Source: Candidatus Limnocylindria bacterium
Lineage (GTDB): Bacteria > Chloroflexota > Limnocylindria > QHBO01
Length of the DNA: 64,000 nucleotides
Reading direction: 5' to 3'
Assembly (NCBI GenBank): GCA_038322875.1
Contig: JBBQGI010000002.1
Location: forward strand, 4,348 to 68,347
The notes beneath the pieces are model-generated. The model saw nothing but the letters and a program-made list of their open reading frames with translations. It made no database searches and was not told where the DNA came from. Below are positions 1 to 64,000 of the stretch, in pieces; within the stretch, counting starts at the first letter, position 1, and each line of letters begins with the position of its first letter. The position numbers and the translations under genes were made by a program.

Positions 1-163
1 AGGTCACGTCGGGGATGACAAGGTCGATCCCGAGCATCTCCTGCTCGGGAAAGGCAAGTCCGCAGTCGACGACCAGGATCTCCCCGGCCGCCTCGATGAC
101 GGTGATGTTCTTGCCGACCTCGCCCACCCCGCCGAGCGGGATGATGCGAAGGGTGTCTGGCAT
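1..163 (-). CDS. rnj: ribonuclease J, N-terminal fragment (gene continues beyond window start)
   Basis: Reverse complement of 1-163 translates [54 protein letters not shown], the canonical RNase J metallo-beta-lactamase N-terminus; AGGAGC SD 8 nt upstream. Confidence 0.75.
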
Positions 164-170
164 GGTGCTC

Positions 171-839
171 CTAGAAGAGGGTCATCTGTTCGGCCTCGTC
201 GGCCTCAGCCGTCGGGGCCGGTGGCACTGGCTCGACCAGGAACGCCTGGACCGATTCCGTCCGCTCGGCGTCGATCGCCTGGCGGGCGGCCAGCAGCGCG
301 GCCGGCAGGCCACGCATATCTGCGAAGAGAGTCTCCCGCAGCGACGACTGATGCAGCGCCGCAGCAGGATGGTACATCGGGAAAACGAACCGCCCGCCCG
401 ATCGGCGCAGTCGGCCATGCACCTCGCCGATGCGGGCATCGGGGAGGTATCGCCGCAGCGAGTGGCGACCGAGTGTGACGATCACGGCCGGGTCGAGCGC
501 CGCTTCCTGGCGGTCGAGGTACGGCCGGCAGGCGGTGATCTCACCCGGCTCCGGGTCGCGGTTGCCCGGTGGCCGGCACTTCACGACGTTGGCGACGAAG
601 ACCTGTTCGCGCGCCCAGCCGATCGAGGTCAGGAGCTCGTCGAGGAGCTGCCCGGCCGGCCCCACGAACGGGCGCCCGGTGGCGTCCTCGCGCTGCCCCG
701 GCCCCTCCCCCACCAGCAGCACATCGCTGATCGGGTTCCCCTCGCCGGGGACGGTCCGCGTGCGGCCGGCATGCAATGGACAGCGCGTACAGGTGCTGAC
801 CTCCGCCGCGACCGCGCTGAGGAGCGCCTCGGCCCCCAT
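171..839 (-). CDS. uracil-DNA glycosylase, family 4
   Basis: GEGPG and CRPPGNR motifs; Fe-S cysteines CTRCPL. Confidence 0.85.
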
Positions 840-844
840 CGGCG

Positions 845-3487
845 TCAGGACTCTTCGCTGACGCCTGCCTTGGCCATGTGCCGCTCCATTGCCGCGCGGC
901 GGCTCAGGTTCACGCGGCCCATGCGGTCGATCTCGGTCACGACCACCATCAGCTCATCGCCGACGGCGACCACGTCCTCGACCTGGTTGACCCGGAAGTC
1001 GGCGAGCTGGCTGATGTGCACCAGCCCCTCCTTGCCCGGCATGATCTCGACGAAGGCGCCGAAGTTCATGATGCGGGTCACCTTGCCGAGGTACTCCTTG
1101 CCGACCTCGACATCCTTGGTCAGGCCCTCGATCCAGGCGATCGCCTTCTTGGCGCCCTCCACCGAGACCGACGCGATCTGGATCGTGCCGTCGTCCTCGA
1201 CGTTGATCTGAGTGCCGGTCTCCGCCACGATCTGGCGAATCACCTTGCCGCCCGAGCCGATCACGTCCCGGATCTTGTCGATGGGGATCTTGATGGTGGT
1301 GATCCGGGGCGCATACGGCGACAGCTCGCTGCGGCTGACGCTGATCACCGCGGTCATCTTGTCCAGGATGAAGAGGCGCGCCACGCGTGCCTGCTCCAGG
1401 GCGTCACGCATCACCTCCATCGGGATGCCGCCGACCTTGATGTCCATCTGCAGCGCGGTCACCCCTTCTGCGGTGCCGGCCACCTTGAAGTCCATGTCGC
1501 CGTAGGCGTCCTCCTTGCCGCTGATATCGGTCAGCACGGCATGGCGCCCGGTGGCGGGATCGGAGATGAGGCCCATCGCGGCTCCCGCGACCGGTGCCTT
1601 GATCGGGACGCCGGCGTCCATCAGGGCCAGGGACGAGCCGCAGGTGCTGGCCATGGAGGTCGAGCCGTTGCTGCTGACCACCTCGCTCACCACGCGGATC
1701 GCGTACGGGAACTCATCGGCGGAGGGCAGCACCGGCAGCAGGGCCCGCTCGGCAAGCGCACCGTGGCCGATCTCCCGCCGGCCCGGGCCACGCATCGGGC
1801 GTGCCTCGCCGACGGAGTAGGGCGGGAAGTTGTAGTGGTGCATGTAGCGCTTCTCGGTCTCCGGGGAGATCGTGTCGAGGCGCTGCACGTCCGACCCCGG
1901 GCCCAGCGTGGCGATCGAGAGCGCCTGCGTCTGGCCGCGCGTGAAGAGGCCCGAGCCGTGGGTGCGGGGCAGGACCCCCACCTCGACGCTGATCGGCCGG
2001 ATGGTGGTCGTGTCGCGCCCGTCGATGCGGATGTTCTCCGAGAGCACCAGCTCTCGCGAGGTCGCCTTGGTGAGGACGTCCATCAGGGCGGAGCCGATGC
2101 CGTGCTGGCGCCGGATCTCCTCCATCGAGTCGCCCTGGCCGGCGCGGTTGTAGTCGGTCCGCGCCTTGCGGATCTCCGTCGCGATGTCGCTCCGGATCTT
2201 CTCGAGCCGCTCCGGCAGCCCGGCGGTCAGGTCGATGAAGAGGTCCGCGGTCGCCTCAGCGTCGGGCATCGCGCGGTGCGCGGCAGCATGGTCACGTCCG
2301 AAGACGAAGCGCACCAGGTCGCCGAGCTTGTAGCTACCGGCATCCGGGTAGAGCTGGTAGGCGAGCTCGAGGGTGTCATACACCGCACTCGGCTTCCAGC
2401 CGGCGTCGGTGGGCATATGGCGCAGGACGAACGGCAGGTCGAAGCCGGTGTTGTGGGCGACGACCGGGGTGTCCCCGGCCCACGCGGCGAAATTCGTCAG
2501 CACCTCGGATGCCGGTGGCGCCTTGTCCACGTCGGCGTCGCCCAGGCCATGGATCTGATGCCCGACGATCGAGCGGCCGGGATTGACCAGCGACTCGAAG
2601 CGGTCGACCACCTTGCCACCCTTCACGCGGAGCGCCGCGACGTCGACGATGTAGCCGTTTTCGGGCTTCATGCTGGTCGTCTCGAGGTCCAGGACCACGA
2701 ACTCGGCGCTCTCATCGGTGAGCGCCTTGGCGAGCTTGACGATCGAATCGGCCTTCGGTCCCAGGAACGGGAGCTTCTTGGCCTTGCCGGCGGTCGCCAC
2801 CAGCTTCTCCTGCAGATCGATGCTGTGCTGCAGCTCGGCGTGGGCGTAGGCGATGGCATCGGCCATCACCGATTCGGGCAGGATCTTCGCACCGGCCTCG
2901 ACCATCATCACCGCTTCGCGGGTGCCCGCCACGACGAGGTCGAGGGAGCTGCCGGCGAGCTGGGTGTAGGTCGGGTTGGTGACGAACGCGCCATCGATGT
3001 AGCCGACCCGGACGGCACCGATGGGGCCCATGAACGGGATGCTGCTGATCGACAGCGCCGCGGAGGCGCCATTGATGGCGAGGATGTCCGGGTCATTCTC
3101 CTGGTCGGTCGAGAGCACGGTCAGAACGATCTGCACGTCCTGCTTGTAGCCCTTCGGGAAGAGGGGGCGGATCGGCCGGTCGGTGAGGCGCATCGCCAGG
3201 ATCGCGTTCTCCGACGGGCGCGACTCGCGCTTGATGAAGCCGCCGGGGATCTTGCCCGCGGCGTACATGCGCTCCTCGAAATCCACCGTCATGGGAAAGA
3301 AGTCGATCCCCTCGCGCGGCTCGGCGGAGACCGCCGTCGCCAGCAGCACCGTGTCGCCGTAGCGCACCAGCACTGCACCATCGGCCTGCTCGGCGAGCTT
3401 GCCCGCCTCGAGCGAGAAGGGCTGGGCGCCAATTTCGGCCTCTACTTTGATAGCCACGTATTCCTCCAGATGTCTTGGTTCTGCCAT
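845..3487 (-). CDS. pnp: polyribonucleotide nucleotidyltransferase (PNPase) with an inserted DnaQ-like DEDDh exonuclease domain
   Basis: 880 aa. N-terminal RNase PH1 core ([13 protein letters not shown]), second RNase PH core, KH and S1 domains all present. About 160 extra residues (aa ~262-420) carry Exo I (LDLETTS), Exo II (AHNTGFD) and Exo III ([14 protein letters not shown]) motifs. Alternative GTG start at 3457 gives a more typical N-terminal length. Confidence 0.9.
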
Positions 3488-3565
3488 GCGGCCCGGCGCT
3501 CGGCCCGCACACGGACCTCGGCTTCACCGAGGTGGCGGGCGGCGGCCTTTGCAGGCGCAGATGGC

Positions 3566-3621
3566 TGTTGGGTCCGGCCTGAAGACCTGGCCGGATCGGT
3601 GCGACCCCGAGCCGATCGGCT
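3566..3621 (-). promoter_or_regulatory. two stem-loops in the rpsO-pnp intergenic leader (TCCGGCC..GGCCGGA and perfect palindrome GAGCCGATCGGCTC)
   Basis: Inverted repeats read from sequence; position corresponds to the RNase III-processed autoregulatory leader of pnp in other bacteria. Confidence 0.4.
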
Positions 3622-3650
3622 CCCGGGTCGTCTGCACGACGTGTGCGTGG

Positions 3651-3932
3651 TTAGCGGCGCAGTCCCAGTCGACCGATCACCGCGCGGTAGCGATCCACGT
3701 CATTTCGGACGAGGTAGGCCAGCAGCCTTCGGCGCTGACCGACGAGCTTGAGCAGCCCGCGACGCGAGTGGTTGTCGTTCTGGTAGGTGCGCAGGTGCTC
3801 CGTCAGCGACTTGATCCGCTCGGTAAGAAGCGCGATCTGCACCTCGGGGGAGCCGGTATCGCCATCGTGCGTGGCGTAGTCGTCGATGATGGCGCTCTTC
3901 GTGTCTCCGGCGAGCGGCACGTATTCCTCCAC
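3651..3932 (-). CDS. rpsO: 30S ribosomal protein S15
   Basis: Conserved S15 sequence; GTG start preceded by GGAGG. Confidence 0.9.
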
Positions 3933-3998
3933 TTTCTTTCCACAATCGTGCGCATGGTACCAGACCGATCCCCCGAACGCCGATCGGCGACCCTCGCG

Positions 3999-4943
3999 TC
4001 AGCCCACTCCGAGCACGTCACGGCCCTGTGATTCGTCGCGGCGCATCTGCTGGACGAGGGCGCTGGCGTCGTCGAAGCGCTGCTCATCGCGCAGCCGGGC
4101 GACGAGCTCGACGCCGAGCTCCGATCCGTACAGGTCGCCATCGAAGTCGAGCAGGTGAACCTCCACCAGGACCGCTCCACCAGCGTGGAAGGTCGGACGC
4201 GTGCCGATGCTGACCAGCGACGGATGTGCCGGCCCGACCTGGGGGTCGGCATGGGTCACGCGGCCGGCATAGATGCCGAGTGGCGGCATGACGGGGGTGT
4301 AGGCGAAGCGCAGGTTCGCGGTCGGGAATCCCATCTCACGGCCGCGACGATCACCGGGAACCACGGTTCCCTCCAGGTAGGGGGCCACCCCCAATCGGAG
4401 CGCGACATCGAGCTCGGCGGCCGCGATCGCGTCACGCACTCGGGTCGAGGAGGCGACCTCCCCATCGACCTGCACCGGGTCGACCACAGTGACGGAGAAC
4501 CCCTGATCGGCTCCTAGCTGCTGCACCCGTTCGACCGTGCCGCGCCGGTCGCGACCGAAGGCGCTGCCGCGACCCATGGCCAGGCCGCGCAGGCCGATCG
4601 CCGGGGAGAGCCCCGCCAGGAAGGCATCTGCCGTCAGCCAGCGCAGCGACTCGTCGAAGCGCACCGGGAGCGCGTGATCAATGCCGGCCGCCTGGATCCG
4701 TGCCAGGTTGACCGCCAGTGGAGCCAGGCGGGATACCTGCGTGCCGTGTCGCAGCAGCTCGTCGGGGTGCGGGTCGAAGACCAATGCCACGCTGCGGGCG
4801 CCAAGCTGAGCGGCGGTCACCCGGGTCGCTTCCAGCAGGGCGCGGTGGCCAACATGCACGCCATCGAAGACTCCGATGGTGACGACCGCCGGTCCGATCG
4901 ACGGCAGCTCCGATAGCCCCTGGGCACGTCCATCTTCGGTCAC
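3999..4943 (-). CDS. ribF: bifunctional riboflavin kinase / FMN adenylyltransferase
   Basis: VVTIGVFDGVHVGH N-terminal nucleotidyltransferase motif plus C-terminal flavokinase domain; start overlaps truB stop. Confidence 0.9.
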   Translation of the reverse strand: MTEDGRAQGLSELPSIGPAVVTIGVFDGVHVGHRALLEATRVTAAQLGARSVALVFDPHPDELLRHGTQVSRLAPLAVNLARIQAAGIDHALPVRFDESLRWLTADAFLAGLSPAIGLRGLAMGRGSAFGRDRRGTVERVQQLGADQGFSVTVVDPVQVDGEVASSTRVRDAIAAAELDVALRLGVAPYLEGTVVPGDRRGREMGFPTANLRFAYTPVMPPLGIYAGRVTHADPQVGPAHPSLVSIGTRPTFHAGGAVLVEVHLLDFDGDLYGSELGVELVARLRDEQRFDDASALVQQMRRDESQGRDVLGVG

Positions 4944-5821
4944 GTCCCACCTGCGATCACCGTGCGCGGCTCGAGCAGCCCGTCACGCAGCAGGCCGATG
5001 CCCAGCAGTGCACCGTCGGCAAAGACCGCCTGGCGCCCACCTCCGCGCTCTCCGCGCATCATGACCGCCGAGCCATGCAGGAAGCGGCCGGCGGCCTCGG
5101 CGTCGAGGTGGAGCTGAGGCAGGTTCAGCAACGGCGCCACGGGGAGCACTGCGTCGTCCAGGTGGCCGGCCTCGGCCAGCCACTCGAGCTGGTCCGGCCC
5201 GATCGCCTCGGATGCCTGCAATCCCGCCGCCTCGGTTCGGCGCAGGGCATGGAGATGGCCGCCGCAGCCAAGGCGCTCCCCCAGGTCGCGCGCGATCGAG
5301 CGAATGTAGGTCCCCGCACCGCATCGGATGTCGCAGGTCAAGTCGAGCCAGCCGTCGCCGGACTCCGTGCCCAGCAGGTCGATCGCGTGCACCGTCACCG
5401 GGCGAGCAGGTACGTCGATGGGGCTGCCGGCGCGTGCGGCTCGATGCGCCACGGCACCGCCCATCTTCCGTGCAGAGAAGGCGGGCGGTCGCTGGTCATA
5501 GGTCCCGACGAAGAACGCCACCGCGGACAGGATTGCGGGCAGGTCGGGCGGGGACGAGCCCACCTCCAGCGGTCCCTGCGCATCATCGGTGGCTGAGCGA
5601 AGCCCCAGGCGGATCACGGCCTCGTAGCGCTTCGGTCCCCCGGTCAGGTCATCGCTGAAGCGCGTGGCCGCTCCGACGAGGATCGGCAGCACGCCCGAGG
5701 CCAGCGGATCGAGCGTGCCGGCATGACCAATGCGACGCATGCCGGTCAGGCGGCGAACCAGATCGACCATGTCGTGCGAGGTCGGCCCGATCGGCTTGTC
5801 GAGGTTAACGACCCCGAGCAT
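4940..5821 (-). CDS. truB: tRNA pseudouridine(55) synthase
   Basis: LDKPIGPTSHDMV and HAGTLDPLASGVL catalytic motif; ORF start trimmed to internal Met (M23). Confidence 0.85.
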   Translation of the reverse strand: MLGVVNLDKPIGPTSHDMVDLVRRLTGMRRIGHAGTLDPLASGVLPILVGAATRFSDDLTGGPKRYEAVIRLGLRSATDDAQGPLEVGSSPPDLPAILSAVAFFVGTYDQRPPAFSARKMGGAVAHRAARAGSPIDVPARPVTVHAIDLLGTESGDGWLDLTCDIRCGAGTYIRSIARDLGERLGCGGHLHALRRTEAAGLQASEAIGPDQLEWLAEAGHLDDAVLPVAPLLNLPQLHLDAEAAGRFLHGSAVMMRGERGGGRQAVFADGALLGIGLLRDGLLEPRTVIAGGT

Positions 5822-6782
5822 CGCCGCGGGCCAGCTCGCGCTGGGCCTCTGCGAGGACCAAGCCGCGAGCCGCTTCGATGGATCCATTCACCGTGCAGCC
5901 CGCGGCTCGGGCATGGCCGCCGCCGCCAAAGGCCGAGGTGATGGCGACCGCGTCGGCCCGGGCGCTGGTCCGGACACTGACCCGCGTCGCACCGGGACCG
6001 ACCTCCTTGAAGAGGATCGTCACGTCCGCGTGCCGCGTCGACCCCAGGAGGTCGACGAATCCCTCCGAGGCTGTTGGCTGCTCACCGGTCGCGGCGAGCA
6101 TCGCCAGCGTCATCGAGGCGAAGACGATCCGTCCCTCAGCCTCTTGTCCGATGCCGGCCAGCATCTGGCCCCATAGCGCCAGCGTGCTGAAGGGCTTGTC
6201 GGCGTAGACCGCGCGATTGATGGCGGCCAGCGGCGCGCCGGCGTCGAGGAGCTCCGTGGCGACGCGGAGGGTTCGGGCGGTGGTGTTCGGATGAGCGAAG
6301 GTATGCGTGTCCTGCACGATGCCGGCCATCAATGCCGTGGCCAGCTCCACGTCGAGCGGCACGCCCAGCTCGGGCAGCAGCAGCGCCACCAGCTCGCAGG
6401 TGGCCGCGGCCTGCGGATCGATCCACACCGCCACGCCGTAGCCGGGATTGCTGATGTGATGGTCGATGTTCACGATCCGCGCGCGAGCGAACCAGTCCGC
6501 CTGCTCGGTGACGACCGAGCCGATCCGGCTCAGCTCCCCCGCATCGACGACCACGGCCACGTCGGGCTCGAGTGCCGGCGCTCGCACCACCCGGTCGACG
6601 CGCGGCAGGAACGATAGAAAGGGAGGCGGCGGGTCGACGCTCACGACCTCGGTCTGCTTGCCGAGACGCTCGGCCGCAACGGTGATGGCGATCGCCGCCC
6701 CCAGGGTGTCCCCGTCCGGATTTTCGTGGCAGAAGGCGGTGATCCGCTCGGCCCCGCGCAGGACCTCGGCGACGTCGAGCAT
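5805..6782 (-). CDS. nrnA: DHH/DHHA1 phosphoesterase, NrnA-like nanoRNase / pAp phosphatase
   Basis: HENPDGDTLGAA DHH motif, DHHA1 GGGH C-terminus; same operon position as Bacillus nrnA-like genes. Confidence 0.75.
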   Translation of the reverse strand: MLDVAEVLRGAERITAFCHENPDGDTLGAAIAITVAAERLGKQTEVVSVDPPPPFLSFLPRVDRVVRAPALEPDVAVVVDAGELSRIGSVVTEQADWFARARIVNIDHHISNPGYGVAVWIDPQAAATCELVALLLPELGVPLDVELATALMAGIVQDTHTFAHPNTTARTLRVATELLDAGAPLAAINRAVYADKPFSTLALWGQMLAGIGQEAEGRIVFASMTLAMLAATGEQPTASEGFVDLLGSTRHADVTILFKEVGPGATRVSVRTSARADAVAITSAFGGGGHARAAGCTVNGSIEAARGLVLAEAQRELARGDARGR

Positions 6783-7160
6783 CTAGCTCTCCCCCGCCTC
6801 GTCGTCGCTCGTGCGGCGCTCACTGGCCTGCAGCTCATTGATGATCTGCAGCACGCGGTCGCCGGATTCGATCGAATCGTCCTCGCGAATCGTGAGGTCG
6901 GGAACGTGGCGCAGGCTGAGTCGTTCGCCGAGCTTGCGCCGCAGCCACGGGGTGGCGACCCTCAGGGCATCCATCGTCTTCGTGCGCTCCACCTCGCTGC
7001 CGAGGACGCTGACCCAGACGCGGGCATGGCCAAGGTCGCGAGCCGTCTCGACGCGCGTAATCGTCGCAAAGCCGAGCCGCGGGTCCTTCATCTCGCGCTG
7101 CAGCAGATCCATCAGCTCCTGGCGGATCTGGCTGTCGAGGCGATCGGTCCGCTGGCTCAT
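6783..7160 (-). CDS. rbfA: ribosome-binding factor A
   Basis: Conserved RbfA sequence, downstream of infB. Confidence 0.9.
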   Translation of the reverse strand: MSQRTDRLDSQIRQELMDLLQREMKDPRLGFATITRVETARDLGHARVWVSVLGSEVERTKTMDALRVATPWLRRKLGERLSLRHVPDLTIREDDSIESGDRVLQIINELQASERRTSDDEAGES

Positions 7161-7170
7161 GCGAGCGAGG

Positions 7171-9078
7171 TCACGCGGGCTCGGACACCATCTGGAAGCA
7201 CTCGACCAGGTCGCCCTCGGCGATCTCGATGCTGCCCAGCCCGATCCCGCACTCGAATCCGGTGGCGACCTCGCGCACGTCGTCCTTGAAGCGTTTCAGC
7301 GACTCGATCCGGCCTTCGGCCACGACGCTGCCGCCGCGGAAGAGGCGAACCTGTCCGCCCCGCACGATGCGGCCATCGACCACGTAGGAGCCGGCGATGT
7401 TTCCAGCCTTGCCGGCCTTGATCACCATGCGCACTTCGGCATGGCCCTCGATCTGCTCCACCAGCTTCGGTGCCAGCATCCCCTGCAGGGCGCCACCGAG
7501 GTCATCGGTCAGCTTGTAGATGACGTCGTAGATCCGGACGTCGACGCCGGCCGCATCGACTGAGCGCTGGGCGCCTGGATCGAGCCTCGTGTTGAAGCCG
7601 ATCACGACCGCCTCCGAAGCGCTCGCCAGCTGCACGTCGGACTCGTTGATCTCGCCGGCGCCCTCGCGCAAGATGTTGATCCGGACCTCGCTCGTGTTGA
7701 GGCGCTCGAGCGCGTGGCGGATGGCGCCCAGCGATCCCTGCACGTCGGTCTTGAGGACAACGCGCAGCTCCTTGACCTCGGATGCCTGGATCTGGGCGCT
7801 GATGTCCTCCAGGCTGAACACCGTCTTGCCGTTGCGTGCGCTGGCGGCCTGCTCGATCGCCTCGGCCATGTCGCGGGCGGTCCTCTCATCGGGGACGACG
7901 CGCAGGATGTCGCCCGCCTCCGGCAGGTCGGTGAGGCCGATGATCTCGACCGCAGTCGCCGGCTCGGCCGTCTTGACGCGCTTGCCCGCGGCGTTCTGCA
8001 GGGCCCGGACGCGTCCGAAGGTGCGCCCGACGGTGACGACGTCGCCGATATTCAGTGTGCCGGTCTGGACCAGCACGGTGGCCACGTTGCCGCGGCCCTT
8101 GGCGACCTTCGACTCGATGATCGTGCCGATGGCCGGCCGGTTCGGGTTCGCCTTGAGGTCCTGCAGGTCGGCCACCAGCAGGATCATCTCCATCAGATCG
8201 TCGAGGCCGATCTTCTGCTTGGCGGAGACCGCTACGGCGATCACGTCGCCGCCGAACTCCTCGATGAGGACCTTGTTGTCGGCCAGCTCCTGCTTCACGC
8301 GATCGGGGTTTGCATCGGGCTTGTCGATCTTGTTGATCGCCACGATCATCGGCACCCGCGCCGCACGGACGTGGTCGATTGCCTCCTTGGTCTGCGGCAT
8401 CACGCCGTCGTCGGCGGCAACCACGATGATCGCGATATCGGTCACCTGCGCCCCCCGCGCACGCATGGCGGTGAAGGCCTCGTGGCCGGGGGTGTCCAGG
8501 AAGACGATCCGCTTGCCGTTGTGGACCGCCTCGGAGGCGCCGATGTGCTGGGTGATCCCGCCGCGCTCCCCCGCCGCCACGGTGGTGCTGCGGATGGCGT
8601 CGAGGAGGCTCGTCTTGCCATGATCGACGTGGCCCATGATCGTCACGATCGGAGCGCGAGTGACGAGGTCCCCAGCGTCATCCTCGGTGAAGAGCACGCG
8701 CTTGCCGGCGCCCTCCTCCTCGCTGCCGGGCGCCACGATCTCCTGCTGCGATGCAGCCTCGGCGGCGGCACGCTCGGCGACTCCAAGCTCGACTGTCTCA
8801 ATGCCCAGCTCGCCGGCGACCAGGGAGGCGGTGTCGAAGTCGATCGACTGGTTGATGGTGGCGAAGATGCCGTTGCGGATGAGCTCCTTGATGACATCCG
8901 CGTGGCTCACTGCCAGGGCGGTCGCCAGGTCCTTGACCGATACCGACGACGGCAGCTCGACCGGGGGGCCCCCACGGGGCACGACCGGCTGCGTCTCAAC
9001 TGCAAGCCCGCCCTCGGCACTGTCGCGGCGACGCTGGGGACGGGGGCCGCGACGCGGCTGATATCTACGCGGAGGCAT
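7171..9078 (-). CDS. infB: translation initiation factor IF-2 (short form, 635 aa)
   Basis: G-domain motifs GHVDHGKT, DTPGH, NKID; C-terminal domains. Confidence 0.95.
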   Translation of the reverse strand: MPPRRYQPRRGPRPQRRRDSAEGGLAVETQPVVPRGGPPVELPSSVSVKDLATALAVSHADVIKELIRNGIFATINQSIDFDTASLVAGELGIETVELGVAERAAAEAASQQEIVAPGSEEEGAGKRVLFTEDDAGDLVTRAPIVTIMGHVDHGKTSLLDAIRSTTVAAGERGGITQHIGASEAVHNGKRIVFLDTPGHEAFTAMRARGAQVTDIAIIVVAADDGVMPQTKEAIDHVRAARVPMIVAINKIDKPDANPDRVKQELADNKVLIEEFGGDVIAVAVSAKQKIGLDDLMEMILLVADLQDLKANPNRPAIGTIIESKVAKGRGNVATVLVQTGTLNIGDVVTVGRTFGRVRALQNAAGKRVKTAEPATAVEIIGLTDLPEAGDILRVVPDERTARDMAEAIEQAASARNGKTVFSLEDISAQIQASEVKELRVVLKTDVQGSLGAIRHALERLNTSEVRINILREGAGEINESDVQLASASEAVVIGFNTRLDPGAQRSVDAAGVDVRIYDVIYKLTDDLGGALQGMLAPKLVEQIEGHAEVRMVIKAGKAGNIAGSYVVDGRIVRGGQVRLFRGGSVVAEGRIESLKRFKDDVREVATGFECGIGLGSIEIAEGDLVECFQMVSEPA

Positions 9079-9337
9079 TGCTCACCTCCGACGCCAGCAG
9101 CTCCGGCGCGAGGTGACCGCCCAGGGCTCGCTGGATCCCCTCGCTCAGGCGCGTCGGCTCATGGCAGGCGGGCTGGTCGCACAGATAGGTTCCACGGCCC
9201 GGCGCCTTGCCGCTCGGGTCGGCCGCCACCGATCCGTCGGCGCGCCGCACCAGGCGCGTCATGGATTGCTTCGGGTGCACGTCGCGACAGACCGCGCAGG
9301 TCCGCAGCGGCTGGTAGTCAGGCCTCCGCTTCGGCAT
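9065..9337 (-). CDS. ylxR: YlxR/DUF448 family RNA-binding protein
   Basis: Small Cys-containing protein between nusA and infB; conserved synteny. Confidence 0.8.
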   Translation of the reverse strand: MPKRRPDYQPLRTCAVCRDVHPKQSMTRLVRRADGSVAADPSGKAPGRGTYLCDQPACHEPTRLSEGIQRALGGHLAPELLASEVSNASA

Positions 9338-10451
9338 CGACCGGTGCCTCCTCGACGGTCACGCCGTCGTGGGGCGCGCTGCCATGGGCCGCGGCCGCGG
9401 TGGCCACCCCGGCATCCGATCGAATGTCGATGCGCCAGCCGGTCAGCTTCGCGGCGAGGCGGGCATTCTGGCCCTCCTTGCCGATCGCCAGTGAGAGCTG
9501 GCGTTCTGGCACCACCACGTTTGCGATCTTGTGCTCTTCGTCGATGCGGACGCTCAGGACCTCGGCCGGCGACAGCGCCTCGGCCACAAACTGCGATGGG
9601 TCCTCGTTCCAGAGCACCACGTCCACCTTCTCGCCATTGAGCTCGGCGACGATTGCCTGGATCCGCGCCCCGCGCTGTCCGACCGCGGCGCCCTTGGCGT
9701 CGACGCCGACCTGGCGGCTCTCGACGGCCACCTTGGACCGACTGCCGGCCTCCCGAGCGATGCCCCGGATGACCACCGTGCCGTTGTAGATCTCGGGGAT
9801 CTCCATCTCCATCACGCGGCGCAGGAAGCCACGATGGGTCCGGCTCACCACCAGGACCGGCCCACGTGTGGTACGCCGTACCTCGAGCACGTAGACCTTG
9901 AGGTGCTGGCCGATGCGATAGTGCTCACCGGGGAGCTGCTCGCTCACCGCCAGCACCGCCTCCACCCCTTTCCCCATGTCGAGCACGACCGCCTGGTCGG
10001 TGGTGCGATGCACGACACCGGTCATGATCTCGCCTTCGCGGCTGGCGTACTGGCTGTAGACGACGTCGCGCTCCGCCTCGCGGAGGCGCTGCCGATAGAC
10101 CTGCCCCGCCGTCTGAGCGGCGATCCGCCCGAGCTGTGCCTGGGTCACGTTCTCAGGAACCCGCACCTTCGCCCCGACGCCGGTTGCTGGATCGATCAGC
10201 TGCGCGGCGCCGACCAGCATCTGGAGCTCCGGATCGAGGACCTCGTCGGGGGTGGCGACAACCTCGTACTCGCGGTAGACGCTGATCTGCCCCGACTCGG
10301 GATCGACGCGCACCACGACGTTCTCGGGAGCGTCGGCGTTGCGCCGATAGGCGGACTCGATCGCCTGCTCCAGGGTCTCGATGAGGATCTCCTGTGGAAC
10401 GCCCTTTTCAGCGTTCAACTGGAGCAAGGCTCCGATAAAGTCTCGGTTCAC
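9318..10451 (-). CDS. nusA: transcription termination/antitermination factor NusA
   Basis: N-terminal domain, S1 and two KH domains; start trimmed to GTG (V21) preceded by GAGGTG. Confidence 0.9.
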   Translation of the reverse strand: MNRDFIGALLQLNAEKGVPQEILIETLEQAIESAYRRNADAPENVVVRVDPESGQISVYREYEVVATPDEVLDPELQMLVGAAQLIDPATGVGAKVRVPENVTQAQLGRIAAQTAGQVYRQRLREAERDVVYSQYASREGEIMTGVVHRTTDQAVVLDMGKGVEAVLAVSEQLPGEHYRIGQHLKVYVLEVRRTTRGPVLVVSRTHRGFLRRVMEMEIPEIYNGTVVIRGIAREAGSRSKVAVESRQVGVDAKGAAVGQRGARIQAIVAELNGEKVDVVLWNEDPSQFVAEALSPAEVLSVRIDEEHKIANVVVPERQLSLAIGKEGQNARLAAKLTGWRIDIRSDAGVATAAAAHGSAPHDGVTVEEAPVDAEAEA

Positions 10452-10567
10452 ATCCGCACCTCGCCCTGGCCGGGCTCCAAACAAAAACGTGGGACTGGCG
10501 AACCGACCCACGTTGGCACTGAATCAGTATCGATTTGGCTCGCTCGAAGGTCCGCGAAACCGCCCGG

Positions 10568-10576
10568 AGTATAGCA
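10568..10576 (-). promoter_or_regulatory. extended -10 element TGCTATACT (minus strand) upstream of nusA operon
   Basis: Plus strand agtatagca; ~110 nt upstream of nusA GTG start; intergenic. Confidence 0.4.
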
Positions 10577-10619
10577 GCCGAGGCGGGTCGCCGCCACCCT
10601 CCCGAGGTGCCCGGGTGGC

Positions 10620-11747
10620 CTAGCCGCCGATCAGATTGGCGACGTCGCGGATCGAGATGAGGATCACCAGCAGGATCAGGACCATGAAGCCGGTGAGGTA
10701 CACCAGCGCCTCGCGTTCGGCGGGCAGACGTCGCCTGCGGATCGCTTCGACCACCACCACCGCGATCCGCCCGCCATCGAGCGGCGGGAAGGGCAGCACG
10801 TTCAGGACCGCCAGGTTGACCGAGAGGATCCCGACGAAGATGAGCTGGCTCACGAGCGGGGCGCGGAGGACCTTGCCAGTTTCCGAGGCGATCCCGATCG
10901 GCCCCACGGCGGTGCCGGCATCAGGCGCCAGTCCCAGCAGCCCCGCGACCGCTGAGGCCAGGCCGCCGGGAATCTTGAGCGCCAGGTCGCCGGCCGCCTT
11001 CACCCCTTCCCAGCCGGCCGCCAGCGGTCCACTGACGGCGGGAGGCACCTCGACAAAGGATTCGGGCTCGTAGCCAAAGCCGACCGCGCCGAGGCCCTTC
11101 GCCTCGTCGCTGGCCGTGAGCGCGCGGGGAGTGACGGCGAGCCTCCGCTCCTGACCGCCGCGCAGGACGGTCAGGTCGACCTGGTGCCCTGCCTGCGACC
11201 GCACGTAGGCGGTCAGGTCACGGGAGATCGGGAATGCACGGCCATCGGCCGCGGTGATCACGTCGCCCACCTGCAGGCCGGCCGTCACCGCGGGGCTGTC
11301 GGCCTGCACATCGGTCACAGTCAACGGGCCGCGGCCCTGCTGGCCCGGCAGGCTGAGGGCAACCCCGAAGAGCAGTGCCGCCAGGGCGAAGTTCATGAAG
11401 ACGCCGGCCACCAGGACCACGATGCGAACCCAGATCGGCTTGCGGTTGAAGGCGCCCTCCATGGCCTTGTCGATGGCCGCCTCCGAGAGGCCTCGCTTGC
11501 GCATCTTCTCGGACTCGAGGTCCCCATCCTCGCCGAGCATCTTCACGAACCCGCCCAACGGGATCCAGTTCACGGAATAGCGCGTACCGCGCCAGATTAC
11601 CGAGCCGATGCGCGGCGGGAAGCCGATGCCGAATTCCTGCACGGTGATGCCGGCTCGTTTGGCGACGATGAAGTGGCCGAACTCGTGGACGAGCACCAGC
11701 ACCACCAGCACCCCGATGAACGCCAGGACGGTCCCAAGGACGTCCAT
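10620..11747 (-). CDS. rseP: RIP metalloprotease RseP (site-2 protease)
   Basis: HEFGHFIVAK zinc motif, PDZ domain, LDGG motif. Confidence 0.85.
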   Translation of the reverse strand: MDVLGTVLAFIGVLVVLVLVHEFGHFIVAKRAGITVQEFGIGFPPRIGSVIWRGTRYSVNWIPLGGFVKMLGEDGDLESEKMRKRGLSEAAIDKAMEGAFNRKPIWVRIVVLVAGVFMNFALAALLFGVALSLPGQQGRGPLTVTDVQADSPAVTAGLQVGDVITAADGRAFPISRDLTAYVRSQAGHQVDLTVLRGGQERRLAVTPRALTASDEAKGLGAVGFGYEPESFVEVPPAVSGPLAAGWEGVKAAGDLALKIPGGLASAVAGLLGLAPDAGTAVGPIGIASETGKVLRAPLVSQLIFVGILSVNLAVLNVLPFPPLDGGRIAVVVVEAIRRRRLPAEREALVYLTGFMVLILLVILISIRDVANLIGG

Positions 11748-12895
11748 CAGTCTGGCCCGCCCAGACCCAGGTCGATCGACAGGGCGGCACGGACTTCGGC
11801 ATCCAGGGCCACGATCCCCTCGAGGTCGGGCTCGGCGGGGGCTCCCCAGCGCTCGACGGCGTCGGAGATCACGCCCGCGATGCGCGGGAAGGCGATCGTC
11901 CCAGCCAGGAAGGCCGCCACGGCGGCTTCATCGGCGGCGTTGAGGATGGTGCCGCGATTGCCGCCGACCGCCGCTGCCTCGCGAACCGTGTCGTACGCGG
12001 GAAAGCGACCCGGCGCCAGAGACTCGAACTGGAGATCTCCCCACTCCTCGGGGGATGCGCGCCGAGCTGGAGAAGGCAGGCGCTCGGGATGGGTGAGCGC
12101 GTACTGGATCGGGAGCCGCATGTCCGGGAGGCCGAGCTGGGCCTTGTACGAGCCATCCGTGAACTCCACGAGCGAGTGCACCACGCTCTGGGGGTGGATC
12201 ACAGCCTGAATCCTATCGTACGGAAGCCGGTACAGCCATTTCGCCTCGATCGCTTCGAAGGCCTTGTTGACCAGGGTCGCCGAGTCGATCGTGATCTTGG
12301 GGCCCATCTGCCAGGTCGGATGGGAGAGCGCCTCCGCCGGCGTCACGGCCCCGAGTTCCGAGGGGGCGCGGCCTCGAAACGGCCCCCCCGAGGCCGTGAG
12401 GACGAGACGCGCCACGTCGGCCAGCCGTTCCCCGACGAGGCATTGCCAGATCGCGGAATGCTCCGAATCGACAGGGCGCAGCCGCTCGAGGGGGTCGGCC
12501 CCGAGGCCGTCCAGCAGCCCCTCGACAAGGTGGCCGCCGGTGACCAGCGTCTCCTTGTTCGCGAGCGCGACTCGGCGACCCGCCGCCAGGGCCGCCATCA
12601 CCGCCCGCAGCGCAGCCATGCCGGTGGTGGCTACCACGACGATCTCGGCGTCGTCCAGCGTGGCCAGTTCTTCCAGTCCGCCGCTTGCCCAGCGCTCGCG
12701 CACCAGCGCCCGGGGCCTGGCGTCGATGCACCAGGCGCGCGCCGATGGCCACTCGGCCACCTGCATCTGAAACTCGGCGGTTGCTCGCCCCGCGGCGAGC
12801 CCAACGACGTTGAATCGATCGCGATGGGCGGCGATCACCTCCAGCGCCTGGCGGCCAATCGATCCGGTCGAGCCGAGGACGACGACCCCGGTCAC
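11747..12895 (-). CDS. dxr: 1-deoxy-D-xylulose 5-phosphate reductoisomerase
   Basis: VLGSTGSIG NADPH-binding N-terminus; GTG start overlapping cdsA stop (GTGA); upstream Arg-rich extension of the ORF rejected. Confidence 0.9.
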   Translation of the reverse strand: MTGVVVLGSTGSIGRQALEVIAAHRDRFNVVGLAAGRATAEFQMQVAEWPSARAWCIDARPRALVRERWASGGLEELATLDDAEIVVVATTGMAALRAVMAALAAGRRVALANKETLVTGGHLVEGLLDGLGADPLERLRPVDSEHSAIWQCLVGERLADVARLVLTASGGPFRGRAPSELGAVTPAEALSHPTWQMGPKITIDSATLVNKAFEAIEAKWLYRLPYDRIQAVIHPQSVVHSLVEFTDGSYKAQLGLPDMRLPIQYALTHPERLPSPARRASPEEWGDLQFESLAPGRFPAYDTVREAAAVGGNRGTILNAADEAAVAAFLAGTIAFPRIAGVISDAVERWGAPAEPDLEGIVALDAEVRAALSIDLGLGGPD

Positions 12896-13791
12896 AGGCC
12901 GAAGCCGGTGACCAGCAGCGCATACGCGGCCAGAACCGGAGCGGCGAACAGGAAGGAGTCGATCCGATCGAGAATGCCGCCATGGCCCGGCACCAGGAAG
13001 CCTGACTCTTTGCGACCGGCGGCGCGTTTGACCATCGACTCGGCCAGGTCCCCGGCCTGCGCTGCGAGGCCGACGAGCGGACCGATGACGAGTGGCTGCC
13101 ATGGCTCCAGCCCGACGAGCCAGGCGCCGAGCCCGGCGGCCACCGTCGCCACCAGCAGACCTCCGATCAGCCCCTCGACCGTTTTGGACGGGCTGATGTG
13201 ATCGATCAGGCGCCGCCGCCCCAGCCAGCGGCCGGTCAGGTAGGCGCCCGAGTCGTAGCCCCACACAACCAGCACGAGGAGGAGCATCCAGGCCGAGCCG
13301 GAGTGCAGGTTAAGCGCGCCGGTCGGACTCGTCGCCGAGCCGCCCGAGGGGGCAAGGTGGGCGACGACGACGATGAACGGGGCCAGGAGGGCAACGTACG
13401 CGACCCCGAACGACGTCACTGCCCATGTCAGGAAACCATCCCGCGGCTCCTGGCGCGTGAAGCCCACGATCCCGAGCACGACAACCACCGCCGCGTAGGC
13501 CACCGCGGGCAGGCCGGGCGGTTCCGTTTGCCGCAGCAGATCGGCCAGCGCCCCGCCCACCAGCGCCTGATTGGCAGCCACCAGGCCGGCGCCCGCGACC
13601 AGCAGTCCGGCCGCGAGTGCAACCACCTGCGGCGGCGCGAAGCCGCCCGCATCCAGGAGTGCGATGAGCTCGACCATCGCCAGAAAGACGAGCAGCCCGA
13701 CCAACAGCGAGACCCACGGCTCGCCGACCAGTGCCACCAGGACGACGATCGGCGCCAGGATCCCGGCGCTGATCAGGCGGGTGGCGAGCAT
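12892..13791 (-). CDS. cdsA: phosphatidate cytidylyltransferase
   Basis: Multi-TM protein with C-terminal CdsA signature GHGGILDRIDS; start trimmed to M148. Confidence 0.85.
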   Translation of the reverse strand: MLATRLISAGILAPIVVLVALVGEPWVSLLVGLLVFLAMVELIALLDAGGFAPPQVVALAAGLLVAGAGLVAANQALVGGALADLLRQTEPPGLPAVAYAAVVVVLGIVGFTRQEPRDGFLTWAVTSFGVAYVALLAPFIVVVAHLAPSGGSATSPTGALNLHSGSAWMLLLVLVVWGYDSGAYLTGRWLGRRRLIDHISPSKTVEGLIGGLLVATVAAGLGAWLVGLEPWQPLVIGPLVGLAAQAGDLAESMVKRAAGRKESGFLVPGHGGILDRIDSFLFAAPVLAAYALLVTGFGL

Positions 13792-13798
13792 TGGCTCA

Positions 13799-14452
13799 TC
13801 ATGCGCCGTAGCGTCGCTGGCGTTGTGCGTACTCGTCGATCGCCGCGTCGAGGTCTGCCTCGCGGAAGTCGGGCCACAGGGTCGGCGTGAAGATGAGCTC
13901 TGCATAGGCTCCCTGCCAGAGCAGGAAATTGCTGGTCCGCTGCTCGCCGCCGGTGCGGATGATGAGATCGGGGTCGGGCTGGCCGGCGGTGTAGAGGTGC
14001 TCGCCGAACCGGTCCTCGTCGATCTCAGGTGCGGGCACGCCGGCAGCGACGAGGGCGCGTGCCGCGTCGATGATCTCTGCTCGGCCCGCATAGTTGAAGG
14101 CGATGTTGAGCGCCATCCGCACGCCCGCCTTGGTGCGCTCCTCGGCTTCCCGGATCGAGCGGACGATGTCGGCCGGCGCCTCGTGCAGGCGCCCGATGAC
14201 CCGCACCCTGACCCCCTGCGCCACCAGCTCATCGGTGTGCTGGCGAACGGCGCCGTCGATCAGTCCGAGCAGGCCGGTCACCTCGTCGTCGGGGCGCCGC
14301 CAGTTCTCGCGGCTGAAGACGTAAAGGGAGAGCACCTCGATCCCTTTGTCCGGCGCCACCCGGACCACCGGCCGTATCGCCTCAACTCCCTGGACGTGGC
14401 CGGCGATGGCGGGCAGTCCGCGCGCCGCGGCCCAGCGCCGATTGCCATCCAT
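13799..14452 (-). CDS. uppS: undecaprenyl diphosphate synthase
   Basis: MDGNRRWA, FSRENW, cis-prenyltransferase motifs; true start probably a non-ATG codon near 14491 (see findings). Confidence 0.85.
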   Translation of the reverse strand: MDGNRRWAAARGLPAIAGHVQGVEAIRPVVRVAPDKGIEVLSLYVFSRENWRRPDDEVTGLLGLIDGAVRQHTDELVAQGVRVRVIGRLHEAPADIVRSIREAEERTKAGVRMALNIAFNYAGRAEIIDAARALVAAGVPAPEIDEDRFGEHLYTAGQPDPDLIIRTGGEQRTSNFLLWQGAYAELIFTPTLWPDFREADLDAAIDEYAQRQRRYGA

Positions 14453-14495
14453 GATGATCGCGACGTGTCGCGGATGCTCACGGACGGGCAGCGCC

Positions 14496-15053
14496 TCAGA
14501 CCTCCATCACTTCCGCTTCTTTGCGCTCGGCACGGGCGTCGACCATCTCCACGAAGCGGTCCGTCATGCGCTGCAGCGCCTCGAGCTCACGGCGCTCCTC
14601 GTCCTCGGAGAGGGACCCGTCGCGCAGCCCTTTCTTGAGGTGATCGGCGACCTCGCGACGGTGGCCGCGCAGCTCGACCCGCGCCTCCTCCACCCGACGC
14701 CGGACCTGCTTCACCATCTCGCGGCGTCGCTCCTCGGTCAGCGGAGGGACGTTCAACCGCACCACGGTCCCGTCGACGTTGGGGGTCAGGCCGATGTCGC
14801 TCTTGATCAGGGCGCGCTCGATTGCCGACAGCACCGATCGGTCCCAGGGCTGGATCACGATCAGGTGCGGATCCGGGGTGCTGATGCCGGCGATCTGGTT
14901 GAGGGGCGTCGGCGTGCCGTAGTACTCGACCTGGATCCGCTCGACCAGCGCAGTTGACGCTCGTCCGGTGCGGATGGCGCCGAAGTCGCGCTCCATCGCC
15001 TCCACGGTGCGCTGCATCTTCGGCTCGGCCGCCACGATCTCCGCGTGAGTCAC
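14496..15053 (-). CDS. frr: ribosome recycling factor
   Basis: Conserved Frr sequence and length. Confidence 0.95.
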
Positions 15054-15799
15054 GACTGGACCTCGCCACTGATACGGGTGCCAATCGCCTCGCCCCGCAG
15101 CGCGCGGAGGATGTTGCCGGGCTGTGTCATGTCGAAGACCACGATCGGCATCTCATTGTCCATCGCCAGGCTCACCGCAGTGGCATCGAGTGCCTCGAGC
15201 CGGTTCGCCAGGAGCTCGGTATACCCGATCTGCGTGAAGCGTGTCGCACCGGGATGCTTCTCCGGGTCGGCGTCATACACGCCATCGACGCGGGTCGCCT
15301 TCAGGATCACCTCGGCGGCGAGCTCGACGGCGCGCAGGGTGGCCGCGGTATCGGTCGTGAAGTATGGGTTGCCGGTGCCGGCCACGAGGACCACGACGCG
15401 GCCCTTCTCGAGATGCCGGACCGCCCGACGCCGGATGTACGGCTCGGAGATCTCGTTCATGGCGATGGCGCTCATCACGCGGGTGGCGCACTCCGCCTGC
15501 TCGAGCGCGTCCTGCAGAGCGAGGCCGTTCATCGCCGTGGCGAGCATCCCCATGTAGTCTGCCGTCGCACGGTCCATGCCCGACGCGGCAGCAGCCACCC
15601 CGCGAAAGATGTTGCCGCCCCCGACCACCACGGCGACCTCGATCCCGTCGCGGCGCGCTTCGGCCACCTGGGCGGCGATGCCGCGCACGACCTCGGGGTC
15701 GATTCCGTACTGGCGGCCGCCCATCAGGGCCTCACCGGACAGCTTCAGGAGCACCCGCTGCGGGAGGGACGCCGCAGGCCGGCCGGGCTGCTCTGACAC
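15050..15799 (-). CDS. pyrH: UMP kinase
   Basis: [10 protein letters not shown]-terminus, amino acid kinase fold. Confidence 0.95.
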
Positions 15800-16417
15800 C
15801 TAGGCGGCCTCCTGCCCGTCACGCTCCGCCGTCTCGCCGACCGCCATACGGGCGAATCGCGCGACCCGGATGTTCTCGCCGAGGAGCGCGATCTTCTCGG
15901 TGATCAGGTCGCTCACCCGGCGGTCGGTATCCCGGAATGGCAGCTCGAGCAGGCAGACGGACTCGAGCCACTTGTTGACCTTGCCCTCCACGATCTCGTC
16001 GATGCGGTCAGCGGGGCGGCCGTCGCGCACGGCCTCCGCCGCGAACTCGGCGCGGTGCTCGGCAAGCACGTCGGCGGGCACCTCGTCGCGGCTCACGTAC
16101 GACGGGTCACGTCCGGCGACCTCGATCGCCAGCTGACGCGCGAGCTGCTGGAAGTCGTCGGTGCGCGCCACGAAATCGGTCTCGCAGTTGAGCTCCAGCA
16201 GGACGCCCAGGCGTGCGCCATGGTGGATGTAGCTGGCGATGACGCCCTCGCGTGCAGCCCGGCCCGCCTTCTTGGCCGCCGTCGAGAGGCCCTTCTCACG
16301 CAGCCAGGCGATCGCCTGCTCCACGTCGCCTGAGCTGCTCTCGAGCGCCCGCTTGCAGTCCATGATTCCCGCCCCCGTCTGCTCGCGGAGGCGCTTTACG
16401 TCCTCGGGTCTGATCAT
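15800..16417 (-). CDS. tsf: elongation factor Ts (short form)
   Basis: MIRPEDVKRLREQTGAGIMDCKRAL N-terminus; ORF N-terminal extension (TTG-initiated, Arg-rich) rejected. Confidence 0.9.
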   Translation of the reverse strand: MIRPEDVKRLREQTGAGIMDCKRALESSSGDVEQAIAWLREKGLSTAAKKAGRAAREGVIASYIHHGARLGVLLELNCETDFVARTDDFQQLARQLAIEVAGRDPSYVSRDEVPADVLAEHRAEFAAEAVRDGRPADRIDEIVEGKVNKWLESVCLLELPFRDTDRRVSDLITEKIALLGENIRVARFARMAVGETAERDGQEAA

Positions 16418-16457
16418 CGCGTGTCGGTTGTTCCTTCCTGTCAAGACCGATGCCGAC

Positions 16458-17351
16458 TCAGGCAAGGGTCGGGTCTTCCTCGGTCTCTTCTTCTGAGGCC
16501 TCGGCCGCTCGGCGCGCGCGCGCGCGACGCTCCTCCTCCTCGTCCTCCTCGGGCTCCGGCTCGAAGACGAGCGCCTCGCCGCTGGCGAGCGCGGCGCTGT
16601 AGTCGGCATCGGCCACCAGGGCGGCGTCGTCAACCGGCGGCAGCGCCTCGGCCTGCTCGAACTCCTCGTCGAGCCTTGCCTGGCGTTCGGCCTGCGCCTC
16701 CAGCGCTGCCTCGGCCACCTGGGCGCAGATCAGGCGGACCGATCGGATCGCGTCGTCATTGGCGGGGATCACCCAGTCGATCTGGTCGGGATCGCAATTC
16801 GTGTCGGTGATGGCCACGATGGGGATCTCCAGGCGGCGGGCCTCCAGGACCGCGATCGACTCGCGATGCGGGTCGACGATGAAGAGCGCGCCGGGGAGGC
16901 GTCGCATGCGCCGGATCCCACCGAGCGCCGCGTTGAGCTTGGTGATTTCCTCCCCGAGCTTGCCCGCCTCCTTCTTCGTCAGCCGCTCGAACTCCCCCGC
17001 TTCACGACGCGCCTCGAGCGCCTCGAGGCGCTGGATCCGGCGCTTGATGGTCGTGAAGTTGGTGAGCATGCCGCCGAGCCAGCGGTTGTTGACGAAATGC
17101 TGGCCGGATCGCTCGGCCTCGGACGAGACCGATTCCTGGGCCTGCTTCTTGGTGCCGACGAACAGGATCGAGTCGCCTTTGCGGACGGTCTCGCGAACGA
17201 ATTCGAGAGCGGCGTCCAGGCGCGTGACCGTCTGCGCAAGGTCGATGATGTGGATGCCGTTGCGCTCCCCAAAGATGAAGTCGCGCATCTTGGGGTTCCA
17301 GCGGCGGGTCTGGTGTCCAAAGTGGACGCCAGCCTCCAGCAGCTGCTTCAT
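16458..17351 (-). CDS. rpsB: 30S ribosomal protein S2 with acidic C-terminal tail
   Basis: [22 protein letters not shown]; start trimmed to M97. Confidence 0.9.
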
Positions 17352-17522
17352 GGAGATGGCAGCCAAACGGGTTCCTCCGGTTCTTCCTCCGCTCGCCTTC
17401 AACTCCCGGCGTCGACCCGTCGCGAGCGACGGGCACCGTAGACCGCGGGATCGGCGGGCGTGTGTGATGGGATCGATCGGCGGCATCCGACGCTTTTGAC
17501 AGCCGATGCCAGACCGTGCAGC

Positions 17523-17531
17523 AGTATAGCA
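17523..17531 (-). promoter_or_regulatory. extended -10 element TGCTATACT upstream of rpsB
   Basis: Plus strand agtatagca in rpsB 5' region, ~170 nt leader. Confidence 0.4.
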
Positions 17532-17677
17532 CCGCCCGACTGACCCCTGGCTGAGCACGATCGGGAAGTGGGCCTGCACGGTACCGAAGTACCCCAATCC
17601 CCACCCTCTCGTACCTTGACCATGCGTCGATGGCTGCAACGATGCCCCTGCTCGTCCGCCAAGGAGTCATCTCCCGC

Positions 17678-18772
17678 ATGCCGATTCGACGCTCTCTGCC
17701 GCTGGTCCGGATTGCCGCTCTCCTCGCCATCCTGGCCGGCACGGCATTCGCCCTGCCCGCGGAGGCGACCGACAGGGTCGTCGTGGTCCAGCCTGGCGAC
17801 ACCCTCAGCGGGATTGCGCTGCAGCACGGCCTCACCGTCACGCGGCTGCTGGCCCTCAATACGATCGCCGATCCCAACCGGATCTACGCCGGACAGCGCC
17901 TGCGCATCACCGGCCAGCCGGCCGCCGCGGTCGCGCCGGTCTCCACACCACCGGCACCGGCGCCGGTCGTCCACGTGGTTCAGCCCGGCGAGCATCTCAC
18001 CGGCATCGCCAGGCGGTACGGAACCACGATCGCCGCCATCGCCGCGGCGAACGGCATCAAGAACCCCTCCTTCCTGCGGGTCGGATGGAACCTCACCATT
18101 CCGGACGCCGCCGGGCCCTCGGTACCTGCCGAAGCGACCGTCGCGACCCCTCCGGCCGCTGCCTCGGTTCCCAGGGTGCACGTGGTGACCAGCGGCCAAA
18201 CGCTCACGGCGATCGCCAGGCAATACGGAACCACCATCAGCGCCATCGTCGGAGCGAACGGCATCAAGAAGCCCTCATACCTGCGCGTCGGTCAGAAGCT
18301 CACCATCCCCGGCAGCAGCGCAGCACCAGCCAGCGCCACGGCGCTGCCGATGAGCATGGCTGCCACCGCGGCTGCTCGCGACGACGTCCGGGCGATCCTG
18401 GAAGCCGAGGCGACCGCCCAGGGCGTACCGGTCGCATTTGTCCTTGCGGTCGCCTGGCAGGAGTCGGGCTGGCGGGCCGGCGTGGTCAGCTCGGCGGGCG
18501 CCGTGGGCGTCATGCAGCTCACCCCTGCGACCGCCGACTGGGTCGGCAGCGCGATGCTCGGCACGAAGGTCGACCTGCGCGACCCAAGATCCAATGTGCA
18601 TGCGGGGATCCGCCTGTTGCAACACTACCTGGCCCGCTATCACGGCGACAAGGCGCTGACCCTCGCCGCCTACTACCAGGGGCAGACGGGGGCGGACCGT
18701 CACGGCGTGTACCGGATCACGCGTCCGTACATCGCCTCAATCCTTGCGCTGGAGTCGCTCTTCGCGCGCTGA
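17678..18772 (+). CDS. secreted peptidoglycan lytic transglycosylase with four LysM repeats and C-terminal SLT domain
   Basis: Signal peptide; four repeats of VQPGDTLSGIA / VTSGQTLTAIA type; SLT motif ESGW / GVMQLTPATA / AYYQG. Confidence 0.8.
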   Translation: MPIRRSLPLVRIAALLAILAGTAFALPAEATDRVVVVQPGDTLSGIALQHGLTVTRLLALNTIADPNRIYAGQRLRITGQPAAAVAPVSTPPAPAPVVHVVQPGEHLTGIARRYGTTIAAIAAANGIKNPSFLRVGWNLTIPDAAGPSVPAEATVATPPAAASVPRVHVVTSGQTLTAIARQYGTTISAIVGANGIKKPSYLRVGQKLTIPGSSAAPASATALPMSMAATAAARDDVRAILEAEATAQGVPVAFVLAVAWQESGWRAGVVSSAGAVGVMQLTPATADWVGSAMLGTKVDLRDPRSNVHAGIRLLQHYLARYHGDKALTLAAYYQGQTGADRHGVYRITRPYIASILALESLFAR

Positions 18773-18783
18773 CCCGCCGCTGC

Positions 18784-19155
18784 TCACCAGGCGTCGATCC
18801 CGGTGTGGTGCGCCAGGCGCCATCGGCCGTCGGCCGTCGGAGCCACAGCGACCAGGTCGACCCGCAGCCCGACGCCCCGTCGGGAGCGCTGCGCCGCCTT
18901 AAACGTCCCGAGCGCCGCGCGCAGCCGGCTCAGCCGGCGTCGGTCGACGCTCTCCAGCGGACCGCCGGCGCGGTGACTGCTGCGCAGCTTGACCTCGACC
19001 GCCACGAGCACCGAGTTCGGGTCGAGCGCGACGATGTCCAGCTCACCCTGGGGGCAGCGCCAGCGGCGCGCCAGCACGGTCCAGCCTCGATTCGCCAGCC
19101 AGGTGGCGACGCGGTCCTCAGCTCGTTCGCCGAGCTCATGTCGCGGATCGGGCAT
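18784..19155 (-). CDS. yraN: YraN family (UPF0102) endonuclease
   Basis: GELDIVA ... VEVK motif; conserved neighbour of rnhB. Confidence 0.8.
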   Translation of the reverse strand: MPDPRHELGERAEDRVATWLANRGWTVLARRWRCPQGELDIVALDPNSVLVAVEVKLRSSHRAGGPLESVDRRRLSRLRAALGTFKAAQRSRRGVGLRVDLVAVAPTADGRWRLAHHTGIDAW

Positions 19156-19195
19156 CTCGATGGCATCCTCGCGGGAGGCGAGTAGCGGCTGATCG

Positions 19196-19864
19196 TCAAT
19201 TCGCCGGTTCGAAGTGCTCCTCGGTCAGGACCAGCTCGTCGAGCAGCATCTCCAGTGACAGCTGCTCACCGGCGAGCAGCAGCCGCAGCGGCGCGAACGA
19301 GCGGCGGTGCCACTCGCAGGGACCCTCGCGCAGGAGCGCCTCGACATGCAACCGGGTGCCATACCCCTTGTTGCGGGCAAAGCCGTATGCGGGGTAGCGG
19401 GCATCCAGCTCGGCGCAGATCCGGTCCCGCGTCACCTTGGCCACGATGCTGGCAGCCGCGATCGAGGCGCAGATCGCGTCGCCGTCGATGATCGGCCGCT
19501 GCGGGAGGTCGACATCGCGCAGGGTGAGGGCATCGATCACCAGGTGGTCTGGCGGTCGCGTCAAGTGGCCCACCGCCTCGCGCATGGCCAGCTTGGTGGC
19601 CTGCAGGATGTTGATCCGATCGATCACCTCGACTTCGACGCAACCGACCCCGACCGCATCGGCGCGGTCCAGGATCTGCTCGTAGAGAGCCTCCCGCCGT
19701 GAACGCACCAGGACCTTGCTGTCGCGCAGGCCCTTGATCCGATGGCGATCGGGCAAGATCACCGCCGCCGCCACGACCGGCCCGGCCAGGGAGCCGCGAC
19801 CGACCTCGTCGATCCCGGCGATGCTCCGAAAGCCAGCAATGCGCAGCTCGCGCTCATGTCGCAT
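19196..19864 (-). CDS. rnhB: ribonuclease HII
   Basis: IAGIDEVGRGSLAGPVV motif; start trimmed to M108. Confidence 0.85.
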   Translation of the reverse strand: MRHERELRIAGFRSIAGIDEVGRGSLAGPVVAAAVILPDRHRIKGLRDSKVLVRSRREALYEQILDRADAVGVGCVEVEVIDRINILQATKLAMREAVGHLTRPPDHLVIDALTLRDVDLPQRPIIDGDAICASIAAASIVAKVTRDRICAELDARYPAYGFARNKGYGTRLHVEALLREGPCEWHRRSFAPLRLLLAGEQLSLEMLLDELVLTEEHFEPAN

Positions 19865-19940
19865 GTGCGCGTCGCGGGGGGCATGGCCACGGCGCTTCGG
19901 CCGCGGCGGGGAGGAGTCGAAGAGCGGGGCGGACACCGGC

Positions 19941-20291
19941 TCAGCGGCCGGGTCGACGCTCACGCAGCGTAGCTGACTTCCCGACCCGATCGCGCAGGAA
20001 ATAGAGCTGGGCCCGACGCGCCACGCCGTGCCGCACGATCTCGATCTTCTCGACCCGCGGCGCGTGGAGCATGAAGGTTCGCTCCACGCCGACACCCGAC
20101 GCGATGCGTCGTACGGTGATCTGCTGATTGAGGCCGCCCCCGCGCATGCGCATGACCGTCCCCTCGAAGACCTGGATCCGCTCACGGCTCCCCTCGACCA
20201 CCTTGACCGAGACCTTCACCGTGTCACCCGAGGCGATCTCGGGCACATCGGTCCGGAGCTGCTCGCGCTCGAGCTCCTTGATCGGATCCAT
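19941..20291 (-). CDS. rplS: 50S ribosomal protein L19
   Basis: [13 protein letters not shown] start (M48 of ORF); conserved L19 sequence. Confidence 0.9.
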
Positions 20292-20402
20292 CGTGCGGTC
20301 AACCTCGTTATCGCGGCATGAGCCACGGATTATCGGCCTGGCGATGCGCACCTGACAGGCGCGGATGTGACGAACGCGACCGCCAACGGGCGCGACCGGC
20401 GG

Positions 20403-20411
20403 AGTATAGCA
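20403..20411 (-). promoter_or_regulatory. extended -10 element TGCTATACT upstream of rplS
   Basis: Intergenic trmD-rplS, ~110 nt leader. Confidence 0.4.
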
Positions 20412-20437
20412 GCGCTTCGGAACACCCGACAAACAGC

Positions 20438-21196
20438 TCAGCCGGCGGATGGATCCTCGTCGGCGAGCCGTTCGAGCTCCGCCCGATCGTCATCACTTAA
20501 GGGCGCTTCGGCGAGGAGATCGGGGCGTCGCTGCAGCGTGCGTCGCAGCGCCTCGCTGCGACGCCAGCGCGCCACGTCGCCGTGATGGCCCGACAGGAGC
20601 ACCGCCGGTACCGACGCGTCGCGGAACAGCTCGGGACGGGTGTACTGCGGGCCCTCGAGCAGGCCATCGGCGAAGGAATCCGATTCGTGGGAGGCCGTCT
20701 CGATGACCCCCGGGACGAGACGCGCGACAGCGTCGATCAGCACCAGCGCCGGCAGCTCCCCCCCCGTCAGCACGTAGTCGCCGATGCTCACCTCGCGTTC
20801 GGCCAGCGCCCGGACTCGTTCGTCGATCCCCTCGTAGCGACCACACACCAGGACCAGATGGCCGGCGGTCGAGAGCGTTCGAGCCAGGGCATCGGTGAGG
20901 CGCTCGCCCGCTGGGTCGAGCAGGATCACCTGGGTACCAGCGGCGCGCAGCGCCTCAACGGCCGCAAAGAGTGGCTCGGGGCGCATCACCATCCCCGCTC
21001 CCCCGCCGTATGGATAGTCGTCGACGGCCCGATGACGGCCGAGGCCATGCTCACGCAGGTCGTGGATGCCGAATTGCAGGATGCCGCGCTCGACTCCGCG
21101 ACCGATCACCGACGCACGCAGCGGCGCGTCGAAGAGCTCCGGAAAGAGCGTCACGACGTCGATCCGCAGCAACGGGGGCACGGGGGTGTGTGCCAT
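20438..21196 (-). CDS. trmD: tRNA (guanine37-N1)-methyltransferase
   Basis: [10 protein letters not shown]-terminus, SPOUT fold motifs. Confidence 0.95.
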
Positions 21197-21199
21197 CGC

Positions 21200-21661
21200 T
21201 CAGACCTCCTCCGCCTCGTAGTGGACCACCATCCGCCCCGCCTCGAGGTCGATCGAGCGAACCACTTGGCGGAGTGCCGGAACCAGCAGCTCGCCCTTGG
21301 ATCCCTCGATTCGATAGACCTCGTTCTCGCCGGCACGGAACACCTCCGCCACCGCACCCAGCTCCGCTCCGGCTTCGTCCGTAACCGTCAGGCCGATCAG
21401 CTGATGCCAGTAGTAGGTTCCCTGGGGGAGCGGTGCGGCGGGTGCCTCGAGGTAGCGGCCGGCGAGCCCCTCGGCAGCAGTCCGATCCGAGATTCCTTCC
21501 AAGCGCAGGACGGGCACGCGGCCACCCCAGCCGGACTCCACGATCTGTCGCGGCTGAGGTTCGCCGTCCATCCAGATCGACTGCCCGACAGCCAGGCGCT
21601 CGGGGTGGTCGGTCAGCGATTCGATGCGCACTGCGCCGGTCAGCCCCTTTGCGCCAAGCAC
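21200..21661 (-). CDS. rimM: 16S rRNA processing protein RimM
   Basis: VLGAKGLTGAVRIESL N-terminal motif; start trimmed to a GTG downstream of the KH-protein stop. Confidence 0.8.
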   Translation of the reverse strand: MLGAKGLTGAVRIESLTDHPERLAVGQSIWMDGEPQPRQIVESGWGGRVPVLRLEGISDRTAAEGLAGRYLEAPAAPLPQGTYYWHQLIGLTVTDEAGAELGAVAEVFRAGENEVYRIEGSKGELLVPALRQVVRSIDLEAGRMVVHYEAEEV

Positions 21662-21680
21662 ACGGGCAAGGGCCAGGCGC

Positions 21681-21917
21681 TCAGTCGTCGCCGACGATCT
21701 CCAGCTCAACGTGCCGGCCATCGCGCGCCGCCATGACGCGCAGCAGGCTGCGGATGGCATTGGCGATGCGGCCGTCGCGGCCGATGATGCGACCCATGTC
21801 GCCCTCGCCGACCTTGAGCGTCAGGGTGACCTCGTCATCGGCCTCGGCCAGGTCGACGACGACCGCGTCGGGGTCATCGACCAGCGACCGGGCGACGTAC
21901 TCGAGGAATGCTTTCAT
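21681..21917 (-). CDS. KH domain RNA-binding protein (YlqC/UPF0109)
   Basis: GRIIGRDGRIANAIRSLL KH motif; ATGA overlap with rpsP stop. Confidence 0.8.
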   Translation of the reverse strand: MKAFLEYVARSLVDDPDAVVVDLAEADDEVTLTLKVGEGDMGRIIGRDGRIANAIRSLLRVMAARDGRHVELEIVGDD

Positions 21918-22399
21918 TCCGACGCCTCGGTCGGGTCCTCGGTCGCGGCCTCAGGAGCGTCCTCGTTCACGACCTCGATGATGGCCTCGGGCGCTGCCTC
22001 GGCGGTGTCCTCGGTCACGGCCTCGATGTCGGCCTCGGGCGCCGCCTCAGTCGCTGCCTCAGGAGGGGCTTCGGCCTTCGCCTTGGCCCTGGCGGTCGCC
22101 TTGGCCGACGGCTTGCGAGCGCGAGCGGGCTTCGCAGCCGGAGCCTCCGGCGTGGCTCCCACGGAGCCGTTGATCTTGATCAGCTTCGCGACCGTCTCCG
22201 ATGGGAGGGCTCCCTTGCTGACCCAGGCCGCAAGCCGCTCGGCGTCGATCCGCACGGTGGCCGGCTCGGTGAGCGGGTCGTAGAAGCCAAGGATCTCGAG
22301 GGCGCGGCCATCTCGCGGTCGGCGGCTGTCCATCGCCACGACCCGGTAGCTGGGGCGCTTGGTGGCTCCCACCCGCGAGAGCCGAATGCGTACTGCCAA
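21914..22399 (-). CDS. rpsP: 30S ribosomal protein S16 with ~80 aa Ala/Glu/Pro-rich C-terminal extension
   Basis: TTG start giving MAVRIRLSRVGATKRPSYRVV; repetitive tail EAPPEAATEAAPEADIEAV... Confidence 0.85.
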   Translation of the reverse strand: MAVRIRLSRVGATKRPSYRVVAMDSRRPRDGRALEILGFYDPLTEPATVRIDAERLAAWVSKGALPSETVAKLIKINGSVGATPEAPAAKPARARKPSAKATARAKAKAEAPPEAATEAAPEADIEAVTEDTAEAAPEAIIEVVNEDAPEAATEDPTEASE

Positions 22400-22484
22400 A
22401 AGTGTCTCTACCTCTCTGCTGGTTGACGGCGGCTGGGCGCCGTATCGATCTCGCTCATGCAATCGTTCCTTCGCCGCAGGGCCG

Positions 22485-24044
22485 TCACTTGACCGTCAGC
22501 ACGCCATGGATCTCCAGGTGATCGCCGCTGGCCGATGCGCTCACCGCCACCTCGCCGATCTGGTGCAGGATATCGCGAAGTTCGCTTCCTGGGTCGAAGA
22601 TGGCCGCCGCGGCGTCGGTCAGACCCGGGATCGCCGCCCAGATTTCGTTCCCCGCATGTGTCGGCGTGAGCTCGAAGGGCGCCCGGTAGCTTTCCTCGTC
22701 GACCAGCGCTGCGCCGCTGCGGTGGGCTTCGAGCGCCGCCGCAATGTCGGACGGGTCGAGCGCGAGCAGGACGACGCCACCCGCCATGGCGTAGGCGACA
22801 CGGCCGATCTGTGGGACAGAGACGCTCGTGATTGTCACCTCCGCCGAGACGCTGGTGGTCACGATCGATCCGCGCTCTTCGAATGCGTCGCGCATGGCGT
22901 CGAGCGACCGCTGCGCAGCCGCCGCAGCGTTGGGGTGCAGCAGCAGCAGCAGTCCATGTGGTGCCGAAAGATCAAGGTCGGTGAGTGCCAGGGCCGCCTC
23001 GCCATCGAAGAGCGAGAGCAGGTCGCGATCTACATTGATCCCGAGTCCGAGCGCCGCAATCGCCCGCAGCTGGTCGAGCGCGCCGAGCACCTCCGCAAAG
23101 GCAGGCGCCTTGCCTATCACCGCTTCGAGATCAGCGAGGCTCTGCTCCAGGCGAAATGCGACCAGCTCGACGTGCGTGTTGCGCGGCATCCACTCCGTCA
23201 GCGAGGCACGCTCGGAGCCGAGCGCGAATGCGCCGCGCATTGCCGCCGAAGCGGCCCCGGCAGCGAATGGCGCTGATCCATCCAGGTGCAGACCATCGGC
23301 GGCGGCGGTGAGCGCCAGGGCAGCCGTCGAGTAGCCGCCCAGGCGGCCATCGGCGTCGGCTGGTGCGACCGCGCCGAGGTTTACGAAGAGCGAGGCGAGG
23401 TGGTCCGTCGGAACAGTGCGCATCGCCGACGCGAATCCCGCCGAATCGGCCAAAGACGGGACGGCATCCGCATTCGCATCGAGGGCCGCGCGCAGCTGCT
23501 CCGGGCCGTCGGCCACGACCAGGAGGTCGTCGAGGAGCGCATAGCTGCGGCCCTTGCCGATCATCGCCTCGTGCCCCCGGTACGTCTCCCGCGCGTACGA
23601 CGCTCCGCCGCGCGCCATCAGGCGCGGGACCTGGTCACGAGCCGCGACCGGGTCTCGCACGCCGGCCAGCACGAGGAGATGCGGCGCTCCCCCCGTCTCA
23701 GCGGCGGGCTCAATGGCGAATGCGATCTGCGTCCCCAGCCACGATCGCACATCCGCGCCATAGTCCATCCCGGCCTGCTCGAGCTGGCGTTGGACGACCT
23801 CGTCGATCTTGTCCTCGATCGTCGCCGCGTCGCCGAAGCCCGGCAGATGCTCGACCAGCGCGAGCAGGTTCATCTTCTGCCCGGTCGATGGCTGCAGATA
23901 CACGTTCAGGTAGATCGCGGCGCCGGCGGGCGCTGCGCGGGCCGCCCGATCCGTCGTCGCGGAAAACAGGAGGAGATAGCCCACTACCACCACCGTGCCG
24001 ACCATCACCAGCAGCGCGGTGACCGCCACGATCAGGCGCTGCAT
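22485..24044 (-). CDS. membrane-anchored hypothetical protein, DUF3352-like
   Basis: N-terminal TM helix then ~490 aa extracytoplasmic Ala/Leu/Gly-rich domain; coding-like codon usage; family assignment from memory only. Confidence 0.5.
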   Translation of the reverse strand: MQRLIVAVTALLVMVGTVVVVGYLLLFSATTDRAARAAPAGAAIYLNVYLQPSTGQKMNLLALVEHLPGFGDAATIEDKIDEVVQRQLEQAGMDYGADVRSWLGTQIAFAIEPAAETGGAPHLLVLAGVRDPVAARDQVPRLMARGGASYARETYRGHEAMIGKGRSYALLDDLLVVADGPEQLRAALDANADAVPSLADSAGFASAMRTVPTDHLASLFVNLGAVAPADADGRLGGYSTAALALTAAADGLHLDGSAPFAAGAASAAMRGAFALGSERASLTEWMPRNTHVELVAFRLEQSLADLEAVIGKAPAFAEVLGALDQLRAIAALGLGINVDRDLLSLFDGEAALALTDLDLSAPHGLLLLLHPNAAAAAQRSLDAMRDAFEERGSIVTTSVSAEVTITSVSVPQIGRVAYAMAGGVVLLALDPSDIAAALEAHRSGAALVDEESYRAPFELTPTHAGNEIWAAIPGLTDAAAAIFDPGSELRDILHQIGEVAVSASASGDHLEIHGVLTVK

Positions 24045-24048
24045 CGGT

Positions 24049-25383
24049 CTAGCCTCCCAGGATGCCGCGCAGGCCGCCGCCCTTCGGCAGGCGGCCGCCG
24101 CCGAACTGCCGCATGAGGCGCCGCATCTCCTCGAATTGCTTGAGCAGCCGATTGACGTCGGCCGGGGTGGTCCCGCTCCCGGCGGCGATGCGTCGGCGGC
24201 GACTCGCCTTGATCAGCTCGGGATGATGGCGCTCGGCCGCCGTCATCGAATCGACGATCGCCTCGATCCGGCGCAGCTGGCCGTCGTCGACCGCCTGCTG
24301 GGCTGCGCCGGCCAGCTGACCGGCCCCCGGGATCATGCCCAGCAACTGTCCGATCGGCCCCATCTTCTTGATCTGCGCGAGCTGCGTGCGGAAGTCGTCG
24401 AGCGTGAAGCGCGACTCCATCAACCGCTGGGCCACTCGCTCGGCCTCGGCCTGATCGACGCTCTCCTGGGCACGCTCAACGAGCGAGAGGATGTCCCCCA
24501 TGCCCAGGATCCGCTGGGCCAGCCGGTCGGGGTGGAACGCCTCGAGCCCGTCGGTTCGCTCGCCGGTGCCGATGAAGGCGATCGGCAACCCGGTGACACT
24601 GCGGATGCTGAGCGCTGCGCCGCCGCGCGCATCCCCATCCATCTTCGTCAGCACCAGGGCGGTCAGCGGCAGCCGCTGGTGGAACGCCTCTGCCACGCGC
24701 ACGGCGTCCTGCCCGGTCATCGCATCCACGACCAGCAGCGTCTCGACCGGGGTGACGGCGCCGGCGATGCGGACCAGCTCGTCCATCATCGGCTCGTCGA
24801 CATGCAGGCGACCCGCCGTGTCGAGGAGCACCACGTCGAGCCCTCGCTGCCGCGCCTGCTCGACTCCCGAGCGCGCGATCTCGAGCGCGGGGGTGCCTGC
24901 GGGGCGGGTATGGACCTCGGCACCGATCTGGTCGCCCAGCGCGACGAGCTGGTCCACCGCTGCCGGCCGGTAGACGTCGGCCGCCACCAGCAACGGCGTG
25001 TGCCCTTCGCGGCGCAATCGCACCGCCAGCTTGGCTGCAGTCGTCGTCTTCCCCGATCCCTGCAGGCCGACCAGCATGACCAGGCTCGGCCGCCGGTCCA
25101 GCCTGAGGAGGTGGCGCTCCCCGCCCAGCGCGGCCACCAGCTCGGCGTGGACCGCCTTGACCACCTGCTGACCGGGATGCAGGCCGGTCAGCACCTCGGC
25201 CCCGAGGGCTCGTTCGCGAACCCGCGCGACGAAGTCCTTGACGACGCGGAAGTTCACATCCGCCTCGAGCAGGGCGAGCCGGATCTCGCGCAGTGCGAGG
25301 TCCAGGTCGGCCTCGGTGATCTTGGCCTTGCCACGCAGGCGATCGACGACGCCTTGCAGGCGAGCGGAGAGAGATTCGAACAT
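24049..25383 (-). CDS. ffh: signal recognition particle protein Ffh
   Basis: MFESLSARLQ start (M24 of ORF), NG domain GSGKTTT, M domain. Confidence 0.95.
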   Translation of the reverse strand: MFESLSARLQGVVDRLRGKAKITEADLDLALREIRLALLEADVNFRVVKDFVARVRERALGAEVLTGLHPGQQVVKAVHAELVAALGGERHLLRLDRRPSLVMLVGLQGSGKTTTAAKLAVRLRREGHTPLLVAADVYRPAAVDQLVALGDQIGAEVHTRPAGTPALEIARSGVEQARQRGLDVVLLDTAGRLHVDEPMMDELVRIAGAVTPVETLLVVDAMTGQDAVRVAEAFHQRLPLTALVLTKMDGDARGGAALSIRSVTGLPIAFIGTGERTDGLEAFHPDRLAQRILGMGDILSLVERAQESVDQAEAERVAQRLMESRFTLDDFRTQLAQIKKMGPIGQLLGMIPGAGQLAGAAQQAVDDGQLRRIEAIVDSMTAAERHHPELIKASRRRRIAAGSGTTPADVNRLLKQFEEMRRLMRQFGGGRLPKGGGLRGILGG

Positions 25384-25477
25384 GATCGACCCGATCTGGT
25401 GCGTGGTCGGAGGACGGCTGCACATCTTAGGCGGCGCGTTCGTGCCGGGCAACGCCCGCGCGCGAGTCAGAGGTCGG

Positions 25478-25897
25478 TCATCTGGCCTGGAGGCGTTCTC
25501 CCAGGAACGCGGCGAGGCGGTCGCGGAGAGCGGTCACGTCGTCGATCGGCCCCCACAGCAGGACCAGCCGGCTCCCGTCTCGCAGGTGCAGCTGCAGTCG
25601 CAGCCGACCCAAAGTGGCCCGCTCGATGGCGCCCCATGAGATCCACCGATTCCTCCGGGCGCCCTGCATGATCTCGCCGATCTCGATGGCGCTGAACGAG
25701 CGAGTTGATCGGCTCCGAACGTCGGTGGACGGCAGATTGAAGTGCCGAATCGTTCGCCAGAGCCCAAGCGAGCGACGGAGGAGCCCGTCGGGGCAGAGCC
25801 ACAGCTCGCCGTGGATCCGATCGGTCCAGCCGGTGGTGCTCCCGGCCGACAGGAGCTGGCAGTCCGCCTGATCGCGCTCCGGCGCCGCATCGCTCAT
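25478..25897 (-). CDS. hypothetical small protein, possible bacterial PH-like domain
   Basis: ORF with coding-like composition between ftsY and ffh; no recognisable catalytic motif. Confidence 0.4.
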   Translation of the reverse strand: MSDAAPERDQADCQLLSAGSTTGWTDRIHGELWLCPDGLLRRSLGLWRTIRHFNLPSTDVRSRSTRSFSAIEIGEIMQGARRNRWISWGAIERATLGRLRLQLHLRDGSRLVLLWGPIDDVTALRDRLAAFLGERLQAR

Positions 25898-26811
25898 GCG
25901 GCCAGCAGCCATTCCACGTAGGCAGCAGGGTCGAACGGAGCGAGTGCGTCGAGCCCCTCCCCCACTCCGGCGAAGAGGATCGGCACGCCGAGTCGGTCGG
26001 CGATCGCCACCGCCACCCCTCCCTTGGCGCTGCCGTCCAGCTTCGTCAGCACGATCCCGGTGACGCCCGCCTCGCGGCTGAACGACTCTGCCTGTGAGAG
26101 GCCGTTCTGGCCGGTCGTGGCATCGAGCACCAGGAGCACGTGGCGTGGCTCCCCGGGGAGGCGACGTTCGATCACGCGACGCACCTTGGCCAGTTCGGCC
26201 ATCAGCTGGGTCTTGTTCTGGAGCCGCCCGGCGGTGTCCACGATGACCACGTCGATCCCACGCGACTCCGCGGCCACCAGTGCGTCGAAGGCGACCGCGC
26301 CGGGATCGGCGCCCGGCCGCTGCGCGACCACCGGTATGCCGATCTGGTCACCCCACAGCCGCAGCTGCTCGACCGCTGCCGCCCGAAAGGTGTCCGCCGC
26401 GGCGAGCACCACGCTACGCCCGTCGCCCACGAGGCGAGCAGCCAGCTTGGCGATGGTCGTCGTCTTGCCCGAGCCGTTGACCCCCACCACGAGGATGACC
26501 GCCACCGCTGGGCCGATCTCGAAGCTGCCCGAGCCGACCCGCTCGAGGCGGAGGCGAATCTCCTCGGCGAGCGCCTCCCGCACGGCCGGACCGGGCGCCG
26601 TCTTCCCCACGCGCGCCTGGGTCGCCGCAACCAGCGCGATCGTCGTCTCCGCACCGACGTCGGCGGCGATGAGCGCCTCCTCGATCTCGTCCCATGTCGT
26701 CTCGCCGGTGGCGGCCGCGCCGCCGAGCAATGCGCGCAGGCGGCTCCCCAGGCCTCCGGGACGTGGACGCAGGCCCATGCCGCTCGGCTCGCGCCGAGGG
26801 CGCGCCATCAT
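25894..26811 (-). CDS. ftsY: signal recognition particle receptor FtsY (NG-domain short form)
   Basis: GVNGSGKTTT, DTAGR, TKLDG motifs. Confidence 0.9.
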   Translation of the reverse strand: MMARPRREPSGMGLRPRPGGLGSRLRALLGGAAATGETTWDEIEEALIAADVGAETTIALVAATQARVGKTAPGPAVREALAEEIRLRLERVGSGSFEIGPAVAVILVVGVNGSGKTTTIAKLAARLVGDGRSVVLAAADTFRAAAVEQLRLWGDQIGIPVVAQRPGADPGAVAFDALVAAESRGIDVVIVDTAGRLQNKTQLMAELAKVRRVIERRLPGEPRHVLLVLDATTGQNGLSQAESFSREAGVTGIVLTKLDGSAKGGVAVAIADRLGVPILFAGVGEGLDALAPFDPAAYVEWLLAA

Positions 26812-29800
26812 CCGACCGCCACCTCGACCGGCAGGTCCGCCAGGCGCAGCGAGAGGAGGCGCGACACCGCGGCATCGGTCATGGTCACCCCGTAGATCGT
26901 GTCCGCCGTTTCGATGGTGGCGCGGTTGTGCGTGATCACGACGAAGTCGATCGTCTGCGATAGGAGGCGCAGCGCATCGGCGAAGCGGCCGATGTTCGCC
27001 TCGTCGAGGGCGGCATCAACCTCGTCGAGGATGCAGAACGGCACGGGGTTGACGCTCAGCATCGCGAACAGGAGCGCCACCCCGGCCAGGGCCCGCTCGC
27101 CACCCGACAGCATGGCCAGCCGCTGGAGGCGCTTGCCCGGCGGGCGCACGGCGATCTCGATCCCGTCGGCCAGCTCTCCTTCGCTTCCGTCGCTCATCTG
27201 CAGCGACGCCGAACCCCCGGCGAAGAGGAGCCGGCAGAACTCGTCGAACTTCGCGCCGATGGCGACGAAGGCCGCGTTGAACTGTCCGGCGATCTCCGCC
27301 TCCAGCCGCCCGATCAGCTGTTCGGTCGAGCCGATCGCCGCGTTCAGATCCGCGTCCTGGACGGTGAGCGCGTCCATCCGGCGGGCCAGCTCCCGGTGCT
27401 CCTCGATGGCAAACGGGTTGACCGAACCGATCTGGGCCAGGGTGCGCCGCACCCGCTTGAGCTCGGCCTCGATCGTCTCGGCGGACGCGGCCTCGAGATC
27501 CGACGGCGCCGAGCCGTCGCCGACGAGTGGAGCATGGGTGTCGGCAACGGGGAGCGACTCGATCGCCAGGTCCCGCTCGCGCCCGATCGCCACCAGCTCG
27601 TCTTCCAGCCGCTGCGCGTCGATGGCACCGCTCTGCAGCGCTCGCTCGAGCTCGGCCAGACGAGACGCGGCGCCACCTCCTGCTCGCTCGGAATCGAGCA
27701 GCTCGGCACGAAGCCGGTCTCGCTCAGCGTCCGCGGCGGCACGCTGCTCGGCTGCTTCCCGATCGGCGTTCGTGGCCGCCTCGATCCCGTCGGCGGCGGC
27801 CAAGCGTTCGGCATCCATGGCGGCTAACGCGATTTGGTCCCTCGCGAGAGCGCCGGTCAACTGATCACGTCGCGCCGCGAGCACGGCCCGCTGGTAGCGG
27901 GCGTCGCCCCAGCCTGTGTCGATTGCATCCGCAGCGGCCTGCGCCGCCTGCCATGCCGCGCGGCGTCGATCTCGCTGTGCCGCCAACAGCGCGCGACGCT
28001 CTCGCGCATCGGCGGCGGCCGGGGCCAGTCGCTCGAGCGCTCCGCCGGCGGGCGTCACTCCACTTGAATCCACAAGCCCGGCCGCCGTGGCGCTGCGCGC
28101 GTCATCGAGCTCCACCCTGAGCGCCTGCACCAGGTCACGTGCCCGAGCCAAGACACCCTCTGCTCGTTCCTGACCCCCACGCGCAATTGCGGCCTCGCGC
28201 TGCACTTCGGCGTGCCGCTCGGCCGCCATGTCGCGATCCTGGCGAGCATCGGCCCATGCCATCAGGGATTGAGCGGCAACCCGTCCGGCGTCCTCGTGCT
28301 TGCTCTCCAGGCGTGCCACGAGCTCGACCAGCTCCCGGACGCGCGCGTGCTGCCGGGCCGCCTCCCCGGAGGCCTCGTCCGCCCGACCGCGGACGACCAA
28401 CAGGCCGCGCTCGTCGGCCAGGTCGCCATCCGCCGTCACTGCGCACCAGCCCGGCGGCAGGTTGCGCCAGCCCTGCAAGAGGGTGTTGAGATCCGGCGCG
28501 ACGACGGTGCGGGCAAAGAGGCGCGGTCCTGTGGTTGTGCCGATCCACTCGCGCAGGGTCACGGTTGCCCGCACCGCGGCAAGCGCCGCCTCCCGCACCG
28601 CGGCGCTCGGCTCGTCTTGGCCAGTATCCTCGCCGGCCAACAGCCGCGCCGATCCGCGAGCCGTGGCGGCATGATCGGCCAGATGCGCGTCACGCCAGAC
28701 CAGTGCCTGTCGCAGCTCGCCGCCTACCAGCACCTCGATCGCGGCCCAGGCGGCCTGTGGCGGATCGATCGTCTCGATCAGAGATTGCCAGCCGGCGGCG
28801 GCCAGCATCGGCCCGAGCGCGGCGTCGCCGCCCGCACGCTCTTGCAGCACCTCGAGCTCTGCCTGCAGGCCACCTATCCGTTCGGCGAGCGTCGTCGCCT
28901 GCGCCCGGTCAACCTCTGCCTGTCGTTCCGCGGCCTCGGCGGCAGTGTCTGCCGCTTCCATGGCGGCAACTGCCTCGACCTCGCTTGCCGTCACGCTTAC
29001 CAGCTGCGCCTGGGTGGGAGCGCAGGCCGCCGCCGCCTCGGTCTCGGTCGTGGTGGCCGCCTGCAGCTCACCCTCGATCTGCTCGACCCGTGCCCGCAAC
29101 CGCATTGACGCCTCGTCGCGTCGAGCGGCCTCGGCGATCGACGCTCCCGCGCTGGCCCACGCCTCGGCAAACTCCTGCTCGACGGCCACCAGGGCCAGGT
29201 CGACGGCGTCGAGCTCCGCCGCAGCTGCGCGCCATGCCCCCTCCGCTTCCCGCGCCGCCTCCCATTTCGACTCGGCCTGGGGGTCCGCCCCGTCCGGGGT
29301 CACCTCGAGCGTGGCCATCGTTTCAGCCAGCTCCGCCTCCTCCCGCGCGATCAGCGCGGCGAGATCCGCGTGCCGCCGCGCGGCTCCCTCGACCACCGCC
29401 TCCGTGCGAATGCGAGCCTCTCGGGCGTGCTCGAGTCGTTCTGCTGCGCTGCGAGCGGCGCCCTCCGCCTCCCAATAGCCGGCCTCGGCCTGGGCGATAG
29501 CCTGACGCCCGGCGGATTCTTCGGCCCGCAGCGCCTCGAGCGCCGCCTCTGCCGACGCCATCCGCCGCCGTGCCTCCCCCAGCGATTCACGCGCTGTCAC
29601 CTCGCGGCGTCGATGCGCCTCGACGACCAGCCCGTGGGCGCGACGCCCCATGGCGTCGTGCTCCTCCTGGTGCTGTGCCTGCAGCGCGAGGCGCCGCACC
29701 TGTGGCTTCAGCTCGGCGATCAGGTCGCTCACGCGGGTCAGGTTGTCGCGCGCTCGCCCGAGCCGGCCGAGCGCCTCGTTCTTGCGGACCTGCAGGTTCT

Positions 29801-30305
29801 TGACCCCGGCGGCCTCCTCGAACAGCTGCCTCCGCTCCTCCGGCCTCAGCGAGAGAGCCGCGTCGACGGTGCCCTGTCCGACGACCACCAGCTCGTTGGC
29901 GCCGAGTCGCCCACCGGCGAGCAGCTCAACGACCTCCTTGAGCCGCGCGCGGGCGCCGTTGATCAGGTACTCGGTCTCGCCGGATCGGAAGGCGCGACGA
30001 CCGATCGATACTTCGGCGAAGTCGATCGGCAACCAATGGTCAGTGTTGTCGAGGGTGAGCACCGCCTCGGCCATACCCTGCGGCCGGCGGCCCTGGCTCC
30101 CCGCGAAGATGACATCGTCGGCCCGGCGGGTGCGCAGCGATCGGTTCGATTGCTCGCCGAGGACCCAGCGCACGGCGTCGGCCATGTTGCTCTTGCCTGA
30201 GCCGTTCGGCCCGATCACCGCGGTCACGCCTCGTTCGAAGACGAAGCGAGTCGGGTCGGCAAAGGTCTTGAAGCCGTGGAGTCGCAGTTCCTTCAGGCGG
30301 CTCAT
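26808..30305 (-). CDS. smc: chromosome segregation protein SMC
   Basis: N-terminal Walker A GPNGSGKSN, long coiled coils, hinge, C-terminal LSGGE signature and Walker B. Confidence 0.95.
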   Translation of the reverse strand: MSRLKELRLHGFKTFADPTRFVFERGVTAVIGPNGSGKSNMADAVRWVLGEQSNRSLRTRRADDVIFAGSQGRRPQGMAEAVLTLDNTDHWLPIDFAEVSIGRRAFRSGETEYLINGARARLKEVVELLAGGRLGANELVVVGQGTVDAALSLRPEERRQLFEEAAGVKNLQVRKNEALGRLGRARDNLTRVSDLIAELKPQVRRLALQAQHQEEHDAMGRRAHGLVVEAHRRREVTARESLGEARRRMASAEAALEALRAEESAGRQAIAQAEAGYWEAEGAARSAAERLEHAREARIRTEAVVEGAARRHADLAALIAREEAELAETMATLEVTPDGADPQAESKWEAAREAEGAWRAAAAELDAVDLALVAVEQEFAEAWASAGASIAEAARRDEASMRLRARVEQIEGELQAATTTETEAAAACAPTQAQLVSVTASEVEAVAAMEAADTAAEAAERQAEVDRAQATTLAERIGGLQAELEVLQERAGGDAALGPMLAAAGWQSLIETIDPPQAAWAAIEVLVGGELRQALVWRDAHLADHAATARGSARLLAGEDTGQDEPSAAVREAALAAVRATVTLREWIGTTTGPRLFARTVVAPDLNTLLQGWRNLPPGWCAVTADGDLADERGLLVVRGRADEASGEAARQHARVRELVELVARLESKHEDAGRVAAQSLMAWADARQDRDMAAERHAEVQREAAIARGGQERAEGVLARARDLVQALRVELDDARSATAAGLVDSSGVTPAGGALERLAPAAADARERRALLAAQRDRRRAAWQAAQAAADAIDTGWGDARYQRAVLAARRDQLTGALARDQIALAAMDAERLAAADGIEAATNADREAAEQRAAADAERDRLRAELLDSERAGGGAASRLAELERALQSGAIDAQRLEDELVAIGRERDLAIESLPVADTHAPLVGDGSAPSDLEAASAETIEAELKRVRRTLAQIGSVNPFAIEEHRELARRMDALTVQDADLNAAIGSTEQLIGRLEAEIAGQFNAAFVAIGAKFDEFCRLLFAGGSASLQMSDGSEGELADGIEIAVRPPGKRLQRLAMLSGGERALAGVALLFAMLSVNPVPFCILDEVDAALDEANIGRFADALRLLSQTIDFVVITHNRATIETADTIYGVTMTDAAVSRLLSLRLADLPVEVAVG

Positions 30306-31024
30306 CGGCTCTTGCCGCCGTTCGGCGTGCCGAGCTCAAGCTGGGCAAGTGTGATCGCCGCCGCGTGCTCCTCGGCCCTCTGGCGGCTCGATCCCTGGCC
30401 GATCCCGATCGGCTTCCCGTCGACGATCGCGCTCACGGTGAAGGCATGGCGATGCGGCGGCCCGGCGGTCTCGAGCAGCTCGTACTGCGGCTTGGACCGA
30501 TGATGCCGTTGCGTCCATTCCTGGAGCCGGCTCTTGGCTGACTTGTGCGGGTCGCCCGCACCGGCCGGCGCCAGGCGCGCCGCGAAGATCCGGCGCAACC
30601 AGGTCTGGGTGGCACGCAGGCCGTCGCTGACCGCGATCGCGCCAGCCAGTGCCTCGAAGGTCGCCGCCAGCAGGGACGGGCGGGCCGCTCCGCCGCCATC
30701 GGCCTCGCCGCGGCCGAGGAGCAGAAACTGGTCCAGCCCCAGCCCGATCGCGATCTCGGCAAGCGAGTCGCGGTTCACCAGGGCGGCCCGACGAGCCGTC
30801 AGGAAGCCCTCGTCCTCGCCAGGGAAGCGGTCGTACAGGAGCCGGCTCACGACGTGACCGATAACGGCATCCCCTAGGAACTCGAGCCGCTCGTTGTGGC
30901 CGGGGAGGGCACCGGGATTCTCGTTGAAGTAGGAGCTGTGGACGAACGCCTGGCGAATGGCCTCCGGGTCCCGCAGGACGATGCCGAGTCGCTCACCCAG
31001 CTCGTCGAGACGCGGACTGGCCAT
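30302..31024 (-). CDS. rnc: ribonuclease III
   Basis: ERLEFLGDAV catalytic signature plus dsRBD. Confidence 0.95.
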   Translation of the reverse strand: MASPRLDELGERLGIVLRDPEAIRQAFVHSSYFNENPGALPGHNERLEFLGDAVIGHVVSRLLYDRFPGEDEGFLTARRAALVNRDSLAEIAIGLGLDQFLLLGRGEADGGGAARPSLLAATFEALAGAIAVSDGLRATQTWLRRIFAARLAPAGAGDPHKSAKSRLQEWTQRHHRSKPQYELLETAGPPHRHAFTVSAIVDGKPIGIGQGSSRQRAEEHAAAITLAQLELGTPNGGKSR

Positions 31025-31036
31025 GGCCTCCGATCG

Positions 31037-31279
31037 TTACTGCTGGTGCTCCTCGATGAACTCGACCGCGTCGGAGACCTTCTGGATCTTCTCGGCATCC
31101 TCGTCGGAGATCTCCATGCCGAACTCCTCCTCGAGGCTCATGATCAGCTCCACCAGGTCGAGCGAGTCGGCATTCAGGTCCTCGACGAACGAGGCGGTCG
31201 GCTTGACCTCCTCCTCGTCGACACCCAGCTGTTCGACGATCAGCTTCTTGAGTCGGTCGAACGTCGTTCCGTCGGCCAC
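31037..31279 (-). CDS. acpP: acyl carrier protein
   Basis: DLNADSLD phosphopantetheine attachment motif. Confidence 0.9.
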
Positions 31280-31281
31280 CG

Positions 31282-31659
31282 TCAGGCTCCTTCAGGCGAT
31301 GATCTAGCAACGCTCCCCAGAACGCCGTTCACAAGGCGGCGAGCTGCGTCCCCGGAGTAGGTCCGGGCGAGGAAAACGGCGTCGTGAATCGTCTCCCCGC
31401 TCGAGGTCGCGGCGGAGTATAGCACCTCCCAGAGGGCGCTCCGGAGGATCGTGCGCTCGACCCGACCGAGCTCGCTGACCGGGATGGCGGGGGCCAGGAC
31501 CGCGATTCGGTCGTCAAGCTCCGATCGTGCAGCGAGGACTCCCTCGACGATCGACCCGGCATGCGCCGCCACCGCCGCGTCGCTGCCATGCTCGGTCACC
31601 AGGCGCTCGAGTGCCTTCGTTGCCTGTGCGGGCCGAAACTCCTCTTCGAAGAGCGCCAT
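31282..31659 (-). CDS. nusB: NusB-family antitermination protein
   Basis: [14 protein letters not shown] and [11 protein letters not shown] resemble NusB motifs ILRIALYEL and KFVNGVLDK; unusual location between plsX and acpP. Confidence 0.6.
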
Positions 31660-31730
31660 CAGCGCGAGCCGCCGCGCCTCGAGTCCGGGCCTCGGTCGGA
31701 TCCTGCGGCGGTGTCGAGGCGGAGCGCTGG

Positions 31731-32804
31731 TCAGGCCTCGGCTCCCGGCCCCGCGACCAGGCGCTCGGTCCCGCCGGCGATCAGGTCGGCCGTGTCGCGG
31801 CGGGCAAGCGCGGGATGCTGGCGGGTCCAGTCAGCGATCAGCTCCGGAATGCGGGCGGTGGCCGCTTCCGAGGCGACCCGAATGGCGTTCTCGAGCATGC
31901 GTGCCCGCGCTCGCCCATGGGTCACGATGCTCACTCCCCGCACACCGAGCAGAGGCGCGCCACCGTACTGCTCGTAGTCGAAGCGGTGCTTCATGCGGTC
32001 GAATCCCGGCTTGAGCGCGAGCAACGCCAGCGGGGCCATTGGCCCCTGCTGGAGATCGGTGCGCAGCGACCGGAAGATGTAGCTGGTCAGCCCCTCGAAG
32101 AACTTGATCACCACGTTGCCAATGAATCCGTCACAGACGACGACATCGGCGACATGGCCGACCAGGTCGTTGCCCTCCACGTTGCCGATGAAGTTCACGC
32201 CGCTATCTCGGATACGGCCGTGGGCCTCGCGGGCAAGGGCGTCGCCCTTCTCTGCCTCCTCGCCGATGTTGAGCAGCCCCACGCGGGGGCGCTCCACCTG
32301 CAGCACGTGCTCGGCGTAGATCGAGCCCATCACCGCGTAGTGGACCAGGTTGCTCGCCTCCGAATCGACGTTGGCACCGACGTCGAGCAGCAGGATCGGC
32401 CCGCTGGCCGTAACGAGGTGGGCCGCCAGGGCCGGGCGGTCGATGCCGTCGATGCGGCCGAGTCTGAAGACCGCTGCCGCCATGGTGGCCCCCGTCGAAC
32501 CGGCACTCACCAACGCGTCGGCCAGTCCGTCGCGCACCAGGTCGGTGGCGACACGGATCGAAGAGCGGCGCTTGGCGCGCAATGCCGCGGCGGGATGCTC
32601 CCCCATCTCGATCACCTCGGGCGCATCCACGAATGAGACGCTGGCGGGATGTCCGCGGCCGAATTCGGCGATCTCGGCTTCGATGCGAGGCACGTCACCG
32701 ACCAGAATCACCTCGTCGGCATGCGAGGCGGCGTATGCGATGGCGCCGCGCACGATCTCGCGGGGAGCGAAATCGCCGCCCATCGCGTCGACCGCGATGC
32801 GCAT
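31731..32804 (-). CDS. plsX: phosphate acyltransferase PlsX
   Basis: MRIAVDAMGGDFAP start (M28 of ORF). Confidence 0.9.
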   Translation of the reverse strand: MRIAVDAMGGDFAPREIVRGAIAYAASHADEVILVGDVPRIEAEIAEFGRGHPASVSFVDAPEVIEMGEHPAAALRAKRRSSIRVATDLVRDGLADALVSAGSTGATMAAAVFRLGRIDGIDRPALAAHLVTASGPILLLDVGANVDSEASNLVHYAVMGSIYAEHVLQVERPRVGLLNIGEEAEKGDALAREAHGRIRDSGVNFIGNVEGNDLVGHVADVVVCDGFIGNVVIKFFEGLTSYIFRSLRTDLQQGPMAPLALLALKPGFDRMKHRFDYEQYGGAPLLGVRGVSIVTHGRARARMLENAIRVASEAATARIPELIADWTRQHPALARRDTADLIAGGTERLVAGPGAEA

Positions 32805-32817
32805 CAGCGGCGCCGGC

Positions 32818-33021
32818 TCACCGCTGGCCTTCGGCCGGCGCGGTCGGTTCGATGGCCACCGCCTCGCGACCGTCGTAGTAGCCACAGGTCGGGCAGACGT
32901 GATGCGCGAGCTTCAGCTCATGGCAATGCGAGCACTCGACCAGTGGCGGAGCGCTGATCGCCAGGTGCGAGCGCCGTTCGCCCTGGCGCGCCTTCGAGAC
33001 CTTTCGCTTGGGGACGCCCAC
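32818..33021 (-). CDS. rpmF: 50S ribosomal protein L32
   Basis: [19 protein letters not shown] plus Cys4 zinc ribbon. Confidence 0.9.
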
Positions 33022-33099
33022 GCGCGACTCCTACATCGGTGATTCAGGGACCCGCAGTATACCGGGCGACCCGCCACCCGGCGAACGCCTGACTGGAGC

Positions 33100-33636
33100 T
33101 CAGTCGCCCGGCAGGTCGAGCAGCCGTGCCAGCACGGCGAGGCGTGGATCAGGCTCGTCCTCGACGCAGTCGCAGCTCCCGACATCGAGGTGGCGGCCGC
33201 ACCCCGAGCAGAGCCCCGGGCAGTCGGGTCGACAGAGCGGATGCATCGGCTCGGTGAGCGCCAGCTCATCGTGCAGCACCGGGGTGAGGTCGATCTGGTG
33301 CTGGGCGTCGATCGCGAGCGCCTCTTCGTCCGGGGCCGGCGCCGGAAGCGGCGCGCCGCGAACCGGATCGACCGTCGGCAGATACTCCTCGGCGAGCTGG
33401 AGGCTGACCGTCTCGACGTACGGTTCGAGGCAGCGCGCGCAGGTGCGTCGCAGTGGGGCCTCGACGGTGCCGCGCACTAGGATCCCGCGGTTCGTGCGCT
33501 GCAGCCGAACAATGCCGTCGATCGGTCCGGCCAGCTCGACGTCGGAGCCAACGGCAAGATAGCGGTCGCGCAGGGCAACCTCGCGGATAGCTCCCGACGG
33601 TTCCTGGAGCATCGCCGCCACGTTGAAGAGGATCAC
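33100..33636 (-). CDS. yceD: YceD/DUF177 family protein
   Basis: Conserved partner immediately upstream of rpmF; C-terminal CxxC...CxxC. Confidence 0.8.
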   Translation of the reverse strand: MILFNVAAMLQEPSGAIREVALRDRYLAVGSDVELAGPIDGIVRLQRTNRGILVRGTVEAPLRRTCARCLEPYVETVSLQLAEEYLPTVDPVRGAPLPAPAPDEEALAIDAQHQIDLTPVLHDELALTEPMHPLCRPDCPGLCSGCGRHLDVGSCDCVEDEPDPRLAVLARLLDLPGD

Positions 33637-34088
33637 GGCTGAGTGGAGGGCTCCAGGGCTTCCTGTCCAACCTCGAACGGGAGCTTCCCGTCCCCGGCGT
33701 CCTCGGGCGCGAGACGCGGCGGGCGATGGCGTTCATCCAGCATGTCGATCCCACGCTTGATGCTGGTCAGCGCCTTGATGCACTCCCCCTCGAGCCGAAT
33801 CAGGACCCCGGCGGCGTACTCATCACCGCCGTGCCGGATCTCGGCAGCCTCCCGAGTGGCGGTCTCGATGATCTCGCCGGCACGCTCCTTGGCCAACCGC
33901 ACCAGCTCCCGGTCCTCGAGCATGCGAGCGGCCTGCTCCTGCGCGCGGGCGATCACCGCCTCACCCTCTTCGCGGGCGCGTTCGGTGATGCGCCCTGCCT
34001 CCTCGGTGATGCGGCGCGCCTGGGTCACCTCCGGCGGCACGGCGGCCCGCAGCTGATCGATCAGCTCGAGCACCGCGGCCTGGTCCAT
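33633..34088 (-). CDS. hypothetical coiled-coil protein (Glu/Ala/Arg-rich)
   Basis: 151-aa ORF starting MDQAAVLELIDQLRAAV, embedded in the longer 33633..34736 ORF that overlaps coaD in another frame; start uncertain. Confidence 0.45.
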   Translation of the reverse strand: MDQAAVLELIDQLRAAVPPEVTQARRITEEAGRITERAREEGEAVIARAQEQAARMLEDRELVRLAKERAGEIIETATREAAEIRHGGDEYAAGVLIRLEGECIKALTSIKRGIDMLDERHRPPRLAPEDAGDGKLPFEVGQEALEPSTQP

Positions 34089-34191
34089 GACCACGTTGTT
34101 GGTGAGGGGCAGCTTGCGCGCGCTCGCCGCGAGCGACTCCAACCGCTCAACCAGGAAGATGATGTCCGTGGCTCCGCCCTCCCGCGACGAG

Positions 34192-34222
34192 ACGTACGTG
34201 GCGCGGATTATAGCCGCGCCAC
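34192..34222. promoter_or_regulatory. perfect 9-bp inverted repeat GTGGCGCGG-attatag-CCGCGCCAC enclosing TATAAT (on minus strand), 6 nt downstream of coaD stop
   Basis: Read directly from sequence; the only TATAAT in this GC-rich window. Confidence 0.5.
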
Positions 34223-34228
34223 CCGGCC

Positions 34229-34720
34229 TCAGCCTGACGCGGAGAAGCGCGCCCGCAGCGCGTCGGCAACCGATGCGGGGACCATGTCGCCGATCTCGCC
34301 GCCGAACTGGGCGACCTCCTTGGCCAGGCTGCTCGACAGATAGCCGTAGTCGAGGGCCGACATCAGGAAGACGGTGTCGACGCCTGGTTGCAGCTTGCGG
34401 TTGGTGTGGGCCATCTGCAGTTCGGCCTCGAAGTCGCTCACGGCGCGCAGGCCGCGCACGATGAAGCGGGCCTCCCGGCTGCGGGCGAAGTCGACCGTCA
34501 GCCCGTCGAAGCCGGCGACCTCCACGTTGGACCCGAACTCTGTCACCGCCGCGCTGATCTGGGCGATCCGCTCCTCGACGCTGAAGAGCGGCGTCTTGCG
34601 CGGGTTGTTCAGCACGCCGACCACCAACCGATCGAAGAGCGCGGCGGCTCGACGCGCGACGTCGAGATGCGCATTGGTCATCGGGTCGAACGAGCCGGGG
34701 AAGACGGCGACGCGGCTCAT
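34229..34720 (-). CDS. coaD: phosphopantetheine adenylyltransferase
   Basis: VFPGSFDPMTNAHLD motif. Confidence 0.95.
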   Translation of the reverse strand: MSRVAVFPGSFDPMTNAHLDVARRAAALFDRLVVGVLNNPRKTPLFSVEERIAQISAAVTEFGSNVEVAGFDGLTVDFARSREARFIVRGLRAVSDFEAELQMAHTNRKLQPGVDTVFLMSALDYGYLSSSLAKEVAQFGGEIGDMVPASVADALRARFSASG

Positions 34721-35277
34721 GGCTCCTCCAGTTCATCGGTCCCGCCGGCGGCCAGAAACGTCAGCGCGGTCTCGCCGAAGCGACGCTCGCGCCAGCGCGT
34801 GAGGCCGGCCACCTCGGGGATCTGCGTGCGCCAGAAGTGCTTGACCACCACTGCCGCGCCAGGCGCCAGGTGCGGGACCAGGCGCTCGAGCGGCGCGAGA
34901 ATATCACGCTCCTCGTATGGCGGATCCAGGAAGGCGAGGTCATACGCCCCGGCCGCGAAGTGGGTGAGGTGATGTATCACATCCGCCTGGTGCACCGATC
35001 CCCGATCATCCAGGCCCGTGCGCTCGAGATTCTCGCGGATCGCGGCCGCGGCATGGCGAGCGACCTCCACGAAATCGGAGTGCGTCGCCCCTCGCGACAG
35101 CGCCTCGATGCCGATCGCTCCGCTGCCTGCATACAGGTCGAGCACCCGCGCATCGGGCGTGCGGTCGCCCAGGATGGCGAAGAGGGTCTCCTTCACGCGG
35201 TCGGCGATCGGACGCGTCCCGGAGTCGCGCGGCGCGACCAGGTGGCGACCACGCGCGATGCCGGCGATGACCCGCAT
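34717..35277 (-). CDS. rsmD: 16S rRNA (guanine966-N2)-methyltransferase
   Basis: DLYAGSGAIGIEALSRGA and DPPY motifs. Confidence 0.9.
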   Translation of the reverse strand: MRVIAGIARGRHLVAPRDSGTRPIADRVKETLFAILGDRTPDARVLDLYAGSGAIGIEALSRGATHSDFVEVARHAAAAIRENLERTGLDDRGSVHQADVIHHLTHFAAGAYDLAFLDPPYEERDILAPLERLVPHLAPGAAVVVKHFWRTQIPEVAGLTRWRERRFGETALTFLAAGGTDELEEP

Positions 35278-37412
35278 CAGGCGGCGTCCCCCTCGTCCTC
35301 GGCAGCCGCGAAGTCGTCGCGCAGGCGGACCAGCTCGGGCCGCGAGGTCAGCCCGGGATCGGCCGCGACGAGGGCGCGAGCCAGCGTGCCGGCGCGCTCA
35401 GCGAGCGCCAGGTGGCGTGGCTCGAATAGCGACGCCACCTGTAGCGGCGGGAGCCCCGACTGGCGCGTGCCGAGCAGGTTGCCGGCGCCGCGCAGCCGCA
35501 GATCGGCCTCGGCGATCGCGAAGCCGTCGGTCGAGGAGCGCACCACCTCGAGCCGCTCTCGGGCGCGCTCATCGACGGCGTCGGTGAGGAGGATGCAGAA
35601 CGACTGCTCGGCGCCGCGGCCAACGCGCCCGCGCAGTTGGTGCAGCTGGGCGAGGCCGAAGCGGTCCGCGTCCTCGACCAGCATCACCGAGGCATTGGGC
35701 ACGTCGATGCCAACCTCGATCACGGTGGTGGCGACAAGGATGTCCAGCGCCCCGGCGGCGAATGCGGCCATCGTGCCGTCCCGCTCGTCGGCTCGTTGCT
35801 GACCATGCACGATGCCGATGCGCATGTCTGGCAGGGCGGCGCGCAGACGCTCCACCTCGGCCTCGGCCGATGCGGCGCTCTGCGCCTCGCTCTCCGTCAC
35901 AAGCGGAACCACGACGAATGCCTGCCGTCCGGCACTCGCCTCTGATGCAAGGAAGGCCTCGATCTTCGGCAGCGCGGTCCGATCGCGGATCTCCGTGCGG
36001 ATCGCGCGACGGCCGGGGGGCAGCTCGTGGATGGAGCTGATGGCAAGGTCCGCGTAGAAGGTGAGGGCCAGCGTGCGCGGGATGGGCGTCGCGGTTAGCG
36101 CCAGCAGGTGCGGCTCGAGCCCGGCGCCCTTCGCCTGCAGCGCGGCGCGTTGCGCGACGCCGAAGCGGTGCTGCTCGTCGACCACGGCGAGTCCCAGTCG
36201 GTGAAAGGTGACCGCCTCGCTGATGACGGCGTGGGTGCCGATGACGACCTCCGCCTCCCCCGCCTCGATCGCGTCGTGGATGCGGCCCTTGACCGTGGGG
36301 CTTAGCGATCCCGAGAGAAACTCGGCTCGCACGCCGAGGCGTTCGAGCAGTGGTGCCAACCCCAGGTGGTGCTGGCGCGCGAGGATCTCCGTCGGGGCCA
36401 TCAGGACAGCCTGCCAGCCCGCTCGCACGACGCCGGCCAGCGCGACGGCAGCGACCGCCGTCTTGCCACTGCCGACGTCCCCCTGCAGCAGGCGCCGCAT
36501 CGGCTGATCCGAGCCCAGGTCGGCCACGATCTCATCAACGGCCTTCCGCTGGTCGCTGGTCAGCTCGAAGGGAAGCGCGCCGATGAGGGCGGCGAGCTCG
36601 TCGGCGCCGATGCTGACGCTGGCGGCCCGCAGGTCGGCGCGCATCGCCCGCGCCTGCGCCATCGTCAGCTGCAGTGCCAGCAGCTCGTCGTAGGCGAGCC
36701 GGTCGAGCGCCTCAGCCACGTCGGCCGCCTCCCCAGGGAAATGGGCTGCGCGCAGCGCCTCGCCCAGCTGAGGCAGGTCACCTCGCTCAGCGTCCAGCAA
36801 CGGATCATCGACCCCCGGCAGCGCCCGCTCGAGGACCCGTGCCAGCAGCTCGCGGACGCGTCGCTGGGTCACGCCGCCCGCGAGCCGGTAGACCGGCACC
36901 ACGCGGGCGGTGTGGACCGACTCATGCCCGACCGGCGAGAACTCGGGCGCGGTGAACTGCGGCCGCCAGCCGTGGAAGGTGACCTTGCCGCTCACCACTA
37001 TCTCGGCGCCCGGCTCGAGACGGCGCTCGACATAACGCTTCCCGAACCAGATCGCCTCGGCGGTGCCGGTCAGGTCCGAGAGCTGCGCGATGACCCGCTG
37101 AGGGCGACGCCGGAAGCCCGGCTCGACCTCCACGCTCACCACCCGCACTCGAGCCGATTGCTTCTCGTCGGCCACGAGATCGCCGAGCGGGCGAAGGTCG
37201 CTGAAGTCGTCGTAGCGGAAGGGAAGGTAGAAGAGCGCCTGGCGCGGGGTGAGGATGCCGAGCCGTCCGAGGGCCGCCGACCCGCGTGCCAGCTCAGGAA
37301 GGACCGAGCGGATCGGCCGATCGAGGTCCTCGGAGGTCAGGTCTCGACGGCTCGCGGCGGCCGCTGACGTCATCGCACCGAGCCGGGATGCGGGCCAGCT
37401 GCGAAGTCGCAA
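35277..37412 (-). CDS. recG: ATP-dependent DNA helicase RecG
   Basis: Wedge domain, helicase motifs GDVGSGKT, DEQHRFGV, QLRGRVGRG. Confidence 0.95.
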   Translation of the reverse strand: MRLRSWPASRLGAMTSAAAASRRDLTSEDLDRPIRSVLPELARGSAALGRLGILTPRQALFYLPFRYDDFSDLRPLGDLVADEKQSARVRVVSVEVEPGFRRRPQRVIAQLSDLTGTAEAIWFGKRYVERRLEPGAEIVVSGKVTFHGWRPQFTAPEFSPVGHESVHTARVVPVYRLAGGVTQRRVRELLARVLERALPGVDDPLLDAERGDLPQLGEALRAAHFPGEAADVAEALDRLAYDELLALQLTMAQARAMRADLRAASVSIGADELAALIGALPFELTSDQRKAVDEIVADLGSDQPMRRLLQGDVGSGKTAVAAVALAGVVRAGWQAVLMAPTEILARQHHLGLAPLLERLGVRAEFLSGSLSPTVKGRIHDAIEAGEAEVVIGTHAVISEAVTFHRLGLAVVDEQHRFGVAQRAALQAKGAGLEPHLLALTATPIPRTLALTFYADLAISSIHELPPGRRAIRTEIRDRTALPKIEAFLASEASAGRQAFVVVPLVTESEAQSAASAEAEVERLRAALPDMRIGIVHGQQRADERDGTMAAFAAGALDILVATTVIEVGIDVPNASVMLVEDADRFGLAQLHQLRGRVGRGAEQSFCILLTDAVDERARERLEVVRSSTDGFAIAEADLRLRGAGNLLGTRQSGLPPLQVASLFEPRHLALAERAGTLARALVAADPGLTSRPELVRLRDDFAAAEDEGDAA

Positions 37413-37945
37413 ACGTCCTCATACGGCGGCCGCCAGCCGTCGACAGTATCAACGACGAGGGTCGCGATCGGAAGGTCGAGTGGCTCGAAGCGTCCTGCCG
37501 TCAGGTCGTCGGCGAGGGCCGCGGTTCGATCGGCATCGAGGTGCGCTGGATGTCGGCTTCCCTGGTCGTACCGCTCTCGATATCGCCGCAGCACAATATC
37601 TGGCGCAGCCGTGCATTGGATGAGACGGGGATCACTCCGCGCGACGAGTGGCCGAAGTTCTGGCTCCGACACGCCTCGGCGGAAGTTGCTCTCGATGATG
37701 ACTCCGGTCGGTGCTTCCAATAGCCGCTGAGCAATGAAGTAGAGCATTGTGTAGGCGACCGCGCCGAGTTGCATCGAGGCAGCCAGGTCCCGTAGGACGC
37801 CCGTGGCGTCGGCAAGCGACTCCTTCAGCTCATCCTTCGAGATCAGTGGCATGCGCAGGTCGGAAGCCAGGCGGTGCGCCAGCGTCGTCTTGCCACTCCC
37901 AGGAGCGCCCGAGACGATGATCAGCGTCGGCGAGCTCAATTGCAT
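37370..37945 (-). CDS. P-loop kinase / AAA_33-like ATP-binding protein
   Basis: MQLSSPTLIIVSGAPGSGKTTLA Walker A at N-terminus (M86 of ORF); 3' end overlaps recG start by ~43 nt. Confidence 0.6.
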   Translation of the reverse strand: MQLSSPTLIIVSGAPGSGKTTLAHRLASDLRMPLISKDELKESLADATGVLRDLAASMQLGAVAYTMLYFIAQRLLEAPTGVIIESNFRRGVSEPELRPLVARSDPRLIQCTAAPDIVLRRYRERYDQGSRHPAHLDADRTAALADDLTAGRFEPLDLPIATLVVDTVDGWRPPYEDVCDFAAGPHPGSVR

Positions 37946-37960
37946 GCCCCGATCGTACCG

Positions 37961-37969
37961 TGCTAGGAT
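37961..37969 (+). promoter_or_regulatory. extended -10-like TGCTAGGAT upstream of rpmB
   Basis: 60 nt upstream of rpmB TTG start. Confidence 0.3.
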
Positions 37970-38030
37970 CGGGCCGTTCCGGCGGCGCCGAGATCTGGTG
38001 CGCCGATTCCTTGGTGAATGGAGACCTGAA

Positions 38031-38222
38031 TTGGCTCGATCCTGCGAGATCTGCGGCAAGCGCCCGATCACCGGCTGGAATCCGCAGTCGGTCGGCATGA
38101 ACCGCAAGCGCGCGCTGCGCCGCTGGCTGCCAAACCTGCAGCCGATGGTCGTCCAGCGCAACGGTTCGCCGGTTCGCATCCGGGCCTGCTCGCGCTGCAT
38201 CCGGACCGCCGAAAAGGTCTGA
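38031..38222 (+). CDS. rpmB: 50S ribosomal protein L28 (Cys4 zinc-ribbon type)
   Basis: TTG start giving M-ARSCEICGKRPITGWNPQS; GGAGA SD 6 nt upstream. Confidence 0.85.
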   Translation: MARSCEICGKRPITGWNPQSVGMNRKRALRRWLPNLQPMVVQRNGSPVRIRACSRCIRTAEKV

Positions 38223-38684
38223 TCAGGCCTCGCTGACGGCCTCCGGGCCGGCCTCCAGGACCAGGGTGAACGGACCGTCGTTCACCAGCTCGAGCTCCAT
38301 CTCCGCCCCAAACCGGCCCGTCTCCACGTGGCTCCCCGCCGCGCGCAGGCGTTGGACGAAGTGATCCACCATCGGCTCCGCAAGTTCGGGCGGCGCCGCG
38401 TTCGTGAACCCGGGGCGACGGCCGCGGCTAAGGTCCGCCAGCAGCGTGAACTGGCTGACAACAAGGTAGGCGCCATCCACGTCGGCGATCGCCAGGTTGG
38501 TGCGTCCGGTGGCGTCCTCGAAGTAGCGCAGGACGAGGAGCTTGTCTGCGAGGCGATCCACCACCTCGGCGGTGTCGTCGACGCCGATCCCGACGAGGAC
38601 GGCAGCACCGCGACCGATCTCACCCAGTAACCTGGTGCCGGTCCGCACCTGGGCGCGGCTGACACGTTGGATGACGAGCCGCAC
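38223..38684 (-). CDS. dtd: D-aminoacyl-tRNA deacylase
   Basis: MRLVIQRVSRAQV start, SQFTL motif. Confidence 0.9.
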   Translation of the reverse strand: MRLVIQRVSRAQVRTGTRLLGEIGRGAAVLVGIGVDDTAEVVDRLADKLLVLRYFEDATGRTNLAIADVDGAYLVVSQFTLLADLSRGRRPGFTNAAPPELAEPMVDHFVQRLRAAGSHVETGRFGAEMELELVNDGPFTLVLEAGPEAVSEA

Positions 38685-38689
38685 GGCGG

Positions 38690-40255
38690 CTAGGAGCCCG
38701 GCGCCGGCTCTGCGCTGGTGATCGGCGCCGAGTCCTCACCGTCGCGCGGCGGCCCGAGTGCAGCAGCGGTGAAATGCGCGGCGGCATTCCAGATCATCCA
38801 GCCCTCCGCCCCGTTGTCAGAGGCAGCGCGCATCTCATCCAGCACCTGCGCCGCAGTGTATGGCGGGAACTGCCCGAAGCCGAAGTCCTGGATCCACGGC
38901 CGGATCACCATCCGAAGGCCGGTGCGCTCCGCGTTCATGATCTTGAGGGTCTCATTGATCACGTCATACGGGTGGTCATTCGGCTTCGCGAAGCCGAAGG
39001 TGTACGGGCCGTAGTGGCTGGGATAGACCATCGGCGAGAAGTAGTCGACGTACGGCATGATCACCTCCGGGCGCTGCCCAATCCCCTGGTCGTCGGTTGC
39101 GATGAAGCTGATCGGAAAGACGTCAGCCGACAGGAAGGTGCGCTCGGTGGCGAGGGCATCGGAGACCAGGCGGAAGAGGCGCCTGATCGCCGGCAGCCGG
39201 AACGACTGTGTGTTCGGCAGGTTCGTGTCGGCCACGGCGTAGTCGCCGTCGCTGAAGAATCGGACATAGTCCAGCTGCACCTCGTCGAAGCCCTTGTCGG
39301 CGAGGTCGCCGGCCAGGGCCGCGATGTACTCCGCCACACCGGGGTTGTAGGGATCGAGCCAGACCCCGCCCCCGTAGTCCCGCCACGGCTGTCCGGTGGC
39401 GGCGTTCTGCACCGCCAGCTCGGGGCGCTCCTTTCCGAGCGTGTTGTCCTTCATCACGACCATGCGCGCGATGGTGTAGATGCCACGCGCCTTCAGCTGC
39501 GGCAGGACCTGGTCGAGGGAGAGCAGCGGGTGCTCCATCACGGCGCCGACCGCCACCGCCGCGGGCAGGTCGGTCGCCCAGTACAGGTTGCCGTTCGTCT
39601 CCTTGACGTCGATCACCATGGCGTTGGCCTCGGTGCGGTCGAGCAGGTCGAGCTGCGCGTCCAGGCGCCCGGCGCCCTCGAAGATCGCGGCCGGCGTATA
39701 GAGCGCGCGTGCGGCGAAGGGGGTCAGCGCGACATTCTTGGCCATCTCGGCATCGACCGGGATCACGCCAAGCTGGTAGCCGGGCATCTTGTAGATGAGG
39801 GTCCCCTGCTCCGGCACGCCGGGGAGGGCATAGCGCCCCTGGAGATCGGTCTCGACCGACGTGGCCGTGCCCTCCACGAAGATGCGGACCGCGGCGATCG
39901 GCTGGCCGTCGCCGTTGCTCACCATGCCGCTGACCACGTTGGGACGCAGGGCGATGATCATCCCCTTCTCCTGCGGCACGGGGCCTGAGCCGAGATCGAA
40001 CCCGTCCGCCGATGCCTGGACGGTGTCGCCGCGCGATGCGGTGACCGTGGCGGTGCCATCGGCCCCGGTCGTCGCCGTCGACGTGCCGACCGTGAGGTGC
40101 GCATTCGCCAGCGGAGCCTGGTTCGTGCGATCGACCACCGTGACGGCCACATCGTGCGGCGGCTCGGGCGTCGGGCTGCCGGTGGGCGGCGGGGGGCTGG
40201 CGCATGCGCCGAGCAGCAGCGCGACAGCCAGGCCGACGGCGAGGAGGCGCGGCAT
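38690..40255 (-). CDS. lipoprotein with putative glycoside-hydrolase-like TIM-barrel (GHL/DUF4015-like) C-terminal domain
   Basis: Signal peptide with lipobox LLGAC; N-terminal beta-sandwich-like region; family assignment tentative. Confidence 0.55.
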   Translation of the reverse strand: MPRLLAVGLAVALLLGACASPPPPTGSPTPEPPHDVAVTVVDRTNQAPLANAHLTVGTSTATTGADGTATVTASRGDTVQASADGFDLGSGPVPQEKGMIIALRPNVVSGMVSNGDGQPIAAVRIFVEGTATSVETDLQGRYALPGVPEQGTLIYKMPGYQLGVIPVDAEMAKNVALTPFAARALYTPAAIFEGAGRLDAQLDLLDRTEANAMVIDVKETNGNLYWATDLPAAVAVGAVMEHPLLSLDQVLPQLKARGIYTIARMVVMKDNTLGKERPELAVQNAATGQPWRDYGGGVWLDPYNPGVAEYIAALAGDLADKGFDEVQLDYVRFFSDGDYAVADTNLPNTQSFRLPAIRRLFRLVSDALATERTFLSADVFPISFIATDDQGIGQRPEVIMPYVDYFSPMVYPSHYGPYTFGFAKPNDHPYDVINETLKIMNAERTGLRMVIRPWIQDFGFGQFPPYTAAQVLDEMRAASDNGAEGWMIWNAAAHFTAAALGPPRDGEDSAPITSAEPAPGS

Positions 40256-40278
40256 CCCCTCGCGCCCGGCTCGATCCC

Positions 40279-40956
40279 TCATGCCAGCACCTTGGCGGCG
40301 TTTCGCAGCGCGGCAACGACCGGCGCCAGGTCGCCGGCGTTGCGGTAGAGCGCGGATCCGGCGACCAGCACATCGCCTCCGGCGGCGTGCGCCGGGCCGA
40401 TGGTTTCGAGATTCACGCCGCCGTCAATCCCGATCGGCAGCGATAGACCACGACGATCGATCTCGTCGCGGAGCATCGATATCTTGGGCAGGACGTCGTG
40501 GATGAAGGCCTGCCTGCCGCGACCCGGATGGACCGTCATCACCAGCAGCAGGTCGATGGAGTCGAGATACGGCAGCACTGCTGCGGCGGGAGTCTCCGGG
40601 TTGATCGCCAGGCCGGCCCTGCGGCCGTAGCCGTGGATCGCCTCGATCACGGCCAAGGGGTCGTCATCGGACTCGACGTGCGCGACGATCAGGTCGGAGC
40701 CTGCCTCCGCGAAGGCGTGGGCATGCTCAAGTGGCCGGCTGATCATGAGGTGAGCGTGATACGGCACCGATGCCACGGTCCGGATCGACTCGACCACGAC
40801 CGGCCCGATCGTCAGGTTGTCGACGAAATGCCCATCCATCACATCGAGATGGATCGAGTCGACCCCGGCTTCGACGGCCCGCCGCACCTCGTCGCCCAGC
40901 CGTGCGAAGTCGGCGGTCAGCAGGCTGGCGCTGATCTGCGGGGCGTGATCGGTCAT
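40279..40956 (-). CDS. rpe: ribulose-phosphate 3-epimerase
   Basis: SLLTADFARLGDEV, HLDVMDGHFV motifs. Confidence 0.9.
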   Translation of the reverse strand: MTDHAPQISASLLTADFARLGDEVRRAVEAGVDSIHLDVMDGHFVDNLTIGPVVVESIRTVASVPYHAHLMISRPLEHAHAFAEAGSDLIVAHVESDDDPLAVIEAIHGYGRRAGLAINPETPAAAVLPYLDSIDLLLVMTVHPGRGRQAFIHDVLPKISMLRDEIDRRGLSLPIGIDGGVNLETIGPAHAAGGDVLVAGSALYRNAGDLAPVVAALRNAAKVLA

Positions 40957-42095
40957 GCCGATGCCACCTGGATCGCCCCCGCAATCGGCCTGCCCGCCAG
41001 CTGTGCGTGGAGCTGTCCGCAGGCCGCCTCGATCTCGCGGCCGCGCGTGTCGCGCACGGTCACGGGCACTCCTGCCCGCTCGAGGGTTGCCGCGAAGGCA
41101 CGCACTCCGGCGGCCGGCGTGCCGCTCCAGCGGGAGCCGGGGGTCGGATTCAGGGGGATCAGGTTGACGTGGCAGAGCCAGCCTCCGGCGAGCGCGGCGA
41201 GTCCGGCCGCCTGCGCGAGATCGTCATTCATGCCGTCGATCAGGACGTACTCCAGGCTCACGCGCCTGCGGGTTCGGGCGGCGAAGCGCCGACCCGCCGC
41301 CAGGACCTCGGCCACCGGCCACTTTCGATTGATCGGCACCAGCTCGTCGCGCAGCGGGTCGGTGGCGGCGTGCAGGCTGATGGCGAGGTTGACCTGCGGC
41401 AGCTCATCGATCATGCGGTCGATCCCCGGCACGACCCCCGACGTGCTGACGGTGATATGCCGTGCTCCGATCCCCAGCCTTGCCGGGTCGTTGAGCAGCC
41501 GGACAGCCGCAAAGACCCGATCGGTGTTGTTCAGCGGCTCGCCCATTCCCATGAAGACGATGTTGTAATGCCCGCGGCCTGACCCCGGTCGCCAATCCGC
41601 GCCAAGGGCGTGCCACGGATCGCGATGCCAGTGCAGCACCTGGTCGACGATCTCCCCCGCCGTCAGCTGGCGCCCGAAGCCTGCCTGCCCGGTGGCGCAG
41701 AAGGGGCAGCCGACCGCGCAGCCCGCCTGTGAGCTGATACAGATCGTGGTCCGCACGGCGCTCCTTCCGCGAGCCGGATAGCGCATCAGCACCGATTCGA
41801 TGCGCTGTCCATCAGCAAGCTCGTGGACCGCCTTGGCGGTCAGCCCTCCATCGGCAACGAGCACGTGGCTGCCGGCGATTGTCGAGAAGCGGAATTCCTC
41901 CTCGACCGCGGAGCGCAGGGCGGCAGGCAGATCGGTCAGATCGGCCAGGCCGGTGGCAGTTGGTCGGTGCGCTCCGGCAAGCACCTGGCCAACCCTGTAC
42001 GCGGGCTCGCCGCGGGCAGCGAGCCACGCGGCGAGCAGGTTGGGGTCGACCTCGCTGATTGCCGGCGGGGTCCCAGCCATGGGTCGATCAGTCAC
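40953..42095 (-). CDS. rlmN: 23S rRNA (adenine2503-C2)-methyltransferase, radical SAM
   Basis: CAVGCPFCATG radical SAM cluster motif; conserved RlmN length. Confidence 0.9.
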   Translation of the reverse strand: MTDRPMAGTPPAISEVDPNLLAAWLAARGEPAYRVGQVLAGAHRPTATGLADLTDLPAALRSAVEEEFRFSTIAGSHVLVADGGLTAKAVHELADGQRIESVLMRYPARGRSAVRTTICISSQAGCAVGCPFCATGQAGFGRQLTAGEIVDQVLHWHRDPWHALGADWRPGSGRGHYNIVFMGMGEPLNNTDRVFAAVRLLNDPARLGIGARHITVSTSGVVPGIDRMIDELPQVNLAISLHAATDPLRDELVPINRKWPVAEVLAAGRRFAARTRRRVSLEYVLIDGMNDDLAQAAGLAALAGGWLCHVNLIPLNPTPGSRWSGTPAAGVRAFAATLERAGVPVTVRDTRGREIEAACGQLHAQLAGRPIAGAIQVASA

Positions 42096-42843
42096 GACGC
42101 CCCATGATCAGCATGAGGTAGTACAGGAACGTCAGGAGCGCAGCCAGCGCCGCCGCGACATAGGTCCAGGCGGCCGCCTTGAGCACATCGCGGGCGCCGA
42201 CCTGGCGCTCGCCGGAGATCCCGAGGCTACTGACGAAGGCGAGTGCCTTGCCCGATGCGCCGATCTCGACCGGCAGCGTCAGGAAGGTGAAGATCACCGC
42301 CGCCCCGAAGGCGATCAGCCCGATGAAGGCCAGCCCCAGCAGGTTGAACCAGAGTCCGCCGATGATCAGCCACGGGGCCAGCCCCGAGCCGAGCTGCACG
42401 GCCGGGACGATCGTCTGACGGGCCACCATCCACGGATCGCGCTCGCGATCCTGCAGCGCGTGGCCCACCTCGTGGGCGATCACGGCCGCGGCGGCGACCG
42501 AGAGGGTGGCTCCACCACCGGCGTCGTGCGGGAAGCCGACCGCCTGCACGGACGGGTCGTAGCTACCGAGACGCTGTGTGCCGGCGACCGCGGAGCTGAC
42601 GCGCAGGACCTTGCCGCGCGGGTCATAGTGGTCGGTCAGCTGGCCAGCGACCGGCTCGATCTTGACATCGGTGAGGCCCTGCCGATCCAGCAGACGGCGG
42701 GCAAAATCAAAGGCTGAGAGATCGATTCCGGAGTCGACCTTCGACCAGCGGGCGTAGGTCGATCGAACACGCCAGGCCGCCCATCCGGTGATCGCGATGC
42801 TCGGCAGCATCACCAGCAGGATGTACGGCAGAAGACTGCCCAT
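42088..42843 (-). CDS. membrane zinc metallopeptidase (HEVGH motif, neutral zinc metallopeptidase family)
   Basis: HEVGHALQ zinc-binding motif flanked by TM helices. Confidence 0.65.
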   Translation of the reverse strand: MGSLLPYILLVMLPSIAITGWAAWRVRSTYARWSKVDSGIDLSAFDFARRLLDRQGLTDVKIEPVAGQLTDHYDPRGKVLRVSSAVAGTQRLGSYDPSVQAVGFPHDAGGGATLSVAAAAVIAHEVGHALQDRERDPWMVARQTIVPAVQLGSGLAPWLIIGGLWFNLLGLAFIGLIAFGAAVIFTFLTLPVEIGASGKALAFVSSLGISGERQVGARDVLKAAAWTYVAAALAALLTFLYYLMLIMGRRD

Positions 42844-42866
42844 GGTTGTGGTTGCTACCTCCTTGG

Positions 42867-42875
42867 AAGCGCGGC
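42867..42875 (-). promoter_or_regulatory. -10 element GGCTATACT upstream of the zinc metallopeptidase-rlmN-rpe unit
   Basis: Intergenic fmt-peptidase, followed by GGAGG SD. Confidence 0.35.
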
Positions 42876-42927
42876 GAGTATAGCCGAGGCTCCCTGTCCG
42901 CCCGATGAAGGGCAGGTGAAGAAGGCG

Positions 42928-43875
42928 CTATGCCGGGGGCGCTCCACCTCCCAGGAGGAGGTGCTCGCGAGGCAGGCCGCGGCGCCACGCATCGGCCGCC
43001 ATGACCGGCCTCCCCTCGGGTTGCACCCGGTCAAGCGCGAGGGCTCCGTGGCCACAGGCCACCACCGGTTGATCCCCCGGCAGGAGCGCGCCGATGAGAG
43101 CGCCGTCGACCCCGGCTAGGGGGTGCGCGGCGCGGATATGGAGCCGCTTGCCGTCGAGCGTCGTCCACGCCCCCGGCCACGGCTGCAGCGCACGAACACG
43201 CCGGTCGACGACGACCGCGGGCGCGCTCCAGTCGATCCAGCCATCGACGCGCCGGAAGGGCCGGATCATCGTCGCTGTGGCCTCGTCCTGGGGTTGCGTG
43301 ATGGTCGTGCCGGCTGCCCACCGCTCGAGCTCGGACGGGACCTCTTCGGCGGCAAGCGCGGCGAGCCGCGCCTCCAGCTCGGGAGTTGTTTCCCGGCCGC
43401 CGAGCGCCACCGGCCACTGTGCGACGATCGGTCCGGCATCCAGCTGGGGTGTCATCACCATCAGGGTGACGCCCCCGACCAGGTCGCCGGCCAGGATCGC
43501 AGATGCCACCGGCGCTGCGCCCCGGTGACGCGGCAGCAGAGAGGCATGCACGTTCAGCGGCGGACGGGCGGCGAGCGCCAGCAGGTCGTCGGGAAGCAAC
43601 TGCCCATAGGCGACGAGCAGCAGGCCGTCAGGCTGGAAGCCGGCCAGCATGGACCGGCCCTCCTCGGACCGGAGCCGTCGTGGTGTCTCGACGCGAAGGC
43701 CGTTGTCGCGCGCCCAGGCGGCGACCGGCGACGGGCGCATCTGCATGCCGCGCCCGGCCGGACGATCGGGTTGGCTGATGACCAGCAGGTCCGCGGCCGC
43801 CGAGGGCAGTCGGGCGAGCAGCGGTACCCCGAAGGGGCCGGTACCCAGGAAAGCCAGGCGTCCGAGCGATGGCAC
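42928..43875 (-). CDS. fmt: methionyl-tRNA formyltransferase
   Basis: RLAFLGTGPFGVP N-terminus, HASLLPRHRG motif; GTG start overlapping def stop. Confidence 0.9.
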   Translation of the reverse strand: MPSLGRLAFLGTGPFGVPLLARLPSAAADLLVISQPDRPAGRGMQMRPSPVAAWARDNGLRVETPRRLRSEEGRSMLAGFQPDGLLLVAYGQLLPDDLLALAARPPLNVHASLLPRHRGAAPVASAILAGDLVGGVTLMVMTPQLDAGPIVAQWPVALGGRETTPELEARLAALAAEEVPSELERWAAGTTITQPQDEATATMIRPFRRVDGWIDWSAPAVVVDRRVRALQPWPGAWTTLDGKRLHIRAAHPLAGVDGALIGALLPGDQPVVACGHGALALDRVQPEGRPVMAADAWRRGLPREHLLLGGGAPPA

Positions 43876-44381
43876 TAGATGCCCGCGGTCGTCGTCTCCT
43901 CCACCTCGCTCGAGTGGTCGCCGACGCGGACCAGCTCTTCGAGCGAATCGAGGTAGTCGATGTACAGGACGCCGTTCAGGTGATCGATCTCGTGCTGCAG
44001 GGCGCGGGCGAAGAGCTCCTCGCCCTTGACCCGGAGCTCCTTGCCATGACGGTCGCGCGCCTTGACGGTCACCTTGGCACGCCGCCCGACCTCTGCCACG
44101 AAGCCCGGGATCGACAGGCACCCCTCCCAGTCGATCACCTCGCCACTGGCGCGCACGATCTGCGGGTTGATCAGCTCGGTCACCCTGTCCTCGAGCTCGA
44201 TCACGGCAACCTGCAGCGGGACCCCGATCTGGTTGGCCGCCAGCCCGATCCCCGGCGCATCGCGCATCGTCTCCACCATCTCCGCGAGGAGACGGTGCAG
44301 CGAAGCGTCGAAGTGCGTCACCTTTCTTGCACGCGCGCGCAGGATCGGCTCGTCGGCGGTGAGGATCGGTCGGTTGGCCAC
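43875..44381 (-). CDS. def: peptide deformylase
   Basis: GIGLAANQIG, EGCLS, HEIDHLNG motifs; GTG start (V126 of ORF). Confidence 0.9.
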   Translation of the reverse strand: MANRPILTADEPILRARARKVTHFDASLHRLLAEMVETMRDAPGIGLAANQIGVPLQVAVIELEDRVTELINPQIVRASGEVIDWEGCLSIPGFVAEVGRRAKVTVKARDRHGKELRVKGEELFARALQHEIDHLNGVLYIDYLDSLEELVRVGDHSSEVEETTTAGI

Positions 44382-44412
44382 GGCCGCATTGTACCGATCT
44401 GCAGACCGATCC

Positions 44413-46776
44413 CTAGAGCAGCGACTCCGGATCGACGTCGATCGCAACCCCGGCCGGCACGAGCTCCAGGGCCGCGGCGCGACGCGCCTCATCCGCCGCG
44501 CGCAGGACGACCTGGAAGCGCCAGCGACCCGCTCGCCGGGGCACGTACGATGGCAATGGTCCGTGCACCTCGACCCCCGGCATTGCGACCGCCTCGGCCG
44601 CCTGCCGGCCGCGCGCCTCCGCCCGGGAGCGGTCCGGATCGGCAACGAGCAGGCGGGCCAGGACAGTGGCCGGCGGGTAGCCGAGGAGACGGCGGCGCGG
44701 CAGCTCCTGGTCGGCGAAGCCGTCGACATCGAGGCGCGCAGCCGCGCGAATCGCATAGTGATCCGCGGCGTAGGTCTGGATCAGAACGCGACCCGGCATC
44801 GGTCCCCGACCGGCGCGTCCTGCGACCTGGGCGAGCAGCTGGAAGGTGCGCTCGGGCGCCAGGTAGTCCGGCAGGTTGAGGGTCACGTCGGCGGCGATCA
44901 CGGCGGCGAGCGTCACGCTCGGCAGGTCGAGCCCCTTGGCGGCCAGCTGGGTGCCGACCAGGACGTCGACCCGTCCGTCGCGGAAGTCGTCGTAGATCGA
45001 TTCGAAGCCGCGGCGCACCGCCAGCGCATCCGAATCGAGCCGTGAGACGCGCAGATGCGGAAAACGAGCCCGCAGCTCCGCCTCGACGCGCTGTGTGCCG
45101 GCGCCGAAGTAGCGGATCCGGTTGCTCCGACAGTTCGGGCAGGTCTCCGGGGGGCGGGCCGTACGTCCGCAGTGGTGGCAGCGCAGCTGTGCGCCCGCGA
45201 GGTGGAACACGAACGGCAGGTCGCAGTCCGGGCAGCGCAGGCTCTCGCCGCAGTCACGGCAGAGGACGAAGGTCGCCGCGCCGCGACGGTTCATGATCAG
45301 GATCGCCTGCTCCGTCCCCACTCGCAGGCCGGCCAGGGCGCTCGCCAGGGCGCGCGACAAGACCGATCGGTTGCCCTCGGCCAGCTCGGCCCGCAGGTCG
45401 ACGATCTGCACCTCCGGCGCCTGGCCGACGCGGCGCTCGCTGAGTCGCGCACGCTCCGCCATCCCGCCGCGCACCCGGGCGAGAGTGACCACCTCCGGCG
45501 TCGCCGTCCCCAGCACCAGGCGAGCCCCTGTCAGCGCCGCCCGTCGGCGCGCCACCCAGCGCGCGTCGTAGCGAGGCGTACGGTCGGACTTGTAGGCACC
45601 GTCATGCGCCTCGTCGACGACGATCAGCCGCAGGTCGGCGATCGGCGCGAAGACCGCCATGCGCGTTCCGAGCACGACGCGCGCTCCGCCCTCCAGGATC
45701 CGCCACCAGGTGTCGTGGCGCTCCCCCGCCGAGAGCCCCGAGTGCAGCACCGCCAGATCGTCGCCGACCAGCGCCGCCACTCGGTCGGCGAGCTGGGTCA
45801 CCAGCGAGACCTCCGGGACCAGGACAAGGGCGCGACCTCCATCGGCGAGGACCCCTGCGATGGCGGCGAGGTAGACATCGGTCTTGCCGGCTGCGGCAAC
45901 CCCCTCGAGCAACAGCTCGCCGCCCGATCCCATGGCTTCGATGCGGTCGAGCGCCTCGAGCTGCTCAGCCGCCAAGCGGTGCTCGCGCGGCAGCGCGATG
46001 GCGCGATGCGCGAGCGGATCGCGTTCCACCGTCTGCCACTCCAGCGCGGCAGCGCCACGTGCCACCAGGCGGTGGGCCGCCGCCAGCACCGATCCCGGCG
46101 CCACGCCGATCTCCGCGGCCAGGTCGGCGACGCTCACCTCTCGCCCGCGCAGCGCCTCAAGGATCGCGCGTTGGAGAGGGGCGCCACGCGTTGGCGGGTC
46201 CTCGAGGGGTAGCGCACGCAGCACGCGAACGCGCCGTGCCTGCACTTCCGGGGGTCGCAGCGACCACCGCGCTACCAGCTGGCCGGCGCGGCGGAGGCCG
46301 TCGGCCGCCTTGCTCCATTGCGTCCCGAGTGCCCGCTTGAGGGCCGAATCCGCGATCTCCTCGCCGCCGGCAAGGGCGAGGCGCAAGGGCTCGGGCAGCA
46401 CGCTCGGGTCGGGTGCCGTCCAGCGGCGTGCCAGGCGCGATTCCAGGCCGGGCGGCAGCATCGCCGCGATCGACGTGCCGAGCGGGGCCCGGTAGTACGC
46501 GGCGATCTCCTCCGCCAGGACAAGGAGGTCGGGGGTAAGCATCGGGGCCGAGACGACCGCCTCGACCGATCGCAGCTCGATCCCTAGCTCGGCCTCGGGC
46601 GTCCCCGGCAGGAGGTAGCCGAGCGCCAGGCGACGCCCGTACGGCACCAGCAGCAGCGAGCCGGGGGCGGGGCGCCCGAGCTCAGGCGGCAGACGGTAGC
46701 TGAAGGCGCGTTCGGGCCGATCGGCGAGCGCCTCGACCGCGACGCGGACCGTCTCCTCGGCGGCCAGGCCGGCCAC
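44413..46776 (-). CDS. priA: primosomal protein N' (PriA helicase)
   Basis: Helicase core plus Cys-rich zinc-binding insertion CPDCD...CHHCG...CPNC. Confidence 0.9.
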   Translation of the reverse strand: MAGLAAEETVRVAVEALADRPERAFSYRLPPELGRPAPGSLLLVPYGRRLALGYLLPGTPEAELGIELRSVEAVVSAPMLTPDLLVLAEEIAAYYRAPLGTSIAAMLPPGLESRLARRWTAPDPSVLPEPLRLALAGGEEIADSALKRALGTQWSKAADGLRRAGQLVARWSLRPPEVQARRVRVLRALPLEDPPTRGAPLQRAILEALRGREVSVADLAAEIGVAPGSVLAAAHRLVARGAAALEWQTVERDPLAHRAIALPREHRLAAEQLEALDRIEAMGSGGELLLEGVAAAGKTDVYLAAIAGVLADGGRALVLVPEVSLVTQLADRVAALVGDDLAVLHSGLSAGERHDTWWRILEGGARVVLGTRMAVFAPIADLRLIVVDEAHDGAYKSDRTPRYDARWVARRRAALTGARLVLGTATPEVVTLARVRGGMAERARLSERRVGQAPEVQIVDLRAELAEGNRSVLSRALASALAGLRVGTEQAILIMNRRGAATFVLCRDCGESLRCPDCDLPFVFHLAGAQLRCHHCGRTARPPETCPNCRSNRIRYFGAGTQRVEAELRARFPHLRVSRLDSDALAVRRGFESIYDDFRDGRVDVLVGTQLAAKGLDLPSVTLAAVIAADVTLNLPDYLAPERTFQLLAQVAGRAGRGPMPGRVLIQTYAADHYAIRAAARLDVDGFADQELPRRRLLGYPPATVLARLLVADPDRSRAEARGRQAAEAVAMPGVEVHGPLPSYVPRRAGRWRFQVVLRAADEARRAAALELVPAGVAIDVDPESLL

Positions 46777-46781
46777 CGTCG

Positions 46782-47420
46782 TCAGACCTGGACGCGCCGC
46801 GGTGGGTCGCGCCGTGCCTCAGTCTGGATCAGCTCCCAGATCTGTTCCACGGCCGCGTCGGGGTGGCCCGTCTGGTTGACAATCGCATAGTCGTAGTCGC
46901 CCGCCGCGGCCATCTCGGCCTCGGCGTTCCGTCGACGAAGGGCACGCTGCTCCCCGTCCTCCGACCCCCGCTGCTCGAGGCGCTGGTCAAGGTCCTCGAT
47001 CGAAGGCGGCATGATGAAAACGAGCAGCGCGTCGGGAACGAGCTTGCGAACAGATCGAGCCCCCTGCGGATCGATCGTCAGGATCGCGTCGCGTCCCGCC
47101 GCCAGGATGCCGCGGACCTGGTCGATCGGGGTCCCGTACCAGTGGTCGTGCACCACCGCCTGCTCCAGCAGGCCGCCCCGCTCACGCAGCTCCTGGAACT
47201 CCGCGAGCGGCATGAAGTGGTAGTGGACCTTGTCGAGCTCTCCATCGCGCCGATCGCGGGTAGTGGCGGTCACGATCGGCACAACCTGCGGGTGGCGGCG
47301 GGCCAGCTCCGCCACGACAGTGCTCTTGCCGACCCCCGACGGACCGGAGACGACCACCAGCAGTGGATTGGGGAATGCGAGCCGCTTGGCCGTCTTGGGC
47401 GCGGCTGGATCGTCGCTCAA
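46782..47420 (-). CDS. gmk: guanylate kinase
   Basis: SGPSGVGKST P-loop. Confidence 0.9.
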   Translation of the reverse strand: MSDDPAAPKTAKRLAFPNPLLVVVSGPSGVGKSTVVAELARRHPQVVPIVTATTRDRRDGELDKVHYHFMPLAEFQELRERGGLLEQAVVHDHWYGTPIDQVRGILAAGRDAILTIDPQGARSVRKLVPDALLVFIMPPSIEDLDQRLEQRGSEDGEQRALRRRNAEAEMAAAGDYDYAIVNQTGHPDAAVEQIWELIQTEARRDPPRRVQV

Positions 47421-48385
47421 TCCGACTCACCCACCACGGCAGCCCCGATCCCGACCGGCAGGCGATCGCTGGCGATGCCACTCGCCGCGAGCGATGCCGC
47501 GAGGTCGGCCGGCAGCTCGCTCCAGGCGGTCAGGCGTCGATCGTCGAGCGGGCGATCGAGCGTGATGCGAGCGGCGTGCAGAAACTGGCGCTCGAGCCCG
47601 CCGGGGCCGATGCCACCGCCGTAGCGCAGGTCGCCGGCGATCGGCAGCCCCAGATAGGCGAGATGAGCCCGCAGCTGATGCGTGCGACCGGTGAGGGGAT
47701 GGAGCGCCACCAGCGCGTAGCCGTCGCCACTGCCGAGCGACTGGTACTCGGTCACCGCCGCGCGGCCACCGGCCACCACCGCCATGCGCTGGCGATCGCG
47801 CGGGTCGCGCCCGACCGGCGCCTCGATGCGGCCGCGGGGCGCGGGCATCTCGCCGCGCACCAGCGCCAGGTACTCCTTCGCGACGCTGCGCGCACCGAAC
47901 TGGCGCATCAGGCTCGCCTGGGCGGCATCGGTCTTGGCCACCACGATGAGGCCGGAGGTCTGCTTGTCGAGCCGATGGACGATCCCGGGTCGACCGACCC
48001 CGGCGATTGAGCCGAGCGGCTCGCCCTGCGCATCCGCCCGGCCGATCAGGGCATGGACCAGCGTGCCGGTGGCATGCCCGTGGCTCGGATGGACCACCAG
48101 GCCGGCCGGCTTGTCGACGATCAGCATCGCGGCATCCTCATAGGCGATGCGCAGCGGGATCGACTCGCCGTGGAGCGTCGGATCGGGGGGTGCCGAGAGC
48201 TCGACCCGGATCGTTTCCCCGCCTCGCAGCCGATCCGATGCCCGGCCGCGGTGCCCATCTACCAGCGCTCGTCCGTCGGAGATGAGCCGTTGGGCGTGTG
48301 CGCGGCTGATGCCGGCGACCGCGCTCACCGCCAGGTCGAGACGCCCGCCGGCGGCGGGGCCGCTTACGACTCGATCGCCGACCAT
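47417..48385 (-). CDS. rluD: 23S rRNA pseudouridine synthase, RluD/RluA family
   Basis: S4 domain then HRLDKQTSGLIVVAK catalytic motif; start M78 of ORF (alternative GTG at ~48400 overlapping lspA stop). Confidence 0.85.
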   Translation of the reverse strand: MVGDRVVSGPAAGGRLDLAVSAVAGISRAHAQRLISDGRALVDGHRGRASDRLRGGETIRVELSAPPDPTLHGESIPLRIAYEDAAMLIVDKPAGLVVHPSHGHATGTLVHALIGRADAQGEPLGSIAGVGRPGIVHRLDKQTSGLIVVAKTDAAQASLMRQFGARSVAKEYLALVRGEMPAPRGRIEAPVGRDPRDRQRMAVVAGGRAAVTEYQSLGSGDGYALVALHPLTGRTHQLRAHLAYLGLPIAGDLRYGGGIGPGGLERQFLHAARITLDRPLDDRRLTAWSELPADLAASLAASGIASDRLPVGIGAAVVGESD

Positions 48386-48396
48386 GGCAGCATCGG

Positions 48397-48906
48397 TCAC
48401 GCCGGGGCCTCCTCGGCATCGCGGCTGGTGAGCCACAGGTAGATCACGAACGTGGTGAGCCCGACCACGATGGACGAGTCGGCGACATTGAAGGTCGGCC
48501 AGCGCAAGTCGCCGAAGCCGACCGAGAGCCAGTCCGTGACATAGCCCTGCCGCAGGCGGTCGATGAAGTTGCCGAGCGTTCCGCCCAGAACCACCCCGAG
48601 CACCACGTGCACCCACCCGGCGCGGCCGCGCAGGTTGCGGTGGAAATAGGCAACCATCACCAGCGAGACGATCGAAACGGCAATGAAGAGGAGCGAGCCG
48701 CCCTGGAAGAGGCTGAACGCTGCGCCTCGATTCTGGGCGTGCACCACCTGGACCAGGTCGCCCAGCACACTCGCTCGCTCGCCGAGAGCGAGATTGGCCA
48801 TGACGAACGCTTTGCTGACCTGGTCGGCGACCAGGATGGCGACCGCGACGAGCACCAGAATGGCGGTCTTCACGACGCCGCCGCTCTCCTGCCCCACGGT
48901 GCTCAT
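48397..48906 (-). CDS. lspA: lipoprotein signal peptidase II
   Basis: Four TM helices; NRGAAFS and FNVAD motifs. Confidence 0.9.
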   Translation of the reverse strand: MSTVGQESGGVVKTAILVLVAVAILVADQVSKAFVMANLALGERASVLGDLVQVVHAQNRGAAFSLFQGGSLLFIAVSIVSLVMVAYFHRNLRGRAGWVHVVLGVVLGGTLGNFIDRLRQGYVTDWLSVGFGDLRWPTFNVADSSIVVGLTTFVIYLWLTSRDAEEAPA

Positions 48907-48933
48907 GGGACCGATGGTACGCGATGCGAACCT

Positions 48934-51900
48934 TCAGGCGCGGCGCACGCCAAGCCGCAGCTTGCCCTCCGGCAGCGCGACATCCTCGGTGCTGGCGCCA
49001 GGCCCAGGGTCGGTCTGCTGGCCGATCGTCAGCTCGACTGCCAAGATCTCCGCCGCCAGCCAGTCACGATACGGGACGAGCAGCGCGGTGAGCTCGGGGC
49101 TGCCGTCGATGGACGCCACAACCCGGTCACTGACCTCGCAGCCGCCCGCCTTGCGGAGACCCTGCAGCCGGTGGGCAACCTCGCGGGCGAGTCCCTCCGC
49201 CTGGAGCTCCGGAGTGAGCTGGGTGTCCAGCGCCACGAGCAGGTCGTCCGCCTCGGCGACCTCGTGGCCGGGTCGCGCCCGGGCGGTCAGCTGGAACTCG
49301 TCAGGCGCCAGCGTCACGCCGCCGACCTCCGCTCCCCCATCTGGCAGGAGGCGCCAGTCGCCGCCGCGAGCGCCGGCCATGATCGCGCCGACGGCGCCAC
49401 CGTGCCGTGGGCCGATCACCGGCAGGAGCGGATAGAGCGTGCGCTCGACCATCTCAGAGGCGTCATCCAGGAGCTCGAGCGACTTTGCGTTCAGCTCCTC
49501 GAGGATCTCCGCTCGCACCTCCGCCTCGGTCGCCGGGTCATGGCTCAGGCGCGCACCCGCAGCGGCGGGCAGCTTGACCCGCACCGCGGCCAGCGGCTGA
49601 CGGGTCTTGAGCCCTGAGGCGGCCCGGGCCGTCCGGCCCAGTGACACGACCTGGCGGGCGAGGGTCACCGCTGCGTCCACGTCGGGGAGAGCGCGACCGG
49701 GGATCCGCTCCGGAAAGTCGGTGAGGTGCACGCTGTCGGTCGCCCCCGCATCAACACTCACTACCAGGTTTCCCCAGATCGCATCGGCCAGATGCGGCGC
49801 AAAGGGCGCGAGGAGACGCGTGACGGTGACCAGCACCTCGTGGAGGGTGGCGTAGGCGGCGCGCTTGTCATCGTCGAGCTCGCCCTTCCAGAAGCGACGC
49901 CGGTTGCGCCGCACGTACCAGTTCGAAAGGTCCTCTACGAATCCTTCGATTGCCCGGGTCGCCCTGGCGGCGTCGTATGCATCGAGGCCGGCCCTCACAT
50001 CGCCGATCACGGCATCAAGCCGCGACAGAATCCACCGGTCGAGCAGGGTCCGCGCCGCCGTGGCGGCGGCATCGGTCTGGGAAGGCTCCCAGCCGTCGAG
50101 CCGTGCGTAGGTGACCAGGAAGCCATACGTGTTCCAGAGAGGCAGGAAGAAGCGTCGTACGACCTCGTGCCCCGGCCCGTACCCGAAGTTCAGGTTCACC
50201 GCAGGGTTGGCGGACGAGTACATCCAGCGCATGACATCGGCGCCGATCTGCTCGGCCGCCTCGTCGAAGGGGATGGCGTTGCCCTTGCTCTTGTGCATCT
50301 CCTCGCCGTGCTCGTCGTGCACGGTGGCGTAGCCGAAGATGGTCCGAGTCATCGGGCCATCCGCCAGGACGGTCGACATGGTGAGCAGGGCGTAGAACCA
50401 GTTGCGGAACTGCCCGGGAAAGCCTTCGGTGAGGAAGTCGGCCGGGAACCACTCCGCCCAGTACGCGCGGTCCGTGTTCCAGCGGAGCGTGCTGAAGCTG
50501 ACGATCCCCGCGTCGAGCCATGGGTTGCCGACCTCGGGGACCCGCCGAGCGCGCCCACCACATGAGACGCAGGCGATCTCGACCCGGTCGATGAACGGCT
50601 TGTGCGGAGAGTGCCCGTCGAATTCATCCCAGCCGGCGACCGCCCGCTCGCGAAGCTCGTCCCGCGAGCCGATCACCTCCCACGCGGCGCAATCGACGCA
50701 CTCCCAGATCGGCAGGGCCAGGCCGTAGTAGCGCTTCTTGCTGATCATCCAGTCGCTCATGTTTCGCAGCCAGTCGAGCTCGCGCTCCTCCAGGCCGATC
50801 CCCGGCGGCAGCCAGGTGATCTGGCGCGTCACCGCGCTGATCGGCTCGCGCAGCGGATCCATCGCGATGAACCACTCGTCGACGAGGCGGAAGATGAGCT
50901 GGGTGCCGCATCGCCAGCAGACCGGGTAGTGATGCAGGTAGCGGTCGCGGCTGACCAGCAGGCCTTTGCCCTCCAGATCGGCCGCGACGTCGCTGGCGAG
51001 ATCGGCCGTCGGATCCTCGGTGGCCCCGGCAAAGCGGCCGGTCTGCCAGCCGTACCCATCGCGGAAGATCCCGAACTCGTCGATCGGGTCGAGGACCGCG
51101 AGCCCGTCGCGCTTGGCCAGGGCGAAGTCCTCCTGGCCGCAGCCGGGAGCGATATGCACGATCCCCGTCCCCTCTTGGTCGGAGACATCGGTCCAGGAGA
51201 TGACCCGGTGCTCGACGCCTGCCTGGATCGGCAGGTCGTCGAAGGGACCGGCATAGGTCAGCCCGAGCAACTCGGTGCCGGGCGCTTCACGAACGACGGT
51301 CGAGCCGGGCAATGCGCGCGCGAGCGAGCCATGCGAGATCCACGACCGTCGACCGTCGGCGGTCTCTGCCAGCACGTAGGTCAGGTCAGGATGAACCGCA
51401 GCGGCCACGTTGCTCGACAGCGTCCAGGGAGTCGTCGTCCAGATCAGCAGATCCTCTCCTTCGTGGCCGGGGCTCGTGATCGGGAGGCGGACGGTGAGCG
51501 ACAGGTGCCGGATCTCCTTGTACCCCTCGGTCGCGATCTCCATGTTCGACAGCCCGGTACCGCAGCGGGGGCACCACGGCATCACGTCGTGGCCCTTGTA
51601 GATCAGACCGCGCGAGTGGCACTCCTTCAGGAATGCCCAGATCGTGTAGTTGTTCTCGTCGCTGTTGGTGAAGTAGCTGTGCTCCCAGTCCATCCACATG
51701 CCGAGCCGCTTGCTCTGCTCGGTCTGCAACGCGGCGAAGGTGTTGACGCGTGCCTTGCACAACTCGACGAAGCGGTCGATCCCGAACTCTTCGATCTGCC
51801 GCTTGTTGTTGAAGCCCAGCTCCTTCTCGACCTCGACCTCGATCCAGAGTCCCTGGCAGTCGAACCCGTTCTGGTAGCGCTGACGTTCGCCGAGCATCGT

Positions 51901-52131
51901 GTGATAGCGCTGATACAGGTCCTTGTAGGTTCGCCCCCAGGCGTGGTGCACGCCCATCGGGTTGTTCGCCGTGATGGGGCCATCGAGGAAGCTGAAGCGG
52001 CGGTCGGAGCCCTCGTTGCGCACCAGGTAGCGCTCCATCGTGCGGCGCTCGCGCCATTCCTCGATCTGCTCGCGTTCGAGCGCCGGAACATCCAGCTTGC
52101 TCGATACCGGCTTGAACACGGACCACTCCAT
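48934..52131 (-). CDS. ileS: isoleucine--tRNA ligase
   Basis: 1065 aa class I aaRS with HIGH-like and KMSKS (KSKGN) motifs and editing domain. Confidence 0.95.
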   Translation of the reverse strand: MEWSVFKPVSSKLDVPALEREQIEEWRERRTMERYLVRNEGSDRRFSFLDGPITANNPMGVHHAWGRTYKDLYQRYHTMLGERQRYQNGFDCQGLWIEVEVEKELGFNNKRQIEEFGIDRFVELCKARVNTFAALQTEQSKRLGMWMDWEHSYFTNSDENNYTIWAFLKECHSRGLIYKGHDVMPWCPRCGTGLSNMEIATEGYKEIRHLSLTVRLPITSPGHEGEDLLIWTTTPWTLSSNVAAAVHPDLTYVLAETADGRRSWISHGSLARALPGSTVVREAPGTELLGLTYAGPFDDLPIQAGVEHRVISWTDVSDQEGTGIVHIAPGCGQEDFALAKRDGLAVLDPIDEFGIFRDGYGWQTGRFAGATEDPTADLASDVAADLEGKGLLVSRDRYLHHYPVCWRCGTQLIFRLVDEWFIAMDPLREPISAVTRQITWLPPGIGLEERELDWLRNMSDWMISKKRYYGLALPIWECVDCAAWEVIGSRDELRERAVAGWDEFDGHSPHKPFIDRVEIACVSCGGRARRVPEVGNPWLDAGIVSFSTLRWNTDRAYWAEWFPADFLTEGFPGQFRNWFYALLTMSTVLADGPMTRTIFGYATVHDEHGEEMHKSKGNAIPFDEAAEQIGADVMRWMYSSANPAVNLNFGYGPGHEVVRRFFLPLWNTYGFLVTYARLDGWEPSQTDAAATAARTLLDRWILSRLDAVIGDVRAGLDAYDAARATRAIEGFVEDLSNWYVRRNRRRFWKGELDDDKRAAYATLHEVLVTVTRLLAPFAPHLADAIWGNLVVSVDAGATDSVHLTDFPERIPGRALPDVDAAVTLARQVVSLGRTARAASGLKTRQPLAAVRVKLPAAAGARLSHDPATEAEVRAEILEELNAKSLELLDDASEMVERTLYPLLPVIGPRHGGAVGAIMAGARGGDWRLLPDGGAEVGGVTLAPDEFQLTARARPGHEVAEADDLLVALDTQLTPELQAEGLAREVAHRLQGLRKAGGCEVSDRVVASIDGSPELTALLVPYRDWLAAEILAVELTIGQQTDPGPGASTEDVALPEGKLRLGVRRA

Positions 52132-52355
52132 TCAACAGGAAACCCGTCCCTGAACCGGGACGGGAAGATGACTCCCCGCGGTACCACCCGCGCTTGACCG
52201 ATGTCGCCTATCCGACCTCGATCCACTCGTCACGCCGTGCTATCGGGTGGCTTCCCCGGGAGGCGTTACGCACGGCTTCTGCCGCTTGGCGCCTCCGGCT
52301 CGGGAGGGATCGCTCGTCGTCCACTGGCCGCCCGCTCACATCATCCGGGCTCGCT
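52132..52355 (-). promoter_or_regulatory. T-box riboswitch leader of ileS
   Basis: Minus-strand RNA contains the T-box core GCGGGUGGUACCGCGG (plus ~52177-52193), followed by terminator CCCGUCCC-GGUUCA-GGGACGGG-UUU (plus ~52144-52165) just before the ileS ATG. Confidence 0.7.
52144..52165 (-). terminator. T-box intrinsic terminator hairpin (8-bp GC stem, U-run)
   Basis: cccgtccc tgaacc gggacggg on plus strand; on minus strand followed by UUU. Confidence 0.6.
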
Positions 52356-52361
52356 GCTGGC

Positions 52362-52391
52362 TTGATAGGACGTGAGCGCTGGCTCCGTCAA
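52362..52391 (-). promoter_or_regulatory. putative sigma70-type promoter of the ileS T-box leader (TTGACG-N18-TATCAA)
   Basis: Hexamers read on minus strand upstream of leader; spacing 18 nt. Confidence 0.35.
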
Positions 52392-52446
52392 CGCTGTTCT
52401 TCGGTTGCGCGGATCGTCGCAGCGCGACGCCCGGCTTGTCAATCGG

Positions 52447-53598
52447 TCAGGCCAGAATGGTCCGCGTCAGCATCGCCAGGCCGGCGATGGCACTGGCAAT
52501 CACCAGGCCGCTGAGTCGTGGATAGAAGGTGCGCGCCATGAGCGCACCGATCGCCCCCAGCGGACCCACCAGGGCAAGCCCCACGAGCAACAGCCGCGTT
52601 TCGGCGCTGGGGAGGACCGGTCGGCCGGTGATGGCGACAGCGAGCCATGCGATCGCGGCACCGATCAGCGGCAGGGCAACCGGCAGGGCGGCCGCGACGC
52701 TCGCCGGTCCTGGCACGGCAAGCCAGCCAGGGCGCCGCCACTGGGCGCGCCCGCGCTGACGCGCGATCCGGGTAGATGGCCGTTCGGCGGGGAGAGCGAC
52801 TGCTGTTTGTTCCTCCATCCCGACGACCACCGGCTGTGGCTCGGCCACGACGCCGCCGGCGGCCGCTACCGTGCCTGCGGCGGCGGCCTGAACCGCGGTC
52901 CGTTCGGCGGCCAGGCGCTGTTCGATAAGGGTCCGCTCAATGCCGGTCAGGACGCGCGGAGCGATCGCTGGAGGGGGCGCAGGGGGTGGCGTCGGTTCGA
53001 CGGGTGGCGTCGGCCCAGGCAGCGCGAGGGCGGTGCCGCCCATGCTTCGTCGAGTCGCGATCTGGTCGAGCCGCTCCTGGAGGCGGACCGCGCTGGTCAA
53101 GGCGGCCAGCAGGTCATGTTCTACCCGGGCGGCGATCGCCAGCCGACCGCGATCGGTGGGGACGAGGATCAAGCCTGGCGATCCCGAGAGGCGGATCAGC
53201 TCGATCGGCTCGTCGCCGCGCAGGACGGCGGGGCCCACCGACCAGCCGAGAGCGCCGAAGCGCGGATGGAGCGCAGCTGCATGCGCTCCCCGCACCACCA
53301 CCCGGGTCACCGGCCCGCGAATCAGCCGGTAGCGGCGCTCACCGCCGAGCCAGCGCAGCTTCAGCGCGCCCGGCTCGACCTGCAGCCGATACGACGAGAC
53401 GAGGGCGGCCAAGTATGCGCCGGCCGATGCCGCCAGTCCCCCGATCGCCAGCAGGGAGATGCCCGCCGGGCCGCCGATCAACAGTCCGCCGGCGACCGAG
53501 CCGGCCGAGATGAGCAGGAATACGGCGGGCGCCGCGAAGAGTCGGACCCGATCGCGGGCAAGCCGGATGAGGGTGATTGGGGTCGTCAGCTCGGTCAT
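52447..53598 (-). CDS. hypothetical polytopic membrane protein with internal PH-like soluble domain and Pro-rich linker
   Basis: TM helices at both ends, PTPPVEPTPPPAPPPA linker. Confidence 0.45.
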   Translation of the reverse strand: MTELTTPITLIRLARDRVRLFAAPAVFLLISAGSVAGGLLIGGPAGISLLAIGGLAASAGAYLAALVSSYRLQVEPGALKLRWLGGERRYRLIRGPVTRVVVRGAHAAALHPRFGALGWSVGPAVLRGDEPIELIRLSGSPGLILVPTDRGRLAIAARVEHDLLAALTSAVRLQERLDQIATRRSMGGTALALPGPTPPVEPTPPPAPPPAIAPRVLTGIERTLIEQRLAAERTAVQAAAAGTVAAAGGVVAEPQPVVVGMEEQTAVALPAERPSTRIARQRGRAQWRRPGWLAVPGPASVAAALPVALPLIGAAIAWLAVAITGRPVLPSAETRLLLVGLALVGPLGAIGALMARTFYPRLSGLVIASAIAGLAMLTRTILA

Positions 53599-53601
53599 TG
53601 G

Positions 53602-55104
53602 TCAGACCTTCTCGGTGACGCGGTACTCCAGGTAGCGCCCGGTGAGCAGGCGGGTCTGCGCGTCGAGTGCGGGGAGATTGCTGAAGAAGATACCCACGAA
53701 GGGAAGCCCGGTCCAGCCAACGTAGACCAGCATCCGGCGGAACCGTCCCCAGTCGGCCGGCATCGGGGGCACGATCCGATGTTCCACCCAGATCAGGACA
53801 ACCAGGGCGATGAGGGCGATCGAGAGCATGCTCGATGCGAAGACCGGCAGGTTCTGCCCGAGCGTCGTCCGCGCGAAAGCCGGGTTGATGATGAGCGGCA
53901 CCGTCGCGCCGAAGATCACCACGAACGGTGCAATCGCCCAGTTGATGTGCTCACCGAACAGGTACAGGATCCGCCAGACGCGCGACACGACCGAGATCTC
54001 GCGGTGCGCCAGCGCGTTCTGGATGACATATGGGAGATCGGTGACCCCCCAGGCCCAGCGTCGTGCCTGCAGGTACTGGCTGGCGAGCGAGCGCCAGTAG
54101 GTCTTGGCACGTACAGCGTCGCCGTAGATCGGAATGAAGAGCGGGACGGCCCGGAACCGATCGCCATAGGTGAAGTAGCTCTTCCAGTAGAAGCGGCTGT
54201 CCTCGGGGATCGCGTCGGTTGCCCAGTAGCCGACCTCGTGGACGAGATGGAGCGTGGTCGAGTAGCTGCTGAAGCTCTTCAGCGTCTCGGGCAGCACGCT
54301 GCGCCACATCTGCAGCTGCGTCAGCACGGCCGCGAAGAGCCGCAGCAGCAGCGGCGCCTGCCAGACGTTGTTGTGGAAATACGGCACCGGCTGATAGAGC
54401 TGGGTCTCGCGATTCGGGTCGGTGACGTGCACCCAGGTCAGGTAGTTGAAGTACTCCGGGTGAACTCGGTAGTCGGCATCCAGGTCGGTGACCAGCACCC
54501 GCGTCGGGTCCATCCCCCGCTCTCGCACCAGCAGCCGGTAGAGCCAGCGTCCCCCGAACGCCATGGCGCTGCTCTTGCCCACCACGATCCCCGGCTCGAG
54601 CGGATCGAGGATGTGGACGAAGTCGGCGAAGGCGGGACCGAACTCGTCGCGCAGAGTTGCCACGTTGGCGATTCCACTCTCATCGGTCTCTCGGGTGATG
54701 ATCGCGCAGATCTTGCGATCAGCCGGCCACGCGGCCTCGGCCAATGCCCGGACCGTGTGCCGCAGCGTTTCCAGGGGCTCGGTGTAGGTCGGGATCAAGG
54801 CGAGGTGGGTGTACCCCTCCCAGGACGGCAGGGTGGGATCTTCGAGCGATTCGAGCTGTTGGCGCCAGTCGGTGGCCAGAACCTGCCGGATCCGCCGGTA
54901 GGCGACGATCACCGCCCCGGAGAACCAGAGGGCGCGACAGAGCCAGTAGAAATCGAAGCTCAGCACGAAATAGGCGACCAGCCAGGGATAGCTGAAGCTG
55001 AGCCAGATCGGCCCGATGATCACGGCCCAACTGACCGTTCCCGGCACCATCTCGAGCAGGCGCTGCAGCCACAGATAGCGGTCCTGCGTCGGCTGCTCTG
55101 ACAT
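53602..55104 (-). CDS. integral membrane protein, putative family-2-like glycosyltransferase
   Basis: Multiple TM helices flanking a cytoplasmic domain with DLDADY (DxD-like) motif; assignment tentative. Confidence 0.4.
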   Translation of the reverse strand: MSEQPTQDRYLWLQRLLEMVPGTVSWAVIIGPIWLSFSYPWLVAYFVLSFDFYWLCRALWFSGAVIVAYRRIRQVLATDWRQQLESLEDPTLPSWEGYTHLALIPTYTEPLETLRHTVRALAEAAWPADRKICAIITRETDESGIANVATLRDEFGPAFADFVHILDPLEPGIVVGKSSAMAFGGRWLYRLLVRERGMDPTRVLVTDLDADYRVHPEYFNYLTWVHVTDPNRETQLYQPVPYFHNNVWQAPLLLRLFAAVLTQLQMWRSVLPETLKSFSSYSTTLHLVHEVGYWATDAIPEDSRFYWKSYFTYGDRFRAVPLFIPIYGDAVRAKTYWRSLASQYLQARRWAWGVTDLPYVIQNALAHREISVVSRVWRILYLFGEHINWAIAPFVVIFGATVPLIINPAFARTTLGQNLPVFASSMLSIALIALVVLIWVEHRIVPPMPADWGRFRRMLVYVGWTGLPFVGIFFSNLPALDAQTRLLTGRYLEYRVTEKV

Positions 55105-55154
55105 CTTCCCCTCGTCCGGCTCCCCGCCGCTCTTCACGGCCCATGGAGCGGTCG

Positions 55155-56060
55155 CTAGTAGACCGGGGTCAGCCAGTCGCGGTAGGCGTCGGAGTTGCCG
55201 CGCACCGCGTCGAAGTAGAGGTTGTGGAGCCTGAGCGTGATGGTGCCCACCTTGCCGTCGCCGATGGCCCGGTGGTCGATCTCCACCACCGGGGCAAGCT
55301 GGGCTCCCGTCCCGGACAGGAACACCTCGTCGGCCGTGTAGAGCTCCGTGCGGTCGATGCTGCGTTCCTTGACAGGAATCCCGAGATCGCCGGCCATGGT
55401 CATGATGTGGGCGCGCGTGATCCCTTCGAGGATGTTGTCGCTGGCGGGCGGCGTCATCAGGATCCCGTCGCGCAGGATGAACAGGTTCTCCGCGCTCCCC
55501 TCGCTGACATGGCCCTCCTGGGTCAGCATCAGTGCTTCGTCGTACCCGTTCTGCTGTGCCTCGCTCTTGGCGAAGGCGCCGTTCACGTACGAGCCGGTGA
55601 TTTTGGCCCGCGCCGGGATGGCATTGTCATCGATGCGGCGCCAGGTGCTGACCTGGGCGCGGATCCCCTTCTCGGTATCGATGTACTTGCCGAACGGGAC
55701 CGCAAAGATGGTGAGATCGGTATCGAGGTTGTGCAGGCGCACGCCGATCGATTCGCTCGACTTGTAGACAATCGGTCGAATGTACGCGTCCTCGCGGAAC
55801 CCATCTCGCCGGAGGAGCTCGACGGTGATTCCGACGAGCTCCTCGGGGGTTGGGACCAGCTCGAGCTGAAGGAGCCGAGCCGATCGGTGAATCCGCTTGA
55901 AGTGCGCCAGCAGGTCGAGCCCGTACAGCTGCTTCTGCTCGGCATTCCAGTAGCAGCGCACCCCCTCGAAGACCGCGGTGCCGTAGTTGAAGGCATGCGT
56001 CATGACGCTGATCTTCGCCTCGGCCAGGGGGACGAAGTCCCCGTGGAAGTAGGCCCACAA
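55155..56060 (-). CDS. ilvE: branched-chain amino acid aminotransferase
   Basis: AEAKISVMTHAFNYGTAVFEGVRCY aligns with E. coli IlvE N-terminus; ORF extension to 56189 rejected because a TATACT -10 lies inside it. Confidence 0.85.
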   Translation of the reverse strand: MWAYFHGDFVPLAEAKISVMTHAFNYGTAVFEGVRCYWNAEQKQLYGLDLLAHFKRIHRSARLLQLELVPTPEELVGITVELLRRDGFREDAYIRPIVYKSSESIGVRLHNLDTDLTIFAVPFGKYIDTEKGIRAQVSTWRRIDDNAIPARAKITGSYVNGAFAKSEAQQNGYDEALMLTQEGHVSEGSAENLFILRDGILMTPPASDNILEGITRAHIMTMAGDLGIPVKERSIDRTELYTADEVFLSGTGAQLAPVVEIDHRAIGDGKVGTITLRLHNLYFDAVRGNSDAYRDWLTPVY

Positions 56061-56173
56061 CCCGGCCGTGTGATCCGCCTCTGCGGTGGCCGTGGCGGTT
56101 CCCTGCTTCAGCAACGCAACCTCCTCAGAGCCGGGACGCGCCTCGGAGCGCGTCGACCTGTCGGCGAGGCCAG

Positions 56174-56182
56174 TATACCGGC
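56174..56182 (-). promoter_or_regulatory. -10 element TATACT upstream of ilvE
   Basis: Plus strand ccagtatacc; lies inside the over-extended ilvE ORF. Confidence 0.35.
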
Positions 56183-56217
56183 CTTCCACGCGTTCACCTG
56201 TCTGCGCCCCTTCTCTA

Positions 56218-57333
56218 TCAGGGAGCTCCGACGGCTCCGACCGGCAGCAAGAGGGCGGCCAACACGTAGACGACGTAGATCGGTCCGCCCAGGAGCAGGG
56301 ACCAGGCGCTCAACCGCCCACGTCGCAGCATCACCCCGAAGATGAGGATGGTCGAGACGAAGGCCGCTCCGGCAGACGCGAAGGCGAGTGCGCTGCTTGC
56401 CTTGAAGGCCCACTCGGTGAAGAGGATGCCGAGCACCGTCGGGAGGCAGCTCTGGAAGACCATCGCGCCGCTGATGTTGCCCATCGCAAGGGTGTCCTTC
56501 CCCGACCGCACCCAGATCACGCTGTTGAACTTCTCGGGCAGCTCGGTGGCGATCGGGGCGATCACCAGGGCCAGGATCCGGGGGTCGAGCCCGATGACAC
56601 CCGACAGGTGCTCGACCGCCCCGACGAAGACCTGGGCGCCGATGATGATCAGCGCGAGGGCACCGACCACCTGCGTCACGATGATCCGCAGCGCCGGTGT
56701 CGGTTTGCCTGCCGCGGACTCCTCGTCCGCGCCCGGGAGGGCGTCGAAATCGACGGTGGGCCGCAGGCGGTCCGTCAGGTGGGTCAGATGCAACCGATTC
56801 AGGTCGCTCGCGTCGCCCTCCTCCGGCGGGTCGGTGAAATGGGCGCGGACATAGACCACGTACAGGATCACCAGGCCGCCGGCGGCGACCCAGCGCCCCA
56901 CGCGCAGGTCGGCCGGGAGGAAGGCGCTGCCGATGGCGACCGCGTAGGCCACGAGGAAGAAGATGACGTCGCGGCCCAGCACCCTGACGTTGACCGATAG
57001 CTCGGTTCCCCGTCGACCGTTGCGCGCGAAGATCACGATCGCCAATCCCGTGACGAACATGGCGAGCGTCGAGAGCATGAATGGCGCCCCCAGGATCGCC
57101 CCTACGCCGATCTCCGCCGAGTTCGCCGAGCCGCCACCAAAGATCGTCGGTCCCACGATGGCGATCACCGGGATGAGGGTCTCCGGCATGGCCGTGGCGA
57201 CCGCCGCCAGGACGCTGCCGACCGCTCCTTCCGCCAGGTTCAGCCGATGGCCGAACCACTCGATGCCATTCGTGAAGAGCTCGGCGCCGAGCAGGATGAT
57301 GCCCAGGGCGGCGACCAGCAGGACGAGGTCCAT
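56218..57333 (-). CDS. CaCA family cation/calcium exchanger (YrbG-like)
   Basis: Two homologous 5-TM halves with GNISGAMVFQ / GSVLAAVATAMPETL alpha-repeat motifs. Confidence 0.75.
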   Translation of the reverse strand: MDLVLLVAALGIILLGAELFTNGIEWFGHRLNLAEGAVGSVLAAVATAMPETLIPVIAIVGPTIFGGGSANSAEIGVGAILGAPFMLSTLAMFVTGLAIVIFARNGRRGTELSVNVRVLGRDVIFFLVAYAVAIGSAFLPADLRVGRWVAAGGLVILYVVYVRAHFTDPPEEGDASDLNRLHLTHLTDRLRPTVDFDALPGADEESAAGKPTPALRIIVTQVVGALALIIIGAQVFVGAVEHLSGVIGLDPRILALVIAPIATELPEKFNSVIWVRSGKDTLAMGNISGAMVFQSCLPTVLGILFTEWAFKASSALAFASAGAAFVSTILIFGVMLRRGRLSAWSLLLGGPIYVVYVLAALLLPVGAVGAP

Positions 57334-57393
57334 CGGTCCGTCAGGCTCCCTGCCGCGCCATCACGACAGCACCGACCGCGGCACCGATTCGAG

Positions 57394-57663
57394 TCAGGGG
57401 CGCAGGTGCTGGGGTGCCACCGGCAGGAGTGCCACGTGGCGGGCCCGCTTCAGCGCGACCGTCAGCATGCGCTGGTGACGGGCACAGGTGCCGGTCTTCC
57501 GGCGGGGCTCGATCTTGGCCCGCTCGGAAAGGTAGCGACGCAGGCGGTTGACCTCCTTGTAGTCAATCGCTTCGGCCTTGTCGACGCAGAAGTTGCAGAC
57601 CTTGCGCCGACGTCGGTCTCGGTAGTAGTCGGCCGTCTCGCGGCGGGATCGGGGGCTGGCCAT
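57394..57663 (-). CDS. rpsR: 30S ribosomal protein S18
   Basis: CNFCVDK...[19 protein letters not shown] conserved. Confidence 0.9.
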
Positions 57664-57704
57664 GGGGTGCTCGCTTCCTCTTGGGTCGTATCGGTCAGAT
57701 CAGG

Positions 57705-58175
57705 TCAGAACGGGATGTCGTCGACGTCGATCGCCTCGACCTCGGCCGGGGCGGTCTGCGGTGAGGCGCCACGCGGTCGCGCCGCGGGCGGGGCATCCAT
57801 CGCACCGTCCCCGAAGTTGCCGCTGTACGCGCCGCCCTCGCTGGGGTCGCGTCGCTCGAGCGACTGCACGCGCGCGAAGCGGATCTCCAGCGAGGTCCGC
57901 TTCTGGCCGTCCTTGCCCTCCCATTCCCGTGCGCGGAGCTGCCCCTCGGCGAAGACCTTGTGACCCTTGCGCAACCGCTCGGCGGCGCGCTCGGCGGCCT
58001 GCTCCCAGAGCTCGACGCGGAACCACTGGGTCTCCTCCTGCCACTCGCCGTCGGGGCCCTTCGACCGGTCGTTGACGGCGACGCGCAATTCCGCGACGGC
58101 CTTGCCGCCAGGCGTGTAGCGCAGCTCGGGGTCAGCGCCCAGGTTGCCGATGATCATCATCTTGTTCAGGGTCAT
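57705..58175 (-). CDS. ssb: single-stranded DNA-binding protein
   Basis: OB fold MIIGNLGADPELRYTPGG; acidic C-terminal tip DVDDIPF. Confidence 0.9.
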   Translation of the reverse strand: MTLNKMMIIGNLGADPELRYTPGGKAVAELRVAVNDRSKGPDGEWQEETQWFRVELWEQAAERAAERLRKGHKVFAEGQLRAREWEGKDGQKRTSLEIRFARVQSLERRDPSEGGAYSGNFGDGAMDAPPAARPRGASPQTAPAEVEAIDVDDIPF

Positions 58176-58201
58176 GCCGTAGATCTCCTCTGGCCGGGGC
58201 G

Positions 58202-58636
58202 CTACGCCTCGGCCGCCACCTCGTCCTGATCGTCGACGACGACCTCTTCTTCCACCAACCCGTCGGCCAGGAGCTTGTCCTCCTCGTCGATCTCACCGGG
58301 AACCACCACGTCCGAAATCGGGATGTCGTCCTCCGCCCGCTCCACAGCGCGCTCATCGAGGACGGTCACCAGGTGCCGCAGGATCTCCTCGGTGATGAGG
58401 ATGCCGCGCTCGATGCCGCGCACCTCGGACGGCGCCATGTCGAAATGGATCAGGAAGTAGCTGGCCTCGCGGAAGTGCTTGATGTCGTAGGCGAGACGTC
58501 GCTTGCCCCACGGCGACACCTTGGTCAGCGCCCCGCCGGCGTTGACGATGGCGCGCGTCACCTTCTCGACCGCGGACTGGAGCTTGTCGTCCTCCAGGTC
58601 CGGCCGAAACAGGAGCATCAGTTCGTAACGGCGCAT
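58202..58636 (-). CDS. rpsF: 30S ribosomal protein S6 with acidic C-terminal tail
   Basis: MRRYELMLLFRPDLEDD; GGAGGAG SD. Confidence 0.9.
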   Translation of the reverse strand: MRRYELMLLFRPDLEDDKLQSAVEKVTRAIVNAGGALTKVSPWGKRRLAYDIKHFREASYFLIHFDMAPSEVRGIERGILITEEILRHLVTVLDERAVERAEDDIPISDVVVPGEIDEEDKLLADGLVEEEVVVDDQDEVAAEA

Positions 58637-58747
58637 AGGCCGATCTCCTCCTCTCTATGGGCTTGCGACACCCCGGCTGAGCCGGTGCAGTGCGGCAGAA
58701 AGGAGCCCAGGTACAAGAAACAACCCCCATCGCTGGAGGTCGACTGC

Positions 58748-58756
58748 AGTATACGG
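58748..58756 (-). promoter_or_regulatory. -10 element TATACT for the rpsF-ssb-rpsR operon
   Basis: Plus strand agtatacg; ~110 nt upstream of rpsF start. Confidence 0.4.
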
Positions 58757-58795
58757 CCCCAGGGCCGGGTATCGCAATCACGGCGGAAGGCATCC

Positions 58796-58801
58796 TATAC
58801 T
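58796..58801 (+). promoter_or_regulatory. -10 element TATACT (plus strand) for the CpaE/TadZ-like gene, divergent from the rpsF promoter
   Basis: cctatactgctgg, 44 nt upstream of the proposed GTG start. Confidence 0.35.
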
Positions 58802-58845
58802 GCTGGACCGATTCGCTCGCTTCGTTCGACCTGCTTGAGGAAGAA

Positions 58846-60057
58846 GTGCCCGCCAATCCGATCCTGATCTGTGCCCCGACCGCCCAGCTGCGAACCCGGC
58901 TCCTGCAGCTGGGTGACGCGGGTTACGTCCTGACCACGGTCGAGACCGCGGCTGACGCCATCAGTGCGCTTCGAGCCCAGTCGTTCGACCTGATCGTGGC
59001 CGAGGGCCTGGCCGTCTCCGGCGCGATCGTGCCGATGCGCGAAGCGACGAGCAGCCAGGTCCCCCTGGTGGTCGTCTCGCCGGCCGGCGACGTGGAGGCT
59101 CGGATCGCGTTCCTCGAGGCCGGGGCCGATGACGTCATTCCAGCGGGCTTCGCCACGCGCGAGCTCGAGGCACGGGTGGAGGCCCTGCTGATCCGCACCG
59201 GGCGAGCGCAGCCACACGGCGCCGACAGCGAGGGAGTCGGACGCATCGTGACCTTCTTCTCGCCCAAGGGCGGTGTCGGCACGACAACCCTCGCGGTGAA
59301 CTCAGCCGTCCTTCTCGCCGGGGGCAGGAACACCATGCAGGGTGGCGGCGGACGAGTCCTGCTGATCGACCTCGACCTGCAATTCGGGCAGGTGGCGACC
59401 CACCTGAACCTGACACCCCGCTTCGACGTCTCGGACCTGTGCCGCGACGAGCAGGCGCTCAAGGATTCCGACCTCGCCCTCAACTACCTCACCCAGCACT
59501 CTTCGGGCGTCAGCGTCCTTGCGGCGCCGGCGAACCCTGAGGCCGATTTCCGGATCGGCGTGGATGAGCTGGAGCAGGCGGTGGACGTGCTGCGATCCGG
59601 CTTCGACCATATCCTGGTCGACTGCGGCTCACGCCTCGACCCGCGAACGCTGTGGATGCTCGAGCAGGCGGACACGCACATCTTCGTGATCTTCCCCGAG
59701 ATCGCGGCGCTCCGCGCGACCACGCTGATGCTGGGCTTCCTGGCCGAGACGGCGACCCTGCGGGCGGTGACCCACTTCGTCGTGAATCACATTTTCCCGA
59801 AGGAGCTCCTCAGGACGCGAGATGTCGAGAACCTGCTCAGGGCCAAGCCGGCGGCCGAGATCCCGTACACCGAGGTCGACATGATCCGCGCCGTCAACGA
59901 AGGCGTGCCGGTCGTCTTCAGCCGCCCAAGCTCACCCGCCTCCCAGGCCATCCAGGGGCTCACCCTCGCAATCGTCGGCGGTGAGTGGCGGCAGAGCCCA
60001 AGTGCAAAGTCCAAGCCCGAAGCCAAGCGCGGCGTCCTTCGCCTGGGTCGCCGCTGA
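58846..60057 (+). CDS. CpaE/TadZ-like protein: N-terminal receiver-like domain plus MinD/ParA-type ATPase with atypical Walker A (KGGVGTTT)
   Basis: GTG start after GAGGAAGAA, downstream of a TATACT -10 at ~58796; deviant Walker A lacks the canonical GK[ST] lysine. Confidence 0.7.
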   Translation: MPANPILICAPTAQLRTRLLQLGDAGYVLTTVETAADAISALRAQSFDLIVAEGLAVSGAIVPMREATSSQVPLVVVSPAGDVEARIAFLEAGADDVIPAGFATRELEARVEALLIRTGRAQPHGADSEGVGRIVTFFSPKGGVGTTTLAVNSAVLLAGGRNTMQGGGGRVLLIDLDLQFGQVATHLNLTPRFDVSDLCRDEQALKDSDLALNYLTQHSSGVSVLAAPANPEADFRIGVDELEQAVDVLRSGFDHILVDCGSRLDPRTLWMLEQADTHIFVIFPEIAALRATTLMLGFLAETATLRAVTHFVVNHIFPKELLRTRDVENLLRAKPAAEIPYTEVDMIRAVNEGVPVVFSRPSSPASQAIQGLTLAIVGGEWRQSPSAKSKPEAKRGVLRLGRR

Positions 60058-60065
60058 CGCGAGGC

Positions 60066-60151
60066 TGGTGCCGGAGGAGGGATTCGAACCCCCACGCCCT
60101 TTCGGGCGGTCGGGTTTAAGCCGACCGCGTCTGCCATTCCGCCACTCCGGC
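60066..60151 (-). tRNA. tRNA-Leu (anticodon TAA)
   Basis: 86 nt; GCCGGAG/CUCCGGC acceptor stem, anticodon loop CUUAAAC, long variable arm, GGTTCGAATCC T-loop, encoded CCA. Confidence 0.85.
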
Positions 60152-60284
60152 CAGATAGCAGGGGGCGACGATAGCCGACCCATCGCAGATGTGCGAGTGG
60201 GGCCGGCATGCGCCGGCCGGCCTCGTAGCGGGCCTGCTCGGCATTGCAAGCCCCTCGCAACGGCAGTCTCGCGGCCGCTCGCCG

Positions 60285-60290
60285 TATAGT
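60285..60290 (+). promoter_or_regulatory. -10 element TATAGT upstream of the DUF2652-like gene
   Basis: 36 nt upstream of start; GAGGA SD. Confidence 0.3.
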
Positions 60291-60326
60291 GATCGCCCGT
60301 CCCCTCCCCCACGCGTGCGAGGACCG

Positions 60327-61505
60327 ATGCTCGCCACAGCACAGCCCACGACCTTCCTGATCGCAGACATCTCCGGCTACACCGGCTACCTCGCCGACGT
60401 CGAGCTGGACCACGCCCAGGACATCCTCGCGGACCTGGTCGGTGCCGTCGTGACCGCCCTCCGTCCGAACTTCCGGCTGGCCAAGCTGGAGGGCGATGCG
60501 GCGTTCACCTATGCGCCGGCGGCGAAGATCGACGGGTCCATGCTCCTCGACACGATCGAGCGCTGCTACTTCGGTTTCCGCCGGCGTCGCCGAGACGTCC
60601 GCCAGGCGACCTCGTGCGAGTGCAACGCCTGCGAGCGGATCCCCGATCTCGACCTCAAGTTCGTGGTCCATCACGGCAGCGCCATCCTCCACAGCGTCGC
60701 CGGCCGCCAAGAGCTGGTTGGGCCAGACGTGATCGCGGTTCATCGGCTTTTGAAGAACGAGGTCGTCGAACAACTCGGCATGCACGCATATGCGTTGATC
60801 AGCCAGGCGTGCATCGATGTCGCCGACCTCGATCCCGCCGCGCTCGGCATGGTCCCCCACACCGAGACATACGATCGCATCGGCGACGTGCCGGCTTGGG
60901 CGCACGACCTCGAGCGCCGCTGGCAGGAAGAGGAGGCTCGCGGGCGCGTGCGGGTCGGGCCGGAAGATGCATTCGTCACCGTATCGGTGCCCACAAACGT
61001 GCCACCGCAGATCGCCTGGGAGTTCCTCACGAAGCCGGGCCAGCGCATGTCATGGCAGCCCTGGGTCACCGAGGTCGCGATCGAGGGAGCCACCGGCGGC
61101 CGGCGCGGCCCCGGCTCGTCGAACCACTGCATGCACGGCAAGGACGCAGTCATCGAGGAGATCCTCGACTGGCGGCCGTACGACTACGTCACGGACCGCA
61201 CCATTCTCGCGACGCCTGGCGGGCCACTGCGCGTGCTTCACACCATCGAGCTCGAGCCCACCACGACCGGCACAACGATCCACATGCGGTTCGCTGCGCC
61301 GACAGCGAAGCGAGAGATGCCGCTCATGGCGGTGATCGGTCCTGCCTATGCGCACGCGCTCGAGGTGCACGCGCCGGGCCTCGTCGCGCAGCTCGACGCC
61401 GAGCTTGCCGCTCGCGAGGCGGGTCGGGCGCCGGAGCCCGAGCTTCTCACTCCCAGGCAAGGCGGCCTCCTGGCAGGGCTGGCACCGATGGAGATCGTCG
61501 GCTGA
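60327..61505 (+). CDS. DUF2652-like cyclase-homology domain fused to SRPBCC (START/polyketide-cyclase-like) domain
   Basis: FLIADISGYTGY and KLEGDAAF resemble class III nucleotidyl cyclase metal-binding motifs; C-terminal ~150 aa SRPBCC-like; start at M47 of ORF after TATAGT -10 and GAGGA SD. Confidence 0.55.
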   Translation: MLATAQPTTFLIADISGYTGYLADVELDHAQDILADLVGAVVTALRPNFRLAKLEGDAAFTYAPAAKIDGSMLLDTIERCYFGFRRRRRDVRQATSCECNACERIPDLDLKFVVHHGSAILHSVAGRQELVGPDVIAVHRLLKNEVVEQLGMHAYALISQACIDVADLDPAALGMVPHTETYDRIGDVPAWAHDLERRWQEEEARGRVRVGPEDAFVTVSVPTNVPPQIAWEFLTKPGQRMSWQPWVTEVAIEGATGGRRGPGSSNHCMHGKDAVIEEILDWRPYDYVTDRTILATPGGPLRVLHTIELEPTTTGTTIHMRFAAPTAKREMPLMAVIGPAYAHALEVHAPGLVAQLDAELAAREAGRAPEPELLTPRQGGLLAGLAPMEIVG

Positions 61506-61792
61506 CGGAAGCCTGTGGAAGGTCCGATTGCCTGGTGCGAAGGCAACGGCGGCGGCCAACCTATTACGTAGGGATCTCGGACTTCTGAGCCTATCGGGAC
61601 CTTGCTCGTAAGGGCCGCCACAGGGCCGGGGTCGCCTGCACGCTACCGATCGCCGCGGCCATCGCCGTCCAGCTCATCGCGCCGTCACGTACTAGGCCCC
61701 GGCATGCTACTGACCTGCAATCAGCATCGACTATGCTCTTGCCTGCCTACCGCAAATCGACATCAGCACAAGGCGATGGCGGAGGTTCGATC

Positions 61793-62257
61793 GTGGTCTC
61801 AAAAGCAACACGGATTTTGCAAGAACGCAGTCTGAGCATCCTCAGCGCGGCAACGCTGGCAATCATCATGACGGCATGCGCGAGCGTGGGCGGTGCATCG
61901 CCGTCAGAACGCGCGGCGGAGTCCACGGACGTTTCGCCGTCGCCGTCGGAAGCGCCTCATGCTGCACCGCCGGAGCTGCGTGGCGCGTGGACGACGACCC
62001 TGGACAACTCGGCTCAGGAACTCGTGACCCTGACGCTCAGCCAGACTGGCTACCAGATCCATCGCGGGGGGAATTTCGGGTTCGGGGTCATCGCGGTCGA
62101 CGCCAATCAAATTACGTTCTCGCAGTCGAACCTATGCGACGGGGTCGGTACCTACACGTGGTCGCTCGACGCCGGTTCGCTGCAACTCGCCTCGGTCGAA
62201 GCTGATGAATGCCCCGGGCGGGCCGGGGATATTGACGGCCAGACGTACACCCATTAG
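61793..62257 (+). CDS. small hypothetical lipoprotein
   Basis: GTG start after GGAGG; signal peptide with Cys (IIMTAC); no family recognised. Confidence 0.45.
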   Translation: MVSKATRILQERSLSILSAATLAIIMTACASVGGASPSERAAESTDVSPSPSEAPHAAPPELRGAWTTTLDNSAQELVTLTLSQTGYQIHRGGNFGFGVIAVDANQITFSQSNLCDGVGTYTWSLDAGSLQLASVEADECPGRAGDIDGQTYTH

Positions 62258-62474
62258 AGCGCCCTCGCGTGGGGGGTCAGACGGATAAGGGTTCAGGATC
62301 CCGCGACTCCGGCAGGCCGTGATGCAGCCTTGATTTACAGACATCGCCAGGATGGCGCGCCATCACGTCGGGTCCGCATGGCCGCGGTGTACCTCTCGGC
62401 GAGGCAGCCTTCGCACGGTTCCCCCGGCTTGTGGCCGGGTACGAGGACGACCCACGTCTGCGTGCTCAGAAAGT

Positions 62475-62541
62475 TGGAGGCGACGACGGGAATCGAACCC
62501 GTGTAAACGGTTTTGCAGTGCTAGCCGTAGCGTCCGCCACC
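62475..62541 (-). pseudogene. tRNA-Cys(GCA)-like element, 67 nt: intact 3' half, non-canonical 5' half (degenerate tRNA or att-site remnant)
   Basis: Minus strand ...CUGCAAAACCGUUUAC-ACGGGUUCGAUUCCCGU-CGUCGCC-U-CCA gives a perfect T-arm, acceptor 3' strand, CCA and GCA anticodon context. 5' GGUGGCG can pair with the 3' strand, but no D-arm or anticodon 5' stem can be formed. Confidence 0.4.
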
Positions 62542-63050
62542 GTCCGCAGATACTTCCACCACGCTCAGGGTAGCCCACAAGGGAAGGCTCGCAACCGCCG
62601 CTGTTCGCTCCTATTGCTACCCCTGTTGCTACCGGAAGGCGGTCATGGCCCGCGTCGCGTGGGGTCGATCAACTCGGCGGCCAGCTCCTCGGCGCTGTGC
62701 GCCAGAGCATGGTCGGGCGGGGTAGTTTGGGCGGCCTGCTCTAGCCGCTGCTCCTGCGCCCGAAGCGCGCCACTGAGGTCGCCCTCATTGAAGAGGTAGT
62801 CCACGCCGCTCATCGGTGCAGTGTGGCATTCAGGCGCCGGCGGGGGCGACCCGCCTCAAAGGGGGAACTCCATGGGCGCTTCTGATTCGTGCTCAGCGAG
62901 GTCCCCGCTCGGGCGCCATCAGAAGGAGGTCATTCGGCGCCACTCGTGCGATTGGAGCACGGATGCGCCGATGTGGTGTCGATGGTGAAGCGCGCCTGCG
63001 CCGTCGGTGGGCCGGCTTTCTGCTGCGGGCATGGTGGGCGTTGAACGAGA

Positions 63051-63914
63051 ATGGCCGCAGGCATGGGCAGGATTCAGGTTCGGCGGCTCGACAACCCCGA
63101 CGAGACGATCAGCTTCCCGCACGGCGAGAACCAGGTGGTGAGGCTGGGCGAGCTGGTGGTCGGCCGCGACGTGCATCAGCCCGGCTGGCACTGGGCGGAG
63201 CACGTGCAACCCATCGTCGGCACCGAATGGTGCGAGTTCACCCATCGCGGCATCGTGGCCAGCGGCCAGATGGGCGTGCGCATGAACGACGGTGAGGAGC
63301 TGGTGATCGGGCCGAACTCCGTCTTCGACATTCCGCCCGGCCACGATGGCTGGGTGGTGGGCGACGAGCCACTCGTCACCCTCGACTGGGCCGGAGTGGA
63401 GGGCTGGGCCTCGCCGCCGGTGGAGGGCGAGCGGATCGTGACCACCATCCTGTTCACTGACATCGTCGATTCCACCGTCCGCGCCCGCCAGCTCGGGGAC
63501 GTCGCCTGGAAGCGAACCGTGGGACACCACGACGAGCGGGTGCGTGCCGTGCTCGCCGCGTTCCGCGGGCGCGAGATCGAGACCGCCGGCGACAGCTTCC
63601 TGGCCGTGTTCGACGGCGCGGCCCGGGCGGTCCGCTGCGGGGCGGCGCTGGTCCGGGCGCTGGCCACGATCGAGGTGCCGATCCGGGTCGGCATCCACAG
63701 CGGCGAGGTGGAACTTGCCGGCGAGCAACTCCGTGGGATCGCGGTCCATGCCGCCGCCCGCATCCTCGCGCTCGCCGCCCCGGGCGAGGTGCTGGTCTCC
63801 GCAACGACTCGCGAGCTTGCCGAGGGATCCGGGCTGCGCCTCCGCTCGCGCGGCCGGTACCCGATGAAGGGGCTCGAGGGAGAGCGCGAGGTGTTCGCCC
63901 TCGAGCCGGACTAG
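63051..63914 (+). CDS. cupin domain fused to class III adenylate/guanylate cyclase catalytic domain
   Basis: ILFTDIVDST, ETAGDSFLAVF, RVGIHSGEVE motifs of the cyclase homology domain; N-terminal ~110 aa cupin; the overlapping minus-strand ORF 62919..63749 is spurious. Confidence 0.8.
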   Translation: MAAGMGRIQVRRLDNPDETISFPHGENQVVRLGELVVGRDVHQPGWHWAEHVQPIVGTEWCEFTHRGIVASGQMGVRMNDGEELVIGPNSVFDIPPGHDGWVVGDEPLVTLDWAGVEGWASPPVEGERIVTTILFTDIVDSTVRARQLGDVAWKRTVGHHDERVRAVLAAFRGREIETAGDSFLAVFDGAARAVRCGAALVRALATIEVPIRVGIHSGEVELAGEQLRGIAVHAAARILALAAPGEVLVSATTRELAEGSGLRLRSRGRYPMKGLEGEREVFALEPD

Positions 63915-64000
63915 GGGGCGTCCATGCGGACCCGCCTTGTGGCGACCGTCAAGTAGCCGTTGGCGCTGCAGAAGCTGCGCGGAAACGCGGTCGTTTTGGC

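Follow-up and report, generated by a model that had tools for sequence, protein, structure and literature searches.

The pnp gene of a Candidatus Limnocylindria bacterium encodes a PNPase with a second exonuclease domain. This domain is of the DnaQ-like DEDDh type and is complete, conserved and, judging from its sequence, apparently active. The gene lies in a 64,000-nucleotide stretch of DNA that was analyzed as a whole and is referred to here as the window. A DEDDh domain nested in the helical domain of a PNPase is a new combination of two known families. It is provisionally undescribed, because the literature search covered open-access text. We give a probability of roughly one half to the reading that the protein is a bifunctional 3'-5' exonuclease, in which a normal phosphorolytic PNPase ring would carry a hydrolytic DEDDh site on each protomer.

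Few RNA-decay enzymes have been studied as much as PNPase, and from bacteria to mitochondria its architecture of five modules is taken to be universal. In the window, pnp is a single unbroken ORF on the minus strand, and the ORF listing contains no stop or frameshift within its 880 codons for amino acids. The gene and its parts, in the order of the protein, are:

845..3487, minus strand: pnp, the PNPase with the embedded DEDDh domain, 880 aa, stop codon TGA at 847-845 (ORF list, Pfam, NCBIfam).
2828..3445, minus strand: PH1 module, RNase_PH and RNase_PH_C, aa ~15-220 (Pfam, alignment to PDB 5yjj).
2705..2827, minus strand: N-terminal part of the helical domain, aa 221-261, with predicted helices 205-233 and 246-255 (AlphaFold2, alignment to 5yjj residues 23-265).
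2228..2704, minus strand: inserted DnaQ-like DEDDh 3'-5' exonuclease domain, aa 262-420, with Exo I D267/E269, Exo II D350 and Exo III H404/D409.
2063..2227, minus strand: C-terminal part of the helical domain, aa 421-475, with predicted helices 424-441, 448-462 and 466-484 (AlphaFold2, orthologue alignment).
1343..2062, minus strand: PH2 catalytic module, aa 476-715, with invariant phosphorolytic-site residues (Pfam, 5yjj alignment).
890..1342, minus strand: KH (aa ~716-790) and S1 (aa ~791-866), RNA-binding domains (Pfam).

The host protein is a PNPase by every measure applied. Pfam finds RNase_PH twice, RNase_PH_C twice, KH_1, S1 and RNase_T (PF00929), and confirms the PNPase order, in which a pair of RNase PH-like domains is followed by KH and then S1. 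Against NCBIfam, the whole protein matches PNPase TIGR03591 with 966 bits (cutoffs of 525 for TIGR03591 and 471 for NF008805), and the match falls in two stretches that flank the insert. The helical-domain family PF03726 has no Pfam match in the window protein and is recorded for some orthologues; the helical linker between PH1 and PH2 is present as AlphaFold2 helices on both sides of the insert. The standard modules named in an earlier note made from the sequence (PH1, alpha domain, PH2, KH and S1) are thus all found by Pfam and in the modeled helices. The PH2 active site was assessed by a phosphate-binding S-T/S-S, a metal-binding Asp pair plus Lys, and an RR-x-x-x-H motif. Residues R570, R571, H575, S609-T610-S611, D660, D666 and K668 align with those of 5yjj, are invariant in 60 orthologues, and are presumably the equivalents of the E. 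coli PNPase phosphorolytic-site residues. Judged by these residues, the phosphorolytic active site of the window PNPase is intact.

Nucleotides 2228-2704 correspond exactly to aa 262-420, where the same note had placed an extra domain with three DEDD motifs in order and the H-x4-D spacing. This holds in every particular. PF00929 matches aa 264-417 over profile positions 1-164 of 164 (E 6.6e-22, 79 bits, gathering score 24), a score well past anything expected by chance. The Exo I motif VVLDLETTS at 264-272 holds D267 and E269, the Exo II motif [13 protein letters not shown] at 342-354 holds D350, and the Exo III motif HRAMPD at 404-409 provides H404-x4-D409. The DEDDh order is therefore that of Exo I D-x-E, Exo II D and Exo III H-x4-D, and the insert has the RNase H-like alpha/beta fold of the epsilon type. 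Fold matches of the insert include Exuperantia and Maelstrom, which are inactive DEDD-fold domains.

The claim that the insertion splits the helical domain also stands. In the alignment to 5yjj, residues 18-260 of the window protein pair with chain residues 23-265, and residues 467-865 pair with 311-707. In between, 206 residues stand in place of 45 in 5yjj, and the net excess of ~160 is the size of an exonuclease domain. An AlphaFold2 model of the full-length monomer has a mean pLDDT of 69.7 and a pTM of 0.66, with values of 80-94 for the insert and the helical segments and low confidence in the channel loops and S1. In this model, the exonuclease domain extends from a beta strand at 262-270 to a helix at 406-421, and the helical domain is complete, with a clean split behind its second helix. 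In the orthologue alignment, the last exonuclease helix is followed directly by a conserved L-P kink (424-425) and an invariant R427. Through this junction it leads with hardly a break into the next linker helix, which suggests that the attachment is defined rather than floppy.

The architecture is widespread in this lineage. At least 240 homologues from independent assemblies, all of those listed, are PNPases with the same insert, and they cover three Limnocylindria clades at identities down to 60% overall and 43% in the insert. In the databases, the best 120 homologues show 81-93% identity to the window protein and have lengths of 860-915 aa. PF00929 accompanies the PNPase domains in all of them, and their sources are numerous independent JGI, ENA and NCBI assemblies under the submitter names Candidatus Limnocylindria or Chloroflexota. 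Among species-representative genomes, 199 stretches are related to the insert; the best 80 of these 199 are 72-95% identical, and 73 of the best 80 are intact genes with both PNPase and insert. When the insert alone was searched against 1.84 billion cluster representatives, it matched a full-length PNPase of Candidatus Limnocylindrus sp. (P0129, insert identity 43%) and several fragments with the PNPase-insert architecture. A search seeded with P0129 returned at least 120 further proteins that are 70-100% identical to it, all with PF00929, and these take in a third clade labeled Limnocylindrales. As far as these matches go, the insert is conserved throughout the sampled Limnocylindria. Restriction of the architecture to the Limnocylindria is provisional, because the screen for independent PNPase fusions covered part of the 22,835 weaker insert matches. 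All carrier records are MAGs and metagenome contigs, with no cultured member among them.

Conservation reaches the catalytic residues of both sites. No substitution occurs at D267, E269, D350, H404 or D409, either among 133 full-length orthologues or in an alignment of 60 sequences from all three clades. T270, T271, G309/Q311/H313/G314, D371/T372 and R405/A406 are also invariant among orthologues; H345 is nearly so, and N346 differs in a few. With the DEDDh pentad and the phosphorolytic residues all invariant, both chemistries, phosphorolytic and hydrolytic, appear to be retained. Compared with P0129, the window protein is 65% identical over PH1, 74% over PH2, 43% over the insert and 30-34% over the helices on either side of it. 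By the Nei-Gojobori method, with the window sequence compared to 73 loci, dN/dS is 0.18 in the insert, 0.16 in each PH core, 0.19 in KH/S1 and 0.39-0.43 in the helical segments. The insert is, by this estimate, under purifying selection about as strong as that on the catalytic cores. Recent horizontal insertion was considered and rejected: insert and flanks have the same GC content, there is no GC or skew break across it, and it is common to three diverged clades.

The insert groups, by sequence and fold, with the proofreading-type exonucleases of PolC, DinG and epsilon and not with Orn or RNase T. In NCBIfam, its top match is PRK07883 (138 bits), the family "DEDD exonuclease domain-containing protein", and DinG, PolC and epsilon come next; Orn and RNase T are absent among the best 25 matches listed. 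A phmmer search with the single insert sequence against PDB sequences gives the PolC exonuclease 2p1j at 76 bits, with other matches to PolC, DinG, Cas2-DEDDh, DnaQ/epsilon and ExoX, and no match to RNase T or Orn at E<1e-3. A profile of the insert family scores PolC at 125 bits, DinG at 110, Cas2-DEDDh at 82, DnaQ at 79, epsilon at 68 and ExoX at 50; RNase T reaches 34-43 bits, and Orn at most 26 bits in a partial match. Membership in the Orn and RNase T families was rejected by phmmer, by the family profile and by fold comparison alike. The close non-PNPase relatives that were scanned with Pfam include a stand-alone exonuclease of 179 aa, DinG-type helicases, PolC, and proteins in which 2-3 exonuclease domains are fused to GIY-YIG/UVR or BRCT. 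In PolC, the related exonuclease domain is itself nested in the PHP domain according to Pfam, so there is precedent for the insertion of this subfamily as a module. Of the characterized relatives, B. subtilis DinG is the nearest; ssDNA is its preferred substrate, it needs Mn2+ to cut ssRNA, and it also degrades RNA in hybrids (PMC12525004).

The gene sits in the standard cluster, of the order nusA-infB-(rbfA)-DHH/DHHA1-truB-ribF-rpsO-pnp. Three genes nearby are:

3651..3932, minus strand: rpsO (ribosomal protein S15), immediately upstream of pnp as in the canonical rpsO-pnp pair (ORF list, Pfam).
5805..6782, minus strand: DHH/DHHA1 gene (NrnA-like nanoRNase/phosphoesterase), conserved in related loci (Pfam).
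171..839, minus strand: UDG (uracil-DNA glycosylase superfamily) gene, which starts 5 nt past the pnp stop codon.

rpsO adjoins pnp upstream in all 70 of 70 related loci. The spacer between them was considered as a regulatory RNA and dismissed, with a fold z-score of -1.55 and no Rfam match. The NrnA-like gene is present in the related loci that are long enough, including two loci from the other two clades. Within the clade of the window, 65 of 67 loci have UDG next to pnp. The other two clades read pnp-asd-UDG-RNase J-ftsK, with asd between pnp and UDG. The adjacency is therefore best described as housekeeping synteny with loss of asd and not as a dedicated pnp-udg unit, which weakens its value as a sign of DNA repair. 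The large ORFs of the window scanned with Pfam are all housekeeping genes, such as those for SMC, RecG, PriA, IleRS, Ffh, Dxr and RseP, and no RNase R/II, Orn or RNase T was found among them.

Four other explanations of this protein were weighed against the bifunctional enzyme. That a frameshift, a chimeric assembly or a gene-calling error has joined separate genes is hardly credible. Some database entries are indeed split or shortened (P0122, P0126 and P0226), but the insert lies in frame between the two halves of one PNPase, and hundreds of independent assemblies have the same architecture. No frameshift or assembly fusion, which the earlier note had named as grounds for refutation, was found in the single ORF. 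One entry that might be taken for a naturally split PNPase (P0122 in L083) comes from a long-read contig with several other broken or frameshifted genes and was set aside. Another that might be taken for a Limnocylindrus PNPase without an insert (P0275, 711 aa) is only truncated at its N-terminus and has the insert. It is also quite improbable, though less so than an artefact, that the domain is catalytically silent and acts solely as an appendage, with a structural or regulatory function or for the binding of protein or RNA. Exuperantia and Maelstrom are precedents for such inactive domains. Here, however, the catalytic five, T270/T271 and the HG and DT motifs are invariant in more than 130 sequences, with H345 nearly so, and the catalytic residues stay fixed in a domain that has otherwise diverged to 43% identity. 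An invariant catalytic pentad makes a silent role unlikely.

The two remaining explanations accept an active domain and differ in its substrate. One is a dedicated nanoRNA finisher, in which the DEDDh domain would hydrolyze the limit products of 2-5 nt that PNPase cannot degrade, as Orn and REXO2 do. PNPase leaves short oligonucleotides, and human mitochondria clear them with the DEDDh enzyme REXO2 (PMC7261184). The position of the insert on the ring face beside the active-site pore would also suit this role. Yet the insert falls outside the Orn and RNase T families, and those enzymes act as homodimers in which the partner subunit helps to build the substrate site. NrnA-like DHH/DHHA1 proteins are the usual nanoRNases of non-proteobacterial lineages, and the conserved NrnA-like gene in the same operon makes a nanoRNA role for the insert less necessary. 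Family placement and operon together leave this role unsupported, and we consider it unlikely. Of the interpretation in the earlier note, the anatomy therefore holds, and the analogy to Orn and RNase T and the nanoRNA role find no support. The other explanation is DNA 3'-end processing, in which the domain would act in repair or recombination as a hydrolytic 3'-5' exonuclease on ssDNA. DNA-repair roles are reported for Bacillus and mycobacterial PNPases. The best matches of the insert are DNA enzymes (PRK07883, then DinG and PolC), the PDB profile ranking descends from PolC through DinG, Cas2-DEDDh and DnaQ/epsilon to ExoX, and the close non-PNPase relatives scanned with Pfam include the multi-exonuclease proteins with GIY-YIG/UVR or BRCT and the DinG-type helicases. 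This homology to DNA-type enzymes makes it a serious rival, and the UDG gene 5 nt past pnp seems to point the same way. But the UDG adjacency is housekeeping synteny, the operon context is one of RNA and translation, and the host is an otherwise unmodified RNA-binding PNPase. The sugar specificity of DEDDh enzymes is generally lax, and DinG too degrades RNA in hybrids. We judge a DNA role improbable as well, at about the level of the nanoRNA finisher.

The bifunctional enzyme would work as follows. The PNPase part would be phosphorolytic and ring-forming, with RNA captured by KH and S1 on one ring face, and each protomer would carry a metal-dependent hydrolytic DEDDh exonuclease nested in its helical linker. 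In solved PNPases, this linker lines a side pore to the PH2 active site, so a trimer would place three hydrolytic sites beside three phosphorolytic ones, on the face opposite RNA entry. The DEDDh sites would probably remove nucleotides from single-stranded 3' ends without phosphate. Most probably, their substrates would be fragments or tails of RNA that leave the phosphorolytic site or that it cannot degrade to the end, also under limiting phosphate. RNA is favored as substrate by the RNA-related host protein, its RNA-binding domains and the operon, and by the lax sugar specificity of DEDDh enzymes. Hydrolysis, RNA as the chief substrate and any transfer from one site to the other are inferences on our part. 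What counts against an RNA-directed bifunctional enzyme is that the nearest relatives of the insert are DNA-directed proofreading or repair exonucleases (PolC, DinG, epsilon and ExoX).

The helical domain of PNPase lies on the torus face opposite S1/KH and helps to form a pore that offers an additional way into the active site (Nurmohamed et al. 2009, PMC2723993). This pore is considered a path for NDP and phosphate and not for RNA (PMC2723993; a review, PMC6181284, agrees), which makes direct channeling between the sites speculative. A more far-reaching version of the bifunctional reading is correspondingly tentative and, in our estimate, rather doubtful. In it, a covalent phosphorolytic-hydrolytic machine would operate throughout the sampled Limnocylindria, RNA 3' ends or limit oligonucleotides from the PH2 site would pass through the helical-domain pore to the DEDDh site, and the protein would be a single-polypeptide bacterial counterpart of the exosome ring with Rrp6/Rrp44. 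RNA decay could then be phosphate-independent in these oligotrophic bacteria.

Several known systems can be compared with this protein. Canonical bacterial PNPases (E. coli Pnp, S. antibioticus GPSI, C. crescentus and S. epidermidis 5yjj) have the same PH1-helical-PH2-KH-S1 order, the phosphorolytic-site residues and the rpsO-pnp gene pair. Solved PNPases are 30-40% identical to the window protein by Foldseek, and 5yjj matches it with 731 bits by phmmer. The window PNPase differs from them by ~160 additional residues, the DEDDh exonuclease within the helical domain; solved PNPases have no insertion there, either by Foldseek against the PDB, which returned only PNPases, or in the 5yjj alignment. 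The DEDDh domains of PolC, DinG and DnaQ/epsilon (PDB 2p1j, 9qpc, 8zef/9ii8 and 1j53) are the closest relatives of the insert in sequence and fold. They are carried on a DNA polymerase or helicase and act mainly on DNA, whereas the insert is carried on an RNA phosphorylase. Orn/REXO2 and RNase T have the DEDDh chemistry in common with it. Orn prefers very short RNA, and RNase T prefers tRNA ends. Orn/REXO2 is also a functional partner of PNPase in the clearance of short RNAs, as described for REXO2 (PMC7261184).

In the eukaryotic and archaeal exosome, a PH-like ring works with the hydrolytic 3'-5' exonucleases Rrp6 (DEDDy) and Rrp44. The eukaryotic ring is inactive and its nucleases are separate, non-covalent subunits, whereas the ring of the window PNPase looks active and its nuclease is covalently embedded and of the DEDDh rather than the DEDDy type. 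The Cas2-DEDDh trimmer-integrase (PDB 8fy9; PMC10284694; 82 bits) is another natural fusion that uses this DEDDh subfamily as a 3'-end trimmer. Its exonuclease is fused terminally to Cas2 and acts on DNA prespacers, in contrast to the nested insert of the PNPase. The suggestion in the earlier note that the fusion may be undescribed holds provisionally: no prior description or solved structure of a PNPase with an embedded DEDDh domain was found in open-access full text or the PDB. Databases carry these proteins as "polyribonucleotide nucleotidyltransferase" or, at JGI, as "DNA polymerase III epsilon subunit family exonuclease", so the architecture has been on record and, as far as we found, apparently not noticed before.

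Other organisms pair PNPase with separate RNase II/R, Orn or REXO2, or an exosome ring with Rrp6 or Rrp44. In the Limnocylindria, one polypeptide would provide this phosphorolytic and hydrolytic pairing. With no cultured Limnocylindria among the records, its biology is accessible only by heterologous expression, which the sequence permits, and the protein may offer a compact bifunctional nuclease for structural and biochemical work. It bears on the role of the helical domain and its pore, and it could reveal how limit oligonucleotides or phosphate limitation are handled. If the nested hydrolytic site is active, this lineage-wide PNPase would be a natural experiment in coupling both chemistries of 3'-5' decay.

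The gene for the PNPase with the nested exonuclease domain (pnp) is flanked in the window by the following features:

171-847, (-) strand: a gene of the uracil-DNA glycosylase (UDG) superfamily, starting 5 nt past the pnp stop codon
3488-3650, (-) strand: the rpsO-pnp spacer, 163 nt, with a GC-rich hairpin directly 3' of rpsO
5805-6782, (-) strand: a DHH/DHHA1 gene (NrnA-like nanoRNase/phosphoesterase) in the same operon as pnp

Because only 5 nt separate the two reading frames, pnp and the UDG-superfamily gene are probably co-transcribed. UDG adjoins pnp in 65 of the 67 loci of the window's clade. In two other clades of Limnocylindria, the two genes are separated by asd, and RNase J and ftsK come after UDG. 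Upstream of pnp, the predicted fold of the rpsO-pnp spacer as a whole is no more stable than those of shuffled controls (z = -1.55), and a comparison with Rfam gives no match; thus, these two analyses give no evidence for an E. coli-like pnp leader. The DHH/DHHA1 frame as listed overlaps that of truB (4940-5887) by 83 nt, and so the start codon of one or the other has probably been set too far upstream.

Among the relatives, pnp at locus L083 (4286-6872), on a long-read metagenome contig, is found as two overlapping reading frames, one of 249 aa (PH1) and one of 623 aa (exo-PH2-KH-S1). A naturally split PNPase was considered and rejected, since RNase J, ribF, and rbfA/DHH are likewise broken or fused on this contig, which indicates indel errors. 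The PNPase orthologue P0097 carries a 19-residue tandem duplication (APTAADVLPKFSTWIGDSP x2) in the exo domain between Exo I and Exo II; this may be genuine variation or may stem from the assembly.

Ten contigs with a Limnocylindria-type pnp and 73-86% identity in the insert (L003, L017, L024, L031, L045, L047, L059, L064, L074, and L077) come from bins named Methylomirabilota, Steroidobacteraceae, Zixiibacteriota, Dormiibacterota, and Solirubrobacterales. Most likely, they are mis-binned or mislabelled and do not reflect real occurrence in those taxa.

Elsewhere, the window holds a long frame in sequence of 68% GC:

52372-55101, (+) strand: a 909-aa ORF without a Pfam match

Since the complementary strand carries two long ORFs that overlap this one (52447-53598 and 53602-55137), it may, at such a GC content, be a spurious antisense frame.

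The closest relatives of the insert outside PNPase include P0123, P0125, and P0128, proteins with two or three tandem RNase_T domains, in some cases fused to GIY-YIG and UVR or to BRCT. These tandem architectures are unusual multi-exonuclease layouts.
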